Source: an uncultured Thermococci archaeon (GTDB lineage Archaea; Methanobacteriota_B; Thermococci; Methanofastidiosales; B48-G16). Taken from it: a stretch of 64,000 nt of DNA. The translations under genes and the position numbers were made by a program. Of the stretch, positions 1 through 64,000 are shown piece by piece. Positions within the stretch are counted from its first letter, which is position 1; each line of letters opens with the position of its first letter. Below the pieces are notes generated by a model, which saw only the letters and a list, made by a program, of their open reading frames with translations, ran no database searches and had not been told where the DNA came from. The stretch covers positions 1 to 64,000 of the forward strand of contig CAZQQT010000008.1 in the NCBI GenBank assembly GCA_964595645.1. The letters run 5' to 3'.

Positions 1-1
1 T

Positions 2-457
2 GGCTGTTGGGAGGGCTGCTGCGATCCCTGTCCGTGCAGTCATGATCCCGAGGTGCAGGAGTTGTTGAGATCTCTGGAAGCTGGAAAGAATAAAATTAAT
101 GAAAATAACGAGTTAATAGAGCGTCGAAAGGATGAACTTCGATCACTAAAAGAGGATATAGAAGATACTCTTGATAATAGAGAGTGGTATGGAAAAGATT
201 TTAAAAATCTATGGTCACTAAGAACTGTTTGGACAGCAATCAGAGAGGGGGTAAAAGCAGTAATAAAAATAGATATTGTTGTTGTGGGTATAGTAACGTA
301 TGCTGCAGGGAATGAAGTTCATCTTTACGAACAGAGAAAATCTATTGAAAATATCCCACCAGCAATAGAACGTTACGAAACTGAGAATAGAGAGTTACAA
401 AGACAAATAGATAATGTCACTAACCATATAAAAAGTACATGTCCCTGTGCAATATAG
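2..457 (+). CDS. 3' part of a Cys-rich protein with coiled-coil/hydrophobic-hairpin C-terminal cassette (putative polymorphic toxin); runs off left edge
   Basis: Frame is open from base 2 (GCWEGCCDPCPCSHDPEVQELL...) and ends STCPCAI; paralogous to 2055..2663. Confidence 0.6.
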   Translation, partial: GCWEGCCDPCPCSHDPEVQELLRSLEAGKNKINENNELIERRKDELRSLKEDIEDTLDNREWYGKDFKNLWSLRTVWTAIREGVKAVIKIDIVVVGIVTYAAGNEVHLYEQRKSIENIPPAIERYETENRELQRQIDNVTNHIKSTCPCAI

Positions 458-475
458 AGATATAGGAGGATCCGT

Positions 476-988
476 ATGAATATTGTAGAACTCTGGGAAC
501 GAAACAAAAAGAGAATATACCTCTCGTATGTGGCGATAGCGATCGTAGTTTTTGGACTGTTCATCTATCTTTTCTATAAAGGAACCTTACAATCGTTGTG
601 GTTTTGTCTTTTTGGATTTATTTTGTTAGTTGATATAAGAGAATTAATAAAAGAGCTAATAGATAACTGTGAAGAAAAGGAGAAACGTATGTTTTTTACC
701 TTTCCTTTCTGTGGGCTAATGATCTTGGCGTTATACGATGTAAAACATAATATTCTCCTTATACCATTATCTTTTTTCATTTATCTATATCTCATGTTGC
801 CATCTTTTGTGGAATATAAAGAGCAAGAAGATATTAAGACAGTAGTAGAGATTTTGGAATACTTGACATTTTTCTCCCTCATAATGTTTTTTAATTTAAT
901 TGATCTAAATAATACGATATATATAGTTTTTGCATGTTTAATAATCGTGATATTCATTCTTTTTGAGCATTTTCTCTCCACTCAGTGA
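476..988 (+). CDS. Multi-pass membrane protein, family A (putative immunity protein)
   Basis: Several hydrophobic segments; MNIVELWE.NKK.IYLSY and P.FVEYK motifs shared with 1566 and 2683 ORFs; AGGAGG RBS. Confidence 0.65.
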   Translation: MNIVELWERNKKRIYLSYVAIAIVVFGLFIYLFYKGTLQSLWFCLFGFILLVDIRELIKELIDNCEEKEKRMFFTFPFCGLMILALYDVKHNILLIPLSFFIYLYLMLPSFVEYKEQEDIKTVVEILEYLTFFSLIMFFNLIDLNNTIYIVFACLIIVIFILFEHFLSTQ

Positions 989-1117
989 TTGACGTGATTA
1001 TCTCTTTGCTAGCAGAACATTCACAGGAAGAATATGCTTGCGATATGACTATATTCTTTGAAGTTACATCCACACCACTCTACCTTGCTGCAAAAACGGT
1101 GAATTAGGTGATCAACA

Positions 1118-1528
1118 GTGAGATTTGAAAGAACACGGAGAAGAATTCTTTTATTTCTTTTATATATTTTTCTAATTGGATTTGCTATATTTGGGTGTTG
1201 GAGAATTGGCGATCTTCCTTGGATCGTAGAAGAGATGATGCTTCTTATTTTTTTGGAGTTATGGTTTCTAGCAGTTTCTGTGAGACAGGACGAAATATCC
1301 ATGATGGAGTTTTACGAATATACACTTTTGGGATGTGGGTTCTTATTTTACACTTTAGGAGAAGTCTGTGCAAAGATGAGATATCTCAGTGAAATTTACG
1401 GAGGGTATATTAAATTGATCGGAGTGATTCTTGCAATGATTGTAGGGGTAATGATCTTTGTAGGGACCCCGATTATAGGGTGGATTAAGGATAGAAAACA
1501 TAGAAAGAAGTGTAACAATGAGTACTGA
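1118..1528 (+). CDS. Multi-pass membrane protein, family B (putative immunity protein)
   Basis: About 4 hydrophobic segments; IFLI..W..D..WI and C.KM.YLSE motifs shared with C-half of 3252..4016. Confidence 0.6.
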   Translation: MRFERTRRRILLFLLYIFLIGFAIFGCWRIGDLPWIVEEMMLLIFLELWFLAVSVRQDEISMMEFYEYTLLGCGFLFYTLGEVCAKMRYLSEIYGGYIKLIGVILAMIVGVMIFVGTPIIGWIKDRKHRKKCNNEY

Positions 1529-1565
1529 ACAGAAAGAGATGTTCATGTGCACTGGAGTGATATAA

Positions 1566-2018
1566 ATGGGGAACATGAATATTGTAGAGTTATGGGAACA
1601 GAACAAGAAGATGATATATCTTTCATATATTGCGATAGCTCTCATCATTTTCGGGGTATACGTTTATGTGTTTTATCAATGGCTTTCTCCCACAAAGGAC
1701 CTGTGGCATTATGTTATTGTTTTTCTTCTGTTATCAAATATAGGGATGATGATAGATGGATATAAAAAAGAGCGGCAAGGTACTTACTATCCTTTTCCAT
1801 TACTTACTTTATACGTTCTAGGTGTAACATATGGGTACGTGAAAAACACGCTCCTCATACCCTCCTTCTTTCTACTCTACCTCTATGTACTATTTCCCCT
1901 TTTTGTCGAATACAAGGTAAAAGAGGAGATACAAGAGAAAAGAAAATGTATATCTAAGATCATTGGATTCTTTGCCCTGTTTTTTATCTTATTATGGTTT
2001 GCAGGTTATTACGGTTAG
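1566..2018 (+). CDS. Multi-pass membrane protein, family A paralogue
   Basis: MNIVELWEQNKKMIYLSY...FPLFVEYK; start may be 1575. Confidence 0.65.
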   Translation: MGNMNIVELWEQNKKMIYLSYIAIALIIFGVYVYVFYQWLSPTKDLWHYVIVFLLLSNIGMMIDGYKKERQGTYYPFPLLTLYVLGVTYGYVKNTLLIPSFFLLYLYVLFPLFVEYKVKEEIQEKRKCISKIIGFFALFFILLWFAGYYG

Positions 2019-2054
2019 GCATAATCAAATATCTAAGAAGAACGAGGGGCAGTC

Positions 2055-2663
2055 ATGAACATCGTGAAAATAACCAACAAAAATAGTAACGTCTACCAAC
2101 AGAATATAGAGTACTACTGCGTGAACGGTGATTGTGAATACACCGAGGAAGAGAGGGTGAAGGCATGGTGCGAGAACGGCTGTTGGGAAGGACACTGTGA
2201 TCCCTGTCCATGCAGTCATGATCCCGAGGTGGAGGAGTTGATAGACGATATAGCGTTGCAACAAGACCTAATAGATGCAGAAATAGAGTTCCTCGAAGAA
2301 AAAGAAGAAGAGGTCACAGATTTGATTTTTAAGATCAAAGAAGCATTTGAGAAAGAAAGTGAAAATGATACATGGGACTATGTTGTTGATACTATTTCAG
2401 TTATAGGTCTTTACATTGGAGCCGTATATACGGGTGGGACATTACCTGAAATACTAGCTCTAACATCTAGTGCTGTTATCACCGAATACAGCTTTATAGA
2501 AAAACATCCAGTAATTTACAAAGTACCTATGTATCAAAAGGAAATAGCTAGAATAGGATTTATAATTGATCACCATAAGAACATATTAGACTATCACAGA
2601 GATCTAAAAGAAGATTTTATTTCAAATCTTCATACGATATGTCCATGTGTTTTGGAGGATTGA
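2055..2663 (+). CDS. Orphan Cys-rich/coiled-coil/hydrophobic-hairpin cassette (putative toxin C-terminal module), no signal peptide
   Basis: GCWEGHCDPCPCSHDPEVEEL near-identical to the 2..457 ORF; divergent middle; ends TICPCVLED. Confidence 0.6.
   Translation: MNIVKITNKNSNVYQQNIEYYCVNGDCEYTEEERVKAWCENGCWEGHCDPCPCSHDPEVEELIDDIALQQDLIDAEIEFLEEKEEEVTDLIFKIKEAFEKESENDTWDYVVDTISVIGLYIGAVYTGGTLPEILALTSSAVITEYSFIEKHPVIYKVPMYQKEIARIGFIIDHHKNILDYHRDLKEDFISNLHTICPCVLED
2178..2240 (+). repeat. About 60-bp direct repeat of bases 2..64 (conserved cassette junction)
   Basis: ggctgttggga.gg...ctg.gatccctgtcc.tgcagtcatgatcccgaggtg.aggagttg in both places. Confidence 0.85.
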
Positions 2664-2682
2664 CAGGAAAATTAAATAAAAG

Positions 2683-3128
2683 GTGAAGAAATTTTTGAAC
2701 ATTGAAGAACTGTGGAATAAGTATAGGGGAACGGTATACCTCTCGTACGTTATAATAGCCGCCGTACTTTTGGGAGTGTATCTCTTTATTTTTTTCTCTT
2801 TTTCAGAGGCTGATCTTGCTCCAATAGCTCTTCTTTTGTTGGTTGTCGGATCGCTTTTAGGAAGGTATAACACTAAGAAATTTGAAAAAAATATTTTGTA
2901 TATATTTTTAGGATCTATCTTGATTTACATTTTAGTGTTAGAAGAGCTTATAAAGAATAATTTTCTTATATTACCGTTTTTTTTATCTATCTTTATGCAT
3001 TGTTTCCCTTTTTTGTGGAGTACGAAACTGCGAAAGAGCGGAAAGTGAAATTATTCGGATTGGCAAAGATTGTGGGATTTCTTGTTCTGTTTTGCATCTG
3101 GAGTTATTTTTTATATTATTATAAGTAA
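2683..3128 (+). pseudogene. Family A membrane protein frameshifted at a T8 tract (2977-2984)
   Basis: One extra T restores PFFFIYLYALFPFFVEYE...KIVGF...YYYK-stop (3128), matching paralogues 476 and 1566. Confidence 0.7.
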
Positions 3129-3251
3129 TGTATTTGATATCTATTAGAGAATACTCGTACCCATCGTCAAGAAGAGGAATAAAGAAAGAAGGAATGATTA
3201 TGAACTTTGAAAAAATAGGAAGAGAATTAATGATTTGCAGAGTGAATATAA

Positions 3252-4016
3252 ATGAAACCTGAACAGAAAAACTATATAAAACACTTTTGTTATTTGTTGA
3301 TAGGCATATTATTACTTATTTCTGCTTTCTACGATCTTAATAGGAGCGATTGGCTGATCTCACTATTATTTATATTTGCTGTATTTACTGATTTCAAGGA
3401 ACTTGAAAAAAGGGGTATTGCTTTTCTCGCAAGATTCATTTTGGTAATTAGCTTTCTTGTAATGTTAGATATACTGAGTATAAATGGTGTAGTTGATTTA
3501 ACTGATATATCGTATGGAGTTGTGGGATTTTTGACCATTTGCGGTTTTATAATATTTGAGTATTCTCTATCTAATACGGTGGTTAAACCAGAAGAAATAG
3601 AATGTCCATCTTTACCAACAAACGATCCACGAAATGACGATATCTACGAAAAAAAACTTTTTTTATTTCTTTCATCCATTTTTCTAATTGTGTTTCTCTT
3701 GTTTTGGGTCTGGAAACTACCAGATTCCCATTGGATCACAAAAAATATAGAACTTCTCGTATTTTTAGGTGTAGTCTGTTTGATGAGTATCTTACTCTCG
3801 AGAAAAAATCAAATTGCTAACGATGAGATATATACATATACGTTCTTTGTTCTTATTTTTCTCTCTAACGCTTTATGTGGGAAGGATGGCATTTGCGTGA
3901 AAATGGGATATCTTAGTGAAAGGAATGGGGAGTATCCCTGTTTTCTTGCACTAGCATTTATTTTATTCTTCTCGACGTATTTGTTTTTACGTTGGTTAGA
4001 AAGGAAAGATCATTGA
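3252..4016 (+). CDS. Multi-pass membrane protein; family A-like segment fused to family B domain
   Basis: VDLTD...IIFEYSLS resembles the 476 C-terminus; C-half resembles the 1118 ORF. Confidence 0.6.
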   Translation: MKPEQKNYIKHFCYLLIGILLLISAFYDLNRSDWLISLLFIFAVFTDFKELEKRGIAFLARFILVISFLVMLDILSINGVVDLTDISYGVVGFLTICGFIIFEYSLSNTVVKPEEIECPSLPTNDPRNDDIYEKKLFLFLSSIFLIVFLLFWVWKLPDSHWITKNIELLVFLGVVCLMSILLSRKNQIANDEIYTYTFFVLIFLSNALCGKDGICVKMGYLSERNGEYPCFLALAFILFFSTYLFLRWLERKDH

Positions 4017-4097
4017 TGTGTAGAAAGACGTATACAGAAATTTTATATTCTTTTCTTCGTTAAAAGCTTTTGAGGGCGCATAAGGAAAAAGATGCAG

Positions 4098-4733
4098 TTA
4101 CTCTTTTACCGTGATCTCGATCGTTCCTTTCTCAGTACCACTCAGTGAGTCTACAACTCCCGTGACCACGTTTTTCACCAGGTTGCTCACAAACCTATTC
4201 AATGGGATTGGCTTTCCATTCACACGTATCTCCGTGTCGGTGAGTTGCTGGCACTCACCAGGTGACGTTTCGCCGCGAATGATCCTCGAAGCCATCTCCT
4301 CACAGGTATACCCACACTGTCCACAGTTTTCATTGGGGAGTTTGAATCCGTAGTTCTCAATCTTCTCGATCAGCGCATCGATATCCTCCTGATCGGATCC
4401 GATGGCCAGATCGTCGTCGTACTCACCGCACGTGATCTTTGGAAAACTTCTGTTCTCCTTAAATCCCTCTACAAGGACAATATCTACATGGAGGTACGAG
4501 AGTATCTCTTCCAGTGTTTTTTCTTCAGGAAAGAAAATTCCAGACTTTTCTGGCGAGATAAATCCAGTCTGATACAGTGTAGAAAACTTCCGCGTATCAC
4601 TTTCTTTTTCATTGAACTCTCCTGCATGTTTTATTATCCCTACTGTATACGAATCGCTGAGTTTTTCTGCGAGTTTGAGTACAAGTGAGGACTTTCCAGA
4701 GTTTTTATATCCGACAATACCAATGACGTTCAT
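4098..4733 (-). CDS. mobB: Molybdopterin-guanine dinucleotide biosynthesis protein B with Fe-S domain
   Basis: GYKNSGKS P-loop, IKH, LVEGFK, NCGQCGYTC...C. Confidence 0.9.
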   Translation of the reverse strand: MNVIGIVGYKNSGKSSLVLKLAEKLSDSYTVGIIKHAGEFNEKESDTRKFSTLYQTGFISPEKSGIFFPEEKTLEEILSYLHVDIVLVEGFKENRSFPKITCGEYDDDLAIGSDQEDIDALIEKIENYGFKLPNENCGQCGYTCEEMASRIIRGETSPGECQQLTDTEIRVNGKPIPLNRFVSNLVKNVVTGVVDSLSGTEKGTIEITVKE

Positions 4734-4766
4734 AATCTTTTTATATCCTATACATTTATTAGAGTT

Positions 4767-5444
4767 ATGTCTCTTCCCTTTGCGTTCATAGGAGAAATTG
4801 CGGTCATTCTTCTGATTTTCGTAATCGCACTTATCATCTTCGGTGTAATATTATTTCTTCTCTCCTTTAAAACAGGCAGATATATCCTTCCAGGAGTTTT
4901 TTCGGGCATTGTAGATGCATTTTACTCTCCAATTCTATTTATTGTGGAATTAATAGGATTACAACCAAAGTATTTTAATTCTATTGTGGTAGATGTGAAG
5001 AACTCTATCAATATGAAAAATTTTAAGAAAATACCTCCCAAAGAGAGAGTCATCGTGCTTCCGCAATGTCTGCGATCCATCGACTGTCCTGCGAAGCTTT
5101 CTTCTGAGAAAGGGATAAAATGTGTCGAATGTGGACTCTGTTACATCAAAGAGTTCAAGGAAAAAACAGAAGCACTTGGGTATAGGGTATTTATTCTTCC
5201 AGGCGGGACGTTCGTCAAGAGAATTTTACAAAAGATCAAACCGAGAGCCGTACTGGGGGTGGCCTGTTTTACCGATCTCTTCGAAGGCATTCGAATATGT
5301 GAGGATGCGAAGATTCCCGTTCAGGGGGTGCTCCTCAAGACAACGGGCTGTGTGGAAACCATTGTGGACTGGGACGAAGTCTGGGAAAAGGTGCATTTAG
5401 GAGTTGATGGCAATGGAGTTCAAAATAGTAAAAAAACAGTTTGA
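4767..5444 (+). CDS. DUF116 family membrane-anchored protein
   Basis: LPQCLRSIDCPA...C..CG.C, PGG, GVAC..DL..G. Confidence 0.85.
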   Translation: MSLPFAFIGEIAVILLIFVIALIIFGVILFLLSFKTGRYILPGVFSGIVDAFYSPILFIVELIGLQPKYFNSIVVDVKNSINMKNFKKIPPKERVIVLPQCLRSIDCPAKLSSEKGIKCVECGLCYIKEFKEKTEALGYRVFILPGGTFVKRILQKIKPRAVLGVACFTDLFEGIRICEDAKIPVQGVLLKTTGCVETIVDWDEVWEKVHLGVDGNGVQNSKKTV

Positions 5445-6432
5445 ATTTTTAAATCCAATGAAGGATATGGAGAAAGAGACGCAGATCGTGGAGTACCGAG
5501 AGGATCCGCTTACAGGGATAACCTGTATCTACAACCCTGCCACCGCTGAGAAGGCGAAGAACTTTTACGGACCAACGGATAGAGACGCGTTGAGGGAGTT
5601 TGCAGAGAACACGAAAGATTCTTGCTTTTTCTGTCCTGAAAAACTGGAGAGCTCAGCGGCGCAGTTTCCCGAGATTGGAACGCTGAAGAAAGGAGAAGCA
5701 GTGCTTTTCCCCAACCTCTACGCACCCTACCACGATGCCGCAGTTATTGTGCTTACGGAGGATCACTTTCTGGATTTGCACGAGTTCACTTCGGAGATAT
5801 TTGAGAATGCGATCACCGTGGGCATCGATTATCTTCAGCGGCGGTACGAGGAGAACAGCATCGAGTACGGTGTCCTGGGTGGCAACTACCTTCCACCTGC
5901 CGGTGCGTCCATCGTGCATCCGCATATGCACGTGCTCTCTTCAACGACACCGTTTAGAATGCTACAGGCGATGGTGGAAAACACCGAACAGTACTACCAC
6001 GACCATGATCGGAATATCGTCGACGATATCCTCGAGGCGAAAGAACGATATATTGGAAAAATGGGAGACATGGATCTGTATGTTCCCTTTGCCCCCGTGG
6101 GAAACAATGAGATAGATGGTGTAATACGGAAACACAGCCTTCTCGAACTGACGGAGAGCGATGTGCAGGATATCGCCTCACTTCTCGTGACAGTATTTCA
6201 GTGGTACTATGAGAAGGGACTTTCGTCGTACAACTTCATGCTTTACTCCGGTGCACTGGATGGTAGCGATGAGCTCTACTGTGGTATCAAGATAATCTCA
6301 CGGCAGAATTTCAGCGAGTACTATATCAACGATATGTGGTATCTCTTAAAAATCCTTCAGGAGAGTTTAATCTTTGTGAGTCCGGAACAGACGGCAGAAG
6401 AGTTTAGGGAGGTACTGCAGCGGGGTAAATGA
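5407..6432 (+). CDS. Galactose-1-phosphate uridylyltransferase-like (GalT/HIT) protein
   Basis: EYREDPLTG, CFFCP, PNLY, GASIVHPHMH. Confidence 0.8.
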   Translation: MAMEFKIVKKQFEFLNPMKDMEKETQIVEYREDPLTGITCIYNPATAEKAKNFYGPTDRDALREFAENTKDSCFFCPEKLESSAAQFPEIGTLKKGEAVLFPNLYAPYHDAAVIVLTEDHFLDLHEFTSEIFENAITVGIDYLQRRYEENSIEYGVLGGNYLPPAGASIVHPHMHVLSSTTPFRMLQAMVENTEQYYHDHDRNIVDDILEAKERYIGKMGDMDLYVPFAPVGNNEIDGVIRKHSLLELTESDVQDIASLLVTVFQWYYEKGLSSYNFMLYSGALDGSDELYCGIKIISRQNFSEYYINDMWYLLKILQESLIFVSPEQTAEEFREVLQRGK

Positions 6433-6455
6433 TACTTTTTTTTTCGGATAGTTTT

Positions 6456-6487
6456 CATGTTAGTTACCTTCTTTGGTGACCAACATG
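6456..6487. promoter_or_regulatory. Imperfect 13-bp inverted repeat upstream of abiEi-like gene (candidate autoregulatory operator)
   Basis: catgttagttacc-N6-ggtgaccaacatg, 11/13 complementary. Confidence 0.45.
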
Positions 6488-6556
6488 GTTGAATATGCCG
6501 CGACTATAGTATACCTCATGCCCGTAGTAAAGTACAAAAGCGTAATGGAGGAATTA

Positions 6557-7120
6557 ATGGAAAAACCCGTCTTCACACCCCAAGACTTACGTGACAGAGG
6601 GATACCAAGCAATTACGCGAAGAAACTCCTCCATACCCTTGCGAAATCAGGAAAAATAACAAGAATTGAACGGGGAAAATATACATCCCTCAATGATGTA
6701 GTGGCAGTTGCTGGCCATATCACAGAGCCATGTTATCTTACACTCTGGACGGCAATGAATATTCGAAACCTGACTACCCAGATCCCCTTTTCTGTGGAAA
6801 TTGCCACGTCACGAAGACGATTTAATGAAAAAATTAGCTTCCAGGATACACCAATCCTTTTTTATACGGTGCCTCCTCGGATGATGTTTGGATATGAGTA
6901 TATCATTTGGCAAGAGGAAATACGAGTGCCTGTGGCCACTCCGGAAAAAATAGTGATCGATTCGTTGTACTTCGGAAAAATACTTGAGGAGGAAGTCTTG
7001 GACATAGTGAACGATACAGACAAAAAACGTTTACGGACTTACGCCACATTAACAAAAAAACAAGATATTATAGATAAAACGATGGAGTTGATAGAAAGAT
7101 GCTCACCCGGGAAGAAATAA
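6557..7120 (+). CDS. abiEi: Type IV TA antitoxin, AbiEi family
   Basis: N-terminal wHTH (LAKSGKITRIERGKY), CYLTLWTAM, TTQIP, ATPEK..IDSL; GGAGGA RBS before 6557. Confidence 0.85.
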   Translation: MEKPVFTPQDLRDRGIPSNYAKKLLHTLAKSGKITRIERGKYTSLNDVVAVAGHITEPCYLTLWTAMNIRNLTTQIPFSVEIATSRRRFNEKISFQDTPILFYTVPPRMMFGYEYIIWQEEIRVPVATPEKIVIDSLYFGKILEEEVLDIVNDTDKKRLRTYATLTKKQDIIDKTMELIERCSPGKK

Positions 7121-7845
7121 GAAAATATGCACATATGAGAAGGCTGAAACTAATTGATCAGATATGGAAGGATTATCTTCAGGATCTCTTACTCCATCTG
7201 CTTTACAGAAAGATACCAAACATGATATTTGGTGGGGGGACATCCATATGGAAAGTTTTTAAAGGAAATAGATTCTCAGAGGATATAGTCGGTTATGTGT
7301 CTGCGATACCAGAAGATCTACCTGATTATTTACAGAAAGAGCTTTCACTTCTTGGGGCTGATTGTACAGTACTAAAAAGTAAGAAAACGGCGAATATGCA
7401 CTTTCTCAAACTTGGACTTTCTCTCCCTACACATCATAGAGAAATCACACTGTCAGTGGAAATAATGAGTTCTTCACAGCCCGAAAGGACGGAACAGGTG
7501 ACACTCCATTCTCCATATCCTGATATTCCGCCTGTTGATATGATTGTACTGGCACGAGAGGAGATGCTTGTGAATAAGGTTGCTGCGGTGTATCACCGAA
7601 ACAGACCACGAGATGTATACGATATCGGCCTGCTTCTCGATATGGAGACGGCAATCGATATAGATCTTCTCAGAAAGAAGATTCCGGATTTTGATATGGA
7701 TAGCTTTGGAAGAGAGTTGCAGAAAAAACAGAAACGATGGAAAAGTTTAGAGCCGTTAGTCGTGACGTCTCTTCCACCATTCAAGAAACAGGTAAGATAT
7801 ATCCTTTCCTCCTTTCGAAAGGCAATATCACGAGATAATAAATAG
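7099..7845 (+). CDS. abiEii: Type IV TA toxin, AbiEii nucleotidyltransferase family
   Basis: FGGGTSI, RFSED, K..A...R.RPRDVYD; overlaps the antitoxin gene. Confidence 0.85.
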   Translation: MLTREEIRKYAHMRRLKLIDQIWKDYLQDLLLHLLYRKIPNMIFGGGTSIWKVFKGNRFSEDIVGYVSAIPEDLPDYLQKELSLLGADCTVLKSKKTANMHFLKLGLSLPTHHREITLSVEIMSSSQPERTEQVTLHSPYPDIPPVDMIVLAREEMLVNKVAAVYHRNRPRDVYDIGLLLDMETAIDIDLLRKKIPDFDMDSFGRELQKKQKRWKSLEPLVVTSLPPFKKQVRYILSSFRKAISRDNK

Positions 7846-7854
7846 AGGAGTATC

Positions 7855-8616
7855 TCATCGTCCCTTAATAATATCTCTCGGACTTTTCTTCTGTTTTTCA
7901 GACTCTTTTTCGGATGGTTCTTGGAATAAGACCTTCTGTTTGACTATTGAGAAGGCGTATGAGTGGTGATCGAGGACATCTGCAGTTACGTCGATTGTAT
8001 TATCAGGACTGAACCGAATGTTGATATCAAAAAGGTGGCGCAGTTTCTTCACCATGGATATTGTATCGTATGTTTCTGTGAGGGAAAGTACCGTTTGAAT
8101 ATCTAGTTTAGCGGTCTTTTTCAGATACTTTTCAAAAAACGTGTAGAAATTATTATGGAAGGCGAGATGGGTGATGGAATCAAAAAGAACAAGATCTATT
8201 TTTTTGAGGGACAACCCTGCATGGAGAATTTCCATGGGGAGAAAGAAGAGTTCACTTCCTTCCGGTACTTGGATGAAGAAGAGGTGAGAATAATTGTTGA
8301 TATTTCTCTTGAGAAGCATTCCTTTCTCTTCGATCCTGAAGGCGTCTTTTGATATCAACACGCATTTCTTTTGAGATCGTATAGATTCTAACAGTAGTTG
8401 TTTTCCGAATATTGTTTTTCCCACAGTTCTCGGTCCAGAAATTAAAATATTTTGGTTCTTGAGGATTTTTTCTGTGATGTTTTCCTCTGCTTCTTCAGGA
8501 AGTTCTGCTCTCTTCAGCGTTCCTCTTTTGAACTCGCTCACTATTCTATCGGCAGTTTTTTCTATATTCTCCTGTGAGAGATTTAGCCGTTCCATGAGTT
8601 TTTCTCGTGCTACCAT
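7855..8616 (-). CDS. RecA/KaiC(RAD55)-like P-loop ATPase
   Basis: ILISGPRTVGKT Walker A, LVLFDSIT Walker B; start overlaps pcm stop. Confidence 0.7.
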   Translation of the reverse strand: MVAREKLMERLNLSQENIEKTADRIVSEFKRGTLKRAELPEEAEENITEKILKNQNILISGPRTVGKTIFGKQLLLESIRSQKKCVLISKDAFRIEEKGMLLKRNINNYSHLFFIQVPEGSELFFLPMEILHAGLSLKKIDLVLFDSITHLAFHNNFYTFFEKYLKKTAKLDIQTVLSLTETYDTISMVKKLRHLFDINIRFSPDNTIDVTADVLDHHSYAFSIVKQKVLFQEPSEKESEKQKKSPRDIIKGR

Positions 8617-9230
8617 CCTTCCTCTCCTATTAACGGTACAAAGGCGCATCCACCGTATTTTTTTTCCTCAACTCGTTCCTTCAATGTTTTTTCGGCAACG
8701 ATAAGAGTGCAGTAGTACCGTTCTCCGACGGGGATGCATATCTTCCCTCCGATTTTCAACTGGTCTTTGAGGGGTTGAGGGATTTTGGGTGAGGCCGCCG
8801 TGACGATGATCCTGTCGTACGGTGCTTCTTCTTTGTATCCGAGGCTCCCATCCCCTATCACGATCTTCACATCGTAATCTGTTTTTTTTAGGTTTTCTCT
8901 GGCTGAGTAGGCAAGTTCCGGTATTCGTTCAATGCTGATGACGTTGTCGCCCACGATTTCAGCGATTAATGCTGCGTTGTATCCCGAGCCTGTTCCTATC
9001 TCCAGGACTTTTTGTCCCTCCTTTAGATCGGAAGCTTCAAGCATGATGGCGATCATTGAAGGAGCGGAGATTGTTTGACCGTGTCCTATCGAGAGGGGTC
9101 GATCATGATATGCTGATCCTCGGGCTCCCTTCGGCACGAATACCTTTCTATCCACCTTTTCAAACGCTCTCCTTACAGGTTCTGATTTTATATAGCCGTG
9201 TTTCACCAGGGAGCGTATCAGATTCTCCAT
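8610..9230 (-). CDS. pcm: Protein-L-isoaspartate O-methyltransferase
   Basis: GQTISAP, VLEIGTGSGY, APYDRIIVTAA, FVPLIG. Confidence 0.95.
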   Translation of the reverse strand: MENLIRSLVKHGYIKSEPVRRAFEKVDRKVFVPKGARGSAYHDRPLSIGHGQTISAPSMIAIMLEASDLKEGQKVLEIGTGSGYNAALIAEIVGDNVISIERIPELAYSARENLKKTDYDVKIVIGDGSLGYKEEAPYDRIIVTAASPKIPQPLKDQLKIGGKICIPVGERYYCTLIVAEKTLKERVEEKKYGGCAFVPLIGEEGW

Positions 9231-9279
9231 ACCTATACTATGAGCGAATGTTTTTATAATTTTTTAACCAGTATACTAT

Positions 9280-9654
9280 ATGTCAGAGCGGTGGAAACTC
9301 TTAGCATTGCTGCTCGATGAGGTAGTACTCGTTCTTCTCTATCTTGTTCTGCGGTTTCCCTTTGAATATTTTGTCGTGTTTATCTCGATAGTTGTAGCGA
9401 AGGATATTTTTGTCATACTCAAAGCGTGGAATATCTTTGAACAGCAGAGTCTGTTGGGCATGGAAAGTCTTATAAGTTGTGTAGGTGAAGTGGTGAGTGA
9501 TATCGATCCTTCGGGCCAGGTAAAGATCGGCAATGAGATCTGGCTGGCAGAAAGCGATGAGTTTATTCCTGAAGGCGAAAAGGCAATCGTGAGAGATACC
9601 GAGGGATTGGTGCTGAAGGTAGAAAAATATACAGGTGATGAGAATGAAGAATGA
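9280..9654 (+). CDS. NfeD family membrane protein
   Basis: N-terminal TM helices; G.V...IDPSGQVKIGNEIW.A OB-fold. Confidence 0.85.
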   Translation: MSERWKLLALLLDEVVLVLLYLVLRFPFEYFVVFISIVVAKDIFVILKAWNIFEQQSLLGMESLISCVGEVVSDIDPSGQVKIGNEIWLAESDEFIPEGEKAIVRDTEGLVLKVEKYTGDENEE

Positions 9655-11002
9655 TGGATGGTCGAAGCTTGATAAAAAAGAGGTATTTGAATTCTGTTCC
9701 GAGTACTGTGACTTTCTAAACGCGTGTAAAACGGAGAGAGAAGCTGTCGGGCATATTGTTTCGTTGGCGGAGAAATTCGGTTTTTCACCCGTGGAAAAAG
9801 GAGGAAAAAAAGTGTACGAAGTGAATAGAGGAAAATCTGTGATACTCGCTGTGAAGGGGAAAGAGGATCCTCGGGAGGGACTGAGAATTATCGGTTCCCA
9901 TATCGATTCGCCCCGGCTCGATCTGAAGCCCCACCCGCTCTACGAAGAAATAAAAGTGGGCCTCCTGAAGACACACTACTATGGAGGAATAAAGAAGTAC
10001 CAGTGGGTGGCCATACCGCTGGCCATGCATGGCGTGATCGTGAAGGAAACAGGGGAGAAAATAAATGTTGTAGTGGGTGAGGATCCAGAGGATCCCGTCT
10101 TTACCGTCTGTGATCTCCTTCCGCATCTCGCAAAAAAGGCGCAAGGAAAAAAGAAATTGTTTGAAGGGATTGAAGGTGAAGAGTTGAACATTGTGTTTGG
10201 CTCCATGAGCAAAGAGGATGAAAAAGAGAACAAGAGCACTGATAAAAAGAAAAAGAAACTAATAAAAAAGTTTATACTGGATCTGTTGAAAGAAAAATAT
10301 GATATAGAAGAGGAAGATCTCGTCTCCGCAGAGATAGAGTTTGTTCCCAGTTTCAAGGCTAGAGATGTGGGCATAGACAAAAGTCTCGTCGGTGCGTACG
10401 GACAGGATGACCGGGTCTGTGCGTTCACATCACTGAAGGCGATTCTCGAAATGGAAGATCCCGAGTATACCTGCGTTTTTATTGCTACAGACAAGGAAGA
10501 AGTTGGCAGTGATGGAGCCACGGGCATGAAATCAAAATTTTTTGAGAATTTTGTAATAAAAATGGTAGATTCATTGGAGTTACGGGATCTCGTCTCCGTG
10601 TTTGAGAATTCCAAGATGATCTCAGCGGATGTTGGTGCCGCACTGAATCCAACCTTTAAAAAGGTTCATGAAAAGCGCAATGCTGCGAAACTTGGACAAG
10701 GAGTTGCAGTAGAACGTTATACTGGTGCAGGAGGAAAGTACTCAACAAGCGAGGCAACTGCGGAGTTTACTGCAGAAATACGCCGCATTTTTAACAAAAA
10801 TAATGTCATGTGGCAAGCTGCAGAGCTGGGCAAAGTGGACGAAGGCGGAGGCGGAACCATCGCAAAGTTTTTAGCAGAGTACAATATGGATGTTATTGAC
10901 TGCGGTACGCCATTGCTGGGAATGCACTCTCCCTTCGAGGTGGCTTCGAAGGCCGATATTTTCCACACCTACAGAGCCTATAGATCATTTTACCACGAGT
11001 AA
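9644..11002 (+). CDS. M18 family aminopeptidase
   Basis: KTERE, SHIDSPRLDLK, YYGGIKKYQW, GQDDR, DKEEVGS, MHSPFE. Confidence 0.95.
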   Translation: MKNDGWSKLDKKEVFEFCSEYCDFLNACKTEREAVGHIVSLAEKFGFSPVEKGGKKVYEVNRGKSVILAVKGKEDPREGLRIIGSHIDSPRLDLKPHPLYEEIKVGLLKTHYYGGIKKYQWVAIPLAMHGVIVKETGEKINVVVGEDPEDPVFTVCDLLPHLAKKAQGKKKLFEGIEGEELNIVFGSMSKEDEKENKSTDKKKKKLIKKFILDLLKEKYDIEEEDLVSAEIEFVPSFKARDVGIDKSLVGAYGQDDRVCAFTSLKAILEMEDPEYTCVFIATDKEEVGSDGATGMKSKFFENFVIKMVDSLELRDLVSVFENSKMISADVGAALNPTFKKVHEKRNAAKLGQGVAVERYTGAGGKYSTSEATAEFTAEIRRIFNKNNVMWQAAELGKVDEGGGGTIAKFLAEYNMDVIDCGTPLLGMHSPFEVASKADIFHTYRAYRSFYHE

Positions 11003-11069
11003 CCTACTCTTTTTCTTTCATTTTTCAACGATCGCTAATTCGTCTATTGCAAATAAATTCCTCAATAAT

Positions 11070-11233
11070 TATTGCTCATCAACAATATAACCGAAAAGTA
11101 TTTAAAGACGTGCAATATTCATATACATCAAATACAAACGAAGAGTAACAATGCAAAAATTATTGCTGATGGCCGAAAGATATTTAAAGGATAAGAAGCA
11201 ATAGAAGTATAATAGGTAAGTATTGAACATCAA
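11070..11233 (+). promoter_or_regulatory. Two tandem BRE-TATA promoters plus TATTGNNNATCAA motifs upstream of the giant surface protein
   Basis: ccgaaaagtatttaaag (11091) and ccgaaagatatttaaag (11173); tattgctcatcaa (11070), tattgaacatcaa (11221). Confidence 0.55.
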
Positions 11234-11314
11234 GGTGCGTGAATTTATGGAACACAAGGAAGATGAACACCACCATAGTGAAATAAAAATAATTTATATA
11301 ATGGAGGGACCGAT

Positions 11315-14300
11315 ATGAAAATAGAATTAAAACAGTATTTAGGATTTTTGATTTGTGTAGCACTTGTACTGAGTATAGTTAATATAAATATAGATGAAGC
11401 CGAATCGCAGCCCAGTGGAATAACAGGATCTGTGAGTTTTAGTGGAACAATTTTTGAGGACATAGGTACAGATACGTATAAAAATGGACTAAATGCAGAT
11501 ACTGATGGAGATGACTGGGATCGATGGAACAACCCAGGAGGAACAGAGGATAATGGTGCCCTTGATGGAGGCGAAGGACTCACGGGCGTGGATGTCTATC
11601 TCGATGATAGACCAACTCCTATTGCAACTACAGGTGTCGGAGGAACATGGTCCGCACCAGGGATGTCCACGTTCGCCGGAAAACACTATCTCACCTTTAA
11701 AAAGGACGGCTACGTGACGAAAACACGAAATATTGATGTCTACAGTAGTCCAGTAGACTTGAATGCCACTGCTCTAGAAAGAGCTGATGCAATTATAGGC
11801 AGGGTAACCGATTCCTCCGGAAACCCCATTACTGGGGCACGCGTTGTTGCATACCCCAGAAATCCACCGAACTGGGCGTTAACACAAGCTGTTCATGATG
11901 CATTTGCTCCAGGTCCAGATGGGCAGCATATTATAGAAGGTTTTACTGATAAATTTGGCAACTATGTGTTAAAAGGTCTTCCAAAAGGAAATTATGATAT
12001 AAGAGTGACTAAAGAGGAGTATGCATCTAAATTTAAGACGATATATGGAGTGAATACAGATCTCGGTCCCAAAACCCTCAATTTCACTCTTACATTAAAT
12101 CCAGGTACCCTAGAAGGGGTTGTACATGATAGTGGTGGAAATCCCATTGCAAATGCAACGGTATCTATTCCAGGATTAAACCTTTCAACGACAACTGATC
12201 CCACAGGATACTATGAAATACCGCAGATACCTGCGGGTATGTATACCGTTGTGGCGAAAGCGCAGGGGTACAAGACAGAGGTATATTACTACAATGATGC
12301 AAACAATCCTGCTGGCGGGGATCCAACAGGTAATTTTAACCCATCAAATGCTTACACGCACCCGATGTGGGGAGGCTATGCACCGTATATAGGAGCCGGA
12401 CAAACTATCTCTAACTTTGACTTCGAGATGGATACGGCAACCCAGGAGTGTGAGAACGATATTTCTGGCATTGTAAGCAATGGCGCACCTATCGAGTACG
12501 CGCAAGTGGAAATACCCGGATTGAATAGGGAAATTACCACAGATAAGGCAGGATACTATATATTTACTGATGTACCGTGTGGTACCTACTGGGTCGTTGC
12601 TTCCGATCCAGAACCAGATTCAACAGGATTGCTCGATCACAAGTCGAAGAAGGCATTAGTGGAGTGTGCAATCGGCCAGGAGATTACACAGGATTTTGTC
12701 CTCGAGGAAAACCCCTGCACAATCTTCGGACGCGTATTACAATACGATACTGACTGGGTACCGGTGGCCAATGCCACTGTAGAAATTCCCCACGCAGGAA
12801 TCTCCACGACTACGGACTCCTTTGGGTACTATGTCATTGAGGACCTTCCAGTCAAGAGATGGTCCTGGTGGGATGAGCAGGAAGGATTTGCGTATAAAAC
12901 AAAGGAGTATCTCGTAAAAGTATCGAAAAGTGGGTATCACTCGACAACAGAGTATGTGAAGCCGATACCACAACAGAATGTGTGGCAAGAGTTCCACATC
13001 AAGAAAAAAACAGGGATACTAAAAGGAAAAGTCACAGAATGGGATACCGATCAGGGAATCGGAGATATCAAAGTAACATGTGCAGGAAGAGAGACTTACA
13101 CAGATGGCAACGGATTTTATGAATTCGTTGAAGTGCCGATAGGAAGCTATACGGTGCATGCTGAAGATTATACCGGTGGAGGAGGATGGCCTCCAGCCAA
13201 TTCTTATGACAATAAAGCGAAGATAAATCAAGAAGTCACGACTGATAACGTAACTATTACCGATTTTAGGCTTCCCGATCATGCCTCCGGTAAAACAACA
13301 GGTTCAGTCTCTGGGCATATTTGGTACGACTGGAATAAGTCTGCAGGATTTAGCAACGAAGGAGAAGGAGTAGAGGATGCGGAGGTACTGATATCTGGAA
13401 AGCACAGTGTAGACACCGATTCCTACGGATACTACGTGAGTATTGCCAGTTCGCAGGATATGTACGGGCAATATGATACACTCGTGGTAAAACAGGGAGC
13501 GCCGGGGCATGTGGTTACCGCAGATGCGTCAGGATACCACATCGGACATTCGAATACACAGGCATATACAGATATCGATATTACCGACCTCTCATTGACC
13601 ATGCCACTACCACCTACACCGCTTAATATTGAATTGAATAAGCTTACTGGCGATCTCAAGGGGACAGTCTACGATAAGGATAAGAATAAACCATTGCCTG
13701 GGCATATTGTGCACGTCCCTCTCGCAGGAGCTCCTTCAGGCTATGTTGCTTTCTATGATGGTAGTCCTACATCGTATGACACCGCATGGCCAAAAAGCTT
13801 CACGGATACATTAGGTACGTACTTCATTAGTGCCTACGGTCCGTACTATCCCAAGGGGATTCCAAAAGGAGATCACGTTGTCTGGGAGCATGCACCATCA
13901 TTAATGCCAAATTACCAGGATATGTTCGAGAGGGTAGACATCCAATCCCTCATCAACCAAAACTTCGGCGCCACGCGGAAAATAGGAAGAATTGAGGGAC
14001 GTGTCTGGGATGAAGGTGCAGATATGTTGTTGGACAAGAACTTTGATCCCAATGAGAATCCCGTGTTTTCAAGTAAAGAGGATGCAGCAGTGGTAAAACT
14101 CTCAGGGAAATCTACAGATCCTACATCAAATGATGACAATCACTCGTCGATTGCGGACTCAACAGGATACTACACGATTTTGAATGTGCCAATCACATAT
14201 GACTGGCCGTATGATCCGCCAAGTCTTTATTTCTGGAACAGGTACACAGGAACAGCAGAGTACTCCGGCTTCTACAAAGAGAAGTGGGAACACCCTGGCC

Positions 14301-17300
14301 CTGTTAGTCCGAGGTGGAGATTTGATAACAATATCAGGATTGATTGGGCAGTGAATAGAAACAATGAGACCACAAAGTCGGCTGAGCCCGATGATTTCTA
14401 CGACTTCCCATTAGACAAAAAGACCAGTGGCCCGAACAGCGGAGGACCTGATGGATTAATATCCGGTTATGTGGATCTGGATCTCGCACTATACAGTAGC
14501 AATGCAGACGTATGGGTTCAGAATACAAACTACAATGCCTGCACCGATATGGAAGGGTACTACCTCGTCTGGAACCATGGTGTCCATGCAACGGGTCCAC
14601 CTGGGGATTGGGGAACAGAAATTGTAGATAAGGCACCATGGGGCATACCGGACGGTAACTACGCACTGCGGGCGAGAGCACTATGGTACGAAAGCGACGT
14701 GATAGGGGTTAGAGAAACGTATGTTCCCGAGATATACCCCAATACAGTTTCAGTCCACTCAGAGACACCAAACATCAACTTCAACCTGTTTAGAAAAGCT
14801 GGAGGAATTGAAGGAAGAGTATTAGAAAATACACAGGATGCGATAGGAAATGAAGTGGTGGAAGATCAGTACGGAAATCCAATCGATAATGGCGTAACAG
14901 CTCCTCCTAACGATAAATATCTCTTTATAAAAGATGCAAAGGTAACACTAGGAAATCCAGACAACGGTATAGGATTACCGCATTGGCAGAGATATACCGC
15001 AGATGGTGGAGAATACGAGTTTAATAACCAGTCTAGTAAGGTACTTCCGTTGAACGAGTATTGGCCATCCAATACTACCACAGGATTCACCCACAGAGTA
15101 TGGATGGAGAAGGACAGTAGCTATAGAAAATCAACCGGATTGTTAGCACCTTTGGTATGGAAAACCGTAATGCCTCTTGCCGATACCGTTTTAGAACGGT
15201 GGTTTGGATTCATCGATGGGTTCGTACGAGACTGCGATACCAATAAGCCAATAGTGAATGCCGACGTCAATGCGACGAAGCAACGGACAAACCCGAATCC
15301 CTCGGCAACGAATGAGATAGCAACGTACACTTACGACGCTACAGAGACCCCAAATATCAACAACACAGATCTAGAAGGATACTATCTCGTAGAGTCTTCA
15401 GTCTCCATACCGAAGGTACAGACTGATGAGACGGAGTACACCGTTACTGTAGCGAAACCGAAATATCCAACAAAGAGCCTCAACAACATCACAGTAGAGT
15501 TTAACGAGGTAAACAAGAATAATGACTTCACATTATGCAAAGAACTCAGCAACACCGGCGTGATCCTCGGTATCGTCTACGAGGATGCTGATACTGATGG
15601 CGTCTACGACCCCGGAGAGGAGATCGGTGGTGTGGATGTGGAGATGCCAGGATTGGATAAGGCAACGGTCTCGACCACGGCCACGCACACTCACACTCTC
15701 GGTGATTACAACTTTATATTTACAGATGTACCACTCCTCCCCGGCGGTGGAGATGCACGATACTGGGTGAAGTTCACGCATCCGGACCATGAAATGGCAT
15801 ATGGTCTGTTCACTACAAACACGTATAATGCAGCTAATTATAGCAATGGTGGAACAGAGGATGATCTCTCAGATGATAGTGGGAACCACATACCCGTTTG
15901 CGGACTGCAGACAGTTCCCGACGGCTGGATAGAAGGCTTGCTTTATGCGCCGGGCAGTCCGAATGAACGACTTACAGATAGAGATGACAATGCTAAGGTA
16001 TGGATACCCGGTGCGTACAGACAGTGTCCTACCGACGATGCAGGATACTATATTATCGGTAAGCTCGCACCGTATATGCCCGTAGGCTCAACATATCCAG
16101 CTGTGCAGACGTTGGTAGCGACAGCCGACGGTTACAAGCCGGAGCCACAGAGAAACGTTCCGTTAAATAGTGACACGCCGTGGAATCATACGTGGAGAGA
16201 CTTCTCTATGGAAGTCATGAGTTCCATGGACTCTGGAATTGTCCAGGGAGTTGTCTTTTTCGATGGAGGTATTGCCGTAGGCGATGTTGGAGATCCACCA
16301 GGAGCGCCGTACGATCTCGGCATCTGCACAGGAGGAAACTATGATGGTCCCGATCCAGGCAATCCCTTTGAGCCCAATGGGGCGTATGATGTGCAGGGAA
16401 CAGGTGAGAATACGGTCACGGAAGGTATCAGAAATGCGACAGTCACGCTGAATCCTACTACCACTACCGATTCGTATGGATACTATATCCTTACCGATAT
16501 CGATTCCGAGATGACACATACAATGGAGGCCTCAGCTGATCTCTTCGAGAATGCGCAGCACAATGTCTCCGTAGATTCGGGATGGAACACGGAGAACTTC
16601 GCCATGGACGCGAAGACAGGGAGCATCTCAGGGCGAATATACGAGGATTTTGACCAAGATGATACGTACGATGCACCCAATGAGGCAATAGAGAATGCGA
16701 CGGTGAGAGCGTGGATTAGCGCAACGCCATCGTTCTCTGTTTCGGTGTACACCGAGACAGATGGGAGCTATCTCATGCCGCTAGTACCGGTGCCCATCGC
16801 GACAGGTTCCTACACAGTCCATGCTGAGCAGGTCTCCACTACACCGCGGTACGAGCCGAATCAGGTGGACAATGTGAATGTCGATCCAGGAGTTACCACG
16901 CCTGGCGTGGACATTACCTTGATGAGAGAACACGGCACTGTGAATGGACAGGTGACGTATGGTGGAGGCACACCGCTCTATGGAGCCACAGTAAAGTTCT
17001 ACTTCCACTGGTACAGCCAGTATATCGAGATATTTACCACGACAACAGACGCGAATGGGGATTACAGCTTCAGTACTGAGGATACTGTGACTATCAACAA
17101 TGAACTCGATCCTGGGGAGGATGTCGATATGGATGGTATGCTCGATGAGCTCTGGGAAGGGCACTGGACCATTGAGGTCTCACATCCCGCCTTCCAGTCG
17201 CAGACAAAGGATCTCGTTGTTCAGAGTCCCTACACTGTTGACTTCGATCTGAGCGGCGACCTCAAACCGCAGACCGCGCTTATCGAGGGGACGGTAGAGG

Positions 17301-18985
17301 ACAGTACCTCCACTGAGATCAAAGACGTACTGGTCACCGCGGACCGCGGCGATATACAGGTCCAGACGATGACAGGAATCACAGGGACCAATGGCCATTA
17401 TGAGATGTACGTGCCGTGGGGACTCTATAATTCTGTCACTGCTCAAAAGGCGGGATATCCGACAGCAACGCAGGGTCCGTTTGATGTCCATGATTACGGC
17501 GCGGCCACCGGAGACTTCGATGATTACGATTTAGACGGTGAGTTCGATGATCTTGAACTGGACTTCACGCTGGAGAACATTGTCGTGCTCATCTCGCCGA
17601 TGAATGGAGGCTCTGTTACCACGGAGACACCGACGCTAGACTGGTACGACTTTGCAGGCGCAACTACCTATACGCTTGAGATCTCGACTAGTAACAGCGT
17701 TGATGGTAGCGGTTACTTCACCTCGACGGTGGATACCTACACAGGCAATGCATCGGAGTACACGGTCCCGAGTGGGAAACTCACCAACGGCCAGACCTAC
17801 CACTGGCATGTCATCGCAGATTCAGATACCACCACGTGGTCGGATATCTGGAGCTTTGATGTACAAGTCGGGACATCTCCAACGCTTCTCAGCCCACCCA
17901 ACAATGGCTACGCATCCTCCACCACACCGACATTCTTGTGGACCACAGCTCCTGCAGCCTCAGGAGACTACCAGATACAGGTGGCGACAACAAACTCCTT
18001 TGGTCCTGGCGATATTGTATTCGATCACACCACAGGGACGAATACACAGTATACCACACAGCCTGGAGAGGCCTTGATTGACGGTAATACATACTACTGG
18101 AGAGTACGACGTGGTACAGGTGCCTACCCATGGTCAGATATCTGGAGTTTCACCGTGGATACATCCACAGGTTCCATCGATGGGACCGTAGAGAGTGGAG
18201 GCTCACCACTTGTGGGAGCAACAGTGGTTGCGTATTACTACGACAGCAATGATAAAGTCATTGAAGCAGCAAAGACGAATACAACGGTAGGAGGGTACTA
18301 CATACTCTCAGGACTCGATCCGTCGTATAATCCGTATGATGTTGCCTGTTACATGGAGGACTACAAGGCAGAGGCAAAGGAAGGTGTAACCGTGAATGCA
18401 GGAGGCACGATTACCGAAGACTTCGATTTGGAGGCAGGAACACACTACGATATCACCCTTCAGTCTGGATGGAATCTAGTCTCCTTCCCGCTGGTAATTG
18501 ATGAGACGGTGCCAGTACCCGCCCTGCTCAACTCGATAGAAGGAGATTACGAGAAACTGGCACAGTGGAATGCGAACAGTGATGTATTCGAGTACTACTA
18601 TGTGAACCCGACGGCAACAGATCCCAATGAGTTTGTGAAGTGCAAACAGTTCAAGGGCTACTGGATAAAGACAACGAGTAGTACAACCCTGCGGATTTCA
18701 GGGGTCCAGGACAATACGCAGAAGTCAATGCAGCTCAAGAAGGGGTGGAATCTCATCGGTTATGTCTTCACAGTGAATAAGAACTCTGTGACGAAACTGA
18801 GCCCTGTGTCAAAGGTAGCCTATGGATGGAGATTGGACACAACGCCTAGTCCCGATCAGTGGTACTTCCTTGACCCGAACAACAACTATCCGACATACAC
18901 CGATAACCCCAAAGACAATACACTGCGACCAGGATACGGCTACTGGATATACGCTACCGAGGACTTCACACTCACCATCCAATAG
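11315..18985 (+). CDS. Giant secreted surface protein (2556 aa): many carboxypeptidase-regulatory-like beta-sandwich repeats, two FN3-like domains, C-terminal GWNL..GYW domain
   Basis: Signal peptide; repeated G.I.G.V.D...PI..A.V...TD..GYY; DxDxDG-type motifs; LLSP.N...W...WSDIWSF twice. Confidence 0.8.
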   Translation: MKIELKQYLGFLICVALVLSIVNINIDEAESQPSGITGSVSFSGTIFEDIGTDTYKNGLNADTDGDDWDRWNNPGGTEDNGALDGGEGLTGVDVYLDDRPTPIATTGVGGTWSAPGMSTFAGKHYLTFKKDGYVTKTRNIDVYSSPVDLNATALERADAIIGRVTDSSGNPITGARVVAYPRNPPNWALTQAVHDAFAPGPDGQHIIEGFTDKFGNYVLKGLPKGNYDIRVTKEEYASKFKTIYGVNTDLGPKTLNFTLTLNPGTLEGVVHDSGGNPIANATVSIPGLNLSTTTDPTGYYEIPQIPAGMYTVVAKAQGYKTEVYYYNDANNPAGGDPTGNFNPSNAYTHPMWGGYAPYIGAGQTISNFDFEMDTATQECENDISGIVSNGAPIEYAQVEIPGLNREITTDKAGYYIFTDVPCGTYWVVASDPEPDSTGLLDHKSKKALVECAIGQEITQDFVLEENPCTIFGRVLQYDTDWVPVANATVEIPHAGISTTTDSFGYYVIEDLPVKRWSWWDEQEGFAYKTKEYLVKVSKSGYHSTTEYVKPIPQQNVWQEFHIKKKTGILKGKVTEWDTDQGIGDIKVTCAGRETYTDGNGFYEFVEVPIGSYTVHAEDYTGGGGWPPANSYDNKAKINQEVTTDNVTITDFRLPDHASGKTTGSVSGHIWYDWNKSAGFSNEGEGVEDAEVLISGKHSVDTDSYGYYVSIASSQDMYGQYDTLVVKQGAPGHVVTADASGYHIGHSNTQAYTDIDITDLSLTMPLPPTPLNIELNKLTGDLKGTVYDKDKNKPLPGHIVHVPLAGAPSGYVAFYDGSPTSYDTAWPKSFTDTLGTYFISAYGPYYPKGIPKGDHVVWEHAPSLMPNYQDMFERVDIQSLINQNFGATRKIGRIEGRVWDEGADMLLDKNFDPNENPVFSSKEDAAVVKLSGKSTDPTSNDDNHSSIADSTGYYTILNVPITYDWPYDPPSLYFWNRYTGTAEYSGFYKEKWEHPGPVSPRWRFDNNIRIDWAVNRNNETTKSAEPDDFYDFPLDKKTSGPNSGGPDGLISGYVDLDLALYSSNADVWVQNTNYNACTDMEGYYLVWNHGVHATGPPGDWGTEIVDKAPWGIPDGNYALRARALWYESDVIGVRETYVPEIYPNTVSVHSETPNINFNLFRKAGGIEGRVLENTQDAIGNEVVEDQYGNPIDNGVTAPPNDKYLFIKDAKVTLGNPDNGIGLPHWQRYTADGGEYEFNNQSSKVLPLNEYWPSNTTTGFTHRVWMEKDSSYRKSTGLLAPLVWKTVMPLADTVLERWFGFIDGFVRDCDTNKPIVNADVNATKQRTNPNPSATNEIATYTYDATETPNINNTDLEGYYLVESSVSIPKVQTDETEYTVTVAKPKYPTKSLNNITVEFNEVNKNNDFTLCKELSNTGVILGIVYEDADTDGVYDPGEEIGGVDVEMPGLDKATVSTTATHTHTLGDYNFIFTDVPLLPGGGDARYWVKFTHPDHEMAYGLFTTNTYNAANYSNGGTEDDLSDDSGNHIPVCGLQTVPDGWIEGLLYAPGSPNERLTDRDDNAKVWIPGAYRQCPTDDAGYYIIGKLAPYMPVGSTYPAVQTLVATADGYKPEPQRNVPLNSDTPWNHTWRDFSMEVMSSMDSGIVQGVVFFDGGIAVGDVGDPPGAPYDLGICTGGNYDGPDPGNPFEPNGAYDVQGTGENTVTEGIRNATVTLNPTTTTDSYGYYILTDIDSEMTHTMEASADLFENAQHNVSVDSGWNTENFAMDAKTGSISGRIYEDFDQDDTYDAPNEAIENATVRAWISATPSFSVSVYTETDGSYLMPLVPVPIATGSYTVHAEQVSTTPRYEPNQVDNVNVDPGVTTPGVDITLMREHGTVNGQVTYGGGTPLYGATVKFYFHWYSQYIEIFTTTTDANGDYSFSTEDTVTINNELDPGEDVDMDGMLDELWEGHWTIEVSHPAFQSQTKDLVVQSPYTVDFDLSGDLKPQTALIEGTVEDSTSTEIKDVLVTADRGDIQVQTMTGITGTNGHYEMYVPWGLYNSVTAQKAGYPTATQGPFDVHDYGAATGDFDDYDLDGEFDDLELDFTLENIVVLISPMNGGSVTTETPTLDWYDFAGATTYTLEISTSNSVDGSGYFTSTVDTYTGNASEYTVPSGKLTNGQTYHWHVIADSDTTTWSDIWSFDVQVGTSPTLLSPPNNGYASSTTPTFLWTTAPAASGDYQIQVATTNSFGPGDIVFDHTTGTNTQYTTQPGEALIDGNTYYWRVRRGTGAYPWSDIWSFTVDTSTGSIDGTVESGGSPLVGATVVAYYYDSNDKVIEAAKTNTTVGGYYILSGLDPSYNPYDVACYMEDYKAEAKEGVTVNAGGTITEDFDLEAGTHYDITLQSGWNLVSFPLVIDETVPVPALLNSIEGDYEKLAQWNANSDVFEYYYVNPTATDPNEFVKCKQFKGYWIKTTSSTTLRISGVQDNTQKSMQLKKGWNLIGYVFTVNKNSVTKLSPVSKVAYGWRLDTTPSPDQWYFLDPNNNYPTYTDNPKDNTLRPGYGYWIYATEDFTLTIQ

Positions 18986-19016
18986 GTTTATAAGTGAGGA
19001 CGGAGAGGAGATACCC

Positions 19017-20654
19017 ATGAAAAAGCTACTATCCACGACATTCATACTTTTCCTTTTTTTAAGCGTACCTCTTAGAGCGGACGCTAAAACACTTGTTATC
19101 ACTGCAGAAAATCCCGAGGAGATAACATTCCCAGGAGGAGAGATAGAATACATAATCATCCTCGATTACACCGCAGCCGAGAAAGACGATAAAGAGCCGA
19201 AACCGACACAGACGTATCAACCCCCAACATCCACACCTCCAAATCCTTGTCCACCGCCTGAACCCGATGGATCGGCCATCCATACAGATATCGGCGCAAA
19301 GAGAGCAACGGTGAACCTCTCGCTTTCTAAGATACCGGAAGGATGGGATGTGCATTTTGAGTATGATATCACACAGTATTTTGTAGAGCCTGAAGAGAAA
19401 AAAGAAGTAACATTAATCGCAAAGGTTCCTGTGACTGCAGAACTAGGGGAGTACGAGATCGAAGTGAAAGTACAATCTGATGTCGCGAAACACGATCCTC
19501 TCACGCTCGAGGCAGAAGTGATCCAGAAGGATCTCGAAGTGGTCAACATTCAGGCCTCTCCGCAAGATCCCAAGGATGGAGAGGTAGTCAATGTCATGGC
19601 GCAGGTGAGGAATAACAGCCCGGATGACCGAGATGTGAAGACACGGCTTCTTGTGGACTATAATACAATAGAGTGGAAAACGATTGCCATACCCTCTGGG
19701 GAGACCAAAAGTGTCGTGTTCAAATGGACTGCTGTGGAAGGGACCCACAAAGTGGGTGTGCATGCGATGGAACTCCCGAAGGAACCCAACACTGACAACA
19801 ATGCGAAATACGTGGATATGAACGTGGTCAAACTTCCGATTGGAGAGGCTGACGCACTATTCCAACAGGCAAATAATGCTTTTTATAACGGAGATTTTGC
19901 GAATGCAAAGAAGTATTACCTCGCGGCAAAAGAACTGTATCAACAAATACCGAATGAGGACAGAATCAATCAGTGTGACGTGATGATCGCAAAATGTGAT
20001 AGATATCTAGAGGCAGCAGCGCTGATCAACCAGGCAGAAAACGCCTTTGACAACGATGAATGCGACAAGGCAAAGGAGCTGTATAATCGAGCTATTGATA
20101 TTTATGAGGAATTACAGGATACAGCCAGAATGGAAGAGGCTGAAAAAAGACTGGACGAAATAAAAGAAGCCTGTGCACCTGAAACACCTCCTCCAACAAC
20201 CACACCACCTCCATCGTTTTTTGATACATATAAGACGTATCTGGCTGCGTTAGTTGTCATTGTGTTATTGTTACTCCTCTACTTCATGAACATCAAAAAA
20301 CGACAGAGAGAGGAGAAAAAAGAGAAAAAAGCAGCGCCAAAGCCGAAGGAAAAAGGTGAAAGACCTACGCCTCCACCGACGCCCGTTGTAGAAGAAAAAG
20401 AAGAGAAAGAAGAAGAGAAGAAAGCAGCGAAAAGTGAAAAAGAAAAACTCATGAAACTCTACAATGGCACGAAGAGAATTCTCCGAGATTTCACTCCTGA
20501 ATACATAAAAAACAACATTGAAGAAGCTGTAGATGTCTACTCTGTACTCGTGAAAGAGAGAAATGAGATGAAACGGGGCATCGATCCAGAGATGGAGAAA
20601 GAGATAGAAGAGAATATTAAGAAAATCGAGGAAAGAATCTTCAGCCAACTTTAG
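19017..20654 (+). CDS. Membrane-anchored surface protein: Ig-like, CARDB, TPR-like helices, Pro linker, TM, charged tail
   Basis: Signal peptide MKKLLSTT; DLEV..I..SP..P..GE.V...NN CARDB pattern; TM YLAALVVIVLLLLLYF. Confidence 0.75.
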   Translation: MKKLLSTTFILFLFLSVPLRADAKTLVITAENPEEITFPGGEIEYIIILDYTAAEKDDKEPKPTQTYQPPTSTPPNPCPPPEPDGSAIHTDIGAKRATVNLSLSKIPEGWDVHFEYDITQYFVEPEEKKEVTLIAKVPVTAELGEYEIEVKVQSDVAKHDPLTLEAEVIQKDLEVVNIQASPQDPKDGEVVNVMAQVRNNSPDDRDVKTRLLVDYNTIEWKTIAIPSGETKSVVFKWTAVEGTHKVGVHAMELPKEPNTDNNAKYVDMNVVKLPIGEADALFQQANNAFYNGDFANAKKYYLAAKELYQQIPNEDRINQCDVMIAKCDRYLEAAALINQAENAFDNDECDKAKELYNRAIDIYEELQDTARMEEAEKRLDEIKEACAPETPPPTTTPPPSFFDTYKTYLAALVVIVLLLLLYFMNIKKRQREEKKEKKAAPKPKEKGERPTPPPTPVVEEKEEKEEEKKAAKSEKEKLMKLYNGTKRILRDFTPEYIKNNIEEAVDVYSVLVKERNEMKRGIDPEMEKEIEENIKKIEERIFSQL

Positions 20655-20731
20655 CGTTCAAAATTCATATTTTTTTCTCTTTTTAGTATTAGTATTTAAA
20701 GATTATTACGAAGGGAGCATATGGTGATATA

Positions 20732-21664
20732 ATGAAGAAAATGATTGGTATTGTAGTTTTATTGGTGGCTCTGACAACATGTATAAACACACCGGTAGGC
20801 GATGAAAAAACGGTAACGACAGAAACAGTAGCGCCCCCAGATGATTACAGTGAGTACGAAGCAGAATATCAGCAAATGATGGAAGAAATAGAAACGAGTT
20901 TTCCGCAGGGAGCAATAGATGGGACGATAGCAGTCCTGCGAGTACATGGAACGCTAAATGTGGAGGATGTGCTCCCAATTGCAGAAAAACTTCGAAAGAT
21001 CGAGGAAAGTAACGTACAGGGCCTGATTCTCTGGATAGACTCTCCTGGTGGAAGTGTAGCTGCTGTGACTCAGATTACCTACGAAATTCTGCGATTCAAG
21101 AAAAGAAAGCCCATTGTCGCGCACATAGGGGGCTACGGTGCGTCCGGAGCGTACTATATAGCATCTGTCTGTGATAAAATCGTGGCAAGAAGGGATGCAG
21201 TTGTGGGGAGTATTGGTGTGATTTACGCCCATGTCAATGCCTTGGACCATTACAAGCAGTACGGCTTTGATTTTTACGTGGTAAAAACAGGGACATATAA
21301 GGATACAGGTGCGGACTGGCGTTCTCTTACAGAAGAGGAAAAGGAAAGGATCAAGGAAACTGTATCCGATGCGTTCAATAGGTTTGTATTCACAGTGGCA
21401 AAGGGGCGAGGACTGAGTTACGACCATGTGGAAAGATACGCAGATGGATCCACATGGGATGGAGAAAATGCGATCAACGCGAAGCTGATAGATGCCATAG
21501 GAAACTTTGACACTGCCGTAAGTCAGTTAAATAGTCTTACAGGCCTTAAAAACCCAAAAATTACATTTTTTGAAGAATCAGAATCTGAAAATACTCTCGA
21601 AACTTCTGAAAGATGGGATGCATTGCGGTATCAGCTGCCTTCGACTGTTGTGAGAAACAACTAG
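20732..21664 (+). CDS. sppA: Signal peptide peptidase SppA (S49)
   Basis: IDSPGGSV, GASGAYYIAS, GSIGV, KTGTYKD. Confidence 0.92.
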   Translation: MKKMIGIVVLLVALTTCINTPVGDEKTVTTETVAPPDDYSEYEAEYQQMMEEIETSFPQGAIDGTIAVLRVHGTLNVEDVLPIAEKLRKIEESNVQGLILWIDSPGGSVAAVTQITYEILRFKKRKPIVAHIGGYGASGAYYIASVCDKIVARRDAVVGSIGVIYAHVNALDHYKQYGFDFYVVKTGTYKDTGADWRSLTEEEKERIKETVSDAFNRFVFTVAKGRGLSYDHVERYADGSTWDGENAINAKLIDAIGNFDTAVSQLNSLTGLKNPKITFFEESESENTLETSERWDALRYQLPSTVVRNN

Positions 21665-21705
21665 GATGTCCAAAAGTATTTATACATGAAAGATATAGTT
21701 TCAGT

Positions 21706-22080
21706 ATGCTGGGCTCACTGGAAAGGGAGATAATGGAGATCGTCTGGAAAGACGGCGAGGTCGATGCGAGGCACATACAAGAGACTATCAAAGAACGAAG
21801 GGATATCGCCTACACCACGGTGAACACCGTACTGTCCAGACTCGCAGATAAGGGTCTTCTTGAGACCCGAAAGGTAAAGTCCCGAGGTGGATTTAAGTAT
21901 ATTTATTCTGCCACGGATAGTAAAGAGCAATATGAGGAAAAAGTAATCGATTCTACACTCAATAGACTTTTAAAGAGCTTTGGAGGAACAACAATAAAGT
22001 ATTTCTCAAAAAATTTAAATCTCTCAGACGAAGAGATAGATATATTGAGGAGACGGTTGGAGGATCTGAGTAATGAGTAG
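21706..22080 (+). CDS. BlaI/MecI/CopY family repressor
   Basis: LGSLEREIMEIVW...IAYTTVNTVLSRLADKGLL. Confidence 0.9.
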   Translation: MLGSLEREIMEIVWKDGEVDARHIQETIKERRDIAYTTVNTVLSRLADKGLLETRKVKSRGGFKYIYSATDSKEQYEEKVIDSTLNRLLKSFGGTTIKYFSKNLNLSDEEIDILRRRLEDLSNE

Positions 22081-23611
22081 TACTCTTTATTTGATCGCCT
22101 GGTATACCCTCATCACAGGGGTAGTATTCCTCTTCAACGAGTTACTTATTGCAGTGTTTAACCCAAGTATCAGTACGAGAAATAAAATCCATAAAATCAT
22201 GTTACTCTCATTTTTCAGTGTTTTTGCAATTGTTCCTTTTAAAATAATTGAAGCATTTATCGTGCAAGGTTCTCGTATCGAAAAAGAAGGCTCTCTGATA
22301 ATATTGGCCAATAGTGTTGATCTTATTACTGAATATACAAATTTTGCGTACCTAACGGCTTTTTTAGTTTCTATCGCTCTTTTCTCCCTTTTCCTCTTAA
22401 TATTCTTTGACAAAAAGATTGTATACAGGCTTTATCACCTAGAAAAGCTCAAAAAAAGGAACATCGAAGAGAAAGTACAAAAAATTTCTACTAACTTAGA
22501 CATAGAACCTCCTCCTCTTTATCTTGCGAAAGGATCTCTCGATGTTTTTGCCTTCGGGATCACACCCAAACTCGCGCTTGGTGAAGATTTTATTAAAGAG
22601 TGTAGAGAAGAGGAAGTAGAAATTGTCCTGAAACATGAACTTTGGCATATTAAAAATAAAGATTTAGTCATGAGAGTGCTCTCTCTACTACTAAAGATCT
22701 TCTTTTTTTACAATCCCGCTATTTTTTTACTGCTAAGAAAAATAGAAAGAGAATCAGAATATATAGCAGATATGGCTTCTGCGAAAACTAAAGAGGAAAA
22801 AAAGACATATATCAGATCAATGTTAAAATTGAATTACTTAACTAATCTTCAAATTACTGATAAGGGAGATGTAGGTAGGCGAAGAGCGGCTGTAGGCGAT
22901 CTTCTCGTAGATTATTCTCACACTATGGTGAAATTAGATAAGGATTTTTCCGTGGAAAGAATAGAAAATTTGTTTAAAATGAGGAAACATAAAAAATTCT
23001 TATGTATACTCTCTTTTATTTTAACAGTTTCTTTGATGATTGCTGGTGTTTCTCTCAGTAGTTTTTTAGCGGATGAGTACGGTACACATGAAGATTATTC
23101 TGGGGCCTTGTATTTTGACACAGCGTATTATTCTGTGGATACAGAAATTATGAATAATCAGGAGTATATCCTTATCCATAAACATGATTTCGATGTTGAT
23201 AAAAAGATCGTAGAGAACAAAATAAAACGAGAGAATAAACGAGATCGATTAGAGCTTTTAGTACTTTCTCAAGGAAAATTTTCTCATGAAACACAAGAAT
23301 ATTTGAAGGACTTAGAAGAGAGATTAAGTACCCTTACTCAATCTGATCAATTCTACGAAAGCCCCGCTGGATTATTAAGTACATTGGATGAAAAGATGGA
23401 TATTGATACTGTTGCAGACACCAACGCCACAATGGATACGAATGCCACGATGGATATCAACGCAACGATGGATACAAACGCTACCATCGACACCAACGCC
23501 ACAATGGATACGAATGCCACGATGGATATCAACGCAACGATGGATACAAACGCTACCATCGACACCAACGCCACAATGGATACGAATGCCACTATCAACG
23601 TTCAGAAATAG
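22073..23611 (+). CDS. BlaR1-like M56 membrane metallopeptidase with repetitive C-terminal tail
   Basis: TM helices, HELWH zinc motif, FFYNP, ESEYIAD; overlaps the blaI-like gene. Confidence 0.88.
   Translation: MSSTLYLIAWYTLITGVVFLFNELLIAVFNPSISTRNKIHKIMLLSFFSVFAIVPFKIIEAFIVQGSRIEKEGSLIILANSVDLITEYTNFAYLTAFLVSIALFSLFLLIFFDKKIVYRLYHLEKLKKRNIEEKVQKISTNLDIEPPPLYLAKGSLDVFAFGITPKLALGEDFIKECREEEVEIVLKHELWHIKNKDLVMRVLSLLLKIFFFYNPAIFLLLRKIERESEYIADMASAKTKEEKKTYIRSMLKLNYLTNLQITDKGDVGRRRAAVGDLLVDYSHTMVKLDKDFSVERIENLFKMRKHKKFLCILSFILTVSLMIAGVSLSSFLADEYGTHEDYSGALYFDTAYYSVDTEIMNNQEYILIHKHDFDVDKKIVENKIKRENKRDRLELLVLSQGKFSHETQEYLKDLEERLSTLTQSDQFYESPAGLLSTLDEKMDIDTVADTNATMDTNATMDINATMDTNATIDTNATMDTNATMDINATMDTNATIDTNATMDTNATINVQK
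23417..23596 (+). repeat. Ten 18-bp coding repeats (D-T/I-N-A-T-M/I) arranged as 2.5 copies of a 72-bp unit
   Basis: 72-bp unit starting gacaccaacgccacaatg at 23417, 23489 and 23561. Confidence 0.95.
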
Positions 23612-23623
23612 ATGGAGAATTAG

Positions 23624-24463
23624 TTATTCATTGTCAATTAATGCTTTGAGTATATCATAATCTCGAATGATTCCCAGTAGCTTATCACTGTCTTCGGTTA
23701 CAGGAAGTTGTTCTATATTGTATTTTCTCATCTTTTTTGCGCATTCTGTGATACTTTCGTCGGCCGATACCGTCACAACATCAGTTGTCATAAACTTTTT
23801 TACCGGTTCTTTCGGGAGTTTTAGTATCCTCATCCCGATGTAAAGAGTACTCTGTGTTTCCCACTCCCATTTATCTTCTCCTGAGACTGCCGTGTCTTTT
23901 TTTTTCATCTCATTCACCACTTCACCAGCATTTATTAGATCTTCTGTGTCTACCACACCTGAAATTTCGCCACGATCATCGAGGATCACAGCAGAAAGAC
24001 TTCGTGAATTGCTCATAATTTTTAATACAAGATCCAGTGGCGTGTTCTCCCATACCGAAGTAATTTTTCTTTGCATATATTTTTTGCACGGTTCTTTTAT
24101 CTTTAGTTTGAAAATGCCTTTCTTTACTATATCGTCAATGCCTACAATACCCACCAGTTCCCCATCTTCTACAACGGGGATATTTCTAAGCTTTTCTTTT
24201 ACAAATATTTCACAGGCCTTCTTTATATTATCTCCTGATTTTACTTTCACAGGTTCTCTATCTATCAACAGTGCTAACTGCTCTTCTTCGGGATTATTAA
24301 GAAGATCATTGAGGGATACGATCCCTAATAGTTTTTTGCTTCCCTTCTTTACTACTGGGAGAGCAGATATGTTTTTTTCTCGCATAATTTCCAGTGCATC
24401 CTTTCTTCTCCCTGGAACTACAGCGTACACTGTCTCCTTTGCCATGAGATCTTTCACAAGCAT
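23624..24463 (-). CDS. CBS-domain protein (four CBS)
   Basis: VKDLM, ISALPVV..LLGIVS..DL, V..FMT.DVVTV, LPV..KLLGII..DI. Confidence 0.9.
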   Translation of the reverse strand: MLVKDLMAKETVYAVVPGRRKDALEIMREKNISALPVVKKGSKKLLGIVSLNDLLNNPEEEQLALLIDREPVKVKSGDNIKKACEIFVKEKLRNIPVVEDGELVGIVGIDDIVKKGIFKLKIKEPCKKYMQRKITSVWENTPLDLVLKIMSNSRSLSAVILDDRGEISGVVDTEDLINAGEVVNEMKKKDTAVSGEDKWEWETQSTLYIGMRILKLPKEPVKKFMTTDVVTVSADESITECAKKMRKYNIEQLPVTEDSDKLLGIIRDYDILKALIDNE

Positions 24464-24541
24464 TCTCTCACCTGAAATTCTATATTACTCTTACAAGTGT
24501 ACGATGGAGAGATTTTTATAGTTTTTGATTTTATTAGTGGT

Positions 24542-25513
24542 ATGGAACTCAGGAAAATCCAGGTTACCGGTGGAGGAACGTATATTATTTCCCTACCAAA
24601 GGAGTGGGTGGAACGATACAATCTGAATAAAGGAGATTCATTGACCATTAAAGAGGAAGAAACTGGTCTTTTTCTTACACCTAAGAGAGAAAAACTGAAA
24701 AAAACTAGCAGAGTAACAATTTCAGGTAATATACGGCGAGAAATCACTGCAAAGTATATGTGCGGATACGATACCGTTCAAATTGTATCTGAGGGTGAAA
24801 TTGGGCACAACCATAGAAAAGAGATAAAGAACACCCTAAAAACACTCTCCGGTTATGAGATAGTCGATGAGAAGTCTAGAGAGATTACCATCTCCAACCT
24901 TCTGGATCCTTCTGAGCTCCCCACGAAGAAGGCAATGAAACGTCAGTTTTTTGTCGCACGGTCAATGTTAGAAGATTCTTTAAATGCTTTCCTCTCAAAT
25001 GATCCTGCACTTGCGAGAGATGTAATTGAACGGGATTCTGAAGTCGATCGGTTGTATTTCTTGATAGTGCGGCAGTTGAGAACTGCAATTATTGATACGG
25101 GATTTGCAGGGAAGGTGGATGTGACACCACTGGACTGTCTCGACCTCAGAGTCGTCGCAAAAAATATTGAACAGATTGCCGATAATGCAGAAAATAACTG
25201 TATTAATTATAAGGAATTGGATTATTCTTCACTCAATTCCATCATCTTTGATGATATGAAGAGGATGGGTACCCTCATGATCGATACCTTTGGAGACTCA
25301 TGGAATGCTCTGAAGAAAAAAGATGTGAAAAAAGCGGATCAGGTTCTCGATATGAGGGAGAATATGAAAATCTTAAAAAAGAAACTTGACGAGGATGTGC
25401 TTGAGATGAACGGAAAAGATGCTGTCTACATGGGTAATATCATTGAAAACTTAGCAAAAATTGGGGAGTTGAGCATCGATATCGCCGATATTGTAATACG
25501 TCCTGAGGGGTGA
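24542..25513 (+). CDS. phoU: Phosphate uptake regulator (AbrB-like N-terminus plus PhoU domains)
   Basis: RKIQVTGGGTYIISLPKEW; DSEVDRLY; NIEQIAD. Confidence 0.9.
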   Translation: MELRKIQVTGGGTYIISLPKEWVERYNLNKGDSLTIKEEETGLFLTPKREKLKKTSRVTISGNIRREITAKYMCGYDTVQIVSEGEIGHNHRKEIKNTLKTLSGYEIVDEKSREITISNLLDPSELPTKKAMKRQFFVARSMLEDSLNAFLSNDPALARDVIERDSEVDRLYFLIVRQLRTAIIDTGFAGKVDVTPLDCLDLRVVAKNIEQIADNAENNCINYKELDYSSLNSIIFDDMKRMGTLMIDTFGDSWNALKKKDVKKADQVLDMRENMKILKKKLDEDVLEMNGKDAVYMGNIIENLAKIGELSIDIADIVIRPEG

Positions 25514-25518
25514 GAGAT

Positions 25519-26004
25519 ATGCACTATCTGGTTACTACCCCAGTATCACGGCAGTATGATGGGATGTGGGAAGTGGAATGGGCTTTGGAAGGAGATCTTG
25601 AGATAAAAAAAACACCCTTTAGAGGTGTCTTCGTTGTAAAAACGGGCAAAGAAGCCTTGAAACTCGTAAAAAACTATGAAACAACAGCGATTTGTAGGAT
25701 GATACCACTGCAGGTAATTGCATCTACCAATGAAAAGGAGATAGTAGAAAAGGCACTACATCTTGCAGAGAGAGAAATTGAGGAAGGGGAGACCTTTGCT
25801 GTCCGTTGCAAAAACAGGGGAGAACGGCTTGACAGTCAAAGACTCGAAAGAGAACTCGGAGAGAAAATATTGAATACAGTAGGTAACCTCACGGTAAATC
25901 TCACTATCCCTAAAAAAACAGTGAAAATCGAAGTATATGGGAGAAACACAGGTATCTCTGTGCTGGAAGAGGATGATATCTTGAAGAAAGAGGCTGTTGA
26001 ATAA
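25519..26004 (+). CDS. THUMP domain RNA-binding protein
   Basis: ETFAVRCKNRG...ERELG...VNLT.P...V.IEV. Confidence 0.85.
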   Translation: MHYLVTTPVSRQYDGMWEVEWALEGDLEIKKTPFRGVFVVKTGKEALKLVKNYETTAICRMIPLQVIASTNEKEIVEKALHLAEREIEEGETFAVRCKNRGERLDSQRLERELGEKILNTVGNLTVNLTIPKKTVKIEVYGRNTGISVLEEDDILKKEAVE

Positions 26005-26067
26005 CATCTTATCCTCTTTCCACAAAACAAACAAAACATTTATATACTGAATCTCTTTCATTAAAGG

Positions 26068-27438
26068 ATGCGCCACGTCTCCAAAGAACAGATTCTTCAC
26101 GGTCCTATCATCAAAACACTCTTCCTCTTAGGCTGGCCCATTATGGTTACCAGTCTTCTCCATACTGCATATACACTCGCAGACACATTTTGGCTGGGGA
26201 GACTGGAGGATCCTCGATATCCTGTGGCAGCACTTCAAATATCATGGCCGATAATATTTCTGTTGATTGCCTTTGCCTTTGGATTTGGAATGGCCGGAGT
26301 TGCACTTGTCTCTCAGTACACCGGAGCAAAAAAGCCGAAAGAAGCAAACCTCGCAGCGGGACAAGTACTCTCGATTTCACTTTTCTACGGTGCGGCGATG
26401 GCAGTAATTGGGTTCGCGGCTTCACCGTTGATAGTCCATTCGCTAGGAGTGGAACAGGAGGTTTTCGAACTCTCAGTACTCTATTTGAGAATATATTTGG
26501 CAGGATCTCCTTTTGTGTTTTCTCTTTTCATGTTTGGGTTTATATTGAGGGCATATGGCGATACTCTCACTCCTATGATCGTGCAAGGAGTGTCAGTAAT
26601 CCTGAACATCATCCTCGATCCACTCCTGATTTTTGGATGGGGGGGATTTCCAGAGATGGGAATTGCAGGTGCAGCCGTGGCCAGTGTTTTTTCGCAGTCT
26701 CTTGCAGCCTTTTTGGGACTGTATCTTCTTTTTCACGGCAACTTAGGGATAGAAGTGAAGTTGAGTTACCTGAAACCGGACAAAGAGAAGATAAAAAAGA
26801 TCCTGACTATCGGTATTCCCGCGTCCATCGGCCAATCGGGCACCGCCTTTGGATTCTTTATCCTTATGTATGTACTGGCGAGAGTCCCTAACAGTACAGT
26901 TGTGTTGGCAGCATACGGGATTGGCGATAGGCTTATCGGACTGGCATTTATTGCCATTCAGGGATTAAGTGTTGGTGTCAGTACTATTCTTGGACAGAGT
27001 CTCGGTGCCGATAATATACAAAGAGCCGAGGACGTAGCGAGGAAAGGAATCGCAACAATGTTTTCAATTCTTGTTGTGTTCGGTGTCTTTCTTTTCTTGT
27101 TCAGATCCGAGTCCATGGCATTTTTTATTAAAAGTTCGGATGTGGTTAATGAAGGTGCCAACTTTATCAAGTATATGATTATAGGCATCCCCTTTTTTGG
27201 ATTTTTCAGTGGGATAAATGCTTCGTTCCAAGGTTCAGGACACAATGTCCCCACAATGATCATGGAGCTTTCACGACTCTGGGGATTAAGGATACCTTTG
27301 GCATATCTTTTTGGAGTATATTTTGGCATGAATGCTACGGGAGTCTGGATAGGTATGGCTTTAAGCAATATACTCGGCGCAGGAATTGCCTTTTTCTTTT
27401 TTGAGACAGGGATCTGGAAAAAAAGAGTAATAGACTAA
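26068..27438 (+). CDS. MATE family efflux transporter
   Basis: LADTFWLGRL, GDTLTPM, NIILDPLLIFG, MGIAGAAVAS. Confidence 0.95.
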   Translation: MRHVSKEQILHGPIIKTLFLLGWPIMVTSLLHTAYTLADTFWLGRLEDPRYPVAALQISWPIIFLLIAFAFGFGMAGVALVSQYTGAKKPKEANLAAGQVLSISLFYGAAMAVIGFAASPLIVHSLGVEQEVFELSVLYLRIYLAGSPFVFSLFMFGFILRAYGDTLTPMIVQGVSVILNIILDPLLIFGWGGFPEMGIAGAAVASVFSQSLAAFLGLYLLFHGNLGIEVKLSYLKPDKEKIKKILTIGIPASIGQSGTAFGFFILMYVLARVPNSTVVLAAYGIGDRLIGLAFIAIQGLSVGVSTILGQSLGADNIQRAEDVARKGIATMFSILVVFGVFLFLFRSESMAFFIKSSDVVNEGANFIKYMIIGIPFFGFFSGINASFQGSGHNVPTMIMELSRLWGLRIPLAYLFGVYFGMNATGVWIGMALSNILGAGIAFFFFETGIWKKRVID

Positions 27439-27439
27439 C

Positions 27440-29464
27440 CTATCTCAGAACTTTGTATCTGTCGGGGCTCGGTTCGTAGAGGTCTCCCTTCTGTTTAAAT
27501 TCTTCAACGTACCGTTTTACGAGGTGTTCTTCCATCCCATCCTTCTCAGCCTCTTTGATGATTGCCTCGAGTGAGGCACCATCTCCCTCATCCAGAGAAG
27601 AGATGATCTCCATGAGGCGCATCATTCTATCTCTCTGGGATTTGGGTTTCCCTGTCATTATCACGTCGATATCCAGTTTTCCGGTTTCTGGATCCACTCC
27701 CACTTTAAATAGGGTGTTTTTGAAAAGTTTTATTACTGCCTCGGCATCCTCTGTTGTTGCTCGGCTCGAAAGCCTCATTCGTGCACGTGCTTCACTCAAC
27801 CGTATCAGCGCTTCCAGCTGCCTAGCGGTGATTGGGATTGGTGCGTCCTTTTCTTCCGCGATTTTTCGTAGGTTCACATAGAATTTGTGGATCTTTCTCT
27901 CCGCTTTTTTTGTCAGGGCAGGGAATACATTTTTCTTTGCGTACAGCACGTACTTTTCAAGAAGATCGATATCGATAGGGGGCGCGATTGTTTCCTCAGC
28001 ATCACTATGGACGTCGAGGATATGCTGTGCCGTTGCCTTGTCCCGCTCTTCGTCAGGTGTATCCGTCATTACAAACACGAGATCGAACCTGGACACAAGT
28101 GTGGGCGGGAGATCGATCTGTCCTGCTAGGGATTTATACCGGTCAAATCTTCCATATTTTGGATTTGAGGCTGCAAGAATCGCGGATCGGGCGTTTAACG
28201 TCGCGACAATTCCTGCCTTGGCTATACTTACGGTTTGCTGTTCCATCGCTTCATGGATTGATGATCTGTCGTCCTTACTCATCTTATCTATTTCATCGAC
28301 GCAGGCCAGACCCCCGTCGGCGATTACCAGGGCTCCGGCTTCGAGCGCCCATCCTCCCGTGGTATCATCCCGGACCACAGCAGCCGTAAGTCCCGCTGCA
28401 CTCGTTCCCTTTCCGCTGGTGTAGAGGCTTCGTGGCGCTACCCTTGACGCGTACTGGAGAATCTGCGATTTGGCAACACCTGGGTCACCGACGAGGAGAA
28501 TATTGGAGTCACCCCGCAGTCTCGTACCGTCGGGAAGTTCTTTGGTGACACCGGAAAATAGCTGCATCGCGATAGCCTCCTTAATATCCGAGTATCCATA
28601 AATCGAGGGCGCGATGGAGTTGGCGATTTTATCGATAATGAAGGGATCCTGTGAGAGCTGTTTTATTTTTTCTTCCCCCTCCTTTGTGATCTCGAGGTCT
28701 TCTACATCCTGATCTTCTATGCCTATATAGTTCACATCTATAAACTTCTTGAAAGTTGTCTTTTTTCCTCGAGGTGAGGTTTCTTGTGTTGTTTTCAGAA
28801 TCCCTGTAATTGTAACCCTTTCTCCAGCCTTTGCCTTGTCTACAATATCGTTACGAAGGATGAGATTGATTCTCCTAGGCATTCTTCCCCCTCTTAACTT
28901 TTCCGGTCGTTCTTGAATCTTTAATACCTGCCAGTCCCGGAACTTGGACTGATCTTCGAGGAGTTTGAATGGTCCCTTCCTTCCACACGCAGGATTCTCA
29001 CAGATTCTCGGTTTTTTAAAGAACTCCTTTGTCTGTTCAACAATCTGGATATGTCCACATCGTTGACACTGAAATACACCTTCTACAAGCTCGGGTTTCA
29101 CCTCGGAGCTTCTTCCTACAACTCCAACAACTTGGATAAATGTGTTCACATGGATAGCTCGAAGATTCCTGATCTCATATTCCTCTGATTTCACGTTATA
29201 AAATCGCACAAAGATATTATCTTCTGGAATAATACTTTTTAATCCATCCTCTGCAATGGGAATGACGTCCACAGGACGTTCAACAAGCGCTTCATACAAC
29301 TCAGGATCATAATCAAGAAGATCATCACAATCTACTTCAAGAGACCTTTTTTCACTTACCTTCATCTCATCTATCCCTTCTTTGTATTTCGGATTGTTTA
29401 CATCGGGATACGATAAAAAGAAGTCTCTAAATCGATTTAAAATATCTTCATACTCAATCTCCAT
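27440..29464 (-). CDS. mcm: Replicative helicase MCM
   Basis: C4 zinc finger, GDPGVAKS, CVDEIDKM, SRFD arginine finger, C-terminal winged helix; no intein. Confidence 0.98.
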   Translation of the reverse strand: MEIEYEDILNRFRDFFLSYPDVNNPKYKEGIDEMKVSEKRSLEVDCDDLLDYDPELYEALVERPVDVIPIAEDGLKSIIPEDNIFVRFYNVKSEEYEIRNLRAIHVNTFIQVVGVVGRSSEVKPELVEGVFQCQRCGHIQIVEQTKEFFKKPRICENPACGRKGPFKLLEDQSKFRDWQVLKIQERPEKLRGGRMPRRINLILRNDIVDKAKAGERVTITGILKTTQETSPRGKKTTFKKFIDVNYIGIEDQDVEDLEITKEGEEKIKQLSQDPFIIDKIANSIAPSIYGYSDIKEAIAMQLFSGVTKELPDGTRLRGDSNILLVGDPGVAKSQILQYASRVAPRSLYTSGKGTSAAGLTAAVVRDDTTGGWALEAGALVIADGGLACVDEIDKMSKDDRSSIHEAMEQQTVSIAKAGIVATLNARSAILAASNPKYGRFDRYKSLAGQIDLPPTLVSRFDLVFVMTDTPDEERDKATAQHILDVHSDAEETIAPPIDIDLLEKYVLYAKKNVFPALTKKAERKIHKFYVNLRKIAEEKDAPIPITARQLEALIRLSEARARMRLSSRATTEDAEAVIKLFKNTLFKVGVDPETGKLDIDVIMTGKPKSQRDRMMRLMEIISSLDEGDGASLEAIIKEAEKDGMEEHLVKRYVEEFKQKGDLYEPSPDRYKVLR

Positions 29465-29897
29465 TACATATCTCCTCTATATTCTTTTTCCAATCATTTA
29501 TTTCCTTTCTAATCCTATTATATAAGATTTTTTCATGATGGGGGGCCTCTATTTCCCCGTTTTGAAGTGCAAGCTTCATCAGCTTCTCCATTCTAAGCTC
29601 GATCAATTCCCTCAATGATAACACAAGTTTCCTTTTGTAATCTGTATCTGCTTTTTTAATTGTCATTTCTGCAACATCATAGAAGTTACTATCTAATGAG
29701 TGCAAATCTCTCTTCTTTTTCTCTTCTTGTATCATTCTCTGGTAATATTTGTTATCATGGGTTATTATTTCTACAATTCCTTCTTTTTCAAGAAAAGACG
29801 CTAACCATCGCGGTAAATCTATTGATTTCTCTGATTTTATTGTGTATTTCTTTTTCCCTGTTTCTATAATAGTATTTGTAAGTCCAGTAACTTCCAT
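29454..29897 (-). CDS. gins23: GINS subunit (Gins23-type, B domain first)
   Basis: DLPRWLA..LEKEG near N-terminus, L..LD.NFY, R..KL; overlaps mcm start. Confidence 0.8.
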   Translation of the reverse strand: MEVTGLTNTIIETGKKKYTIKSEKSIDLPRWLASFLEKEGIVEIITHDNKYYQRMIQEEKKKRDLHSLDSNFYDVAEMTIKKADTDYKRKLVLSLRELIELRMEKLMKLALQNGEIEAPHHEKILYNRIRKEINDWKKNIEEICNGD

Positions 29898-29963
29898 AAA
29901 ATAAACTCAGTGATCATTTAATAAATATTGTGGTCCGACTTGGTTTTAAAATTACAGAATATG

Positions 29964-31538
29964 TTAATATTTTTTAGGAGACGATCCTACCCATGTATAT
30001 TTTCCATAACCATCTCTAATCACAAGATCTTTTTTCTTCATCCAATCAAGAAGTTCTTGCAAGTCATTCCTATCGTCAAAGGCTTCAGTAAATTTAATAT
30101 CTTCAAAAATTTCTTTTGTTGTAGAACCAGGATGATTTATTAACATAGTTTGAACAAGAAGGTATCGTGGGCCTGCTTTACTTCTTTTTTTCTTTAGGCT
30201 GTACATGCTATCTTGAATTTGAGGCATCTCAACAAAAATAGTCATATTATCCACTAATAATTCTCTTGCTCTCTTTAAGTGTCTTTTTTTCAATTTTCTT
30301 TTTTCTTCTGCTCTTGCTAGTGACAACGCAACACGATTCATATTATTTCTGAGGGGATATAGTAATGAATTAACCCAATATTCTTTGCTTTCTGGATCGC
30401 CGTGAATATCAGGTAAAAGTATATTTAAATCATCTTTAAGCCTAGAAAATTCTTTTTCATTATTTGTATCCAATACAGGTTTGTTTTGTCTAGAATAAAC
30501 TATTTGTATCCATAAATTTTCGTTGATCGAATTCTTTAGAGTGGGTAAGAAAGTACCATCTAAACGTTTATCTAGGGATCTGGGCAAAGTAACCTCAGTT
30601 GTAGTGTATTCTTTGAACATTTTTTTCAAAGCTTCTAATCTTCCTCTATACGGTTTTAAAGAAGATAATAATGAGAATTCGCCTCTAAATTTTCTCCTTT
30701 CCAAATTCTTTTTCTCTATATTATTATATTTCATTGTATAAAGGCTTGAAAGAATGTTTCTATCTAAGTTTGGCCTTTCTGATAAGTGGAATTTACTACC
30801 ACTTATACCTTGAAAGTTTTTTCCAAAATATACTTTTTTCGGAGGACTTAGCTCTCTATATTCTGGTGGCACCATAATTTGCGTGATTTTTAACAATTCT
30901 TTAGCAAAAGAAGAGTTTTCAGCAAGCGAAGAGAGAGATATGCCACCAATAGATCCATCATAAGGAGCACTTACTATAGGAGATTGTAGGGATAAGGAAA
31001 TCGGGGCGTCTGCTCCCAAAATTTCTTTGAAAATTTTAGATATAATTCTTTTTTCATAATCAACATCTACATATATTCGATCTGATTGCAGAGACTCCCA
31101 TTCCTTTATTACTAAAGCAGATTCAATTTTTTCCATTCTTTCATTAACAAGATGTATTTTTTTAGATTCGGTAATTTCTATTAATCTATAGTCTTTAGGT
31201 TTTTCCACTGAATACGGAATAAGACCTATTAAAAGAATTTGAGGTGAATTGAAAAGTGCTGACAAGCCTATATATTCATAATTCCCATGGTTCGCTATAG
31301 CAGTTTTCCATGTAGCATACAATTTCAATGGCACAACATAAAAAGAGACACTATCCATCTTTTCATTTATACACACTTTTTTAAAATCTTTATACCACTG
31401 TGATGTTTTCTCTATTCTTTTTTGTTCGTAATTCAAAAATTCACAATTTAGATACTGACGTTTCCAAGGATAATTGGTTTCTGTCTTTTTTCTCCATAAA
31501 TAATATTCATCTAATGAAATTTCTCCAATATTGTTCAT
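29964..31538 (-). CDS. Degenerate MCM-like protein (OB-like, inactive AAA+, winged helix)
   Basis: Colinear motifs with neighbouring MCM: SLLSSLKPYRGR vs AILAASNPKYGR; TLPRSLDKRLD vs DLPPTLVSRFD; IVYSRQNKPVL vs VLYAKKNVFPAL; lid and winged-helix segments. Confidence 0.6.
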   Translation of the reverse strand: MNNIGEISLDEYYLWRKKTETNYPWKRQYLNCEFLNYEQKRIEKTSQWYKDFKKVCINEKMDSVSFYVVPLKLYATWKTAIANHGNYEYIGLSALFNSPQILLIGLIPYSVEKPKDYRLIEITESKKIHLVNERMEKIESALVIKEWESLQSDRIYVDVDYEKRIISKIFKEILGADAPISLSLQSPIVSAPYDGSIGGISLSSLAENSSFAKELLKITQIMVPPEYRELSPPKKVYFGKNFQGISGSKFHLSERPNLDRNILSSLYTMKYNNIEKKNLERRKFRGEFSLLSSLKPYRGRLEALKKMFKEYTTTEVTLPRSLDKRLDGTFLPTLKNSINENLWIQIVYSRQNKPVLDTNNEKEFSRLKDDLNILLPDIHGDPESKEYWVNSLLYPLRNNMNRVALSLARAEEKRKLKKRHLKRARELLVDNMTIFVEMPQIQDSMYSLKKKRSKAGPRYLLVQTMLINHPGSTTKEIFEDIKFTEAFDDRNDLQELLDWMKKKDLVIRDGYGKYTWVGSSPKKY

Positions 31539-31625
31539 TTTTCTATCCTTTATTTTTTATAGTCTATCATACACTTTCTTTCCTCTTCCATAAAGTTATT
31601 AACTTATTGGGATATAATATAGTTT

Positions 31626-32879
31626 ATGGTATTCAGATGTCCCCAGTGTGGGAAGGAGTACGATCATATCACGCTCTGCGAGTGTGGATCCCCACTTGTG
31701 GTAGTGCAGGAGAATGGTGAGGTACAGTTTCGAGGGCATGGGGTCTGGCGGTACGCGGATCTTTTACCCATCGAGAAGAAGGTCAGCTTAAACGAGGGAG
31801 GAACACCGGTAACTCATCTTGATGATCTGGATCTTTATATTAAGGATGAGACGAGGAATCCCACCGGGAGTTTCAGAGACAGGGCTGCAACAGTGGTACT
31901 TTCTCACTGCGAGAAGGAAAAAATTGCCTGCGGTTCAAATGGAAACCTTGGAGCCTCTATTGCGGCGTACGCGACCTTCGCAGGAAAAGAAAGTTATTTG
32001 TTCGTCCCCCAGTACGCAGATAGAGGAAAACTACTGCAGATGATGATGTACAATGCCAAGGTGATTCGTGTTGGGGAGATCGTCGATGATCTCGTGGAGC
32101 CGGTACAGGAGGCGTGCAGACTCAACAATTTTTACGATGCCTCGGAGTATAATCCCTATGTGCTGGAGGGACAGAAGACGATTGCCTTCGAACTTTCTGA
32201 AGAGGAACCTTTTGATAATATTGTAGTGCCGGTGGGGAATGGGGGCACTATCTTTTCGATCTATAGAGGGTTCTCTCAGCTGCTCTCTCATGGAATGATA
32301 GATGAGATGCCACGGCTTCTCGGTGTCCAGCCGGAAAATTGCGCGCCGCTGACAGGTAGCACCAGCCCACTTAAAAAGACGGATGCACTTGCACTCTACG
32401 TGAAAAAACCACTTTTCAGAGATTTGGCTACGAAGGCTGTTAAAGAGTCGCAAGGGAAGTTTCTGACTGTTTCAGAGGATGAAATGCATAGAGCACAGGA
32501 TTTCATGGCAAAAAGAAGTATTTTCTGTGAACTGGCTTCTGCAGTGACCGTTGCAGCAGGAAAAAAGTACGAGCTTTCCAGTAACACACTCTGCCTTATT
32601 ACAGGCAGTGGATTAAAATCATTCAATATCACACAGGACCGATTTGGCATTGCAAGTACAAAGGTAGAAATTTTACGTATTCTTGAAGAGAAAAGAAGTT
32701 ATGGATACCAGATATGGAAGGATCTCAACAAGAAGATGAAAATTCAAGCAGTGTATCAGCACCTTCACAGTCTCGAAGAAAAGAACATGATATCCTCTGA
32801 AAAGGAAGGGAGAAAGGTCTACTACTGCATTACAGAGAAAGGAAGAAGATTTTTGGAGGTTTATAAGGAAATTATTTAA
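31626..32879 (+). CDS. Threonine synthase-like PLP-fold protein (Lys to Arg) fused to C-terminal PadR/ArsR-like wHTH
   Basis: Zn ribbon; NPTGSFRDR; PVGNGGT; ITGSGLK; YGYQIWKDL...AVYQHL..LE...YY.ITEKG. Confidence 0.85.
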   Translation: MVFRCPQCGKEYDHITLCECGSPLVVVQENGEVQFRGHGVWRYADLLPIEKKVSLNEGGTPVTHLDDLDLYIKDETRNPTGSFRDRAATVVLSHCEKEKIACGSNGNLGASIAAYATFAGKESYLFVPQYADRGKLLQMMMYNAKVIRVGEIVDDLVEPVQEACRLNNFYDASEYNPYVLEGQKTIAFELSEEEPFDNIVVPVGNGGTIFSIYRGFSQLLSHGMIDEMPRLLGVQPENCAPLTGSTSPLKKTDALALYVKKPLFRDLATKAVKESQGKFLTVSEDEMHRAQDFMAKRSIFCELASAVTVAAGKKYELSSNTLCLITGSGLKSFNITQDRFGIASTKVEILRILEEKRSYGYQIWKDLNKKMKIQAVYQHLHSLEEKNMISSEKEGRKVYYCITEKGRRFLEVYKEII

Positions 32880-33505
32880 AAAAAAGGTGTGAATTTCCTT
32901 TTTAATTTTGATTTTAGGATGGAGTAAGGATTTGTGAGGTTTCCCTCTGCCGTTGTGGTATCATTTTGTATTTCTTTGTAAAGATCCTCCTCGTACACGG
33001 TTACACAGTTTCCTACTTCGTCGATGATGTGCGCATCGGATCCGCCGGTAGGAGCAATGCCACACTCTTCAGCTGCTTTCTTCGCCTTACCATTTACGAA
33101 ATAGTTCCTCCCGTTCAATACTTCGATTCCATCAAAATTGAGCGTTTTTGTGAGGTCACCAACACCCCTCCTGAGGAAATCATACGGATGGGCAGCGACG
33201 GCCAATCCCCCCTGATCGTGGATACGTTCAATGGTTTCCTTAGCAGAAAGACCCCTTGGTATCTCATCACGGATAAAAAGTCCAAGAATATGTCCATCGC
33301 TAGAGGAGACTTCCATTCCTGATATGAGGGTAATATTTCTTTTTTCAGCAAACTCTTTCCCGTTGAAGAATCCATTTAATGTATCATGATCGGTGATAGC
33401 AACGGCGTCCAACCTGATCTTTATCGCGTACTTCAGTATATCCTCTGGAGAATTGACGCCGTCATGGAGCGAATAAAACGAGTGAATATGAAGGTCACAT
33501 TTCAT
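32876..33505 (-). CDS. PHP-domain metal-dependent phosphoesterase
   Basis: DLHIHS, AITDHD, GMEVS, AHP, GGSDAH. Confidence 0.92.
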   Translation of the reverse strand: MKCDLHIHSFYSLHDGVNSPEDILKYAIKIRLDAVAITDHDTLNGFFNGKEFAEKRNITLISGMEVSSSDGHILGLFIRDEIPRGLSAKETIERIHDQGGLAVAAHPYDFLRRGVGDLTKTLNFDGIEVLNGRNYFVNGKAKKAAEECGIAPTGGSDAHIIDEVGNCVTVYEEDLYKEIQNDTTTAEGNLTNPYSILKSKLKRKFTPFF

Positions 33506-33720
33506 AGGATGTCATCTTTGGCCACGTTTAAAATGATTGTGTCCCCCACTTTCTTTACATACTCAGGTTCAATATCGATCTTTTTTTTCATCAGTCCTGG
33601 TCTCACCTGTAGAGCGACGATTCTTCCTTCCTCAAGATCAATTTTAATATCAACAACTTTTCCTACTTTGTTGGCGTTTATATCGAGTACATTTTTGCCT
33701 GTAATCTCAGAGACTTTCAT
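33502..33720 (-). CDS. Small PRC-barrel protein
   Basis: SEITGKNV...VGKVVDI.ID...VKKVGDTIIL. Confidence 0.88.
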   Translation of the reverse strand: MKVSEITGKNVLDINANKVGKVVDIKIDLEEGRIVALQVRPGLMKKKIDIEPEYVKKVGDTIILNVAKDDIL

Positions 33721-33754
33721 ACTTTCACATAGAAAAAGAGATTAATAAATCTTT

Positions 33755-34537
33755 TCATATCTTCTTTTCGAACACAACTCCACGTTCTGCCCAGTCTTCG
33801 TACTCAAATCCCCGTGCAGTGAGTACCGAGATTAACGTTTCATTTCGAGGTACCAATGCCCATAGTTTTGTGTGTCCCCGTTGCGAAGCGAGGGATTGTA
33901 GGGCATCGATGATTTTTTCTCCTTCAAAGTAGACAATTTGAAAATATTCTTCCTCCCACTCTACCTCCTCCACTACAGCATATCCCTCTTCCACTACATA
34001 ACCCTTATTTACTAATTCAGGTGATGCAGTGTAGAAGGTGAAGGAACGGGGGAGGAGATAGTTATTCTGCTTGAGAATCGTGGATTCTTGTAGGTTACTC
34101 CACACCTCACCTTTTTCTATGTCATGGAATTTTTTTCTACCACATTCATCGTCAATTTCTGTGTACATGAGCGTGTACCACGCCTTTTTCTTAAATCCCA
34201 TTCTTTTCACCTGACTACACGCTGCAGTGTTGTCTTCCGAGGTGAAGAGTCGTGCCTTCTTTGCGTTCGCTTCTTCAATGCATTTTTCAGTGAGTTGTGT
34301 TGCAATTCCTTCTCTTCTATGATCTTTGTCAACCCTCATTCCCCCAAGCCATGCCTCTCCGTCCGGTGAATATTTCACATAGTTCATACCGACAATTTCG
34401 TCTTTCACCGCGAGAAAAATGGTTCTCTTTTCAAACCATCCATCTATTACGTCAAGAATGTAATCTTCGGGATCATTCTTCTTTAAAAACTCTTTTATTG
34501 CTGAAGAATCTTCTTTTGTGGCACGGACAAAGTTCAT
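33755..34537 (-). CDS. GNAT family N-acetyltransferase
   Basis: WLGGMRVDKDHRREGIAT acetyl-CoA motif. Confidence 0.88.
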   Translation of the reverse strand: MNFVRATKEDSSAIKEFLKKNDPEDYILDVIDGWFEKRTIFLAVKDEIVGMNYVKYSPDGEAWLGGMRVDKDHRREGIATQLTEKCIEEANAKKARLFTSEDNTAACSQVKRMGFKKKAWYTLMYTEIDDECGRKKFHDIEKGEVWSNLQESTILKQNNYLLPRSFTFYTASPELVNKGYVVEEGYAVVEEVEWEEEYFQIVYFEGEKIIDALQSLASQRGHTKLWALVPRNETLISVLTARGFEYEDWAERGVVFEKKI

Positions 34538-34578
34538 GTATACACTTCAGTCCTGAATATTTTAAAAGATTTCCTTTC

Positions 34579-34666
34579 TATTGCTCATCAATAATGTATA
34601 TCAATGGATATTAATGAAGACCGAAAGCTTTATATAATCGCCCATCTATATTGATTATCAATAATA
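34579..34666 (+). promoter_or_regulatory. BRE-TATA promoter flanked by two TATTGNNNATCAATAAT motifs
   Basis: tattgctcatcaataat (34579), ccgaaagctttatata (34621), tattgattatcaataat (34649). Confidence 0.55.
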
Positions 34667-34687
34667 TACATTATTTGGTGAAACTGC

Positions 34688-35989
34688 ATGAAATGTATGA
34701 GCTTATTTAAAAGAGGAATAGTGTTCCTGGTCATTTTTAGTCTTGTTTTTACCTTTGTTAATATAGAAAATCAATTTGTCAATGCGCAGTCTCAATCTCT
34801 ATACGTTGCTAATTCAGGCTCCGATACTGTCTCCGTTATCGATCCTTCTACGCAGACCGTCATAAAAACGATCCCACTTGCTCCCGGATCTTCTCCATGG
34901 GGCATTGCTGCAACACCCAATGGACGGAAGGTATATGTGGTGAACAGTGGAAACGGTACCGTATCTGTGATCGATGCAAGGAGCGGATCTGTGTACAAAA
35001 CGATCTTTCTGTCTAAAGATTCTTGGCCTAGCAATATCGCAATCACGCCGGATGGGACAAAGGCATTTGTTACGGATAATAACACCAATACCATCTTTGT
35101 GATCGATACCGCCACAGACAGTATTGTTCACTCCTTTATTATCCCTGGATCTCTCAGTGCATGGGATATTGCTATCTCTCCCGATGGCACTACTGTATAT
35201 GTTACCGATGATGGTGCGTCGGGTAACGTGTTTGCGATCGATACGTCCACATACGCACTCCTTGTTCCGCCTATTGCTACTGGTGGCACTGGTGCAGGAA
35301 TTACCGTTACACCCAACGGATCGAAAGTGTATACGGCAAGCCCTCTCGGAAATGGGTTTTCTATTAATACGACTACCTTTGCCGTGGCTCCCATCGTATG
35401 GCCAATACAGCCACCAGTCATAGGACCGTGGGATGTGGCGGTACACCCGAGCGGTGCCTTTGCATATTTCACCGATTCTTTTTTTGGAGGTGGGGGTACA
35501 ACTGTCCTCATTGTCGATACTACAGTAGATACTCAAACAGGGGTAATTTCCGTTCCTCCCGATCCGGTGAAGGTGGTGTTCTCGTCAAATGGTGCAAAGG
35601 CGTATGTCACACACCTCTCTGGCAGTGTCTCCGTGATAGATACAGCCACGCATGCGGTCATAGGAAATATCTCCTTGGGTTCCCAGTCTCAATCTATGGG
35701 AATGGCTTTTGCTCAGACTCCACGAGTACAACGAACGATCAACCCTGTTGCCGCTTTTAAGCCAGTAGTAGTATATCGATTAAGCCATCTTAATACGCAG
35801 TTGGCGTGTATTGAGGCGCATTTATCAGAAGAAGTACCGCAAAATATCCAGGATCTATTGGATGAGATGCAAACGCACATTGATACTGCAAACACGACGA
35901 ATAACACAATCTATGCGAACAACGAGCTGTTAAAGGCACTAGAACTCTCTGAGATCATTCAGGAAGAGATGGGCATTACCTGCTCCTAA
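34688..35989 (+). CDS. Secreted YVTN/YncE beta-propeller protein with C-terminal helical domain
   Basis: Signal peptide; about 7 repeats of P..IA.TP.G..VYV.N...TVSVID. Confidence 0.9.
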   Translation: [433 protein letters not shown]

Positions 35990-36057
35990 CCTCCTTAAAT
36001 AACCACATTTAAGAGTAATGCAAAGGAATAAAAAATCAAAAATATAGATATAAGTAT

Positions 36058-37707
36058 ATGAAAAAAGATGTTTTTACTTTTCTTGTTGGTGGCGAAGCAG
36101 GACATGGTGTTAAAAAAGCTGGAAAAACGGCTGCACAGCTTTTTACCAGCATGAAACGACATATTTTTGAAATGGATGACTATCAGAGCTTAATTAGAGG
36201 TGGTCACAATTTTTCTGTTGTCAGTACGTCCACAAGACCGATCACAAGCCATTATATGAATGTTGATCTTATCGTGGCACTTGACGAGAGGAGCTACGAG
36301 TTGCACAAGAATGAGGTCGTTGAAAATGGTGTTATCGTCTATAATAGTAGTGAAATGGATAAAAGAGAGGGTATTGGTGTTCCCTTCACAGATGAGGCGA
36401 AGAAGTACTCTCGACCCAATTTACGCCTTGGTGTGGGTGCCTTTGCTGTGCTTACTGCCGCACTCAACGTAGACGAGGAAAAACTCAGCGGGATCATTGA
36501 AGCTGAGTATCCCGATCCAGAAAACAACCGAGCCTATGCTGAGACTATCTACAATGAGGTCCATCCAGCAGTAGGAGATACATTTGCATTAGATGAAGGA
36601 GACAAACAACGTCCAATCCTCACGGGTAACCAGGCAATGGGATTGGGCGCTGGAGCCGCAGGACTAGACACGTACTTCGCCTATCCCATGACTCCTGCAT
36701 CTCCACTTCTCCATTACCTCGCTGCACATAAAGATGATCTAGGCATTGCCGTTGTCCATCCTGAGAATGAGATTGCCGTGATCAATATGGCGATTGGTGC
36801 AGCGTTTGCTGGGGCAAGAGCTATGGTCGGGACCAGTGGTGGAGGATTCGCACTGATGGAGGAGGCGTTCTCTCTTGCAGGCATGGCAGAGGTACCACTT
36901 CTCTGCGTACTCTCTTCACGACCCGGTCCTTCTACTGGTGTACCCACATACACTGAGCAGGGTGACTTACAGTTCGCACTTCACCAAGGACACGGTGATT
37001 TTCCACGTGTTGTTGCATCACCTGGCAGTGTAGAGGAAGCGTTCCATCTGACTGCGCAGATGCTGAGTATTGTCTGGCAGTTCCAGATTCCGGGTATCAT
37101 ACTTACAGAGAAACATCTGGCGGAGAGTGCAATGACTGTGGATATTGATGTGGGGGATGTTGCATGGGTTGAGCCACAGATGCATGAAGGAGGCAAGTAC
37201 ACACGATACCGTGATACAGAAACAGGAGTGTCCCCTCTGCTGTTCCCTCCTTCCAAAGAACTGATCAAATGGAACAGCTATGAACACGATGAATTAGGAA
37301 TCACCACTGAAAGCTCAGAACGTATTACACAGATGCATGAAAAACGGTGTAGAAAACGTGAGGCGCTCGTTGACCACATGGAGGACCTCCACACAGTGAA
37401 TGTATATGGTGAGAGGGGACCAACGATTTTCACGTACGGATCGAGCACGTTAAGTGTGCTGGAAGCTCTTCGCAAGAGCGATCTCGAGGCAACCATAGTT
37501 CAACCTATTTATCTAGAACCATTTCCTGTATGGGAGCTAGAAAAATATGAGAAAGAGGGAATCATTGTTGAACAGAGCTGTGCGGGACAGTTTGCATCGT
37601 TATTGAAAGAACGAGCAGAGATTATGCCAACTGCAGTAATCAGAAGGTACGATGGACGACCATTCAATCCTCCCGACCTCGCGAAAAACTTGCAAGAGGC
37701 GATGTGA
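36058..37707 (+). CDS. 2-oxoacid:acceptor oxidoreductase alpha subunit (gamma-alpha fusion)
   Basis: GGEAGHGV, SLIRGGHN, AYPMTPAS, ENEIA, TSGGGF.LM.E, RPGPSTGVPT. Confidence 0.95.
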   Translation: MKKDVFTFLVGGEAGHGVKKAGKTAAQLFTSMKRHIFEMDDYQSLIRGGHNFSVVSTSTRPITSHYMNVDLIVALDERSYELHKNEVVENGVIVYNSSEMDKREGIGVPFTDEAKKYSRPNLRLGVGAFAVLTAALNVDEEKLSGIIEAEYPDPENNRAYAETIYNEVHPAVGDTFALDEGDKQRPILTGNQAMGLGAGAAGLDTYFAYPMTPASPLLHYLAAHKDDLGIAVVHPENEIAVINMAIGAAFAGARAMVGTSGGGFALMEEAFSLAGMAEVPLLCVLSSRPGPSTGVPTYTEQGDLQFALHQGHGDFPRVVASPGSVEEAFHLTAQMLSIVWQFQIPGIILTEKHLAESAMTVDIDVGDVAWVEPQMHEGGKYTRYRDTETGVSPLLFPPSKELIKWNSYEHDELGITTESSERITQMHEKRCRKREALVDHMEDLHTVNVYGERGPTIFTYGSSTLSVLEALRKSDLEATIVQPIYLEPFPVWELEKYEKEGIIVEQSCAGQFASLLKERAEIMPTAVIRRYDGRPFNPPDLAKNLQEAM

Positions 37708-38544
37708 ATGAATGATCTCGGTACCTACGCAGAGAATACATGGTGTCCCGGCTGCGGCAACTTCGGTATCCTCAATGCATTTAAACGTGCGGTGAAAACA
37801 CTGGAGAAAGAAGGAATCGGAAGGGAAAAAATTGCTATCTCCACAGGTATTGGCTGTCACGGAAAGATCTTTGATTACCTCCATCTTAATGGGCTGTACT
37901 CTATTCATGGACGTTCAATGGCAACAGTCCAAGGAATGAAAATAGCAAATCCCGAGCTGCGCGTGATTGCTTTTGCTGGCGATGGCGATGCCTTTGGTGA
38001 AGGTATTGCACACCTCCTATTTGCAGCGAAGAGAAACGCTAATATCACAGTAATTGTCCATGACAATGGCGTCTACGGGCTCACTACAGGTCAATTTACA
38101 CCCACCAGTGAGAAGGGATTCAAAGGCCCCTCTACGCCCAAGGGAAGCATTGAAGAGCCGCTGAATCCACTGTCGCTCATGCTGGAGACGGGCGCTACTT
38201 TTGTGGCGAGGGGGTACCCTGGAAAGCTAGGCCATCTTGCCGATCTTATGACAGAGGCAGTACAGCACGAGGGATTCTCCTTTGTTGATGTACTTCAACC
38301 TTGTGTGACCTTCCATAACACCTACGAAAAATACAATGACCTGGTCGAGGTTTTAGATCGTACACCAGAAAGTTACGACGATGCCATGAAGGCTGCCAAA
38401 CGTGAGGACAGATTACCCATTGGGATATTGTATAAGAAGAAAAAGCCTGTCTTCCATCGAGAGCTGTACGGCGATTGGAACCCGGTGAAGAACAAACTCT
38501 TCAAGGAGGAAAGAAGGAAGAAAATTAAGGAGTTATTGAAATAA
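37708..38544 (+). CDS. 2-oxoacid:ferredoxin oxidoreductase beta subunit
   Basis: WCPGCGNFGI, GIGC, GDGD TPP motif, DNGVYGLTTGQ, QPCVTF. Confidence 0.95.
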   Translation: MNDLGTYAENTWCPGCGNFGILNAFKRAVKTLEKEGIGREKIAISTGIGCHGKIFDYLHLNGLYSIHGRSMATVQGMKIANPELRVIAFAGDGDAFGEGIAHLLFAAKRNANITVIVHDNGVYGLTTGQFTPTSEKGFKGPSTPKGSIEEPLNPLSLMLETGATFVARGYPGKLGHLADLMTEAVQHEGFSFVDVLQPCVTFHNTYEKYNDLVEVLDRTPESYDDAMKAAKREDRLPIGILYKKKKPVFHRELYGDWNPVKNKLFKEERRKKIKELLK

Positions 38545-38555
38545 GGCGGATACGG

Positions 38556-39113
38556 ATGAGTGTAAAGGATGTGATAAAGAAGAGACGGGCGTATCGCTCC
38601 CTCGAACGTACAAAAATAACAGAGGAAATAATACGAGATTTAGCAGAATGTGCACAGCTGGTGTCTTTATGTTTTAACAACCAACCGTGACGGTTCGTGT
38701 TTGTCTGCAATGACAAAAAATTAAGAGAACTTCACGAAGCATTTTCACAGGGCGATGAGTGGGCGCAAAAAGCATCAATGATTATTGCAGTGTACAGTAT
38801 GAAGGAGTACGATTGTAACATTCGAGATAGAGCGTATTATCTCTTCGATACGGGTATGGCCATTGTATTTATACTATTGAGAGCCACTGAACTTGGACTT
38901 GCTGCTCATCCCATTGCAGGGTACAGCCCGAAGAAGGTAAAAAGGATTCTGGGTATCCCGGAGGATAGGAAGGTCATTACATTAGTAATCGGGGGGAACA
39001 GATCAAAAGAGATAAGTTCGGTGCTTTCCGAGAAGCAAAGAGAGGCAGAGCAAGTACGTCCGCTACGGAAGGAGATCAACGAGTTCATCCATATTGATGA
39101 GTACAAAAAATAA
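38556..39113 (+). pseudogene. Nitroreductase family gene with in-frame TGA at 38688
   Basis: MSVKDVIKKRRAYRSL...CFNNQP-stop-RFVFV continues in frame into the 38697 ORF (DTGMA..LRATELGL..HPIAGY). Confidence 0.85.
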
Positions 39114-39158
39114 TATTTCACGTAAAATTTAAATATTCTTATTACTAGAGACATGTGT

Positions 39159-39686
39159 ATGGTTGAAATAATTGAAAAATTAAAAGACATGGATTTGAAA
39201 GAGATCCTGGGCTATGCAATTGGGTCTGAAGAGGCAGCCAACAAATATTACACTGATCTTGCACAAACGATCTCACCTGAGTTAGCAGCTATAAAATTTG
39301 AAAATCTTGCTAAAGAAGAAAAAACGCACAAAAAAGCTCTTCTCAATGTTTTTAAAAAGCATTTTGGCAATGAGGCGTATAAAGTACCCAAAGGACTCCC
39401 TCCTTTGGAGAGCTCAGCGAATGCTGATGATGTGCGAACTCTCATTCAAGCACTCGAAACTGCAATGAAAAATGAGCAAAATGCGCACAGAGTATATACT
39501 CACCTTGCCCTACAGGATAAGGAACATGAAGGTCTTTTCAAGTACCTTGCGGATATGGAGATGGGTCATTACGATGTGCTGCGGAGAGAAAAAGATTCCT
39601 ATGAAGGGCACGTGATCACGGACTCCAAAAGAGGAGAGAGACTTCCCAAGGATCTTTGGGCAGAATTGTTCAAATTTCAGTACTAA
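39159..39686 (+). CDS. Ferritin-like/rubrerythrin-domain protein
   Basis: AI.SEE.A..YY, EEKTH, NEQ.A...Y, EMGH di-iron motifs. Confidence 0.88.
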   Translation: MVEIIEKLKDMDLKEILGYAIGSEEAANKYYTDLAQTISPELAAIKFENLAKEEKTHKKALLNVFKKHFGNEAYKVPKGLPPLESSANADDVRTLIQALETAMKNEQNAHRVYTHLALQDKEHEGLFKYLADMEMGHYDVLRREKDSYEGHVITDSKRGERLPKDLWAELFKFQY

Positions 39687-39991
39687 TAGTGCGAAAATAG
39701 ACCCTATACACCTATAATTTTCCTCTTTTTTTATAAATTCTATTTTAGTTTGAGAGATCCGTTCTTATTCTCCCACTCTTTCACAAGGAATATATAGTCC
39801 TTTCAAAGGATACTCTGGAGCATCAATTGTATCTCATGGGGGAGAATCAAAGGATTAGAAACGTATCCGAAAAATAAGAGTCAGTGATTCATTACGAAAA
39901 TGAGAGTTTCTACGATCAAAAAAGAGTACTTTATGTGCATGCACTATAAAAAATGACAAGATTTAAATATACGCAAAGAGAAGAGAATAAT

Positions 39992-40516
39992 ATGATAGAA
40001 ATTGTCGAAAAATTAAAAGACATGGATCTGAAAGAGATCCTGGGCTATGCAATTGGGTCTGAAGAGGCAGCGAAAGAGTACTACACCAGTCTTGCGGAAC
40101 GGATTGCACATGAACTCGCTGCCACCAAGTTCAAAAATATCGCAAGAGAGGAGGAAACTCATAAAAAAGTCCTTCTGAGTCTGTACAAAAAACGTGTAGG
40201 CAATGAAAAATACACAGTGCCGAGTAATCTTCCTCCGTTGGAGGGATCAGTGGATGTTGATAATGTAACGAGCCTAATTCATGCACTGGAAATTGCAATG
40301 CAAAACGAATATAGAGCGTATCGAGTATATCAGTATCTCTCAGATACTCAAAAGGAATATAAGGATATGTTTACCTATCTTGCCAATGCGGAGAAAGGCC
40401 ATCATGAGATTCTCAATCTGGAAAAGGAGTCGTACGAAAGACCGGTGATGGGGGATCCATCTCTCCTCCATGAAAAACCCGATGAGGTCTGGAAAACGTT
40501 TATACTTCCATGGTAA
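39992..40516 (+). CDS. Ferritin-like/rubrerythrin-domain protein, tandem paralogue
   Basis: Same motifs (EEETH, EKGH); 65-bp near-identical 5' block shared with the upstream copy. Confidence 0.88.
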   Translation: MIEIVEKLKDMDLKEILGYAIGSEEAAKEYYTSLAERIAHELAATKFKNIAREEETHKKVLLSLYKKRVGNEKYTVPSNLPPLEGSVDVDNVTSLIHALEIAMQNEYRAYRVYQYLSDTQKEYKDMFTYLANAEKGHHEILNLEKESYERPVMGDPSLLHEKPDEVWKTFILPW

Positions 40517-40526
40517 CAGCATGTTG

Positions 40527-41396
40527 TTACACTACCACGAATTTTCCTTCTTCCTTTTTAATAAGTCCTTCTTTCTCTAAATCTACGAGGTTTTTTGTTA
40601 TCCTGCTGGGATCTTTCTTGGCGCTCTGTGCTATCTTATGGGGTGTACATGGCTGTTTCAGGAGCATGTCCAGGATTATTCCCCGAATTTCTCTATCAGA
40701 TCCCTTAAATGGAGCTTGTTTCCGATACTGTGCACTCTTTTTGTGTAACTGAGCATGTCTTTTTTTCAGAACAACACCATAATCCATGAGTGCATAGTAC
40801 CACTCTCTCGGCTGTGATCTATCGAGCGTTTTTTTTACCAGTGGATATATCTCGTTATCCTTCACCTGCTCTTTCTGTGGAAAAAAGAAGTATATGAAGA
40901 CCGTGCGAATATTCGTCTCGATAAATACCAGTGGAATGTTGAAAGCAAAGGTCACGACGGCAGAGGCGGTATACTTGCCTATACCTGGGAATGTGATGAG
41001 GGTATCAGGGTCTGATGGAACGTCGCCGTGAAACTCTTCTACTATTCGCTCTGCAGTTTTTTTCAGTGCCATCGCACGCCTATTGTATCCTAGTCCCTTC
41101 CACATTGCAAGTACTTTACGGAAGGGCGCCTCTGCCAATGAACCGATCGTCGGGAATTCGTTGAGAAATGCATTGTATTTTTTGACTACCCGATCTGTCT
41201 GTGTCTGCTGGAGCATCACTTCCGAGACGAGAATATGGTAGGGATTGCAGGTCTCTCTCCACGGGAATTCTCGTTTGTGAACATTATAAAAATTGTAGAC
41301 GATTTGTTGAAATAAAGCGAGTGTTCTTTCTGTTACCCCATTTTTTATCTCCTGCTGAAACTCGGTGATGAGATCGATCCCTGTTTTCTCTTTCAT
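40527..41396 (-). CDS. mutY: A/G-specific adenine glycosylase (MutY-like, HhH-GPD)
   Basis: FPWR...PYHILVSEVMLQQTQ, WKGLGYNRRA, PGIGKYTASA; lacks the Fe-S Cys motif. Confidence 0.88.
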   Translation of the reverse strand: MKEKTGIDLITEFQQEIKNGVTERTLALFQQIVYNFYNVHKREFPWRETCNPYHILVSEVMLQQTQTDRVVKKYNAFLNEFPTIGSLAEAPFRKVLAMWKGLGYNRRAMALKKTAERIVEEFHGDVPSDPDTLITFPGIGKYTASAVVTFAFNIPLVFIETNIRTVFIYFFFPQKEQVKDNEIYPLVKKTLDRSQPREWYYALMDYGVVLKKRHAQLHKKSAQYRKQAPFKGSDREIRGIILDMLLKQPCTPHKIAQSAKKDPSRITKNLVDLEKEGLIKKEEGKFVVV

Positions 41397-41428
41397 GATG
41401 TCCTTCTTAAATAAAAAAAGAAAAGTTT

Positions 41429-42793
41429 TTATTCTTTTTCCAGTGGGTATCTTGCGTTGTTCCACGCCATTATCCCACCTAACATATTTTTCACGTTGTC
41501 ATATCCATTTTTTTTCAGGACACTCGCAGCGATACTCGTTTTAAATCCGGAGTCACAGTAAATAATAACTGGACGATCTTTCGGTACTTTATTCATCTTT
41601 TCTCGAATGTGTCCAACGTAGATGTGCTGTGCGGAGGGAATATGTGCGTTCTTCCACTTATGAATGTCTCTTACATCGAGAATGAAGATATTATCATCAA
41701 GTCTGTTCTTAAGTTCGTGTACAGCCCAGATTTCTATACGTCCGATCTTCTCTGCATTTCTGTACCAGGTCGGGAAGCCGCCGCGAAGATAGCCGCGAAT
41801 GTTATCGTAGCCGAGGCGGATGAGGTATCGTACAGCATCTTCGAGGATATAATTCGATCTATCAACGAGAATAATCGGATCATCGTAGTTGAGTACCCAT
41901 CCACTAAATAAAGGGAGTCCATCATGCCATAAACTAATGCTCCCCGGGATATGTGCACCGGCGTAACTCTCTGGATGCCGAATATCTACTACTTGTGCAC
42001 CAGCGTCCATTTGTTCTTTTATTGTGTCTACCGTTAACGGTTCGGGCCGTGGAAGTGTGTAGAGAAGCGGCGGACCTTTCTTATTGTACTCTTCCATCCT
42101 TTTGAAGTAGGGGGGTGTGTAATGTTGTTCATTTACTTTATAGTCGATAAATTCCTCTTTGCTCATTTGAAGCAGAGAATTCGTTCTCCTTTCGTATCCT
42201 ACAGTAGTAATTTCAGTGTCGCTGATGTTTCCACCGCATACTGATCCTTTCCCGTGAGCGGGACATACAACGACATCATCACCCAGCGGTAAAATTTTAT
42301 TGACGATGCCGTTGTATAGCTTTTCTGCCATTTTTGGTGTATTCTTTTCCCCATAAAAATCAACTCTGCCGGTATCACCGGCAAAGAGGACGTCGCCGGT
42401 ACATACCATCAACACACCATTGGATACTGTACTGTCCTTCACCACAATGGAGATACTCTCATTTGTGTGTCCCGGCGTTTCAAGAATTTCCAATGTTAAC
42501 GTTCCCACAGAAAATGTGTCACCTTCCTTCACAGGATTGCCGTAGGCGAACTCCATTTGATGCCCATGATATATTTCTGCACCTGTTGTATGGGCAAGTT
42601 CCCGTGAGCCGATCACATAATCTTCGTTTCTGTGTGTCTCGAATATATATGTAATTCGTAGGTCATGGGCTTCTGCGTAATCGAGATAGACTTCACAGTC
42701 TCTTCTCGGGTCGATGACTGCTGCTTCTGTGCCAGATCCGATAAAGTACGAGTTATGGGCGAGACCTGCAGATTTTATTTTTTCAAATATCAT
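41429..42793 (-). CDS. MBL-fold hydrolase fused to two rhodanese domains
   Basis: IDPRRD, ETHRNEDY, TPGHT, TGD.LF.GD.GR.D, PAHG.GS.CG, YCDSGFK. Confidence 0.9.
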   Translation of the reverse strand: MIFEKIKSAGLAHNSYFIGSGTEAAVIDPRRDCEVYLDYAEAHDLRITYIFETHRNEDYVIGSRELAHTTGAEIYHGHQMEFAYGNPVKEGDTFSVGTLTLEILETPGHTNESISIVVKDSTVSNGVLMVCTGDVLFAGDTGRVDFYGEKNTPKMAEKLYNGIVNKILPLGDDVVVCPAHGKGSVCGGNISDTEITTVGYERRTNSLLQMSKEEFIDYKVNEQHYTPPYFKRMEEYNKKGPPLLYTLPRPEPLTVDTIKEQMDAGAQVVDIRHPESYAGAHIPGSISLWHDGLPLFSGWVLNYDDPIILVDRSNYILEDAVRYLIRLGYDNIRGYLRGGFPTWYRNAEKIGRIEIWAVHELKNRLDDNIFILDVRDIHKWKNAHIPSAQHIYVGHIREKMNKVPKDRPVIIYCDSGFKTSIAASVLKKNGYDNVKNMLGGIMAWNNARYPLEKE

Positions 42794-42797
42794 GCTA

Positions 42798-43685
42798 TCA
42801 GTAAGGAGATTTACCTGTGACCGTGGGGTTCTTGGGATATGCACTCCATTCAGTAAATGAACCCTCGTAGATCTTCACTTTAGGATATTGAAGATACCAC
42901 TTGAGGAGTGTAAATTCGTTTGTTGCCTCACGACCAGTACCGCAGGAACAGATAATGGTTTTATCCTTCGTTACACCCCTTTCTTTGAGTATTTCACTGA
43001 TTTCATCGTCAGGTTTCAGCAGTTTTGTATTATCTGGATCCATCAAGCTTTTCCAGGGGAGATTTACTGCACCAGGTATATGTCCCGACTTGATCCATAC
43101 GGCCTGTCCTTCGTACATTGTCGGCGGCCGTGCATCGAGGAGTAGCACATCATCACGATCCTTCATTTTTTTGAATTCCTCGTATTCAACGAAGTATTCT
43201 TTTCGCACCTTTACGGTAAAATTGGATTCTCTAATTTTTGGGAATTCTTTTGTTAATGGTCTTTTTTCTTCTTTCCATTTATCAAGCCCGCCATCAAGTA
43301 TATAGACATTGTCATGTCCAAATTTAGCGAGAGAATATGCCATCATCGTCTGTTCTAGTCCATCGCCAAGTCCAGCAGCACACTTACTGAACGACGATCC
43401 GGGCCCGCTATAGATCACTACTGGATCCGTAGGATCGAAGCCCATACGACGGAAATTGGCTTGCATTGTTTTTTTAGGTACATACATAGCGGGCTGGCTA
43501 CCCAAATGGATACGTAGCAGTCCTTCATTGAAATATCGCGCGCTTGGAATATGCTCAAGAATATAGTCATGGATGTTCGGCTGCACATCTACTACCGTCA
43601 CCTCATCGAGATTTTCTTCTAACCATCCTGTAGATACCCACTTCACCTTTCCTTCTCCAGATGGATACGGGTATGTTTTTTTCAT
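42798..43685 (-). CDS. Thiosulfate sulfurtransferase (two-domain rhodanese)
   Basis: HIPSA, LDGG..KW, GHIPGA, CGTGRE active loop, YEGSFTEW. Confidence 0.93.
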   Translation of the reverse strand: MKKTYPYPSGEGKVKWVSTGWLEENLDEVTVVDVQPNIHDYILEHIPSARYFNEGLLRIHLGSQPAMYVPKKTMQANFRRMGFDPTDPVVIYSGPGSSFSKCAAGLGDGLEQTMMAYSLAKFGHDNVYILDGGLDKWKEEKRPLTKEFPKIRESNFTVKVRKEYFVEYEEFKKMKDRDDVLLLDARPPTMYEGQAVWIKSGHIPGAVNLPWKSLMDPDNTKLLKPDDEISEILKERGVTKDKTIICSCGTGREATNEFTLLKWYLQYPKVKIYEGSFTEWSAYPKNPTVTGKSPY

Positions 43686-43823
43686 ATTGTCACCTCCTTT
43701 TGTTATTTTTTTAGTACTATTATTAAATTCTTATTAATATTTATAATCCTTTCGCATCAGGTGTTATTGTTTTCATAATAAGGTATAAAAAGTCGTTTTA
43801 CAGGTGTATGTACAGGTGATAAA

Positions 43824-44060
43824 ATGGCAAATGTAACGGTATACACAACACCTACATGCCCCCACTGTAAACGAGTGAAGGATTTTCTTACAGAAAAGGG
43901 AATAGAATTCGAAGAAATAGATGTTTCATCCGATAAAGAGGCCGCCATGAAGATGGTGAAGAAATCGGGGCAAATGGCAGTACCACAAACTGAGTTTAAT
44001 GGAAATATTATTATAGGATTCGATAAAGAGGCACTGAAAACAGAAATAGCGAAGATGTGA
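43824..44060 (+). CDS. Glutaredoxin-like protein (NrdH/YruB type)
   Basis: YTTPTCPHC, SGQMAVP, IIGFD. Confidence 0.93.
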   Translation: MANVTVYTTPTCPHCKRVKDFLTEKGIEFEEIDVSSDKEAAMKMVKKSGQMAVPQTEFNGNIIIGFDKEALKTEIAKM

Positions 44061-44219
44061 AAAAAGGATAGAGATCCTAAAAAATACAACCGCTAATATT
44101 TTTTTAAAATTTATAAAGAGTCTCCTACTTTAATATGTATATATTACTTAATAAAAATCTTTTTAAAGAAAAGGAATAATACATTTAAAATCAAGCTTCA
44201 CAGCTAAAGGAGGAAGACA

Positions 44220-45146
44220 ATGCCCAAAAAGATTGTAGAGGTCAATACTTTAGTAAAAGAGTATAAAGATGTCACAGCGGTAAATGAAATATCCTTTGAT
44301 ATTTACCAAGGAGAAATTTTCTCACTTGTTGGACCCAACGGTGCAGGAAAAACGACGACCGTCGAGATACTTGAGTGCTTACGTAGTCCCACGAGCGGTA
44401 CTGCCACCGTGCTCGGATACGATATCCACAAGGAAGAAACAGCGATAAAAAAACGAATTGGCGTGATGCCACAGGATTTCAGTGGATTTGAACGTCTCAC
44501 CGTAAAAGAAAATGTAGAGCTGATTGCTCATGTGTACGAAGTGGAACCCAAAACAGAGGAGGTACTTAAGGATCTCGGTGTGTGGGGGGAGAGAGATAGA
44601 CAGTTTCACCAACTGTCAGGGGGGATGCAACGGCGCGTGGGAGTGTGCATGGCGCTCATCAGTGATCCCGATCTTCTCTTTCTGGATGAGCCGACCACGG
44701 GACTGGATCCTTATGCCCGTCGGGAGACATGGAGTGTGATACGGATGCTTAAGGATCTCGATAAAACGGTGCTCCTCACCTCTCATTACATGGATGAGGT
44801 AGAGCAGTTGAGTGATAGAGTTGGTGTACTGCTCGATGGAAAGCTTATCGCTACTGATACAGTCCATGATCTCGTCTCACAGTATGGTGGAGGAATCACA
44901 GTCAGAGTTAGAGGAGGAGAGGTTGGAAGGGTGCGGGATCTCCTTCAAAGATTTACCGATGAGATCTCCGAGAGAAAAAGTACGATCACAGGAAGATTTG
45001 CTAACAGAGAAGAGGCGAGTAAAGCTCTTACAGAGCTTTATCAGCTCGGCGATGGACATAAAATAGAGATCCTCGAGTCTGGAATGGATGAGGTGTTTAC
45101 TAAGATCGCAGGCGGGCGAGTAGATGAACGAGGTGACCTTGTATGA
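44220..45146 (+). CDS. ABC transporter ATP-binding protein
   Basis: GPNGAGKTT, LSGGMQRR, FLDEPTTGLDP. Confidence 0.95.
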   Translation: MPKKIVEVNTLVKEYKDVTAVNEISFDIYQGEIFSLVGPNGAGKTTTVEILECLRSPTSGTATVLGYDIHKEETAIKKRIGVMPQDFSGFERLTVKENVELIAHVYEVEPKTEEVLKDLGVWGERDRQFHQLSGGMQRRVGVCMALISDPDLLFLDEPTTGLDPYARRETWSVIRMLKDLDKTVLLTSHYMDEVEQLSDRVGVLLDGKLIATDTVHDLVSQYGGGITVRVRGGEVGRVRDLLQRFTDEISERKSTITGRFANREEASKALTELYQLGDGHKIEILESGMDEVFTKIAGGRVDERGDLV

Positions 45147-46405
45147 AACGTGCATTTGCAATATTTCGTGCACTGATAAAAGAGTGGCTTAGAAGCAAGA
45201 GTGGCATGTTTTTTTCACTGCTCTTTCCCATCATGCTTCTCCTGATCTTCGGTACTGTCTTCAGTGGTCAGGGGAGTACGCGGTATATGTTGCATGTCCA
45301 AAACCATGATCTTCAGAACGGAGAGCCTACCGAGATGTCTGAGAGATTTATTGAGGTACTGGAGAACACACAAATTTTTCAGGTAAAATCGCTGGAACCT
45401 AACGTTGATGTTGATGCGTATGTCAAGGAAAATCCATCTTTTGAGTACAGCTATCGTGTGTTGATTATTCCTGAAGGGTTTGAAGATGCAACGCTTAATA
45501 AAAGCATGGAACTCCGATTGACTGTCATGAGTGATACTTTTTCGAAAATAAAAGATTATTATGGGGGGTTTATGGGTGAGGAGGAACTCCAAGCCATGGA
45601 AAAAGGCCAAGAGCAGATGGAGCAGATGAAAACCATGATTTCCGGTTCCAAGGGGACAGAGCTCCAATTCTTAGTCCAGGGAAATGATATGTCCTCTAGC
45701 GCAATTCAAGGCATCCTCAGGAGCGTTATCAATGCGTTCAACAACCAGCTCATCGGTGTGGAGGAGCAAGCTATTGAAATAACGACAGATTCCCTTGCGA
45801 CAGAAGGGATCAGTGCAACGGATTATTACATTCCTGGCCTGATTGCCGCATTTATCATGACGAATGGTATCATTGGCGCAACGATTACCATTACAGAGCA
45901 CAGAAGAAATGGGACTCTGAAACGACTGGCCGCCACACCACTCCCCAAGAGCTCCTGGATACTTGGTAATATACTACAACAGGCAGTATTGGCATTTCTC
46001 CTCACGAGTATTATGGTCACAGCAGGATGGATCATTTTTGACGTTCAGGCTCTTCCAGGACCCTACGCGCTTATACTCATCTTTATTGGCTCAGTTACGT
46101 TTTCTGGAATGGCCATGGTGCTTGGAGGATTCATCAAGGATGTTGAGGCTGCAAGTGGTGCTGCAAATGCTATTGCGTTCCCTATGATGTTCCTTTCAGG
46201 AGCCTTTTGGCCCGTAGAGATGATGCCAAGTTATATGCAAACAATTGCTAAGGCACTTCCACTCTACTACTTCCACGATGGACTAAGGCAGATAATGATC
46301 TTTGACAACCCTTCAGAGGCAAAAATACCGTTTTTAATCATGACTGTCTTGGCAGCGACGTTTATTGTCATTGGAACAGCGGTAACAAAGTGGAAGGAAC
46401 TGTGA
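45143..46405 (+). CDS. ABC-2 type permease
   Basis: LLFPIMLLLIFG, YYIPGL, GTLKRL.ATP, PMMFLSGAFWP. Confidence 0.93.
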   Translation: MKRAFAIFRALIKEWLRSKSGMFFSLLFPIMLLLIFGTVFSGQGSTRYMLHVQNHDLQNGEPTEMSERFIEVLENTQIFQVKSLEPNVDVDAYVKENPSFEYSYRVLIIPEGFEDATLNKSMELRLTVMSDTFSKIKDYYGGFMGEEELQAMEKGQEQMEQMKTMISGSKGTELQFLVQGNDMSSSAIQGILRSVINAFNNQLIGVEEQAIEITTDSLATEGISATDYYIPGLIAAFIMTNGIIGATITITEHRRNGTLKRLAATPLPKSSWILGNILQQAVLAFLLTSIMVTAGWIIFDVQALPGPYALILIFIGSVTFSGMAMVLGGFIKDVEAASGAANAIAFPMMFLSGAFWPVEMMPSYMQTIAKALPLYYFHDGLRQIMIFDNPSEAKIPFLIMTVLAATFIVIGTAVTKWKEL

Positions 46406-46495
46406 GAAGTTCCTTTATTTTTTCATTTTTCTATTCTCAACGATTAAGTATATAATACAGTCCAATGTATAACAACATACAAAGGAGGAAACACC

Positions 46496-47182
46496 ATGAA
46501 GACATTAGGAATCATCGGAGGACTTGGTCCCGAGGCTACACTGGAGTACTACTATCTCATTAACGAAAAATACTATGAGAGACACCATAGTTACCCAGAG
46601 CTTCTCATATACAGTATGGACATGATGAACTTTCTCAAGATGGCGGGAGCAGAAGAGTGGGATCGCATGACGGAACTCTTGACAGGAGCAGTTACCTCGC
46701 TCCACAGAGCTGGGGCAGATGTTGCACTGATCGCGTCAAATACGCCTCATATTGTCCTTGATGATGTAGATGCCAATGCTCCTATTCCACTGATAAGCAT
46801 TGTAGAAGAGACTCTAAAAACTGCCGAAAAACATCACCTAGAGAATGTAGGCCTTCTTGGGACCAAATTCACCATGCGCGCAGATGTTTACCAGAAGGCA
46901 TTTTCAAGGAAAAATATCAAAATAACAACACCCAATAAAGATGAACAGGAATATATCCATACAAAGTTGGTAGAAGAGATTGGAATGGGGGAGATTGTGG
47001 AGGACACGCAACAGGAACTGCTTTCCATTATCAAAAGAATGATAGATGATGATTCAATCGATGGCGTGGTACTAGGATGTACAGAACTGCCTCTTATTCT
47101 TACAAAGAACGAGTTCGGTATTCCGTTTTTAAATACAACGGAGATTCATACAGATAGTGCACTGGATATAATGGAAGAATAA
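46496..47182 (+). CDS. Aspartate/glutamate racemase family protein
   Basis: GIIGGLGPEAT..YY, ASNTPH, GLLGTKFTM, LGCTELP. Confidence 0.9.
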   Translation: MKTLGIIGGLGPEATLEYYYLINEKYYERHHSYPELLIYSMDMMNFLKMAGAEEWDRMTELLTGAVTSLHRAGADVALIASNTPHIVLDDVDANAPIPLISIVEETLKTAEKHHLENVGLLGTKFTMRADVYQKAFSRKNIKITTPNKDEQEYIHTKLVEEIGMGEIVEDTQQELLSIIKRMIDDDSIDGVVLGCTELPLILTKNEFGIPFLNTTEIHTDSALDIMEE

Positions 47183-47239
47183 TCTGGTCAAGCAGGAAAA
47201 AATAAAAAGAGAGATATGAGATAAAGAGTAGGTGATCTG

Positions 47240-47734
47240 ATGATAGAAGGTACCGCTTTCAAGTATGGTGACGATATAAATACCGATGTGATATATCCTG
47301 GAAAATATGTATATAGAATGTTAGAGCCTGAAGAAATGGCTGAACACGCGTTGGAGGATCTCGACTCTACGTTTCCGGAGAGGGTCAGCGAGGGAGATAT
47401 AATCGTTGCGGGGAAAAATTTTGGTTGTGGTTCATCACGGGAACAGGCTGTGACCTGTCTAAAGTATGCTGGTGTTTCCGCGGTTATTGCAAAGTCCTTT
47501 GCACGAATCTACTACAGAAACTGTATCAATAACGGTGTGATTCCTATTGTATCTGAAGAGGCATCCGAGTATATCGAGGATGGCGATACGGTGAAAATTG
47601 ATGTGTTGAAGGGCAAAATTTCTACGAAGAACAAAGAGTTTGAGTTCATGCCCCTCCCTGAATCCGTAATGGAGATTATAGAGAGTGGCGGGCTTTTAAA
47701 ATATACAAAGAAGGTGATAGAATGCAAAAAATAG
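47240..47734 (+). CDS. leuD: 3-isopropylmalate dehydratase/homoaconitase small subunit
   Basis: GDDINTDVI.PG, AGKNFGCGSSREQA, AKSFARIYYRN. Confidence 0.9.
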   Translation: MIEGTAFKYGDDINTDVIYPGKYVYRMLEPEEMAEHALEDLDSTFPERVSEGDIIVAGKNFGCGSSREQAVTCLKYAGVSAVIAKSFARIYYRNCINNGVIPIVSEEASEYIEDGDTVKIDVLKGKISTKNKEFEFMPLPESVMEIIESGGLLKYTKKVIECKK

Positions 47735-48900
47735 TAACGATGCCTGGAGACGGCATAGGAAAGGTAGTGCTACCAGAGGCGTTGCGTGTACTGGATGCAG
47801 TTGGCTTCGAGGCTGATTATATCGAGGCTGATATTGGCTGGAAATTCTGGGTGAATGAGGGTGATCCCCTCCCCCAGCGAACAATCGATCTTCTTGAGAA
47901 GCATCGTATCGGACTCTTTGGAGCGATTACATCGAAACCAAAGGATGTCGCGGCAAAAGAGCTTTCTCCTGAACTTCATGGGAAGGAATTAGTATACTAC
48001 AGCCCGATTGTCCGGTTACGGCAGCATTTCGATCTCGATCTCTGTATACGCCCATGTAAAACATTTAAGGGGAATCCTCTCAACTTCATACGGCGGACGA
48101 AAGACGGAGAAGTTGAAGAGCCGGAGATCGATGTGGTGGTCTTTAGACAGAACACCGAGGGACTCTACGCAGGTGTCGAGTGGACCAACCCACCATCCGA
48201 GGTGAGAAAAGCGCTGGAGACACACCCAAAAATGTCAAAGTTTAAGGATGTTCCGGGAGAGGATCTCGCCGTCTCCACGAGGATATTCACCCGTCCTGCG
48301 TGTAAGAGAATCTTGACGGAAGCGTTCAAGTATGCGGAAGAGTTTGGGTACGGATCTGTCACCGTTGCCGAAAAACCAAATGTGATTCGTGAGACGTCGG
48401 GGATGATGAGGGAAGAAGCAATACAGATCTCGGAGGAATACCCTGAGATCGATCTATACTTTACCAATATTGATGCACAGATGATGTGGATGACGAAGAA
48501 TCCAGAGGACTACGATATTATTGTTGCAGGCAACATGTTCGGTGATATTGTCTCCGATGGGTTTGCAGGACTTACCGGAGGTCTCGGCTTCGCACGAAGT
48601 GCGAATGTTGGAAAGGACTGCGCCGTTTTCGAGCCTACTCATGGATCAGCACCGAAGTACGCCGATCTGGATCCCTGCATCGTTTCTCCGTTCGCTATGA
48701 TTCTCTCGGCTGCCATGATGCTGGACTACCTCAAAGAGTACGATATGGCTGAGAGGGTACGCGATGCCGTAGCAGAGGTCGTTGCCGAGGGGAAGGTCCG
48801 TTCCTACGATATGCTGAAGCTTAAAGGAGGTCCGGATGTACTCAAAAAAGGAGCCGCGTCGACCCCACAGATTACCGATGCGATAATTGACCATCTATAA
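47722..48900 (+). CDS. Isocitrate/isopropylmalate dehydrogenase family enzyme
   Basis: PGDGIG, RQNTEGLY, NMFGDIVSD, FEPTHGSAP. Confidence 0.92.
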   Translation: MQKIVTMPGDGIGKVVLPEALRVLDAVGFEADYIEADIGWKFWVNEGDPLPQRTIDLLEKHRIGLFGAITSKPKDVAAKELSPELHGKELVYYSPIVRLRQHFDLDLCIRPCKTFKGNPLNFIRRTKDGEVEEPEIDVVVFRQNTEGLYAGVEWTNPPSEVRKALETHPKMSKFKDVPGEDLAVSTRIFTRPACKRILTEAFKYAEEFGYGSVTVAEKPNVIRETSGMMREEAIQISEEYPEIDLYFTNIDAQMMWMTKNPEDYDIIVAGNMFGDIVSDGFAGLTGGLGFARSANVGKDCAVFEPTHGSAPKYADLDPCIVSPFAMILSAAMMLDYLKEYDMAERVRDAVAEVVAEGKVRSYDMLKLKGGPDVLKKGAASTPQITDAIIDHL

Positions 48901-48964
48901 AGAGTTCTACTACCTTTTTTTATTTTTTAACCAAACCTTATATACTGTTCTAAGAAGGAATATC

Positions 48965-50965
48965 ATGCGCGAACTGCTGCCCGACTACGCTGTGGAGAAA
49001 CTACAGGAACAGGGAATTACCGAACTTTTCCCACCGCAGCAGAAGGCTGTGGAGGCGGGACTCCTGGATGGGAAAAATCTTGTACTTGCCGTTCCAACAG
49101 CCTCTGGGAAGACGTTAGTAGCATTGATTGCGATACTCGATCACATTAGAAAGGGAGGTAAAGCGGTATACATCGTCCCATTGCGGGCGTTGGCCGAGGA
49201 GAAGTACAGGGAGTTCTCAGAGTTTTGTAGCTGTGTGCTTTCTTCTGGTGATTACGATTCAAAGGATAGCTATCTCACGGAGTACGATTGTATCATCACC
49301 ACGAGTGAAAAGTGTGACTCGCTGTTGCGGCACTCCAAACAGTTCTTCGATGATGTGACTCTCGTGGTAGCGGATGAGGTGCATCTGATCAACTCATCGA
49401 GGCGGGGTCCGACGCTGGAGATGACCCTCGCTAAACTGAAGGACAAACAGCTACTGGCCCTCTCTGCCACGATATCCAACGCAGAGGAGATTGCGGAATG
49501 GCTGGACGCTAACCTCGTATACTCGGAGTGGAGACCCGTGCCCTTGAAAATGGGGGTCTGTGTGAAGGATACGGTCTACTACACCGACGATAAGCGGAAA
49601 ATATCGTATAAAAAAGATTCAATTTCCTCTCTCTGTTGTGAGACCATCGGCGAGAACGGGCAGGTGCTGGTCTTCGTTAATACCCGGAGGTCCGCACAGG
49701 CCGTGGCAAAACGACTCAGACGCCACAACTTTGCGGATCTCGATATCTCCTTCTCGAATACGCAACTAGGTGAACTTCTGGAGCGATGTGCCCGGAAAGG
49801 GGTAGCCTTTCACCACGCGGGACTGGCGAGAGAGGATAGGAACAAGGTGGAAGAGCAGTTCAAAAACACCAACCTGAAGGTCATCGTGGCTACCCCCACC
49901 CTGGCGGCGGGTGTCAACCTTCCTGCGAGAAGAGTGCTTATCAGGGACTACAGGAGGTATACGGATCTGGGGTACAGAAAGATCCCGGTGCTCGAGATAA
50001 AACAGATGATGGGGAGGGCCGGGAGACCCGAGTACGATAGTGAAGGAGAGGCGCTTCTCATTGCAAAAAATAAGGAGAAGAAGGAGATGCTCTTTGAAAC
50101 ATATATTAACGAGGAGACCGAGCCCATCACCTCCAAACTTGCCAACCCCACAGTGATGAGGGCACATATCCTCGCGCTGGTAGCTTCTCACTACGCCAAT
50201 AACGAAAAAGAACTCAAAAATTTCCTCGAACGAACGTTTTATAATTTTCAACAAGATATCAACAGCAGTTACGACAAAATATTGGATATTGTTGAATTTC
50301 TAGAGAAAAACGATTTAATAAAAAAGTATAGGGCTACACGGTTCGGGAGACGCGTGTCCCACCTCTACATCGATCCAAAAACCGCGATAATCTTTCGAGA
50401 TGCACTTGCAGATACGATGACATGTTTTGGGATTCTCCACACGGTAACGGCAACCCCGGATCTCCGTTCTCTCTACCTGCGAAAGGGAGATTACGATACG
50501 TACGACAGCGTTGTTGTAGAGAGACAAGAGGAATTCCTCGTGGAGGTACCCGACTACTGGTACGAACCAGACGAGTACGAGATGTTCCTCTCAACGGTGA
50601 AGACGGCATCGTTATTTCATGAGTGGACACAGGAAAAAGAAGAGGAAACGCTCTATGAGAAGTATCACACGTATCCTGGCGATTTTTACAGGATGCGGCA
50701 GATTGCAGACTGGCTTCTCTACTCCTTCACCGAAGTCGCGAAACTCTTCAGCCATTCATATCGGGAGATCGAGCAGACGCGAAGGCGGTTGAAGTACGGC
50801 GTGAGAGAGGAGCTCCTCCCGCTGGTGAAAATCAAGAACATTGGACGGGTGCGGGCACGACGGTTGTACGACAATGGGATCCACAATATGAGGGATATAC
50901 AGCACGCGGATCTCGAAACACTAGAGCACATTCTCGGGAAGAAGACGGCACGTTCGTTGAGGTAG
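48965..50965 (+). CDS. hel308: Ski2-like DNA helicase Hel308
   Basis: PTASGKT, DEVH, LSATI.N, FHHAGL, TLAAGVNLPA, QMMGRAGRP, IGRVRARRL. Confidence 0.95.
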   Translation: MRELLPDYAVEKLQEQGITELFPPQQKAVEAGLLDGKNLVLAVPTASGKTLVALIAILDHIRKGGKAVYIVPLRALAEEKYREFSEFCSCVLSSGDYDSKDSYLTEYDCIITTSEKCDSLLRHSKQFFDDVTLVVADEVHLINSSRRGPTLEMTLAKLKDKQLLALSATISNAEEIAEWLDANLVYSEWRPVPLKMGVCVKDTVYYTDDKRKISYKKDSISSLCCETIGENGQVLVFVNTRRSAQAVAKRLRRHNFADLDISFSNTQLGELLERCARKGVAFHHAGLAREDRNKVEEQFKNTNLKVIVATPTLAAGVNLPARRVLIRDYRRYTDLGYRKIPVLEIKQMMGRAGRPEYDSEGEALLIAKNKEKKEMLFETYINEETEPITSKLANPTVMRAHILALVASHYANNEKELKNFLERTFYNFQQDINSSYDKILDIVEFLEKNDLIKKYRATRFGRRVSHLYIDPKTAIIFRDALADTMTCFGILHTVTATPDLRSLYLRKGDYDTYDSVVVERQEEFLVEVPDYWYEPDEYEMFLSTVKTASLFHEWTQEKEEETLYEKYHTYPGDFYRMRQIADWLLYSFTEVAKLFSHSYREIEQTRRRLKYGVREELLPLVKIKNIGRVRARRLYDNGIHNMRDIQHADLETLEHILGKKTARSLR

Positions 50966-51226
50966 AAATAAATAAAATTTTCTCTTATTCCTGTCGGCAA
51001 ATTGTACACGTAATTAATAAGTTCTCATTTACTATTATTTTGCTCTGAAGGTAGAGAGAGGGTAATCAAGATATTTATTTTTCATTCTTATCTCTTGGAA
51101 AATCCAACAGATGTAGCTAGCCGAGCTAATGTTATCCAACTATATATCGTCTGTTTAATGACTATTGAGTAAACGACCAATGCACTATAGAAAAATCTTT
51201 TAATATTCGTGTCAACAACAGCATAT

Positions 51227-52495
51227 ATGGATGAAAAACTCACGCTCTGTCTCGTCTTCGTTTTTTCCATCATACTCTCTTCTCTCTTCGTTCTCCCCTT
51301 CGATCAGCTCTTGGGAGAGGATCCGTATTTTCATCGGGAGGTGACGGAGTTCTTTGCAGAACACGGAACACTCCCTCAAAATAATACCGAGCAGTGGGAA
51401 GAGGAAAGGCCCTATGCCACTTATCTTACATTTAAGTTGAAGACGTACCCCAGAGGGTTCTACTACCCCCTCTATCCATTTTATGGAGCGTTGAAGTATT
51501 TTCCTCTCGTTGTGTCAGGACTGATAAGTGTTCCTCTCTACCTGTATCTCTCACAATACTCTAAAGAAGCAGGAATTCTTGCGGCAATCCTCGTACATAC
51601 CCCCAACTTTACGGCGCACTCGATTCTCCTTCTTCCCGAAGTTGTGGGATTAGTGTTGTTACCGCTGGTGCTCTATCTGTTTGAGAGGAAGTACTATCTG
51701 GCTGGGATTCTTTTGGGGATACTATCTTTTATTCATCCTTTCAGCGCGCTAATAGGCTACTTGGGAGTGGTAATTACTGGAGCATTTAAAAAAGAAATAA
51801 AAAATTTTCTTATTTCCCTCCTGATAAGTTTTGTTATCGTATCGCCGTATGCATTCCTCATACTGCAGCAGAAAACGAATGTAGGGTATCAGCTGGGATT
51901 TCATCTATCTACGGAAGTTTATTCGCTACAAAAGTATCTTGGTTTTTTTGGCGTGTTGGTGATATCTCCCATCTTTCTCTATCTTTCAATCAAAAAAAAG
52001 GACTACATTCCACTGGTGTTTGCAGGCGTTCTCATGGTTTTCTCAGTTGTGAGTATTACACGAGTACCACCGGAACGATTTTTTGCCTATCTTTCTATCA
52101 TCTTGGCAATAATTGTGGCGAAACGACTTGTTGAAATAAAAAATGTAAAAGTGAAGCATGCATTGGTGTTTTCTTTGGTTTTTCTCTCGTTTGTGCAGAA
52201 CTACTGGATCTTTGGAGCGATAGGCCCGGCGCCGCGTGAGACAGCCTCATGGGAGTTTTTGCATGAGAACTCTCTCGAGAACGCACAGGTGCTGGGGTGG
52301 GATCGGTATCCACAGATCTTCACCACGGAACGACGGATCTACTTCTCCGACACGAGCTATACCAACTACAAAGAGTTTGACTACGTTTCTCCCGATGCTA
52401 ACGTGCTGGCACGCAAAAAAGAGTTCTTACAGTCCTTAGAAGAAGATAAAATATACGATAATAAAGTAGGATTATGGCACATAGAAGAGTCATAG
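51227..52495 (+). CDS. Polytopic membrane protein, probable GT-C fold glycosyltransferase
   Basis: DPYFH after first TM, YP.GF, many TMs, ERF..Y, soluble C-terminal domain. Confidence 0.6.
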   Translation: MDEKLTLCLVFVFSIILSSLFVLPFDQLLGEDPYFHREVTEFFAEHGTLPQNNTEQWEEERPYATYLTFKLKTYPRGFYYPLYPFYGALKYFPLVVSGLISVPLYLYLSQYSKEAGILAAILVHTPNFTAHSILLLPEVVGLVLLPLVLYLFERKYYLAGILLGILSFIHPFSALIGYLGVVITGAFKKEIKNFLISLLISFVIVSPYAFLILQQKTNVGYQLGFHLSTEVYSLQKYLGFFGVLVISPIFLYLSIKKKDYIPLVFAGVLMVFSVVSITRVPPERFFAYLSIILAIIVAKRLVEIKNVKVKHALVFSLVFLSFVQNYWIFGAIGPAPRETASWEFLHENSLENAQVLGWDRYPQIFTTERRIYFSDTSYTNYKEFDYVSPDANVLARKKEFLQSLEEDKIYDNKVGLWHIEES

Positions 52496-53071
52496 TACGT
52501 TGTATCCTTCTTCCAGTGCCTTGAGATCGAGATCTAAGAATTTCTCTGGAACTCTTTCCTTCAATACATTTGAAAGTTCATCTTTTGTGAATGGGAGTTT
52601 CTCGCCTACTTTGCACAGCGCGCCGAGCATAATGATATTCATTACAATGGGCTTTCCGAGTTTCTTTGCAATTTTGTACGCATCGAACCGATGTACTTTG
52701 CAGTGCGATTCCAGCTTCTTCAGTACTTCTTCGGGGTTGGGATACTCAGCGTCTCCTATCGATACAGTGACCGGAACAACAGGTTTTTCGTTGACCACTG
52801 CGATTCCATCCTTCTTCATGAACTTTACCTGTCTCAACGCCTCCACCGGTTCAAATCCCAGCAGATAGTCGCATTTCCCTTCAGGTACAAGAGCTCCGTA
52901 GATGTTACCAAGTCTCACATGAGATGTAACCGCACCTCCCCGCTGTGCCATTCCGTGGGTCTCGCCGATTCGTACCGTATACCCGTGGTTCATTGCTGCC
53001 TTTGCCAGTATTTGCGATGCCAGTAAGTTTCCCTGACCTCCAACGCCTGAGATAATGATATTCGTTTCCAT
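52490..53071 (-). CDS. iorB: Indolepyruvate ferredoxin oxidoreductase beta subunit
   Basis: GVGGQG.LLAS, ETHGMAQRGGAVTSHVR, EPVEALR. Confidence 0.92.
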   Translation of the reverse strand: METNIIISGVGGQGNLLASQILAKAAMNHGYTVRIGETHGMAQRGGAVTSHVRLGNIYGALVPEGKCDYLLGFEPVEALRQVKFMKKDGIAVVNEKPVVPVTVSIGDAEYPNPEEVLKKLESHCKVHRFDAYKIAKKLGKPIVMNIIMLGALCKVGEKLPFTKDELSNVLKERVPEKFLDLDLKALEEGYNVL

Positions 53072-53479
53072 GGGATCACCTATTGATACTCTCTACTAGG
53101 AGAATTTAAAAAAGGTTATGGTTCTGTTCTCACTTTACACGCTTCTCCCGTTAACAACTTTCTTATTTGTCACATCTACTTGTTATTTTGTCACCTTCTG
53201 TATCACCGTTGTTGGTGTAAAAAATGTCCGAAATCACCACATTTCAACATAGAAAGCTCATACCTTTCATGAATCTGAAGGAGAGCTAAGCAATTGATCA
53301 TCCATATATTATTAACAAATGCAGAATAATCAACATTTTCCTACCAATGGGAAAAAATATTTTTATAAATAGCTTCTATAGTAGATAGAATCATAAAAAA
53401 GACTTTAAATTAAAAAATAACCCAAAATTTTTTATACAGAACATACCTAAAGCAATATAGGATATATCATGGTGATTGA

Positions 53480-53941
53480 ATGAAGAGATTCGGGCCTATC
53501 ATATTAATGATTCTTTTTTGTACATCTTTTGTTCTCAGCGCCTCTGTTGTACAAGAGTTCCAGGTGACCACGAACCCCAGCGATCAACGGCATCCGAAGA
53601 TCCACGGTGAGTACGCAGTGTGGCACGATCGTCGAGATGGAGACTACAATATCTACAGTGCCAAACTGGCTGGAGTAATTCTCCCTGAAGAGAAGGAAGT
53701 CTTTATCAACCCCGTTGTCTCCTTCATGCCTGTAAAGAACTACCATCTGGATCAAGTACACCAGCTCCTCCTTGATATCGACGAGTTACTCCCTGATGTT
53801 GTACCAGAGGATATCCAACAGTTGTTGGATGAAGCACAAATGCATATTGGCAATGCAAATACTACGGGAAACACAATCTACGCGAATAACGAGTTATTGA
53901 AGACTATAAAGGTATTGGGACAAGTATTGAACATGCTTTAA
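53480..53941 (+). CDS. Small secreted protein: one beta-propeller blade plus the C-terminal domain shared with 34688..35989
   Basis: Signal peptide; QVTTNPSDQRHPKIHGEYAVWHDRRDGDYNIY; INPV...NTIYANNELLK. Confidence 0.7.
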   Translation: MKRFGPIILMILFCTSFVLSASVVQEFQVTTNPSDQRHPKIHGEYAVWHDRRDGDYNIYSAKLAGVILPEEKEVFINPVVSFMPVKNYHLDQVHQLLLDIDELLPDVVPEDIQQLLDEAQMHIGNANTTGNTIYANNELLKTIKVLGQVLNML

Positions 53942-54080
53942 TTTTCTCCCCTTTTTTAATACATCAACTATTATACCAATGAGATCCCCATTGCCTCCAT
54001 CACAAGCTTTATAAAGCCGTATAATCCATGTCATTGCATGAGGAGGGATTTACTTTGCGGTCCCGGACTCAGCTAAAGAT

Positions 54081-54278
54081 GTGCTGGAAGCACTCATAGA
54101 GAAGGATGGAGTCTCTTCTCGACGTATTGCTAATCGGATTGATATGCCCAACAGGACAGTTCGGTATGCACTTCGGATATTAAAATCAAAGGATCTTGTG
54201 ATCATGAAACCGGTGCTTGGCGATACGCGGAGGAAGATATATCTTCTCAATGAGGACTTTCTGGAGAAACATGTCTGA
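54081..54278 (+). CDS. Small winged-HTH transcriptional regulator
   Basis: RRIANRIDMPNRTVRYALRILKSKDLV...DTRRKIY; start uncertain. Confidence 0.8.
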   Translation: MLEALIEKDGVSSRRIANRIDMPNRTVRYALRILKSKDLVIMKPVLGDTRRKIYLLNEDFLEKHV

Positions 54279-54418
54279 GTCAGGTGAATAGAGGAATCAT
54301 CCGATCGATAGATTTTTATATAGGGAGATACCGCCCTGTATCGGAATCTATAAAAACCAAAAGTTTTTAAATAGTCTAGAAGATAGATTTTAAGTTAGCA
54401 AAATAGGAGGTATGCAAT

Positions 54419-55717
54419 ATGGCAAAGAAAAAACCTCATCTGAATGTGGCATTCATTGGCCATGTAGACCATGGGAAATCTACACTTATAGGAAGAATGC
54501 TGATGGAACATGGGGATATACGAGAGCAGATGATCAAAAAGTTCGAAGATATGGGTGAAAAAGGAAAGACCTTTAAGTTTGCATGGGTCATGGACAACCT
54601 CAAGGAGGAGAGAGAGCGAGGAGTGACCATTGACCTGGCACACAAGAAGTTCGAGACGGATAACAAGTATGTGACAATTGTGGATTGTCCGGGACATCGA
54701 GACTTCGTGAAGAACATGATTACCGGTGCCTCTCAGGCAGATGCAGCCGTACTTGTGATAGATGCGAAGGACGGAATCATGCCTCAGACAAAGGAGCACC
54801 TCTTCCTGGCAAGAACCCTCGGTATCAGCCAGCTAATTGTTGTAATAAACAAAATGGACCTGGTAGACTACAAAGAGGAACGATTCGAAGAGGTAAAAAA
54901 GGCGACACAGAAGCTCCTGAAACTTGTGGGGTATAAACCGGACAAGGTACCTCTCCTACCTACTTCCGCGTTCCAGGGCGAAGGCGTAGTAAAGCGCAGT
55001 GAAAAAATGTCCTGGTACTCAGGAAAGCCTTTCATGGACGTACTGGATGGTATAGAGGAGCCGGAGAAACCGATTGACAAGCCGCTGAGACTTCCAGTGC
55101 AGGATGTTTTCACGATTACAGGTGTCGGTACGGTACCTGTAGGAAGAATCGAGACCGGACAGCTGAAGGTAGGAGACAAGGTGATGTTCGAACCTGCATC
55201 CACCGTTCTTGGAAAGCCCGTATCTGGAGAGGTCAAAACTATCGAAATGCACCACGAAAATCTTCAAGAAGCTGAACCAGGAGACAACGTGGGATTCAAC
55301 GTAAGAGGTATCGGGAAGAAGGATATTAAGCGAGGAGATGTGCTGGGACGTGTCGATAACCCACCTTCTGTAATTACACCCAATGATACCTTTAGAGCCC
55401 AGATAGCAGTATTGGATCATCCTACGGCAGTGACTGCCGGCTACACACCAGTATTCCACTGTTACACTGCACAGGTTGCGTGCACCTTTGAGAAACTTGT
55501 TGCAAAACTCGACAAGAAGACAGGTGGTGTAGCAGAGGAGAATCCGGACTACTTGAAACCAGGAGATTCGGCACTGGTCGAGATCAGGCCTACCAAACCG
55601 ATGGTCCTTGAAGAGTACAAGGATATTCCCGAAATGGGGAGATTCGCTGTACGAGACATGGGCATGACTATAGCAGCAGGGTTCTGTGTTGCTATACACA
55701 AAGGAGGCAAAGAGTAA
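54419..55717 (+). CDS. tuf: Translation elongation factor EF-1 alpha
   Basis: [43 protein letters not shown]. Confidence 0.99.
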
Positions 55718-55728
55718 GAGGGATCGCG

Positions 55729-56037
55729 GTGCAGAGAGCGAGAATACGGCTTGCGTCTACGGAAGCAGAAAAATTAGAAACTGTGTGCGAACAGGTAAAG
55801 AAAATTGCAGAAAAGACAGGAGTAAATATCTCTGGACCCATGCCTCTGCCCACAAAAAAGTTGAAGGTCCCTGTGAGAAAGTCTCCCGATGGTGAAGGCA
55901 CAGCCACATGGGAACGATGGGAAATGCGGATCCATAAAAGACTCATAGAGATCGATGCCGATGATAGAACTATGCGGCAGGTCATGCGAGTCTCCGTACC
56001 AGAGGGAGTGAATATAGAGATCGAATTGATCTCTTAA
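55729..56037 (+). CDS. rpsJ: 30S ribosomal protein S10
   Basis: [31 protein letters not shown]. Confidence 0.98.
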
Positions 56038-56072
56038 CTTTTTTTCATTTTTCTGGTTCTTTTTTTGTTTCT
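56038..56072 (+). terminator. Oligo-T archaeal terminator after tuf-rpsJ
   Basis: T7, T5 and T7 runs immediately after the stop codon. Confidence 0.5.
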
Positions 56073-56131
56073 TTCCACAAGACGCTCACAAGATTAAGAG
56101 GATTATTCAGTATCGCCATGAGTAGGTATGA

Positions 56132-56818
56132 ATGAAATATATGAAGCGAATACTTATCACGGGTTTCATAATCGCTTTTTTTCTTTTGGGGCAATGTACA
56201 CTATCCTCACAAAACAAACCAGAGGGAGCAATCAATACTGTGGTGATGCAGCACGTAGAGGGTGAGACACCCACACTGATCGTGTATGGGACGCATAATC
56301 CTGATCCGACAGGGACAAAAGCAGATAAAGAAACTGCTTACCGAATTCAAGAGCTGATAGAGAACCAGATAGGATCGGAGATCCGAGTAAAAGCGGATAG
56401 CGATGTCAACGCTACAGATATTCAGACATGCAATCTCATGTTATATGGCGGGCCTGTGTCAAATGAGATCATGGCAGAGATAAACGATGATCTCCCCATT
56501 CAGTTTGAAAATATTACAGGACAATGGTATATTGTTGCTGGAGAGCAGAAATTTACCGGGGAAGACGTTGGCGTGATCATGGCATGTCCCAATCCACTCA
56601 ACAGAGAGCGGTATGTACTTATTTACGCGGGGATTTCGCGAATAGGAACGCAAAACGCGAACAAAGTGTACCACGGTCCAACTGACTACGTCATATTCAA
56701 CCGTGCATCATGGAAAGAAAGAACGCGACAAAGTCCAGGACCTGTCCCAAAGGAAGGATTTTTTGATAAATCTAACCCATCTCACTGGAAAATGCAGAAA
56801 AAAGAGAAAGAGCAATAG
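56132..56818 (+). CDS. Secreted hypothetical protein with S-layer-associated-type alpha/beta motif
   Basis: N-terminal hydrophobic stretch; NLMLYGGPVSN and PNPLN..RY...AG motifs. Confidence 0.55.
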   Translation: MKYMKRILITGFIIAFFLLGQCTLSSQNKPEGAINTVVMQHVEGETPTLIVYGTHNPDPTGTKADKETAYRIQELIENQIGSEIRVKADSDVNATDIQTCNLMLYGGPVSNEIMAEINDDLPIQFENITGQWYIVAGEQKFTGEDVGVIMACPNPLNRERYVLIYAGISRIGTQNANKVYHGPTDYVIFNRASWKERTRQSPGPVPKEGFFDKSNPSHWKMQKKEKEQ

Positions 56819-56881
56819 ATCTATTCTTCTCTACCTTATTCTCATGAAAAATTATTTATATAATGAGATGGATGTAGTAGT

Positions 56882-58678
56882 ATGAACATAAAATCTGTAT
56901 CCCCAATTATTGCAGTAGTATTGCTCATCTCGGCAACGATTGCCATCGGCACAATTTTGATGGCATGGGGATCCGGATTGATCCAGGAAAAACAGAGTGT
57001 TTCTGAAGAAACGAGCGAATCTGTCTTCGGAAATGAAAATTATCTCAGCATTGATAATTTGGCAGACAGTAACGGGACCCTTGTGATATGGGTGAGGAAC
57101 GCGGGGGATGAGGATGTTAGTGTGGAGAACTTTCGGATATATATTAAAAAGAACGGTGTAGAACAGACGCCACAGAATGTCTCAGGATCCACCATTCCTT
57201 CAAAGGATACTATAGAGTTAGCAGAGATTCCGCTTTCCCTAGAGGAGGGCGATACCGTTTCCGTGAAAATTACCACAAAGAGCGGGTATGTCATGACGAA
57301 AACACTGAATCTCACTCCCGAGGCAACGAGTACTACCACGCCGGGACCAACGTCCACACCTCCAGATAACCAACCTCCGACTGCAGATTTCAGTTACAGT
57401 CCTGCTTCTCCCGATACTGGTGATACTATCCAGTTCACCGATCAATCCACCGATCCCGATGGATCAATCGTCTCATGGGATTGGAACTTCGGTGACGGGA
57501 ACTCCTCCTCTGACCAGAATCCTACGCATTCTTACGATGATGACGGAACGTACACGGTGACACTCACCGTCACGGACGATGACGGGGCAACTGACGACTA
57601 CAGTGAAGATATTACTGTGCAGAATCAAAGTCCCACTGCAGATTTTGACTATACTCCTACAAGTCCTTTGACATACGAGACGATTAACTTCGATGGGACA
57701 CTCTCATCGGATCCTGATGGTTCTATTTCCAGTTACGAGTGGGATTGGACAAGCGATGGAATCTTTGATGCTACCGGTTCAAATCCTTCTCACTTCTATA
57801 CCGATGACGGAACGTACACAGTCACGCTTCGGGTAACGGATGACGATGGTGCAACAGATACCTACAGCGACGAGATTACCGTACAAAATCAGGGTCCCAC
57901 CGCCGATGCCAACGGGCCGTACGCAGGCGATGTGGGGGAAACCATTACGTTCGACGGTACTGGCTCTTCTGATCCCGATGGAACAATCAACAGTTACGCG
58001 TGGGACATGGATAACGACGGAAGCTACGATGACGCGACTGGTTCACAACCAACCTATTCTTGGAGTTCTGAGGGAACATATACGATAGGCCTCGAGGTAA
58101 CGGACGACGATGGAGCGATCAATACTGATACGGCGACTGTGTATATAGGAGGTGTGGAGTACAATAATGATGCGGTAGCGGTGGATGGACCTGATAGTGG
58201 CACGACACCAGGGGGCGTTGAGTTTTCTATTACAAATACCTATGATGCTACAATTACTATTGACAGCATTAAAATAGATCCTCTCAACGACAATATTAAC
58301 GAACTTGATGATGATTATGGAGGTGGAAATGATGATCCAGGAGAGGTTGAGATTTACGCTGAAGCGTCTATAGGACAGGATAGTTATTCAGATTGGGGCA
58401 CAGGTGGTAATGATTATGAGGCACTGGCAATTGATGATAGCGGAGTTGAAGTTGCTGTGGGGATAGATGGCGACAATACAAACAGTGGGAATCTCCCTCA
58501 GGTAGAAAGTGGAGGCACCCTCACCTGGTATCTCTATGAGTTCTACGAGGATGGACACCCAGTATGGCCATATCGTTTTAATACAAATCTCGATATGAAC
58601 GGAGAAAGCATCGAAATAACGCTCACGTACACAGTAGATGGGATGCAATTAACCAAGACCTTTACAATTACCCCTTGA
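56882..58678 (+). CDS. Type IV pilin-like protein fused to three PKD domains
   Basis: Class III signal KS/VSPIIAVVLL; Thr/Pro linker; three N..PTA...DPDG.I.S..W..GTYT..L.VTDDDGA repeats. Confidence 0.85.
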   Translation: MNIKSVSPIIAVVLLISATIAIGTILMAWGSGLIQEKQSVSEETSESVFGNENYLSIDNLADSNGTLVIWVRNAGDEDVSVENFRIYIKKNGVEQTPQNVSGSTIPSKDTIELAEIPLSLEEGDTVSVKITTKSGYVMTKTLNLTPEATSTTTPGPTSTPPDNQPPTADFSYSPASPDTGDTIQFTDQSTDPDGSIVSWDWNFGDGNSSSDQNPTHSYDDDGTYTVTLTVTDDDGATDDYSEDITVQNQSPTADFDYTPTSPLTYETINFDGTLSSDPDGSISSYEWDWTSDGIFDATGSNPSHFYTDDGTYTVTLRVTDDDGATDTYSDEITVQNQGPTADANGPYAGDVGETITFDGTGSSDPDGTINSYAWDMDNDGSYDDATGSQPTYSWSSEGTYTIGLEVTDDDGAINTDTATVYIGGVEYNNDAVAVDGPDSGTTPGGVEFSITNTYDATITIDSIKIDPLNDNINELDDDYGGGNDDPGEVEIYAEASIGQDSYSDWGTGGNDYEALAIDDSGVEVAVGIDGDNTNSGNLPQVESGGTLTWYLYEFYEDGHPVWPYRFNTNLDMNGESIEITLTYTVDGMQLTKTFTITP

Positions 58679-58773
58679 TTGGTTATATATCTCCATTACA
58701 ATAATCGATATCCACTAGATGTTACCCAGTAACCTTTTAAAAGGAAGAGATCGTATAGTACAAAGGTGCGTAC

Positions 58774-59196
58774 ATGACAACAATATATGATGTTCCAGCT
58801 GATAGGCTCATAGGAAGACTGAAAGAAGAATTGAAAACAATAGAAGAAATATCTCCTCCCGAATGGTCAAAGTTTGTGAAGACGTCATGTTCCAAGGAGA
58901 GAAGGCCCGATCAAGAAGATTGGTGGTATATACGGGCGGCATCTATCCTCAGAAAAGTGTATATGGATGGACCATTGGGGGTGTCACGACTTAGAACTAT
59001 CTACGGAAGTAAAAAGAATAGGGGCCACCAACCGGAGAAGTTCAAAAGAGCCAGCGGCTCTGTGATCAGGACGATACTCCAGCAACTGGAGGCTGCTGGA
59101 CTTGTGGAGAATAAGACAGGGAGAGTAATTACATCAAAAGGACAGTCCTTGCTCAATAGTCTTTCACGAGAAGTTGAGAAAGAACTTGAGGGATAA
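58774..59196 (+). CDS. rps19e: 30S ribosomal protein S19e
   Basis: PEWSKFVKT, WWYIRAASILRKVY. Confidence 0.97.
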   Translation: MTTIYDVPADRLIGRLKEELKTIEEISPPEWSKFVKTSCSKERRPDQEDWWYIRAASILRKVYMDGPLGVSRLRTIYGSKKNRGHQPEKFKRASGSVIRTILQQLEAAGLVENKTGRVITSKGQSLLNSLSREVEKELEG

Positions 59197-59199
59197 TGA

Positions 59200-59535
59200 A
59201 TGGAGGATGAGATTGACGAGATCAAACGAAAGAAGATGGAGAGATTGAGAAAAGCTCAAGAAGAACAACAGGAAGAAGCGCAGCAGGAAGAGGAAGAGAG
59301 AAAAAGGGAAATGCAGAAGCAGCTTATATTGCGACAAATACTCACGAACGAAGCAAGAAACAGGCTCGCCAGAGTGAAAATGGCAAAACCTGAGTTTGGA
59401 GAACAAGTAGAGTCGCAGTTAATTCGCCTGGCACAGGCGGGCAAACTTCAGAAGAAGCTCACAGACAATGATCTTAAAAATCTCTTAAGGTCATTACAAC
59501 AAAGAAAACCGGATTATACCATCAAGAGAAAGTGA
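59200..59535 (+). CDS. DNA-binding protein, PDCD5/TFAR19 family
   Basis: ILRQILT.EARNRL..V.M.KPE...VE.QLI.LAQ.G; conserved position after rps19e. Confidence 0.93.
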   Translation: MEDEIDEIKRKKMERLRKAQEEQQEEAQQEEEERKREMQKQLILRQILTNEARNRLARVKMAKPEFGEQVESQLIRLAQAGKLQKKLTDNDLKNLLRSLQQRKPDYTIKRK

Positions 59536-59538
59536 CTT

Positions 59539-60135
59539 ATGGATGCACACCTGTTGTTCACCGGAGGAAAGGATAGTTCTTTATCTGCATTTATACTTAC
59601 ACGATTAGGATATACTGTAAAAACGCTCACAGCTACATTTGGATATAGTGAGAACTGGAAACTGGCGAGAAAAACCGCAGAGGTACTCGGCTACCCACAT
59701 CGTGCGGTAACACTGGACAATGGGATCCTCGAAGAGGGCGCCAGAATTATCCTCAGGGATGAGTACCCACTGAATGGGATTAAATACATCCACAAAAAAG
59801 TCGTTCAGCAGCTTGCTAGGAAATACGACGTGCTTTGTGATGGATCCCGTCGGGATGATAGAACACCACGACTCGATCTCAGTGAGGTGAGGAGTATAGA
59901 GGACAAATACGGAGTGGAGTATATTGCTCCTCTCTGCGGTATCGGGTACAAAACGCTCCGACGGCTGGTAGATAAGTTATTTATAGTGGAAACATATGAC
60001 AGTAGTGAAGGGAAGACAGCCGATTATGAAACAGAAATACGTGCCTTTTTAGGTGAGAAGGCAGAAGGTATATTTCCCGATCATACACATACGAGAGTTA
60101 TTGGATTAAAAGGTGATAAGGATGGCAAGAAATAA
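59539..60135 (+). CDS. PP-loop (adenine nucleotide alpha hydrolase) family protein
   Basis: [27 protein letters not shown]; conserved operon position. Confidence 0.85.
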
Positions 60136-60277
60136 ACCACTTGGTAAGAAATTAAGATTAGGTAAAGCGTCAAAACAAAATAGAAGAGTTCCCGTATGGG
60201 TTTGGGCAAAAACACAGATGAATGTGAGAGATCATCCGAAAAGAAGACATTGGCGAAGGAGTAAACTGAAGAGGTGA
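60122..60277 (+). CDS. rpl39e: 50S ribosomal protein L39e (absent from the ORF track)
   Basis: Manual translation [51 protein letters not shown]. Confidence 0.97.
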
Positions 60278-60281
60278 TCCT

Positions 60282-60536
60282 ATGGAATCTGGTGAAGAGC
60301 GAGTATACACTGTACCCTTTCGAAAGGTAAAAAAGGCATCAAGGAAGAAAAGAAGTGCGAAAGCTGTAAAAATACTCAAGGATTTTATCCAACGACACAC
60401 AAAGACAGAGGATATACGGATAGATTCCACGTTAAATGAAAAGATATGGGAAAAAGGAATAGAGAACCCACCATCAAAGCTGAGAATCAGAGTGAAAAAG
60501 GAGGAAGATGTTGCAACGGTATACCTCGCTGAATAA
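60282..60536 (+). CDS. rpl31e: 50S ribosomal protein L31e
   Basis: ERVYTVP, KR..KAVK, LNEKIWEKGI..PP. Confidence 0.96.
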   Translation: MESGEERVYTVPFRKVKKASRKKRSAKAVKILKDFIQRHTKTEDIRIDSTLNEKIWEKGIENPPSKLRIRVKKEEDVATVYLAE

Positions 60537-60537
60537 T

Positions 60538-61179
60538 ATGATAGAAAAACTTGAAATTGGAAGGAATCCTTTTATAGGGGCCTTTGGCATTGCAAATGAA
60601 GAAATAGCATTTCTTTCTGTGGATTTTACAGAGAAAAAAGCAAAGATTGTGGAAAAGATATTGTCCACGGAAGTGCAGCTTACAACAGTATCGAGAACAA
60701 ACCTTGTTGGAATTCTTGGTGCCGGCAACACCCACGGTCTTGTACTTCCCTATACTGTGGAAGATCATGAGATAGATCCCCTAAAAGAGGCAGATGTAAA
60801 TGTAGAGATACTTTCAACAAAGCATACCGCTCTTGGGAATCTGATAGCGTGCAACGATAACGGTGCTGTTATAAGTACGAAACTGAAAGAAGAGGCGAAG
60901 ACAATAGAAGACGCATTGGATGTTGAAGTGTTTATTCAGGGATCTCATAATTACGGGAGCATGATACTCTGCACAAACCATGGATCACTTGTCCATCCGG
61001 CACTCACGGAGGAGACCGATGAGTTTGAGGCAGCGTTTGACGTGGAGGTAGATGTAGGGAGTGCAAACAGAGGGGTCTACTATCTAGGCATCTCCGTCCT
61101 TGCAAATACCCAAGGAGCGGTGGTAGGAAATTTAACGACAGGTCCCGAGATGAATAAAATAGAGGACATCATGTTTTAG
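60538..61179 (+). CDS. eif6: Translation initiation factor 6
   Basis: ALGNLIACNDNGA, G.LVHP, GSANRG, VG..TTGPE. Confidence 0.95.
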   Translation: MIEKLEIGRNPFIGAFGIANEEIAFLSVDFTEKKAKIVEKILSTEVQLTTVSRTNLVGILGAGNTHGLVLPYTVEDHEIDPLKEADVNVEILSTKHTALGNLIACNDNGAVISTKLKEEAKTIEDALDVEVFIQGSHNYGSMILCTNHGSLVHPALTEETDEFEAAFDVEVDVGSANRGVYYLGISVLANTQGAVVGNLTTGPEMNKIEDIMF

Positions 61180-61191
61180 GAGGGAGAATAA

Positions 61192-61374
61192 ATGAAAGAG
61201 TTTAAAATCAGTGGAAAATTCAAAATGGGAGAGAAAATGCAGGATTTTACTAAAGTAGTAAAAGGCCAGAATGAAAAAAGAGTGAGAGAGAAGATCTATT
61301 GCGATATAGGAAGCAGGCACAGGGTGAAACGATCTAATATAACAATTCTCAATGTGGAGAAGGTGGAAGAATGA
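61192..61374 (+). CDS. rplX: 50S ribosomal protein L18Ae/LX
   Basis: FTK.V....E....EKIY..IGSRHRVKR..I.I. Confidence 0.93.
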   Translation: MKEFKISGKFKMGEKMQDFTKVVKGQNEKRVREKIYCDIGSRHRVKRSNITILNVEKVEE

Positions 61375-61763
61375 GTGATAGAGAGGAAAAACTCACGAAG
61401 TTTTCGTATCTGCGGGAACAGCGCGAAGCACTTATAAGACATATCACACTTCTGGAAGAGAAATTGGAAGAGACAAATGTCGCGAAAAAAACGCTAGAAG
61501 CACTGGACAACGCAGGAGAAGGAGAGGTACTGATGCCGATTGGTGGGGGATGTTACGTGGAGGCTGAACTAAAAAAATTGGACAAAGTAATAATCAATAT
61601 TGGTGATGGTGTGTCTAAAGAGGCGTCTGTAGAAGAATCACTCTCTAAACTAGACGAAAACTCTGAAAACATCAATAAATCACTTTCAAACATGAAAGAA
61701 AACCTCTCGAATGTAGAACGGGAGCTTCGAAGTATACAGCGAGAGTTCCAGGAGCAAACGTAG
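61371..61763 (+). CDS. pfdA: Prefoldin alpha subunit
   Basis: Coiled coils flanking EVLMPIGGGCYV.A...KVIINIG.G. Confidence 0.93.
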   Translation: MSDREEKLTKFSYLREQREALIRHITLLEEKLEETNVAKKTLEALDNAGEGEVLMPIGGGCYVEAELKKLDKVIINIGDGVSKEASVEESLSKLDENSENINKSLSNMKENLSNVERELRSIQREFQEQT

Positions 61764-61764
61764 A

Positions 61765-62649
61765 ATGTTTAACTCCCTAAAAAACAAACTGGACACGTTT
61801 CTCCAGGATGTAAGCCAAAAGACAGTTTCTGAAAAGGATATAGATTCAATTCTTTCTGAGTTAAAGCTCATTTTACTTCAGAGTGATGTATCTCTTAGGG
61901 TAGCCGATGAAATAAAAGAAATAATCAAAGAGGATCTCTCAGGAGAGAAAATAGGGATATTGGACAACAAAGAAGCCTATGTGGAGAAGGCGCTGAAAGA
62001 TGCGATACGAAAGATACTTAGATCGAAAGGCGTCGACCTGATCGAAGAAATAGAAAGAAAGAGTCCTTATGTAATGCTCTTTATAGGCTTTAACGGTACA
62101 GGTAAAACGACGACTATCGCAAAACTTGGACATTTACTGAAGAAAAAGGGATTCTCAGTCTTGTTTTCTGCATCAGATACGTTTAGAGCCGGCTCAATAG
62201 AGCAACTGGAAAAACACGCTGAAAATGTGGGCATCAAAAGTATAAAGCATAAATATGGAGGAGATCCTGCAGCCGTCGCCTTCGATGCAGTGAAGCATGC
62301 GGAAGCACGAAATATTGATGTGGTGATGATAGATACAGCGGGGCGCACTGAAACGAATAAGAATCTCATTGAACAGGTAAAGAAGATAAAGAGAGTGGCC
62401 GATCCCGATCTTACCGTCTTTGTAGGGGATGCGTTAGCAGGAAATTCACTTGTCGATCAGGCAGAAAAGTTTGGAGAGGTGAGTATTGACTGTTCGATCC
62501 TGACGAAAATGGATTCTGATGCCAAAGGAGGAGGAGCACTCTCAATCACATTTGCCACTAAGAAACCGATACTCTACGTCGGGGTAGGCCAGGGGTACGA
62601 GGATCTTGAGGAGTTCGATCCTGAGTGGTTCATAAATAATCTTTTTTAA
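61765..62649 (+). CDS. ftsY: Signal recognition particle receptor FtsY
   Basis: GFNGTGKTTTIAKL, DTFRAG, DTAGR, TKMD.DAKGG. Confidence 0.97.
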   Translation: MFNSLKNKLDTFLQDVSQKTVSEKDIDSILSELKLILLQSDVSLRVADEIKEIIKEDLSGEKIGILDNKEAYVEKALKDAIRKILRSKGVDLIEEIERKSPYVMLFIGFNGTGKTTTIAKLGHLLKKKGFSVLFSASDTFRAGSIEQLEKHAENVGIKSIKHKYGGDPAAVAFDAVKHAEARNIDVVMIDTAGRTETNKNLIEQVKKIKRVADPDLTVFVGDALAGNSLVDQAEKFGEVSIDCSILTKMDSDAKGGGALSITFATKKPILYVGVGQGYEDLEEFDPEWFINNLF

Positions 62650-62728
62650 ACTTTATAGTTAATAATATCTTTATTTTTCTTTGAGATAATTAGAAAAACT
62701 TAAATATATGAGTTGTGCAAAGTATATC

Positions 62729-63187
62729 ATGTACATGCCGAAGGGCTGGCCCAAGAAAGATCTTGAAGAAAAGGATTTTCAACTATCTCTTACAGAGCTG
62801 AAGAAGAGAAAATTGGGCATCGACGCGAGCTTTTCTGGATATATTCGAGTCTTCGGTGTGAACTCTACGGAGCATCATGATGACTACTACTTTCTCATCG
62901 AACACGGAGCAATTATTGCAGCAGAAAAGGTAGAAATAGAACGAAAGATACGAACGATTGGTGGTGATGTGATTGAAGAAATGGACCATCGTTATAACCA
63001 ATGTGAGATAACGGTGATAAAGTTTGACCTTTCGCAGTTGGAAATCTCAAAGGAGATGAATGAGGAATGCGCACTGAGTACTAAGCTGCCATTCAGAAGT
63101 GATATAGATAGGGAACAGTTGCTCAAAAGAATAAACACAGGACGTATCGATGCAGACAAAATTCTCCATAGACTGAAAAAGAGATAG
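62729..63187 (+). CDS. DUF2226-like archaeal hypothetical protein
   Basis: FSGYIRV, FLIEHG.IIAA, LEISKEMN..C, C-terminal REQLLKR. Confidence 0.55.
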   Translation: MYMPKGWPKKDLEEKDFQLSLTELKKRKLGIDASFSGYIRVFGVNSTEHHDDYYFLIEHGAIIAAEKVEIERKIRTIGGDVIEEMDHRYNQCEITVIKFDLSQLEISKEMNEECALSTKLPFRSDIDREQLLKRINTGRIDADKILHRLKKR

Positions 63188-63192
63188 CTCTC

Positions 63193-63999
63193 TTATTGTT
63201 CCTCTCTAAACTCAGGGACGGCTTCTTTGAACGGATCGAAAGTTTCCCAATTCTCTACTACCGTGCAGATCATGGATACCTTTGAGTGGAGTGTGGTGGG
63301 AAGCCGTAGAATTCGTTTTGTATCGATTGTCACCTTGCCATCTGCCAGTTCTGCATTTATTTCTGCCACCTTTTTAATTAGTCGCTTCTTTGTCTTTTTT
63401 CCCACGAAATCCAGAAAATCTGCTCTTCTTTCTTGGATCCGACTGATTATTTCTTCTTTATTATCCAGCAGTTTTTTGCTTCTGACACTATTCATCCGTG
63501 AGAAGGTGAATACAAACATTCTCCGGAAGACCTCGGGGTATCCATGAAGCATGAGAGGATCAGCAGGTACCTTTGATGCCGTCACGTAATCGAACATTTT
63601 ACTCCTGTCCTCGATCTGCAATGCTTCTTCATCTAGTACTCTCACGTGGTACCCCCTTCCAGAGTAAATGAGAAAGATATCCTTCAGAGAAAAACTTGTT
63701 TTCAGCGTGTCGATAATAGTAAGTGCCAGTCGTTTGGCGTCTTCGAGGCACTCCTCACATAGTTCCCCTTGGGCACAGTCGCACTGTCGTACCTTTAAAT
63801 CTTTTGCATCGATATCAAAAACAAGTTCTGCCTTCATCCACTCTTTCCTTTTTTTCGGTTCCTGGTAGTACGAAATAGATGAATATGCTGCGTATGGTGC
63901 CTTTATTTTCATGAATTTTTCAAACTTTTTCATCGTATCAAAGGCTCTATATCTATCATTTGGTCCGTTTCCATCATGATCGAATCCAAACTCACGGTA
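63193..63999 (-). CDS. priS: DNA primase catalytic subunit PriS (5' end outside window)
   Basis: REFGFD, ELVFDIDAKDL, YSGRGYH, D.KVTID.KRILRLP.TLH; frame open to the window edge. Confidence 0.96.
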   Translation of the reverse strand, partial: YREFGFDHDGNGPNDRYRAFDTMKKFEKFMKIKAPYAAYSSISYYQEPKKRKEWMKAELVFDIDAKDLKVRQCDCAQGELCEECLEDAKRLALTIIDTLKTSFSLKDIFLIYSGRGYHVRVLDEEALQIEDRSKMFDYVTASKVPADPLMLHGYPEVFRRMFVFTFSRMNSVRSKKLLDNKEEIISRIQERRADFLDFVGKKTKKRLIKKVAEINAELADGKVTIDTKRILRLPTTLHSKVSMICTVVENWETFDPFKEAVPEFREEQ

Positions 64000-64000
64000 C

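Follow-up and report, generated by a model that had tools for sequence, protein, structure and literature searches.

Positions 1 to 4016 of the window, the whole stretch of 64,000 nucleotides that was analysed, are best explained, we propose, as belonging to a polymorphic locus for a surface protein, of which they would be the variable 3' end. They comprise the exchangeable end of a carrier gene, a spare end and the genes for small membrane proteins that accompany them, in a layout like that of toxin and antidote genes (Table 1). The carrier, its terminal tip and the partner proteins are all undescribed, and only their arrangement is familiar, from bacterial toxin/antidote loci. By analogy, our best reading is that of a polymorphic toxin that acts on membranes, accompanied by membrane proteins for immunity, for which we put the chances at about even. 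A toxin-immunity array had already been suspected from the letters of the sequence, and this sequence-only reading finds support in the genome architecture: on the three points that it had singled out beforehand, the cassettes proved to be variable, the partners to co-vary with the tips, and the tip fold to be none of a known non-toxin family.

Both cassettes that it had recognised exist, and the near-identical junction reported between them is real and far beyond chance: positions 2-64 and 2178-2240 share 89% nucleotide identity (E 1e-16), and 2-64 also matches two further copies in contig C13 at 91-98% (E 4e-15 to 2e-25). Past the junction, the cassettes retain ~42% identity over 66 aa and none that is detectable thereafter, in line with the divergence described, and both end in the CPC motif previously noted (..STCPCAI in cassette 1 and ..TICPCVLED in cassette 2). 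Cassette 2 opens with its own ATG and its N-terminus is not hydrophobic, which agrees with the lack of a signal peptide claimed for it; its pre-junction block finds its match in the linker of carrier P0003. The GC content is 0.34-0.35 across positions 1-4000 versus 0.43 for the genome, bearing out the description of the region as AT-rich.

A family-A gene follows each cassette directly, after 18-19 nt (18 nt past the stop codon in the case of tip 1), as had been claimed, but with the correction that the one behind cassette 2 is split by a frameshift and is not intact. The product of 476..988 has no Pfam or NCBIfam match and no homologues outside this genome; a C11 tip of the same type as tip 1 (78% amino acid identity) also has a family-A gene downstream. 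The additional family A/B genes are likewise present, at 1118, 1566 and 3252, and are intact partner genes stripped of their tips. Family B, represented by the first, sits behind K-type tips in other contigs, and the product shows 62% identity to a C11 copy and 36% to the gene behind the tip of P0005. In the fusion at 3252, the N-terminal module matches the gene downstream of the C13 tip and the C-terminal module is of family B, with 54% identity to the gene behind the tip of P0005.

Table 1. Features in positions 1-4016 of the window.
Feature	Position	Strand	Remarks
Tip cassette 1, 3' end of a carrier gene cut by the contig start	2..457	+	Open at contig start
Junction of cassette 1	2-55	+	GCWEGCCDPCPCSHDPEV
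Tip domain of cassette 1	23-454	+	Helix, 22-residue hydrophobic segment, helix, terminal CPC
Family-A polytopic membrane protein, 170 aa, ~4 TM	476..988	+	Candidate cognate partner/immunity protein of tip 1
Family-B membrane protein, 136 aa, intact	1118..1528	+	No tip gene ahead
Scar of a third cassette, last codons only (..RKRCSCALE-stop)	1522..1560	+	~5 nt ahead of next family-A gene
Family-A membrane protein, 150 aa; stranded partner of a deleted cassette	1566..2018	+	40% identical to 476..988
Orphan cassette 2, 202 aa, own ATG, no signal peptide	2055..2663	+	
Cys-rich pre-junction block of cassette 2	2055-2198	+	Homologous to linker domain of full-length relatives
Junction of cassette 2	2178-2240	+	
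Tip domain of cassette 2	2199-2660	+	Ends in CPC
Divergent family-A partner of cassette 2, frameshifted	2683..3128	+	2683..3048, then other frame 3000..3128
Six-TM membrane protein, 254 aa, two-module fusion	3252..4016	+	No tip ahead

The full-length carrier predicted by the sequence-only reading does exist, and in its intact relatives (929-971 aa) the signal peptide is followed by a conserved body and a linker, and a CxC junction leads to the tip. For instance, the one in the sister genome has a beta-sandwich region and a helical domain after the signal peptide, then a Cys/PT/TSP3 linker, the CxC junction and a tip of 120-170 aa. Cassette 1 is the end of a gene for a protein of ~950 aa, predicted to be secreted. 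The TSP3 repeats (DxDxDGxxDxxD, Ca-binding) occupy positions 720-815 of the carrier profile, outside positions 1-4016, and match an OmpA-family protein (5wtl, E 1.5e-12) and COMP (E 4e-11); no other part matched any family in Pfam, NCBIfam or PDB. Apart from the Sec-type signal peptide, the undescribed beta-sandwich and helical body and TSP3, we found none of the trafficking or presentation modules sought (T5SS/FHA, Rhs, PAAR, LXG/WXG, PVC, MafB-N etc.), nor a releasing peptidase or a delivery machine, and the class-level genomes searched contained no relatives of the carrier. Synteny assigns the carrier of cassette 1 to contig C4, where the missing body of the gene most probably lies. The first 55 nt are common to the start of C8 and the end of C13, and the first 54 nt to C4 and C6, indicating a repeat collapsed between these contigs; the assembly break falls inside a repeat common to two such loci.

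In sliding-window comparisons, identity between carriers of different metagenomes stays at ~100% for 500-720 aa and then falls abruptly to 13-48%. For P0006 and P0007 it is ~100% over 720 aa and 13-38% beyond, for P0003 and P0007 100% over 500 aa and 22-48% beyond, and for P0004 and P0005 ~80% and then 10-17%. Tips only 13-38% identical are borne by carriers of ~100% identity (500-720 aa), and cassettes do vary among close relatives. The orphan modules that had been postulated are standalone cassettes devoid of a body, found in the window (2055..2663), C13, C11 (two), C2, L027/L042, L040 and L041, each of which starts inside one of several carrier linker blocks, to which its 5' end is homologous. 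Genes of conflict occur nearby, with AbiEi/AbiEii within the window and HepT beside the tip and partner pair of C2. Recombination has also left its traces at the loci: tips paired with partners as orphans, the scar of a cassette and partner paralogues in tandem, of which the sister genome has five, all of family C, behind a single tip.

The tips share a plan of 120-170 aa, with two helices of ~45 residues flanking a Gly-rich hydrophobic centre and a CxC or C at the end. Three Cys are the only invariant columns across 13 tips (10-28% identity), and the proposed Cys clamp pointed out earlier is the sole invariant feature; the N-terminal CxC and the C-terminal CxC or C would clamp the helices at their base. 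The model of the cassette 2 tip (pLDDT 79, pTM 0.68, with the two long helices at 93-98) is a generic antiparallel helical hairpin that matches no known non-toxin family; a Foldseek search gave no match at E <= 0.001, and fold comparisons scored Z 9.2 for the IpaB N-terminal region and Z 8.1 for colicin Ia, both under the noise of ~13 for helical models. The tips of group II have a central uncharged Gly-rich core of 28-48 aa with a Pro/Gly turn, and cores of this hairpin length are confined to that group; those in the window, of group I, have 13-22 aa (13 and 19 residues for the two by the no-charge measure). Because uncharged cores of 13-19 aa are short, a true transmembrane hairpin is doubtful for the window's tips, and the membrane-inserting hairpin of the sequence-only reading suits group II better than the group I tips for which it was proposed. 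No tip reached threshold in Pfam, colicin, ApoL and SseC-type families included. The tip profile retrieved 14 proteins among 1.84 billion, and the only matches from outside the family were weak (E 1e-5 to 4e-4), to the ApoL pore-forming region (PF05461) and an SseC-type T3SS translocator (PF04888). Both of these insert into membranes, and the matches suggest a membrane action for the tip, although they may reflect composition alone. In colicins Ia, E1 and A, apolipoprotein L and SseC/IpaB, amphipathic helices lie on either side of a hydrophobic hairpin, also helical, that inserts into the membrane, as we propose for the tip; the likeness is a design analogy and not family membership.

Of the adjacencies that could be classified, 15 in at least 10 contigs, every one pairs a tip class with its own family of downstream membrane gene, which substantiates their expected co-variation. 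Tips of type c1 precede family A (2/2), K-type tips family B (3/3), E-type tips family E (2/2) and group IIb tips family G (2/2), and group II tips are followed directly by family C in six of six cases and in one more with a family-B gene intervening. The start of the partner gene ranges from 25 nt of overlap with the tip gene to 19 nt past its stop codon. Since adjacent genes co-vary by linkage, this pattern by itself does not prove binding. All the partners are polytopic membrane proteins, as would be expected for immunity to a membrane-acting toxin; colicin immunity proteins are also small polytopic membrane proteins.

We propose that the carrier is a Sec-exported protein of ~950 aa whose beta-sandwich and helical body would be joined to the terminal tip by a flexible linker with Cys-rich, PT and Ca-binding TSP3 segments. 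The two antiparallel helices, clamped at the base, would hold a Gly-rich hydrophobic or amphipathic centre at their far end and, once in a lipid membrane, the tip might form pores or depolarise neighbouring archaea that do not have the matching partner. The small polytopic protein encoded downstream would bind the cognate tip inside the membrane and neutralise it, thus acting as immunity protein. Promoter-less orphan tip and partner pairs further downstream could replace the active tip through recombination at linker or junction blocks, and every exchange would leave scars and stranded partner genes. The AT-rich composition and the nearby AbiEi/AbiEii and HepT genes also speak for this reading. 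On the other side, the gene for the partner of orphan cassette 2 carries a frameshift, the orphan tip P0017 has no partner gene downstream, and the C-terminal hairpin, being hydrophobic and part of a Sec substrate, could be a plain anchor in the producer's own membrane. Toxicity is argued from analogy, because homology of tip, carrier or partner to known toxin, immunity or delivery families was not detectable.

The main rival to the toxin reading, possible but rather unlikely in our judgement, is a non-lethal allorecognition or kin adhesion, in which the tip would be a polymorphic ligand and the membrane protein its allele-specific receptor, with matching pairs signalling 'self' or mediating adhesion. 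Parallels exist in IdsD/IdsE of Proteus and in the adjacent, co-varying TgrB1/TgrC1 genes of Dictyostelium. IdsD and IdsE of P. mirabilis, also encoded by adjacent genes, bind each other in a heteromeric complex, and their variable subdomains determine which alleles can pair (PMC4471559); however, IdsD is exported by a T6SS and the Ids locus has neither the carrier/tip organisation nor an array of orphan cassettes. Architecture, mosaicism and tip-partner co-variation would be the same under allorecognition, with which the absence of an enzymatic or known toxin domain is also consistent, as are weak, sub-threshold matches of the TSP3 repeats to MtsC and TraB, myxobacterial proteins of cell cohesion and outer-membrane exchange. 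Yet the five tandem family-C paralogues and the intact partners without tips (1118, 1566 and 3252) fit a rule of keeping every antidote better than a one-to-one code of ligand and receptor, and the hydrophobic Gly-rich cores suggest insertion into membranes more than surface binding.

We consider improbable that the hairpin is a variable anchor holding an adhesin or S-layer-associated protein in the cell's own membrane, with the partner as docking or assembly factor and the variation due to drift or to evasion of viruses for which the protein is a receptor. The Sec signal peptide with a C-terminal hydrophobic segment, a body resembling surface proteins (although only generically) and the failure to find a release site would accord with it, but an anchor needs no stored spares with their own partners, sharp recombination junctions or tandem partner paralogues, and evasion of viruses would vary the distal exposed body, which is the conserved part. 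Least credible, with very little chance of being correct, is a device for membrane fusion or exchange between cells, whose compatibility the partner would gate: its appeal lies in geometry, as the clamped stalk of antiparallel helices bears its hydrophobic centre at the far end, recalling the internal fusion loops, flanked by Cys, of viral fusion proteins. The protein shows no similarity to fusexins or other fusogens, however, and fusogens are not known to combine polymorphism with orphan cassettes.

To our knowledge, polymorphic toxin systems are considered an essentially bacterial phenomenon, and archaeal competition and kin recognition are largely unknown. Every genomic hallmark of such a system is present here, namely a mosaic carrier, tip and partner cassettes, orphans, scars and partner arrays. 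Relatives of the carrier, of the tip and of at least five partner families are confined to a single uncultured lineage of euryarchaea, which argues for an independent invention of the same evolutionary logic. Tentatively, and at somewhat below even chances, we suggest a contact-dependent competition or allorecognition born in archaea and independent of bacterial polymorphic toxins, which would dispense with known secretion nanomachines: a surface protein exported by Sec would deliver its helical hairpin, clamped by Cys or metal, to the membrane of a neighbour, where the polytopic partner would read the allele and neutralise a cognate tip, and non-cognate tips would form pores. The family is very narrow, from uncultured organisms, and its function is proposed by analogy; the tip is possibly a new minimal membrane-active module and, being small (120-170 aa), confidently modelled and marked by a simple CxC...CxC feature, offers a tractable entry to archaeal cell-cell conflict.

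The bacterial CdiA-CT/CdiI, Rhs and MafB systems have the same constant 5' body, recombining 3' tip and sharp junction, the same standalone tip and partner cassettes, of which one crossover imports both genes, and the same downstream strings of partners and scars (PMC3482391). They differ in that the locus described here has no known trafficking domain, pre-toxin peptidase, toxin fold or immunity superfamily, and is archaeal and apparently endogenous to its lineage, whereas the archaeal systems recorded by Zhang et al. (2012) are rare, nested within bacterial ones and import-like (PMC3482391). Likewise, the T7SS membrane-depolarising toxins TspA, with TsaI, and EsxX of Staphylococcus aureus (PMC7456083, PMC9484751, PMC12258717) have a variable C-terminal domain that acts on membranes, as is proposed here, with a glycine zipper in EsxX. 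Downstream of these toxins lie membrane-protein immunity genes, candidates for which follow our tips, often as non-identical tandem paralogues shaped by recombination; the five family-C paralogues recall these tsaI strings (PMC9484751). TspA and EsxX depend on LXG/T7SS delivery and have no Cys clamp, in contrast to the Sec signal peptide, beta-sandwich/helical body and CxC...CxC hairpin found here, and there is no sequence similarity. Among archaea, the operon of VARTIG in Thermococcales also opens at its 5' end with the gene for a large protein that bears a signal peptide and a hypervariable, recombining C-terminus with conserved Cys; shorter homologues of the C-terminal part and small, mostly transmembrane downstream proteins complete a layout like that of polymorphic toxins (PMC8416519). 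Its published description sets it apart, with a variable Ig domain, a hydrophobic segment and a DNNxxxGG motif instead of all-helical tips ending in CxC or C.

An ORF map drawn over positions 1-8000 of the window bears out the arrangement proposed by the sequence-only reading: two cassettes that share a near-identical junction and then diverge, both terminating in CPC, with a membrane gene 3′ of each and further ones in between, in an AT-rich region (GC of 0.34-0.35, vs 0.43 genome-wide). The junction of ca. 63 nt is 89% identical between the cassettes (E 1e-16), and contig C13 of the same genome carries two more copies with 98% and 91% identity; the cassette proteins share GCWEG.CDPCPCSHDPEV and then decay rapidly, to 42% identity over 66 aa. 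The family-A membrane gene 3′ of cassette 2 is split by a frameshift.

Coordinates of the cassette array and of other features discussed in the text
Feature	Location	Position	Strand	Basis or remark
Cassette 1, 5′-open ORF	window	2..457	+	ORF map
Family-A membrane ORF after cassette 1	window	476..988	+	ORF map
Membrane ORF	window	1118..1528	+	ORF map
Scar of a deleted third cassette, last codons ..RKRCSCALE-stop	window	1522..1560	+	directly before the family-A gene at 1566
Family-A membrane ORF	window	1566..2018	+	ORF map
Cassette 2, 202-aa ORF	window	2055..2663	+	ORF map
Family-A membrane ORF following cassette 2	window	2683..3048	+	ORF map
Membrane ORF, two fused membrane modules	window	3252..4016	+	ORF map
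MobB-FeS, DUF116 and 342-aa (DUF4931-like) genes	window	4098-6432		syntenic with L024 11565-13900
AbiEi-like and AbiEii genes	window	6473-7845	+	overlapping genes
Orphan tip with extended C-terminus	L009 (G000:C13)	7448-8251	-
Split carrier copy	L010 (G000:C11:58000-68000)	~7745-10000	-
Gene of carrier P0001	L019	8856-11732	-	residues ~458-560 in text
Lone group II tip with family-C partner, beside a HepT-like ribonuclease gene	L038 (G000:C2:84112-87462)	80-418 and 1456-2279		HepT-like gene: PF01934
Family F membrane gene	L040	139-486
Family F membrane gene	L026	5814-6179

Contig C8 begins with the window; its genome (G000) spans 1.97 Mb in 14 contigs and is 99.96% complete. The end of C13 bears, on the other strand, the same junction as the start of C8, and the first 55 nt of both contigs are identical; likewise, C4 and C6 have their first 54 nt in common and each starts with an ORF of 668-669 aa that runs off the contig, carries a signal peptide and ends in ..NYAWTVRYQTIN. 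These shared ends indicate a collapsed repeat node missing from the assembly, at which the carrier bodies of C4 and C6 are joined, through a shared unassembled linker, to the tip arrays of C8 and C13; the linker between '..RYQTIN' (C4, C6) and 'GCWEG..' (C8, C13) was absent when searched for in the assembly. A glycosyltransferase gene next to the C4 body and the MobB/DUF116/342-aa genes following the window array are both 68-71% identical to genes flanking an intact carrier in the metagenome contig L024. From this synteny we provisionally assign the C4 body to the C8 array. The idea that the '..RYQTIN' end corresponds to the region preceding the junction in orphan tips was rejected, as that region matches the Cys-rich linker domain instead. 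On C11 lies a third carrier locus, whose body is interrupted by at least two frameshifts and spread over at least three reading frames; the locus still has its own tip, the membrane gene coupled to it and another three orphan tips, and represents either a decaying locus or assembly errors.

The full-length carrier gene predicted by the sequence-only reading was found intact in relatives, with a product of 958 aa in the sister genome G001 and five more of 929-971 aa in a collection of 5.8 billion proteins (their sources being several metagenomes and another genome assembly). In an AlphaFold model of the carrier (pLDDT 62), residues 34-402 form beta-sandwich domains and residues 404-681 a domain made up of helices only; a disordered linker (686-842) then leads to the helical tip. 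Within this linker lie Cys repeats of the CGDGxC type, a stretch of Pro/Thr, and Ca-binding thrombospondin type-3 (TSP3) repeats, which match PDB sequences at E 1.5e-12. These TSP3 repeats were the only part of carrier, tips and all partner families with a Pfam or NCBIfam match above threshold, and the only one recognised by PDB sequence profiles; Foldseek with the full-length model gave generic beta-sandwich matches alone, and none of the four resources identified the body. The family has a very restricted distribution: of 41 related genomes, those that carry it all belong to the window's genus, apart from fragments in the sister genus, and a search of genome contigs with the carrier alignment matched the sister MAG only. 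Nowhere in the carrier are invariant residues packed more densely than at ~458-560 of P0001 in the helical domain (blocks SAxNHxYM, ASQRE, FPEEV and KEKRIL). This stretch matches no known family and may be where the body has its functional core, with a role for instance in oligomerisation or receptor binding.

Carriers from different samples are mosaics. For instance, identity between P0006 and P0007 is ~100% over 720 residues and only 13-38% thereafter; between P0003 and P0007 it is 100% over 500 residues and then 22-48%, and between P0004 and P0005 it drops from ~80% to 10-17%. Tips are therefore variable among close relatives, as had been anticipated, and so was their co-variation with the downstream membrane gene. 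The gene directly following a tip, which begins anywhere from a 25-nt overlap to 19 nt downstream, always encodes a polytopic membrane protein whose family tracks the tip class: c1-type tips (window, C11) are followed by family A, K-type (C13, P0005, P0018) by family B, E-type (C11, P0007) by family E, group II (G001, P0003, P0006, C2 and the loci L041 and L042) by family C, and group IIb (P0004 and its orphan) by family G. Family C has a duplicated GRLxIYK-type motif. A family-A search in the 5.8 billion proteins, word-indexed and of limited sensitivity, retrieved only the query itself, and a complex prediction of tip 1 with its family-A protein scored 0.00, the fold of the partner being itself uncertain, so that it speaks neither for nor against binding.

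Tips and partners alternate in arrays of up to three pairs (after P0004), and G001 contains five tandem family-C paralogues. Orphans start inside conserved linker blocks (the Cys-rich YRDYYC-type domain, the GECPP+PT linker, TSP3 repeats and the DSDNDGWCD block), which are the expected recombination substrates. Several orphans show peculiarities. One on C13 continues beyond the usual CPCALE terminus for 56 residues of unrelated sequence, has no membrane gene downstream, and overlaps at its start with a truncated family-B gene. Contig C2 holds a lone tip and partner pair, far from any carrier and adjoining a HepT-like ribonuclease gene; the terminal Cys of this group II tip is replaced (end ..TRGGSG), and the family-C gene that it overlaps is 75% identical to one of the five paralogues of G001. 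A further small membrane family, F, is 70% identical between two samples and is encoded upstream of an orphan tip of the P0017 type, after which no partner gene follows; here, the gene order may be reversed or the last partner may have been lost.

When 13 tips are aligned from the junction CxC through to the C-terminus (identity to the first sequence 10-28%), three columns alone are invariant: both Cys of the junction and one Cys at the end. Group I tips, including both window cassettes, have a CxC at each end, and group II tips combine the CxC with a terminal Cys and, in most cases, another Cys in mid-chain. The confident model of the cassette 2 tip (pLDDT 79, pTM 0.68) shows helices at 9-54 and 104-147 (pLDDT 93-98) with short low-confidence helices in between; the hits from Foldseek and VIA-align did not rise above noise, being antiparallel coiled coils and four-helix bundles of a generic kind. 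Because the best of these matches are antiparallel hairpins spanning the full model, the two Cys motifs are expected to come together at the hairpin base, where the putative clamp would be either a disulfide pair or a tetra-Cys metal site. Tip centres are rich in Gly/Ala/Ser; those of group II comprise 28-48 uncharged residues, a hairpin length, in which small-xxx-small motifs are numerous and Pro/Gly makes a turn. The window tips have uncharged cores of only 13 and 19 residues, with a 22-residue Kyte-Doolittle segment in cassette 1 and a 41-residue moderately hydrophobic one in cassette 2.

A profile of the 13 tips retrieved 14 matches from 1.84 billion representative proteins, ten of them family members; the weak rest includes an SseC-type T3SS translocator and two ApoL proteins, whose match falls in the Pfam ApoL region; we take this region to be pore-forming. 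These resemblances would be analogies of design, possibly of composition only. Against PDB sequence profiles, the tip gave nothing beyond noise from coiled coils (Rpt3; AopB at E 0.12), and a word-indexed search of limited sensitivity found no longer proteins bearing the cassette 2 junction.

By analogy, the tip would be a membrane-acting polymorphic toxin that its cognate partner neutralises within the membrane; this is the likeliest reading, and we give it an even chance. In its favour count the locus architecture, the membrane nature of all partners together with the hydrophobic Gly-rich tip centres, the retention of tip-less partner genes, the tandem paralogues, and the parallel with TspA/TsaI and EsxX (PMC9484751, PMC7456083, PMC12258717). 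Against it, no homology to any toxin was found with Pfam, NCBIfam, Foldseek or PDB profiles, nothing resembling a device for release or delivery is apparent, and the tips of the window itself are just modestly hydrophobic. Allele-specific recognition without killing, comparable to IdsD/IdsE (PMC4471559), is the leading rival, though a rather unlikely one; that the tip is a variable anchor in the cell's own membrane, with a docking partner, seems to us improbable. A fusion or exchange device is hardly credible.

In polymorphic toxin loci, cassettes are toxin-immunity pairs and a single crossover replaces both genes (Zhang et al. 2012). The sequence-only reading had recognised this layout, and the mosaicism, pairing, arrays and orphans of the locus match that definition and logic. 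Unlike known polymorphic toxin systems, however, it lacks any known trafficking, processing, toxin or immunity domain, and because of this it is probably not a member of a described family (the archaeal-toxin survey of Makarova et al. 2019, mBio, might include a relative). The nearest archaeal analogue in organisation is VARTIG of Thermococcales, whose variable unit is an Ig domain (PMC8416519) instead of a helical tip.

A methanogen or ANME host was rejected, since mcrA is absent from the 99.96% complete genome. The conserved genes following the window array are also found in L024, where RPA-like, RadA and pyroglutamyl-peptidase genes lie between the carrier and MobB; this synteny around a differing insert places the cassette array in a variable slot of a conserved neighbourhood. 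About 2.5 kb beyond the array, an AbiEi antitoxin-like regulator gene (PF13338, E 2e-9) overlaps that of an AbiEii nucleotidyltransferase toxin (PF08843, E 4e-19), forming a type IV toxin-antitoxin pair.
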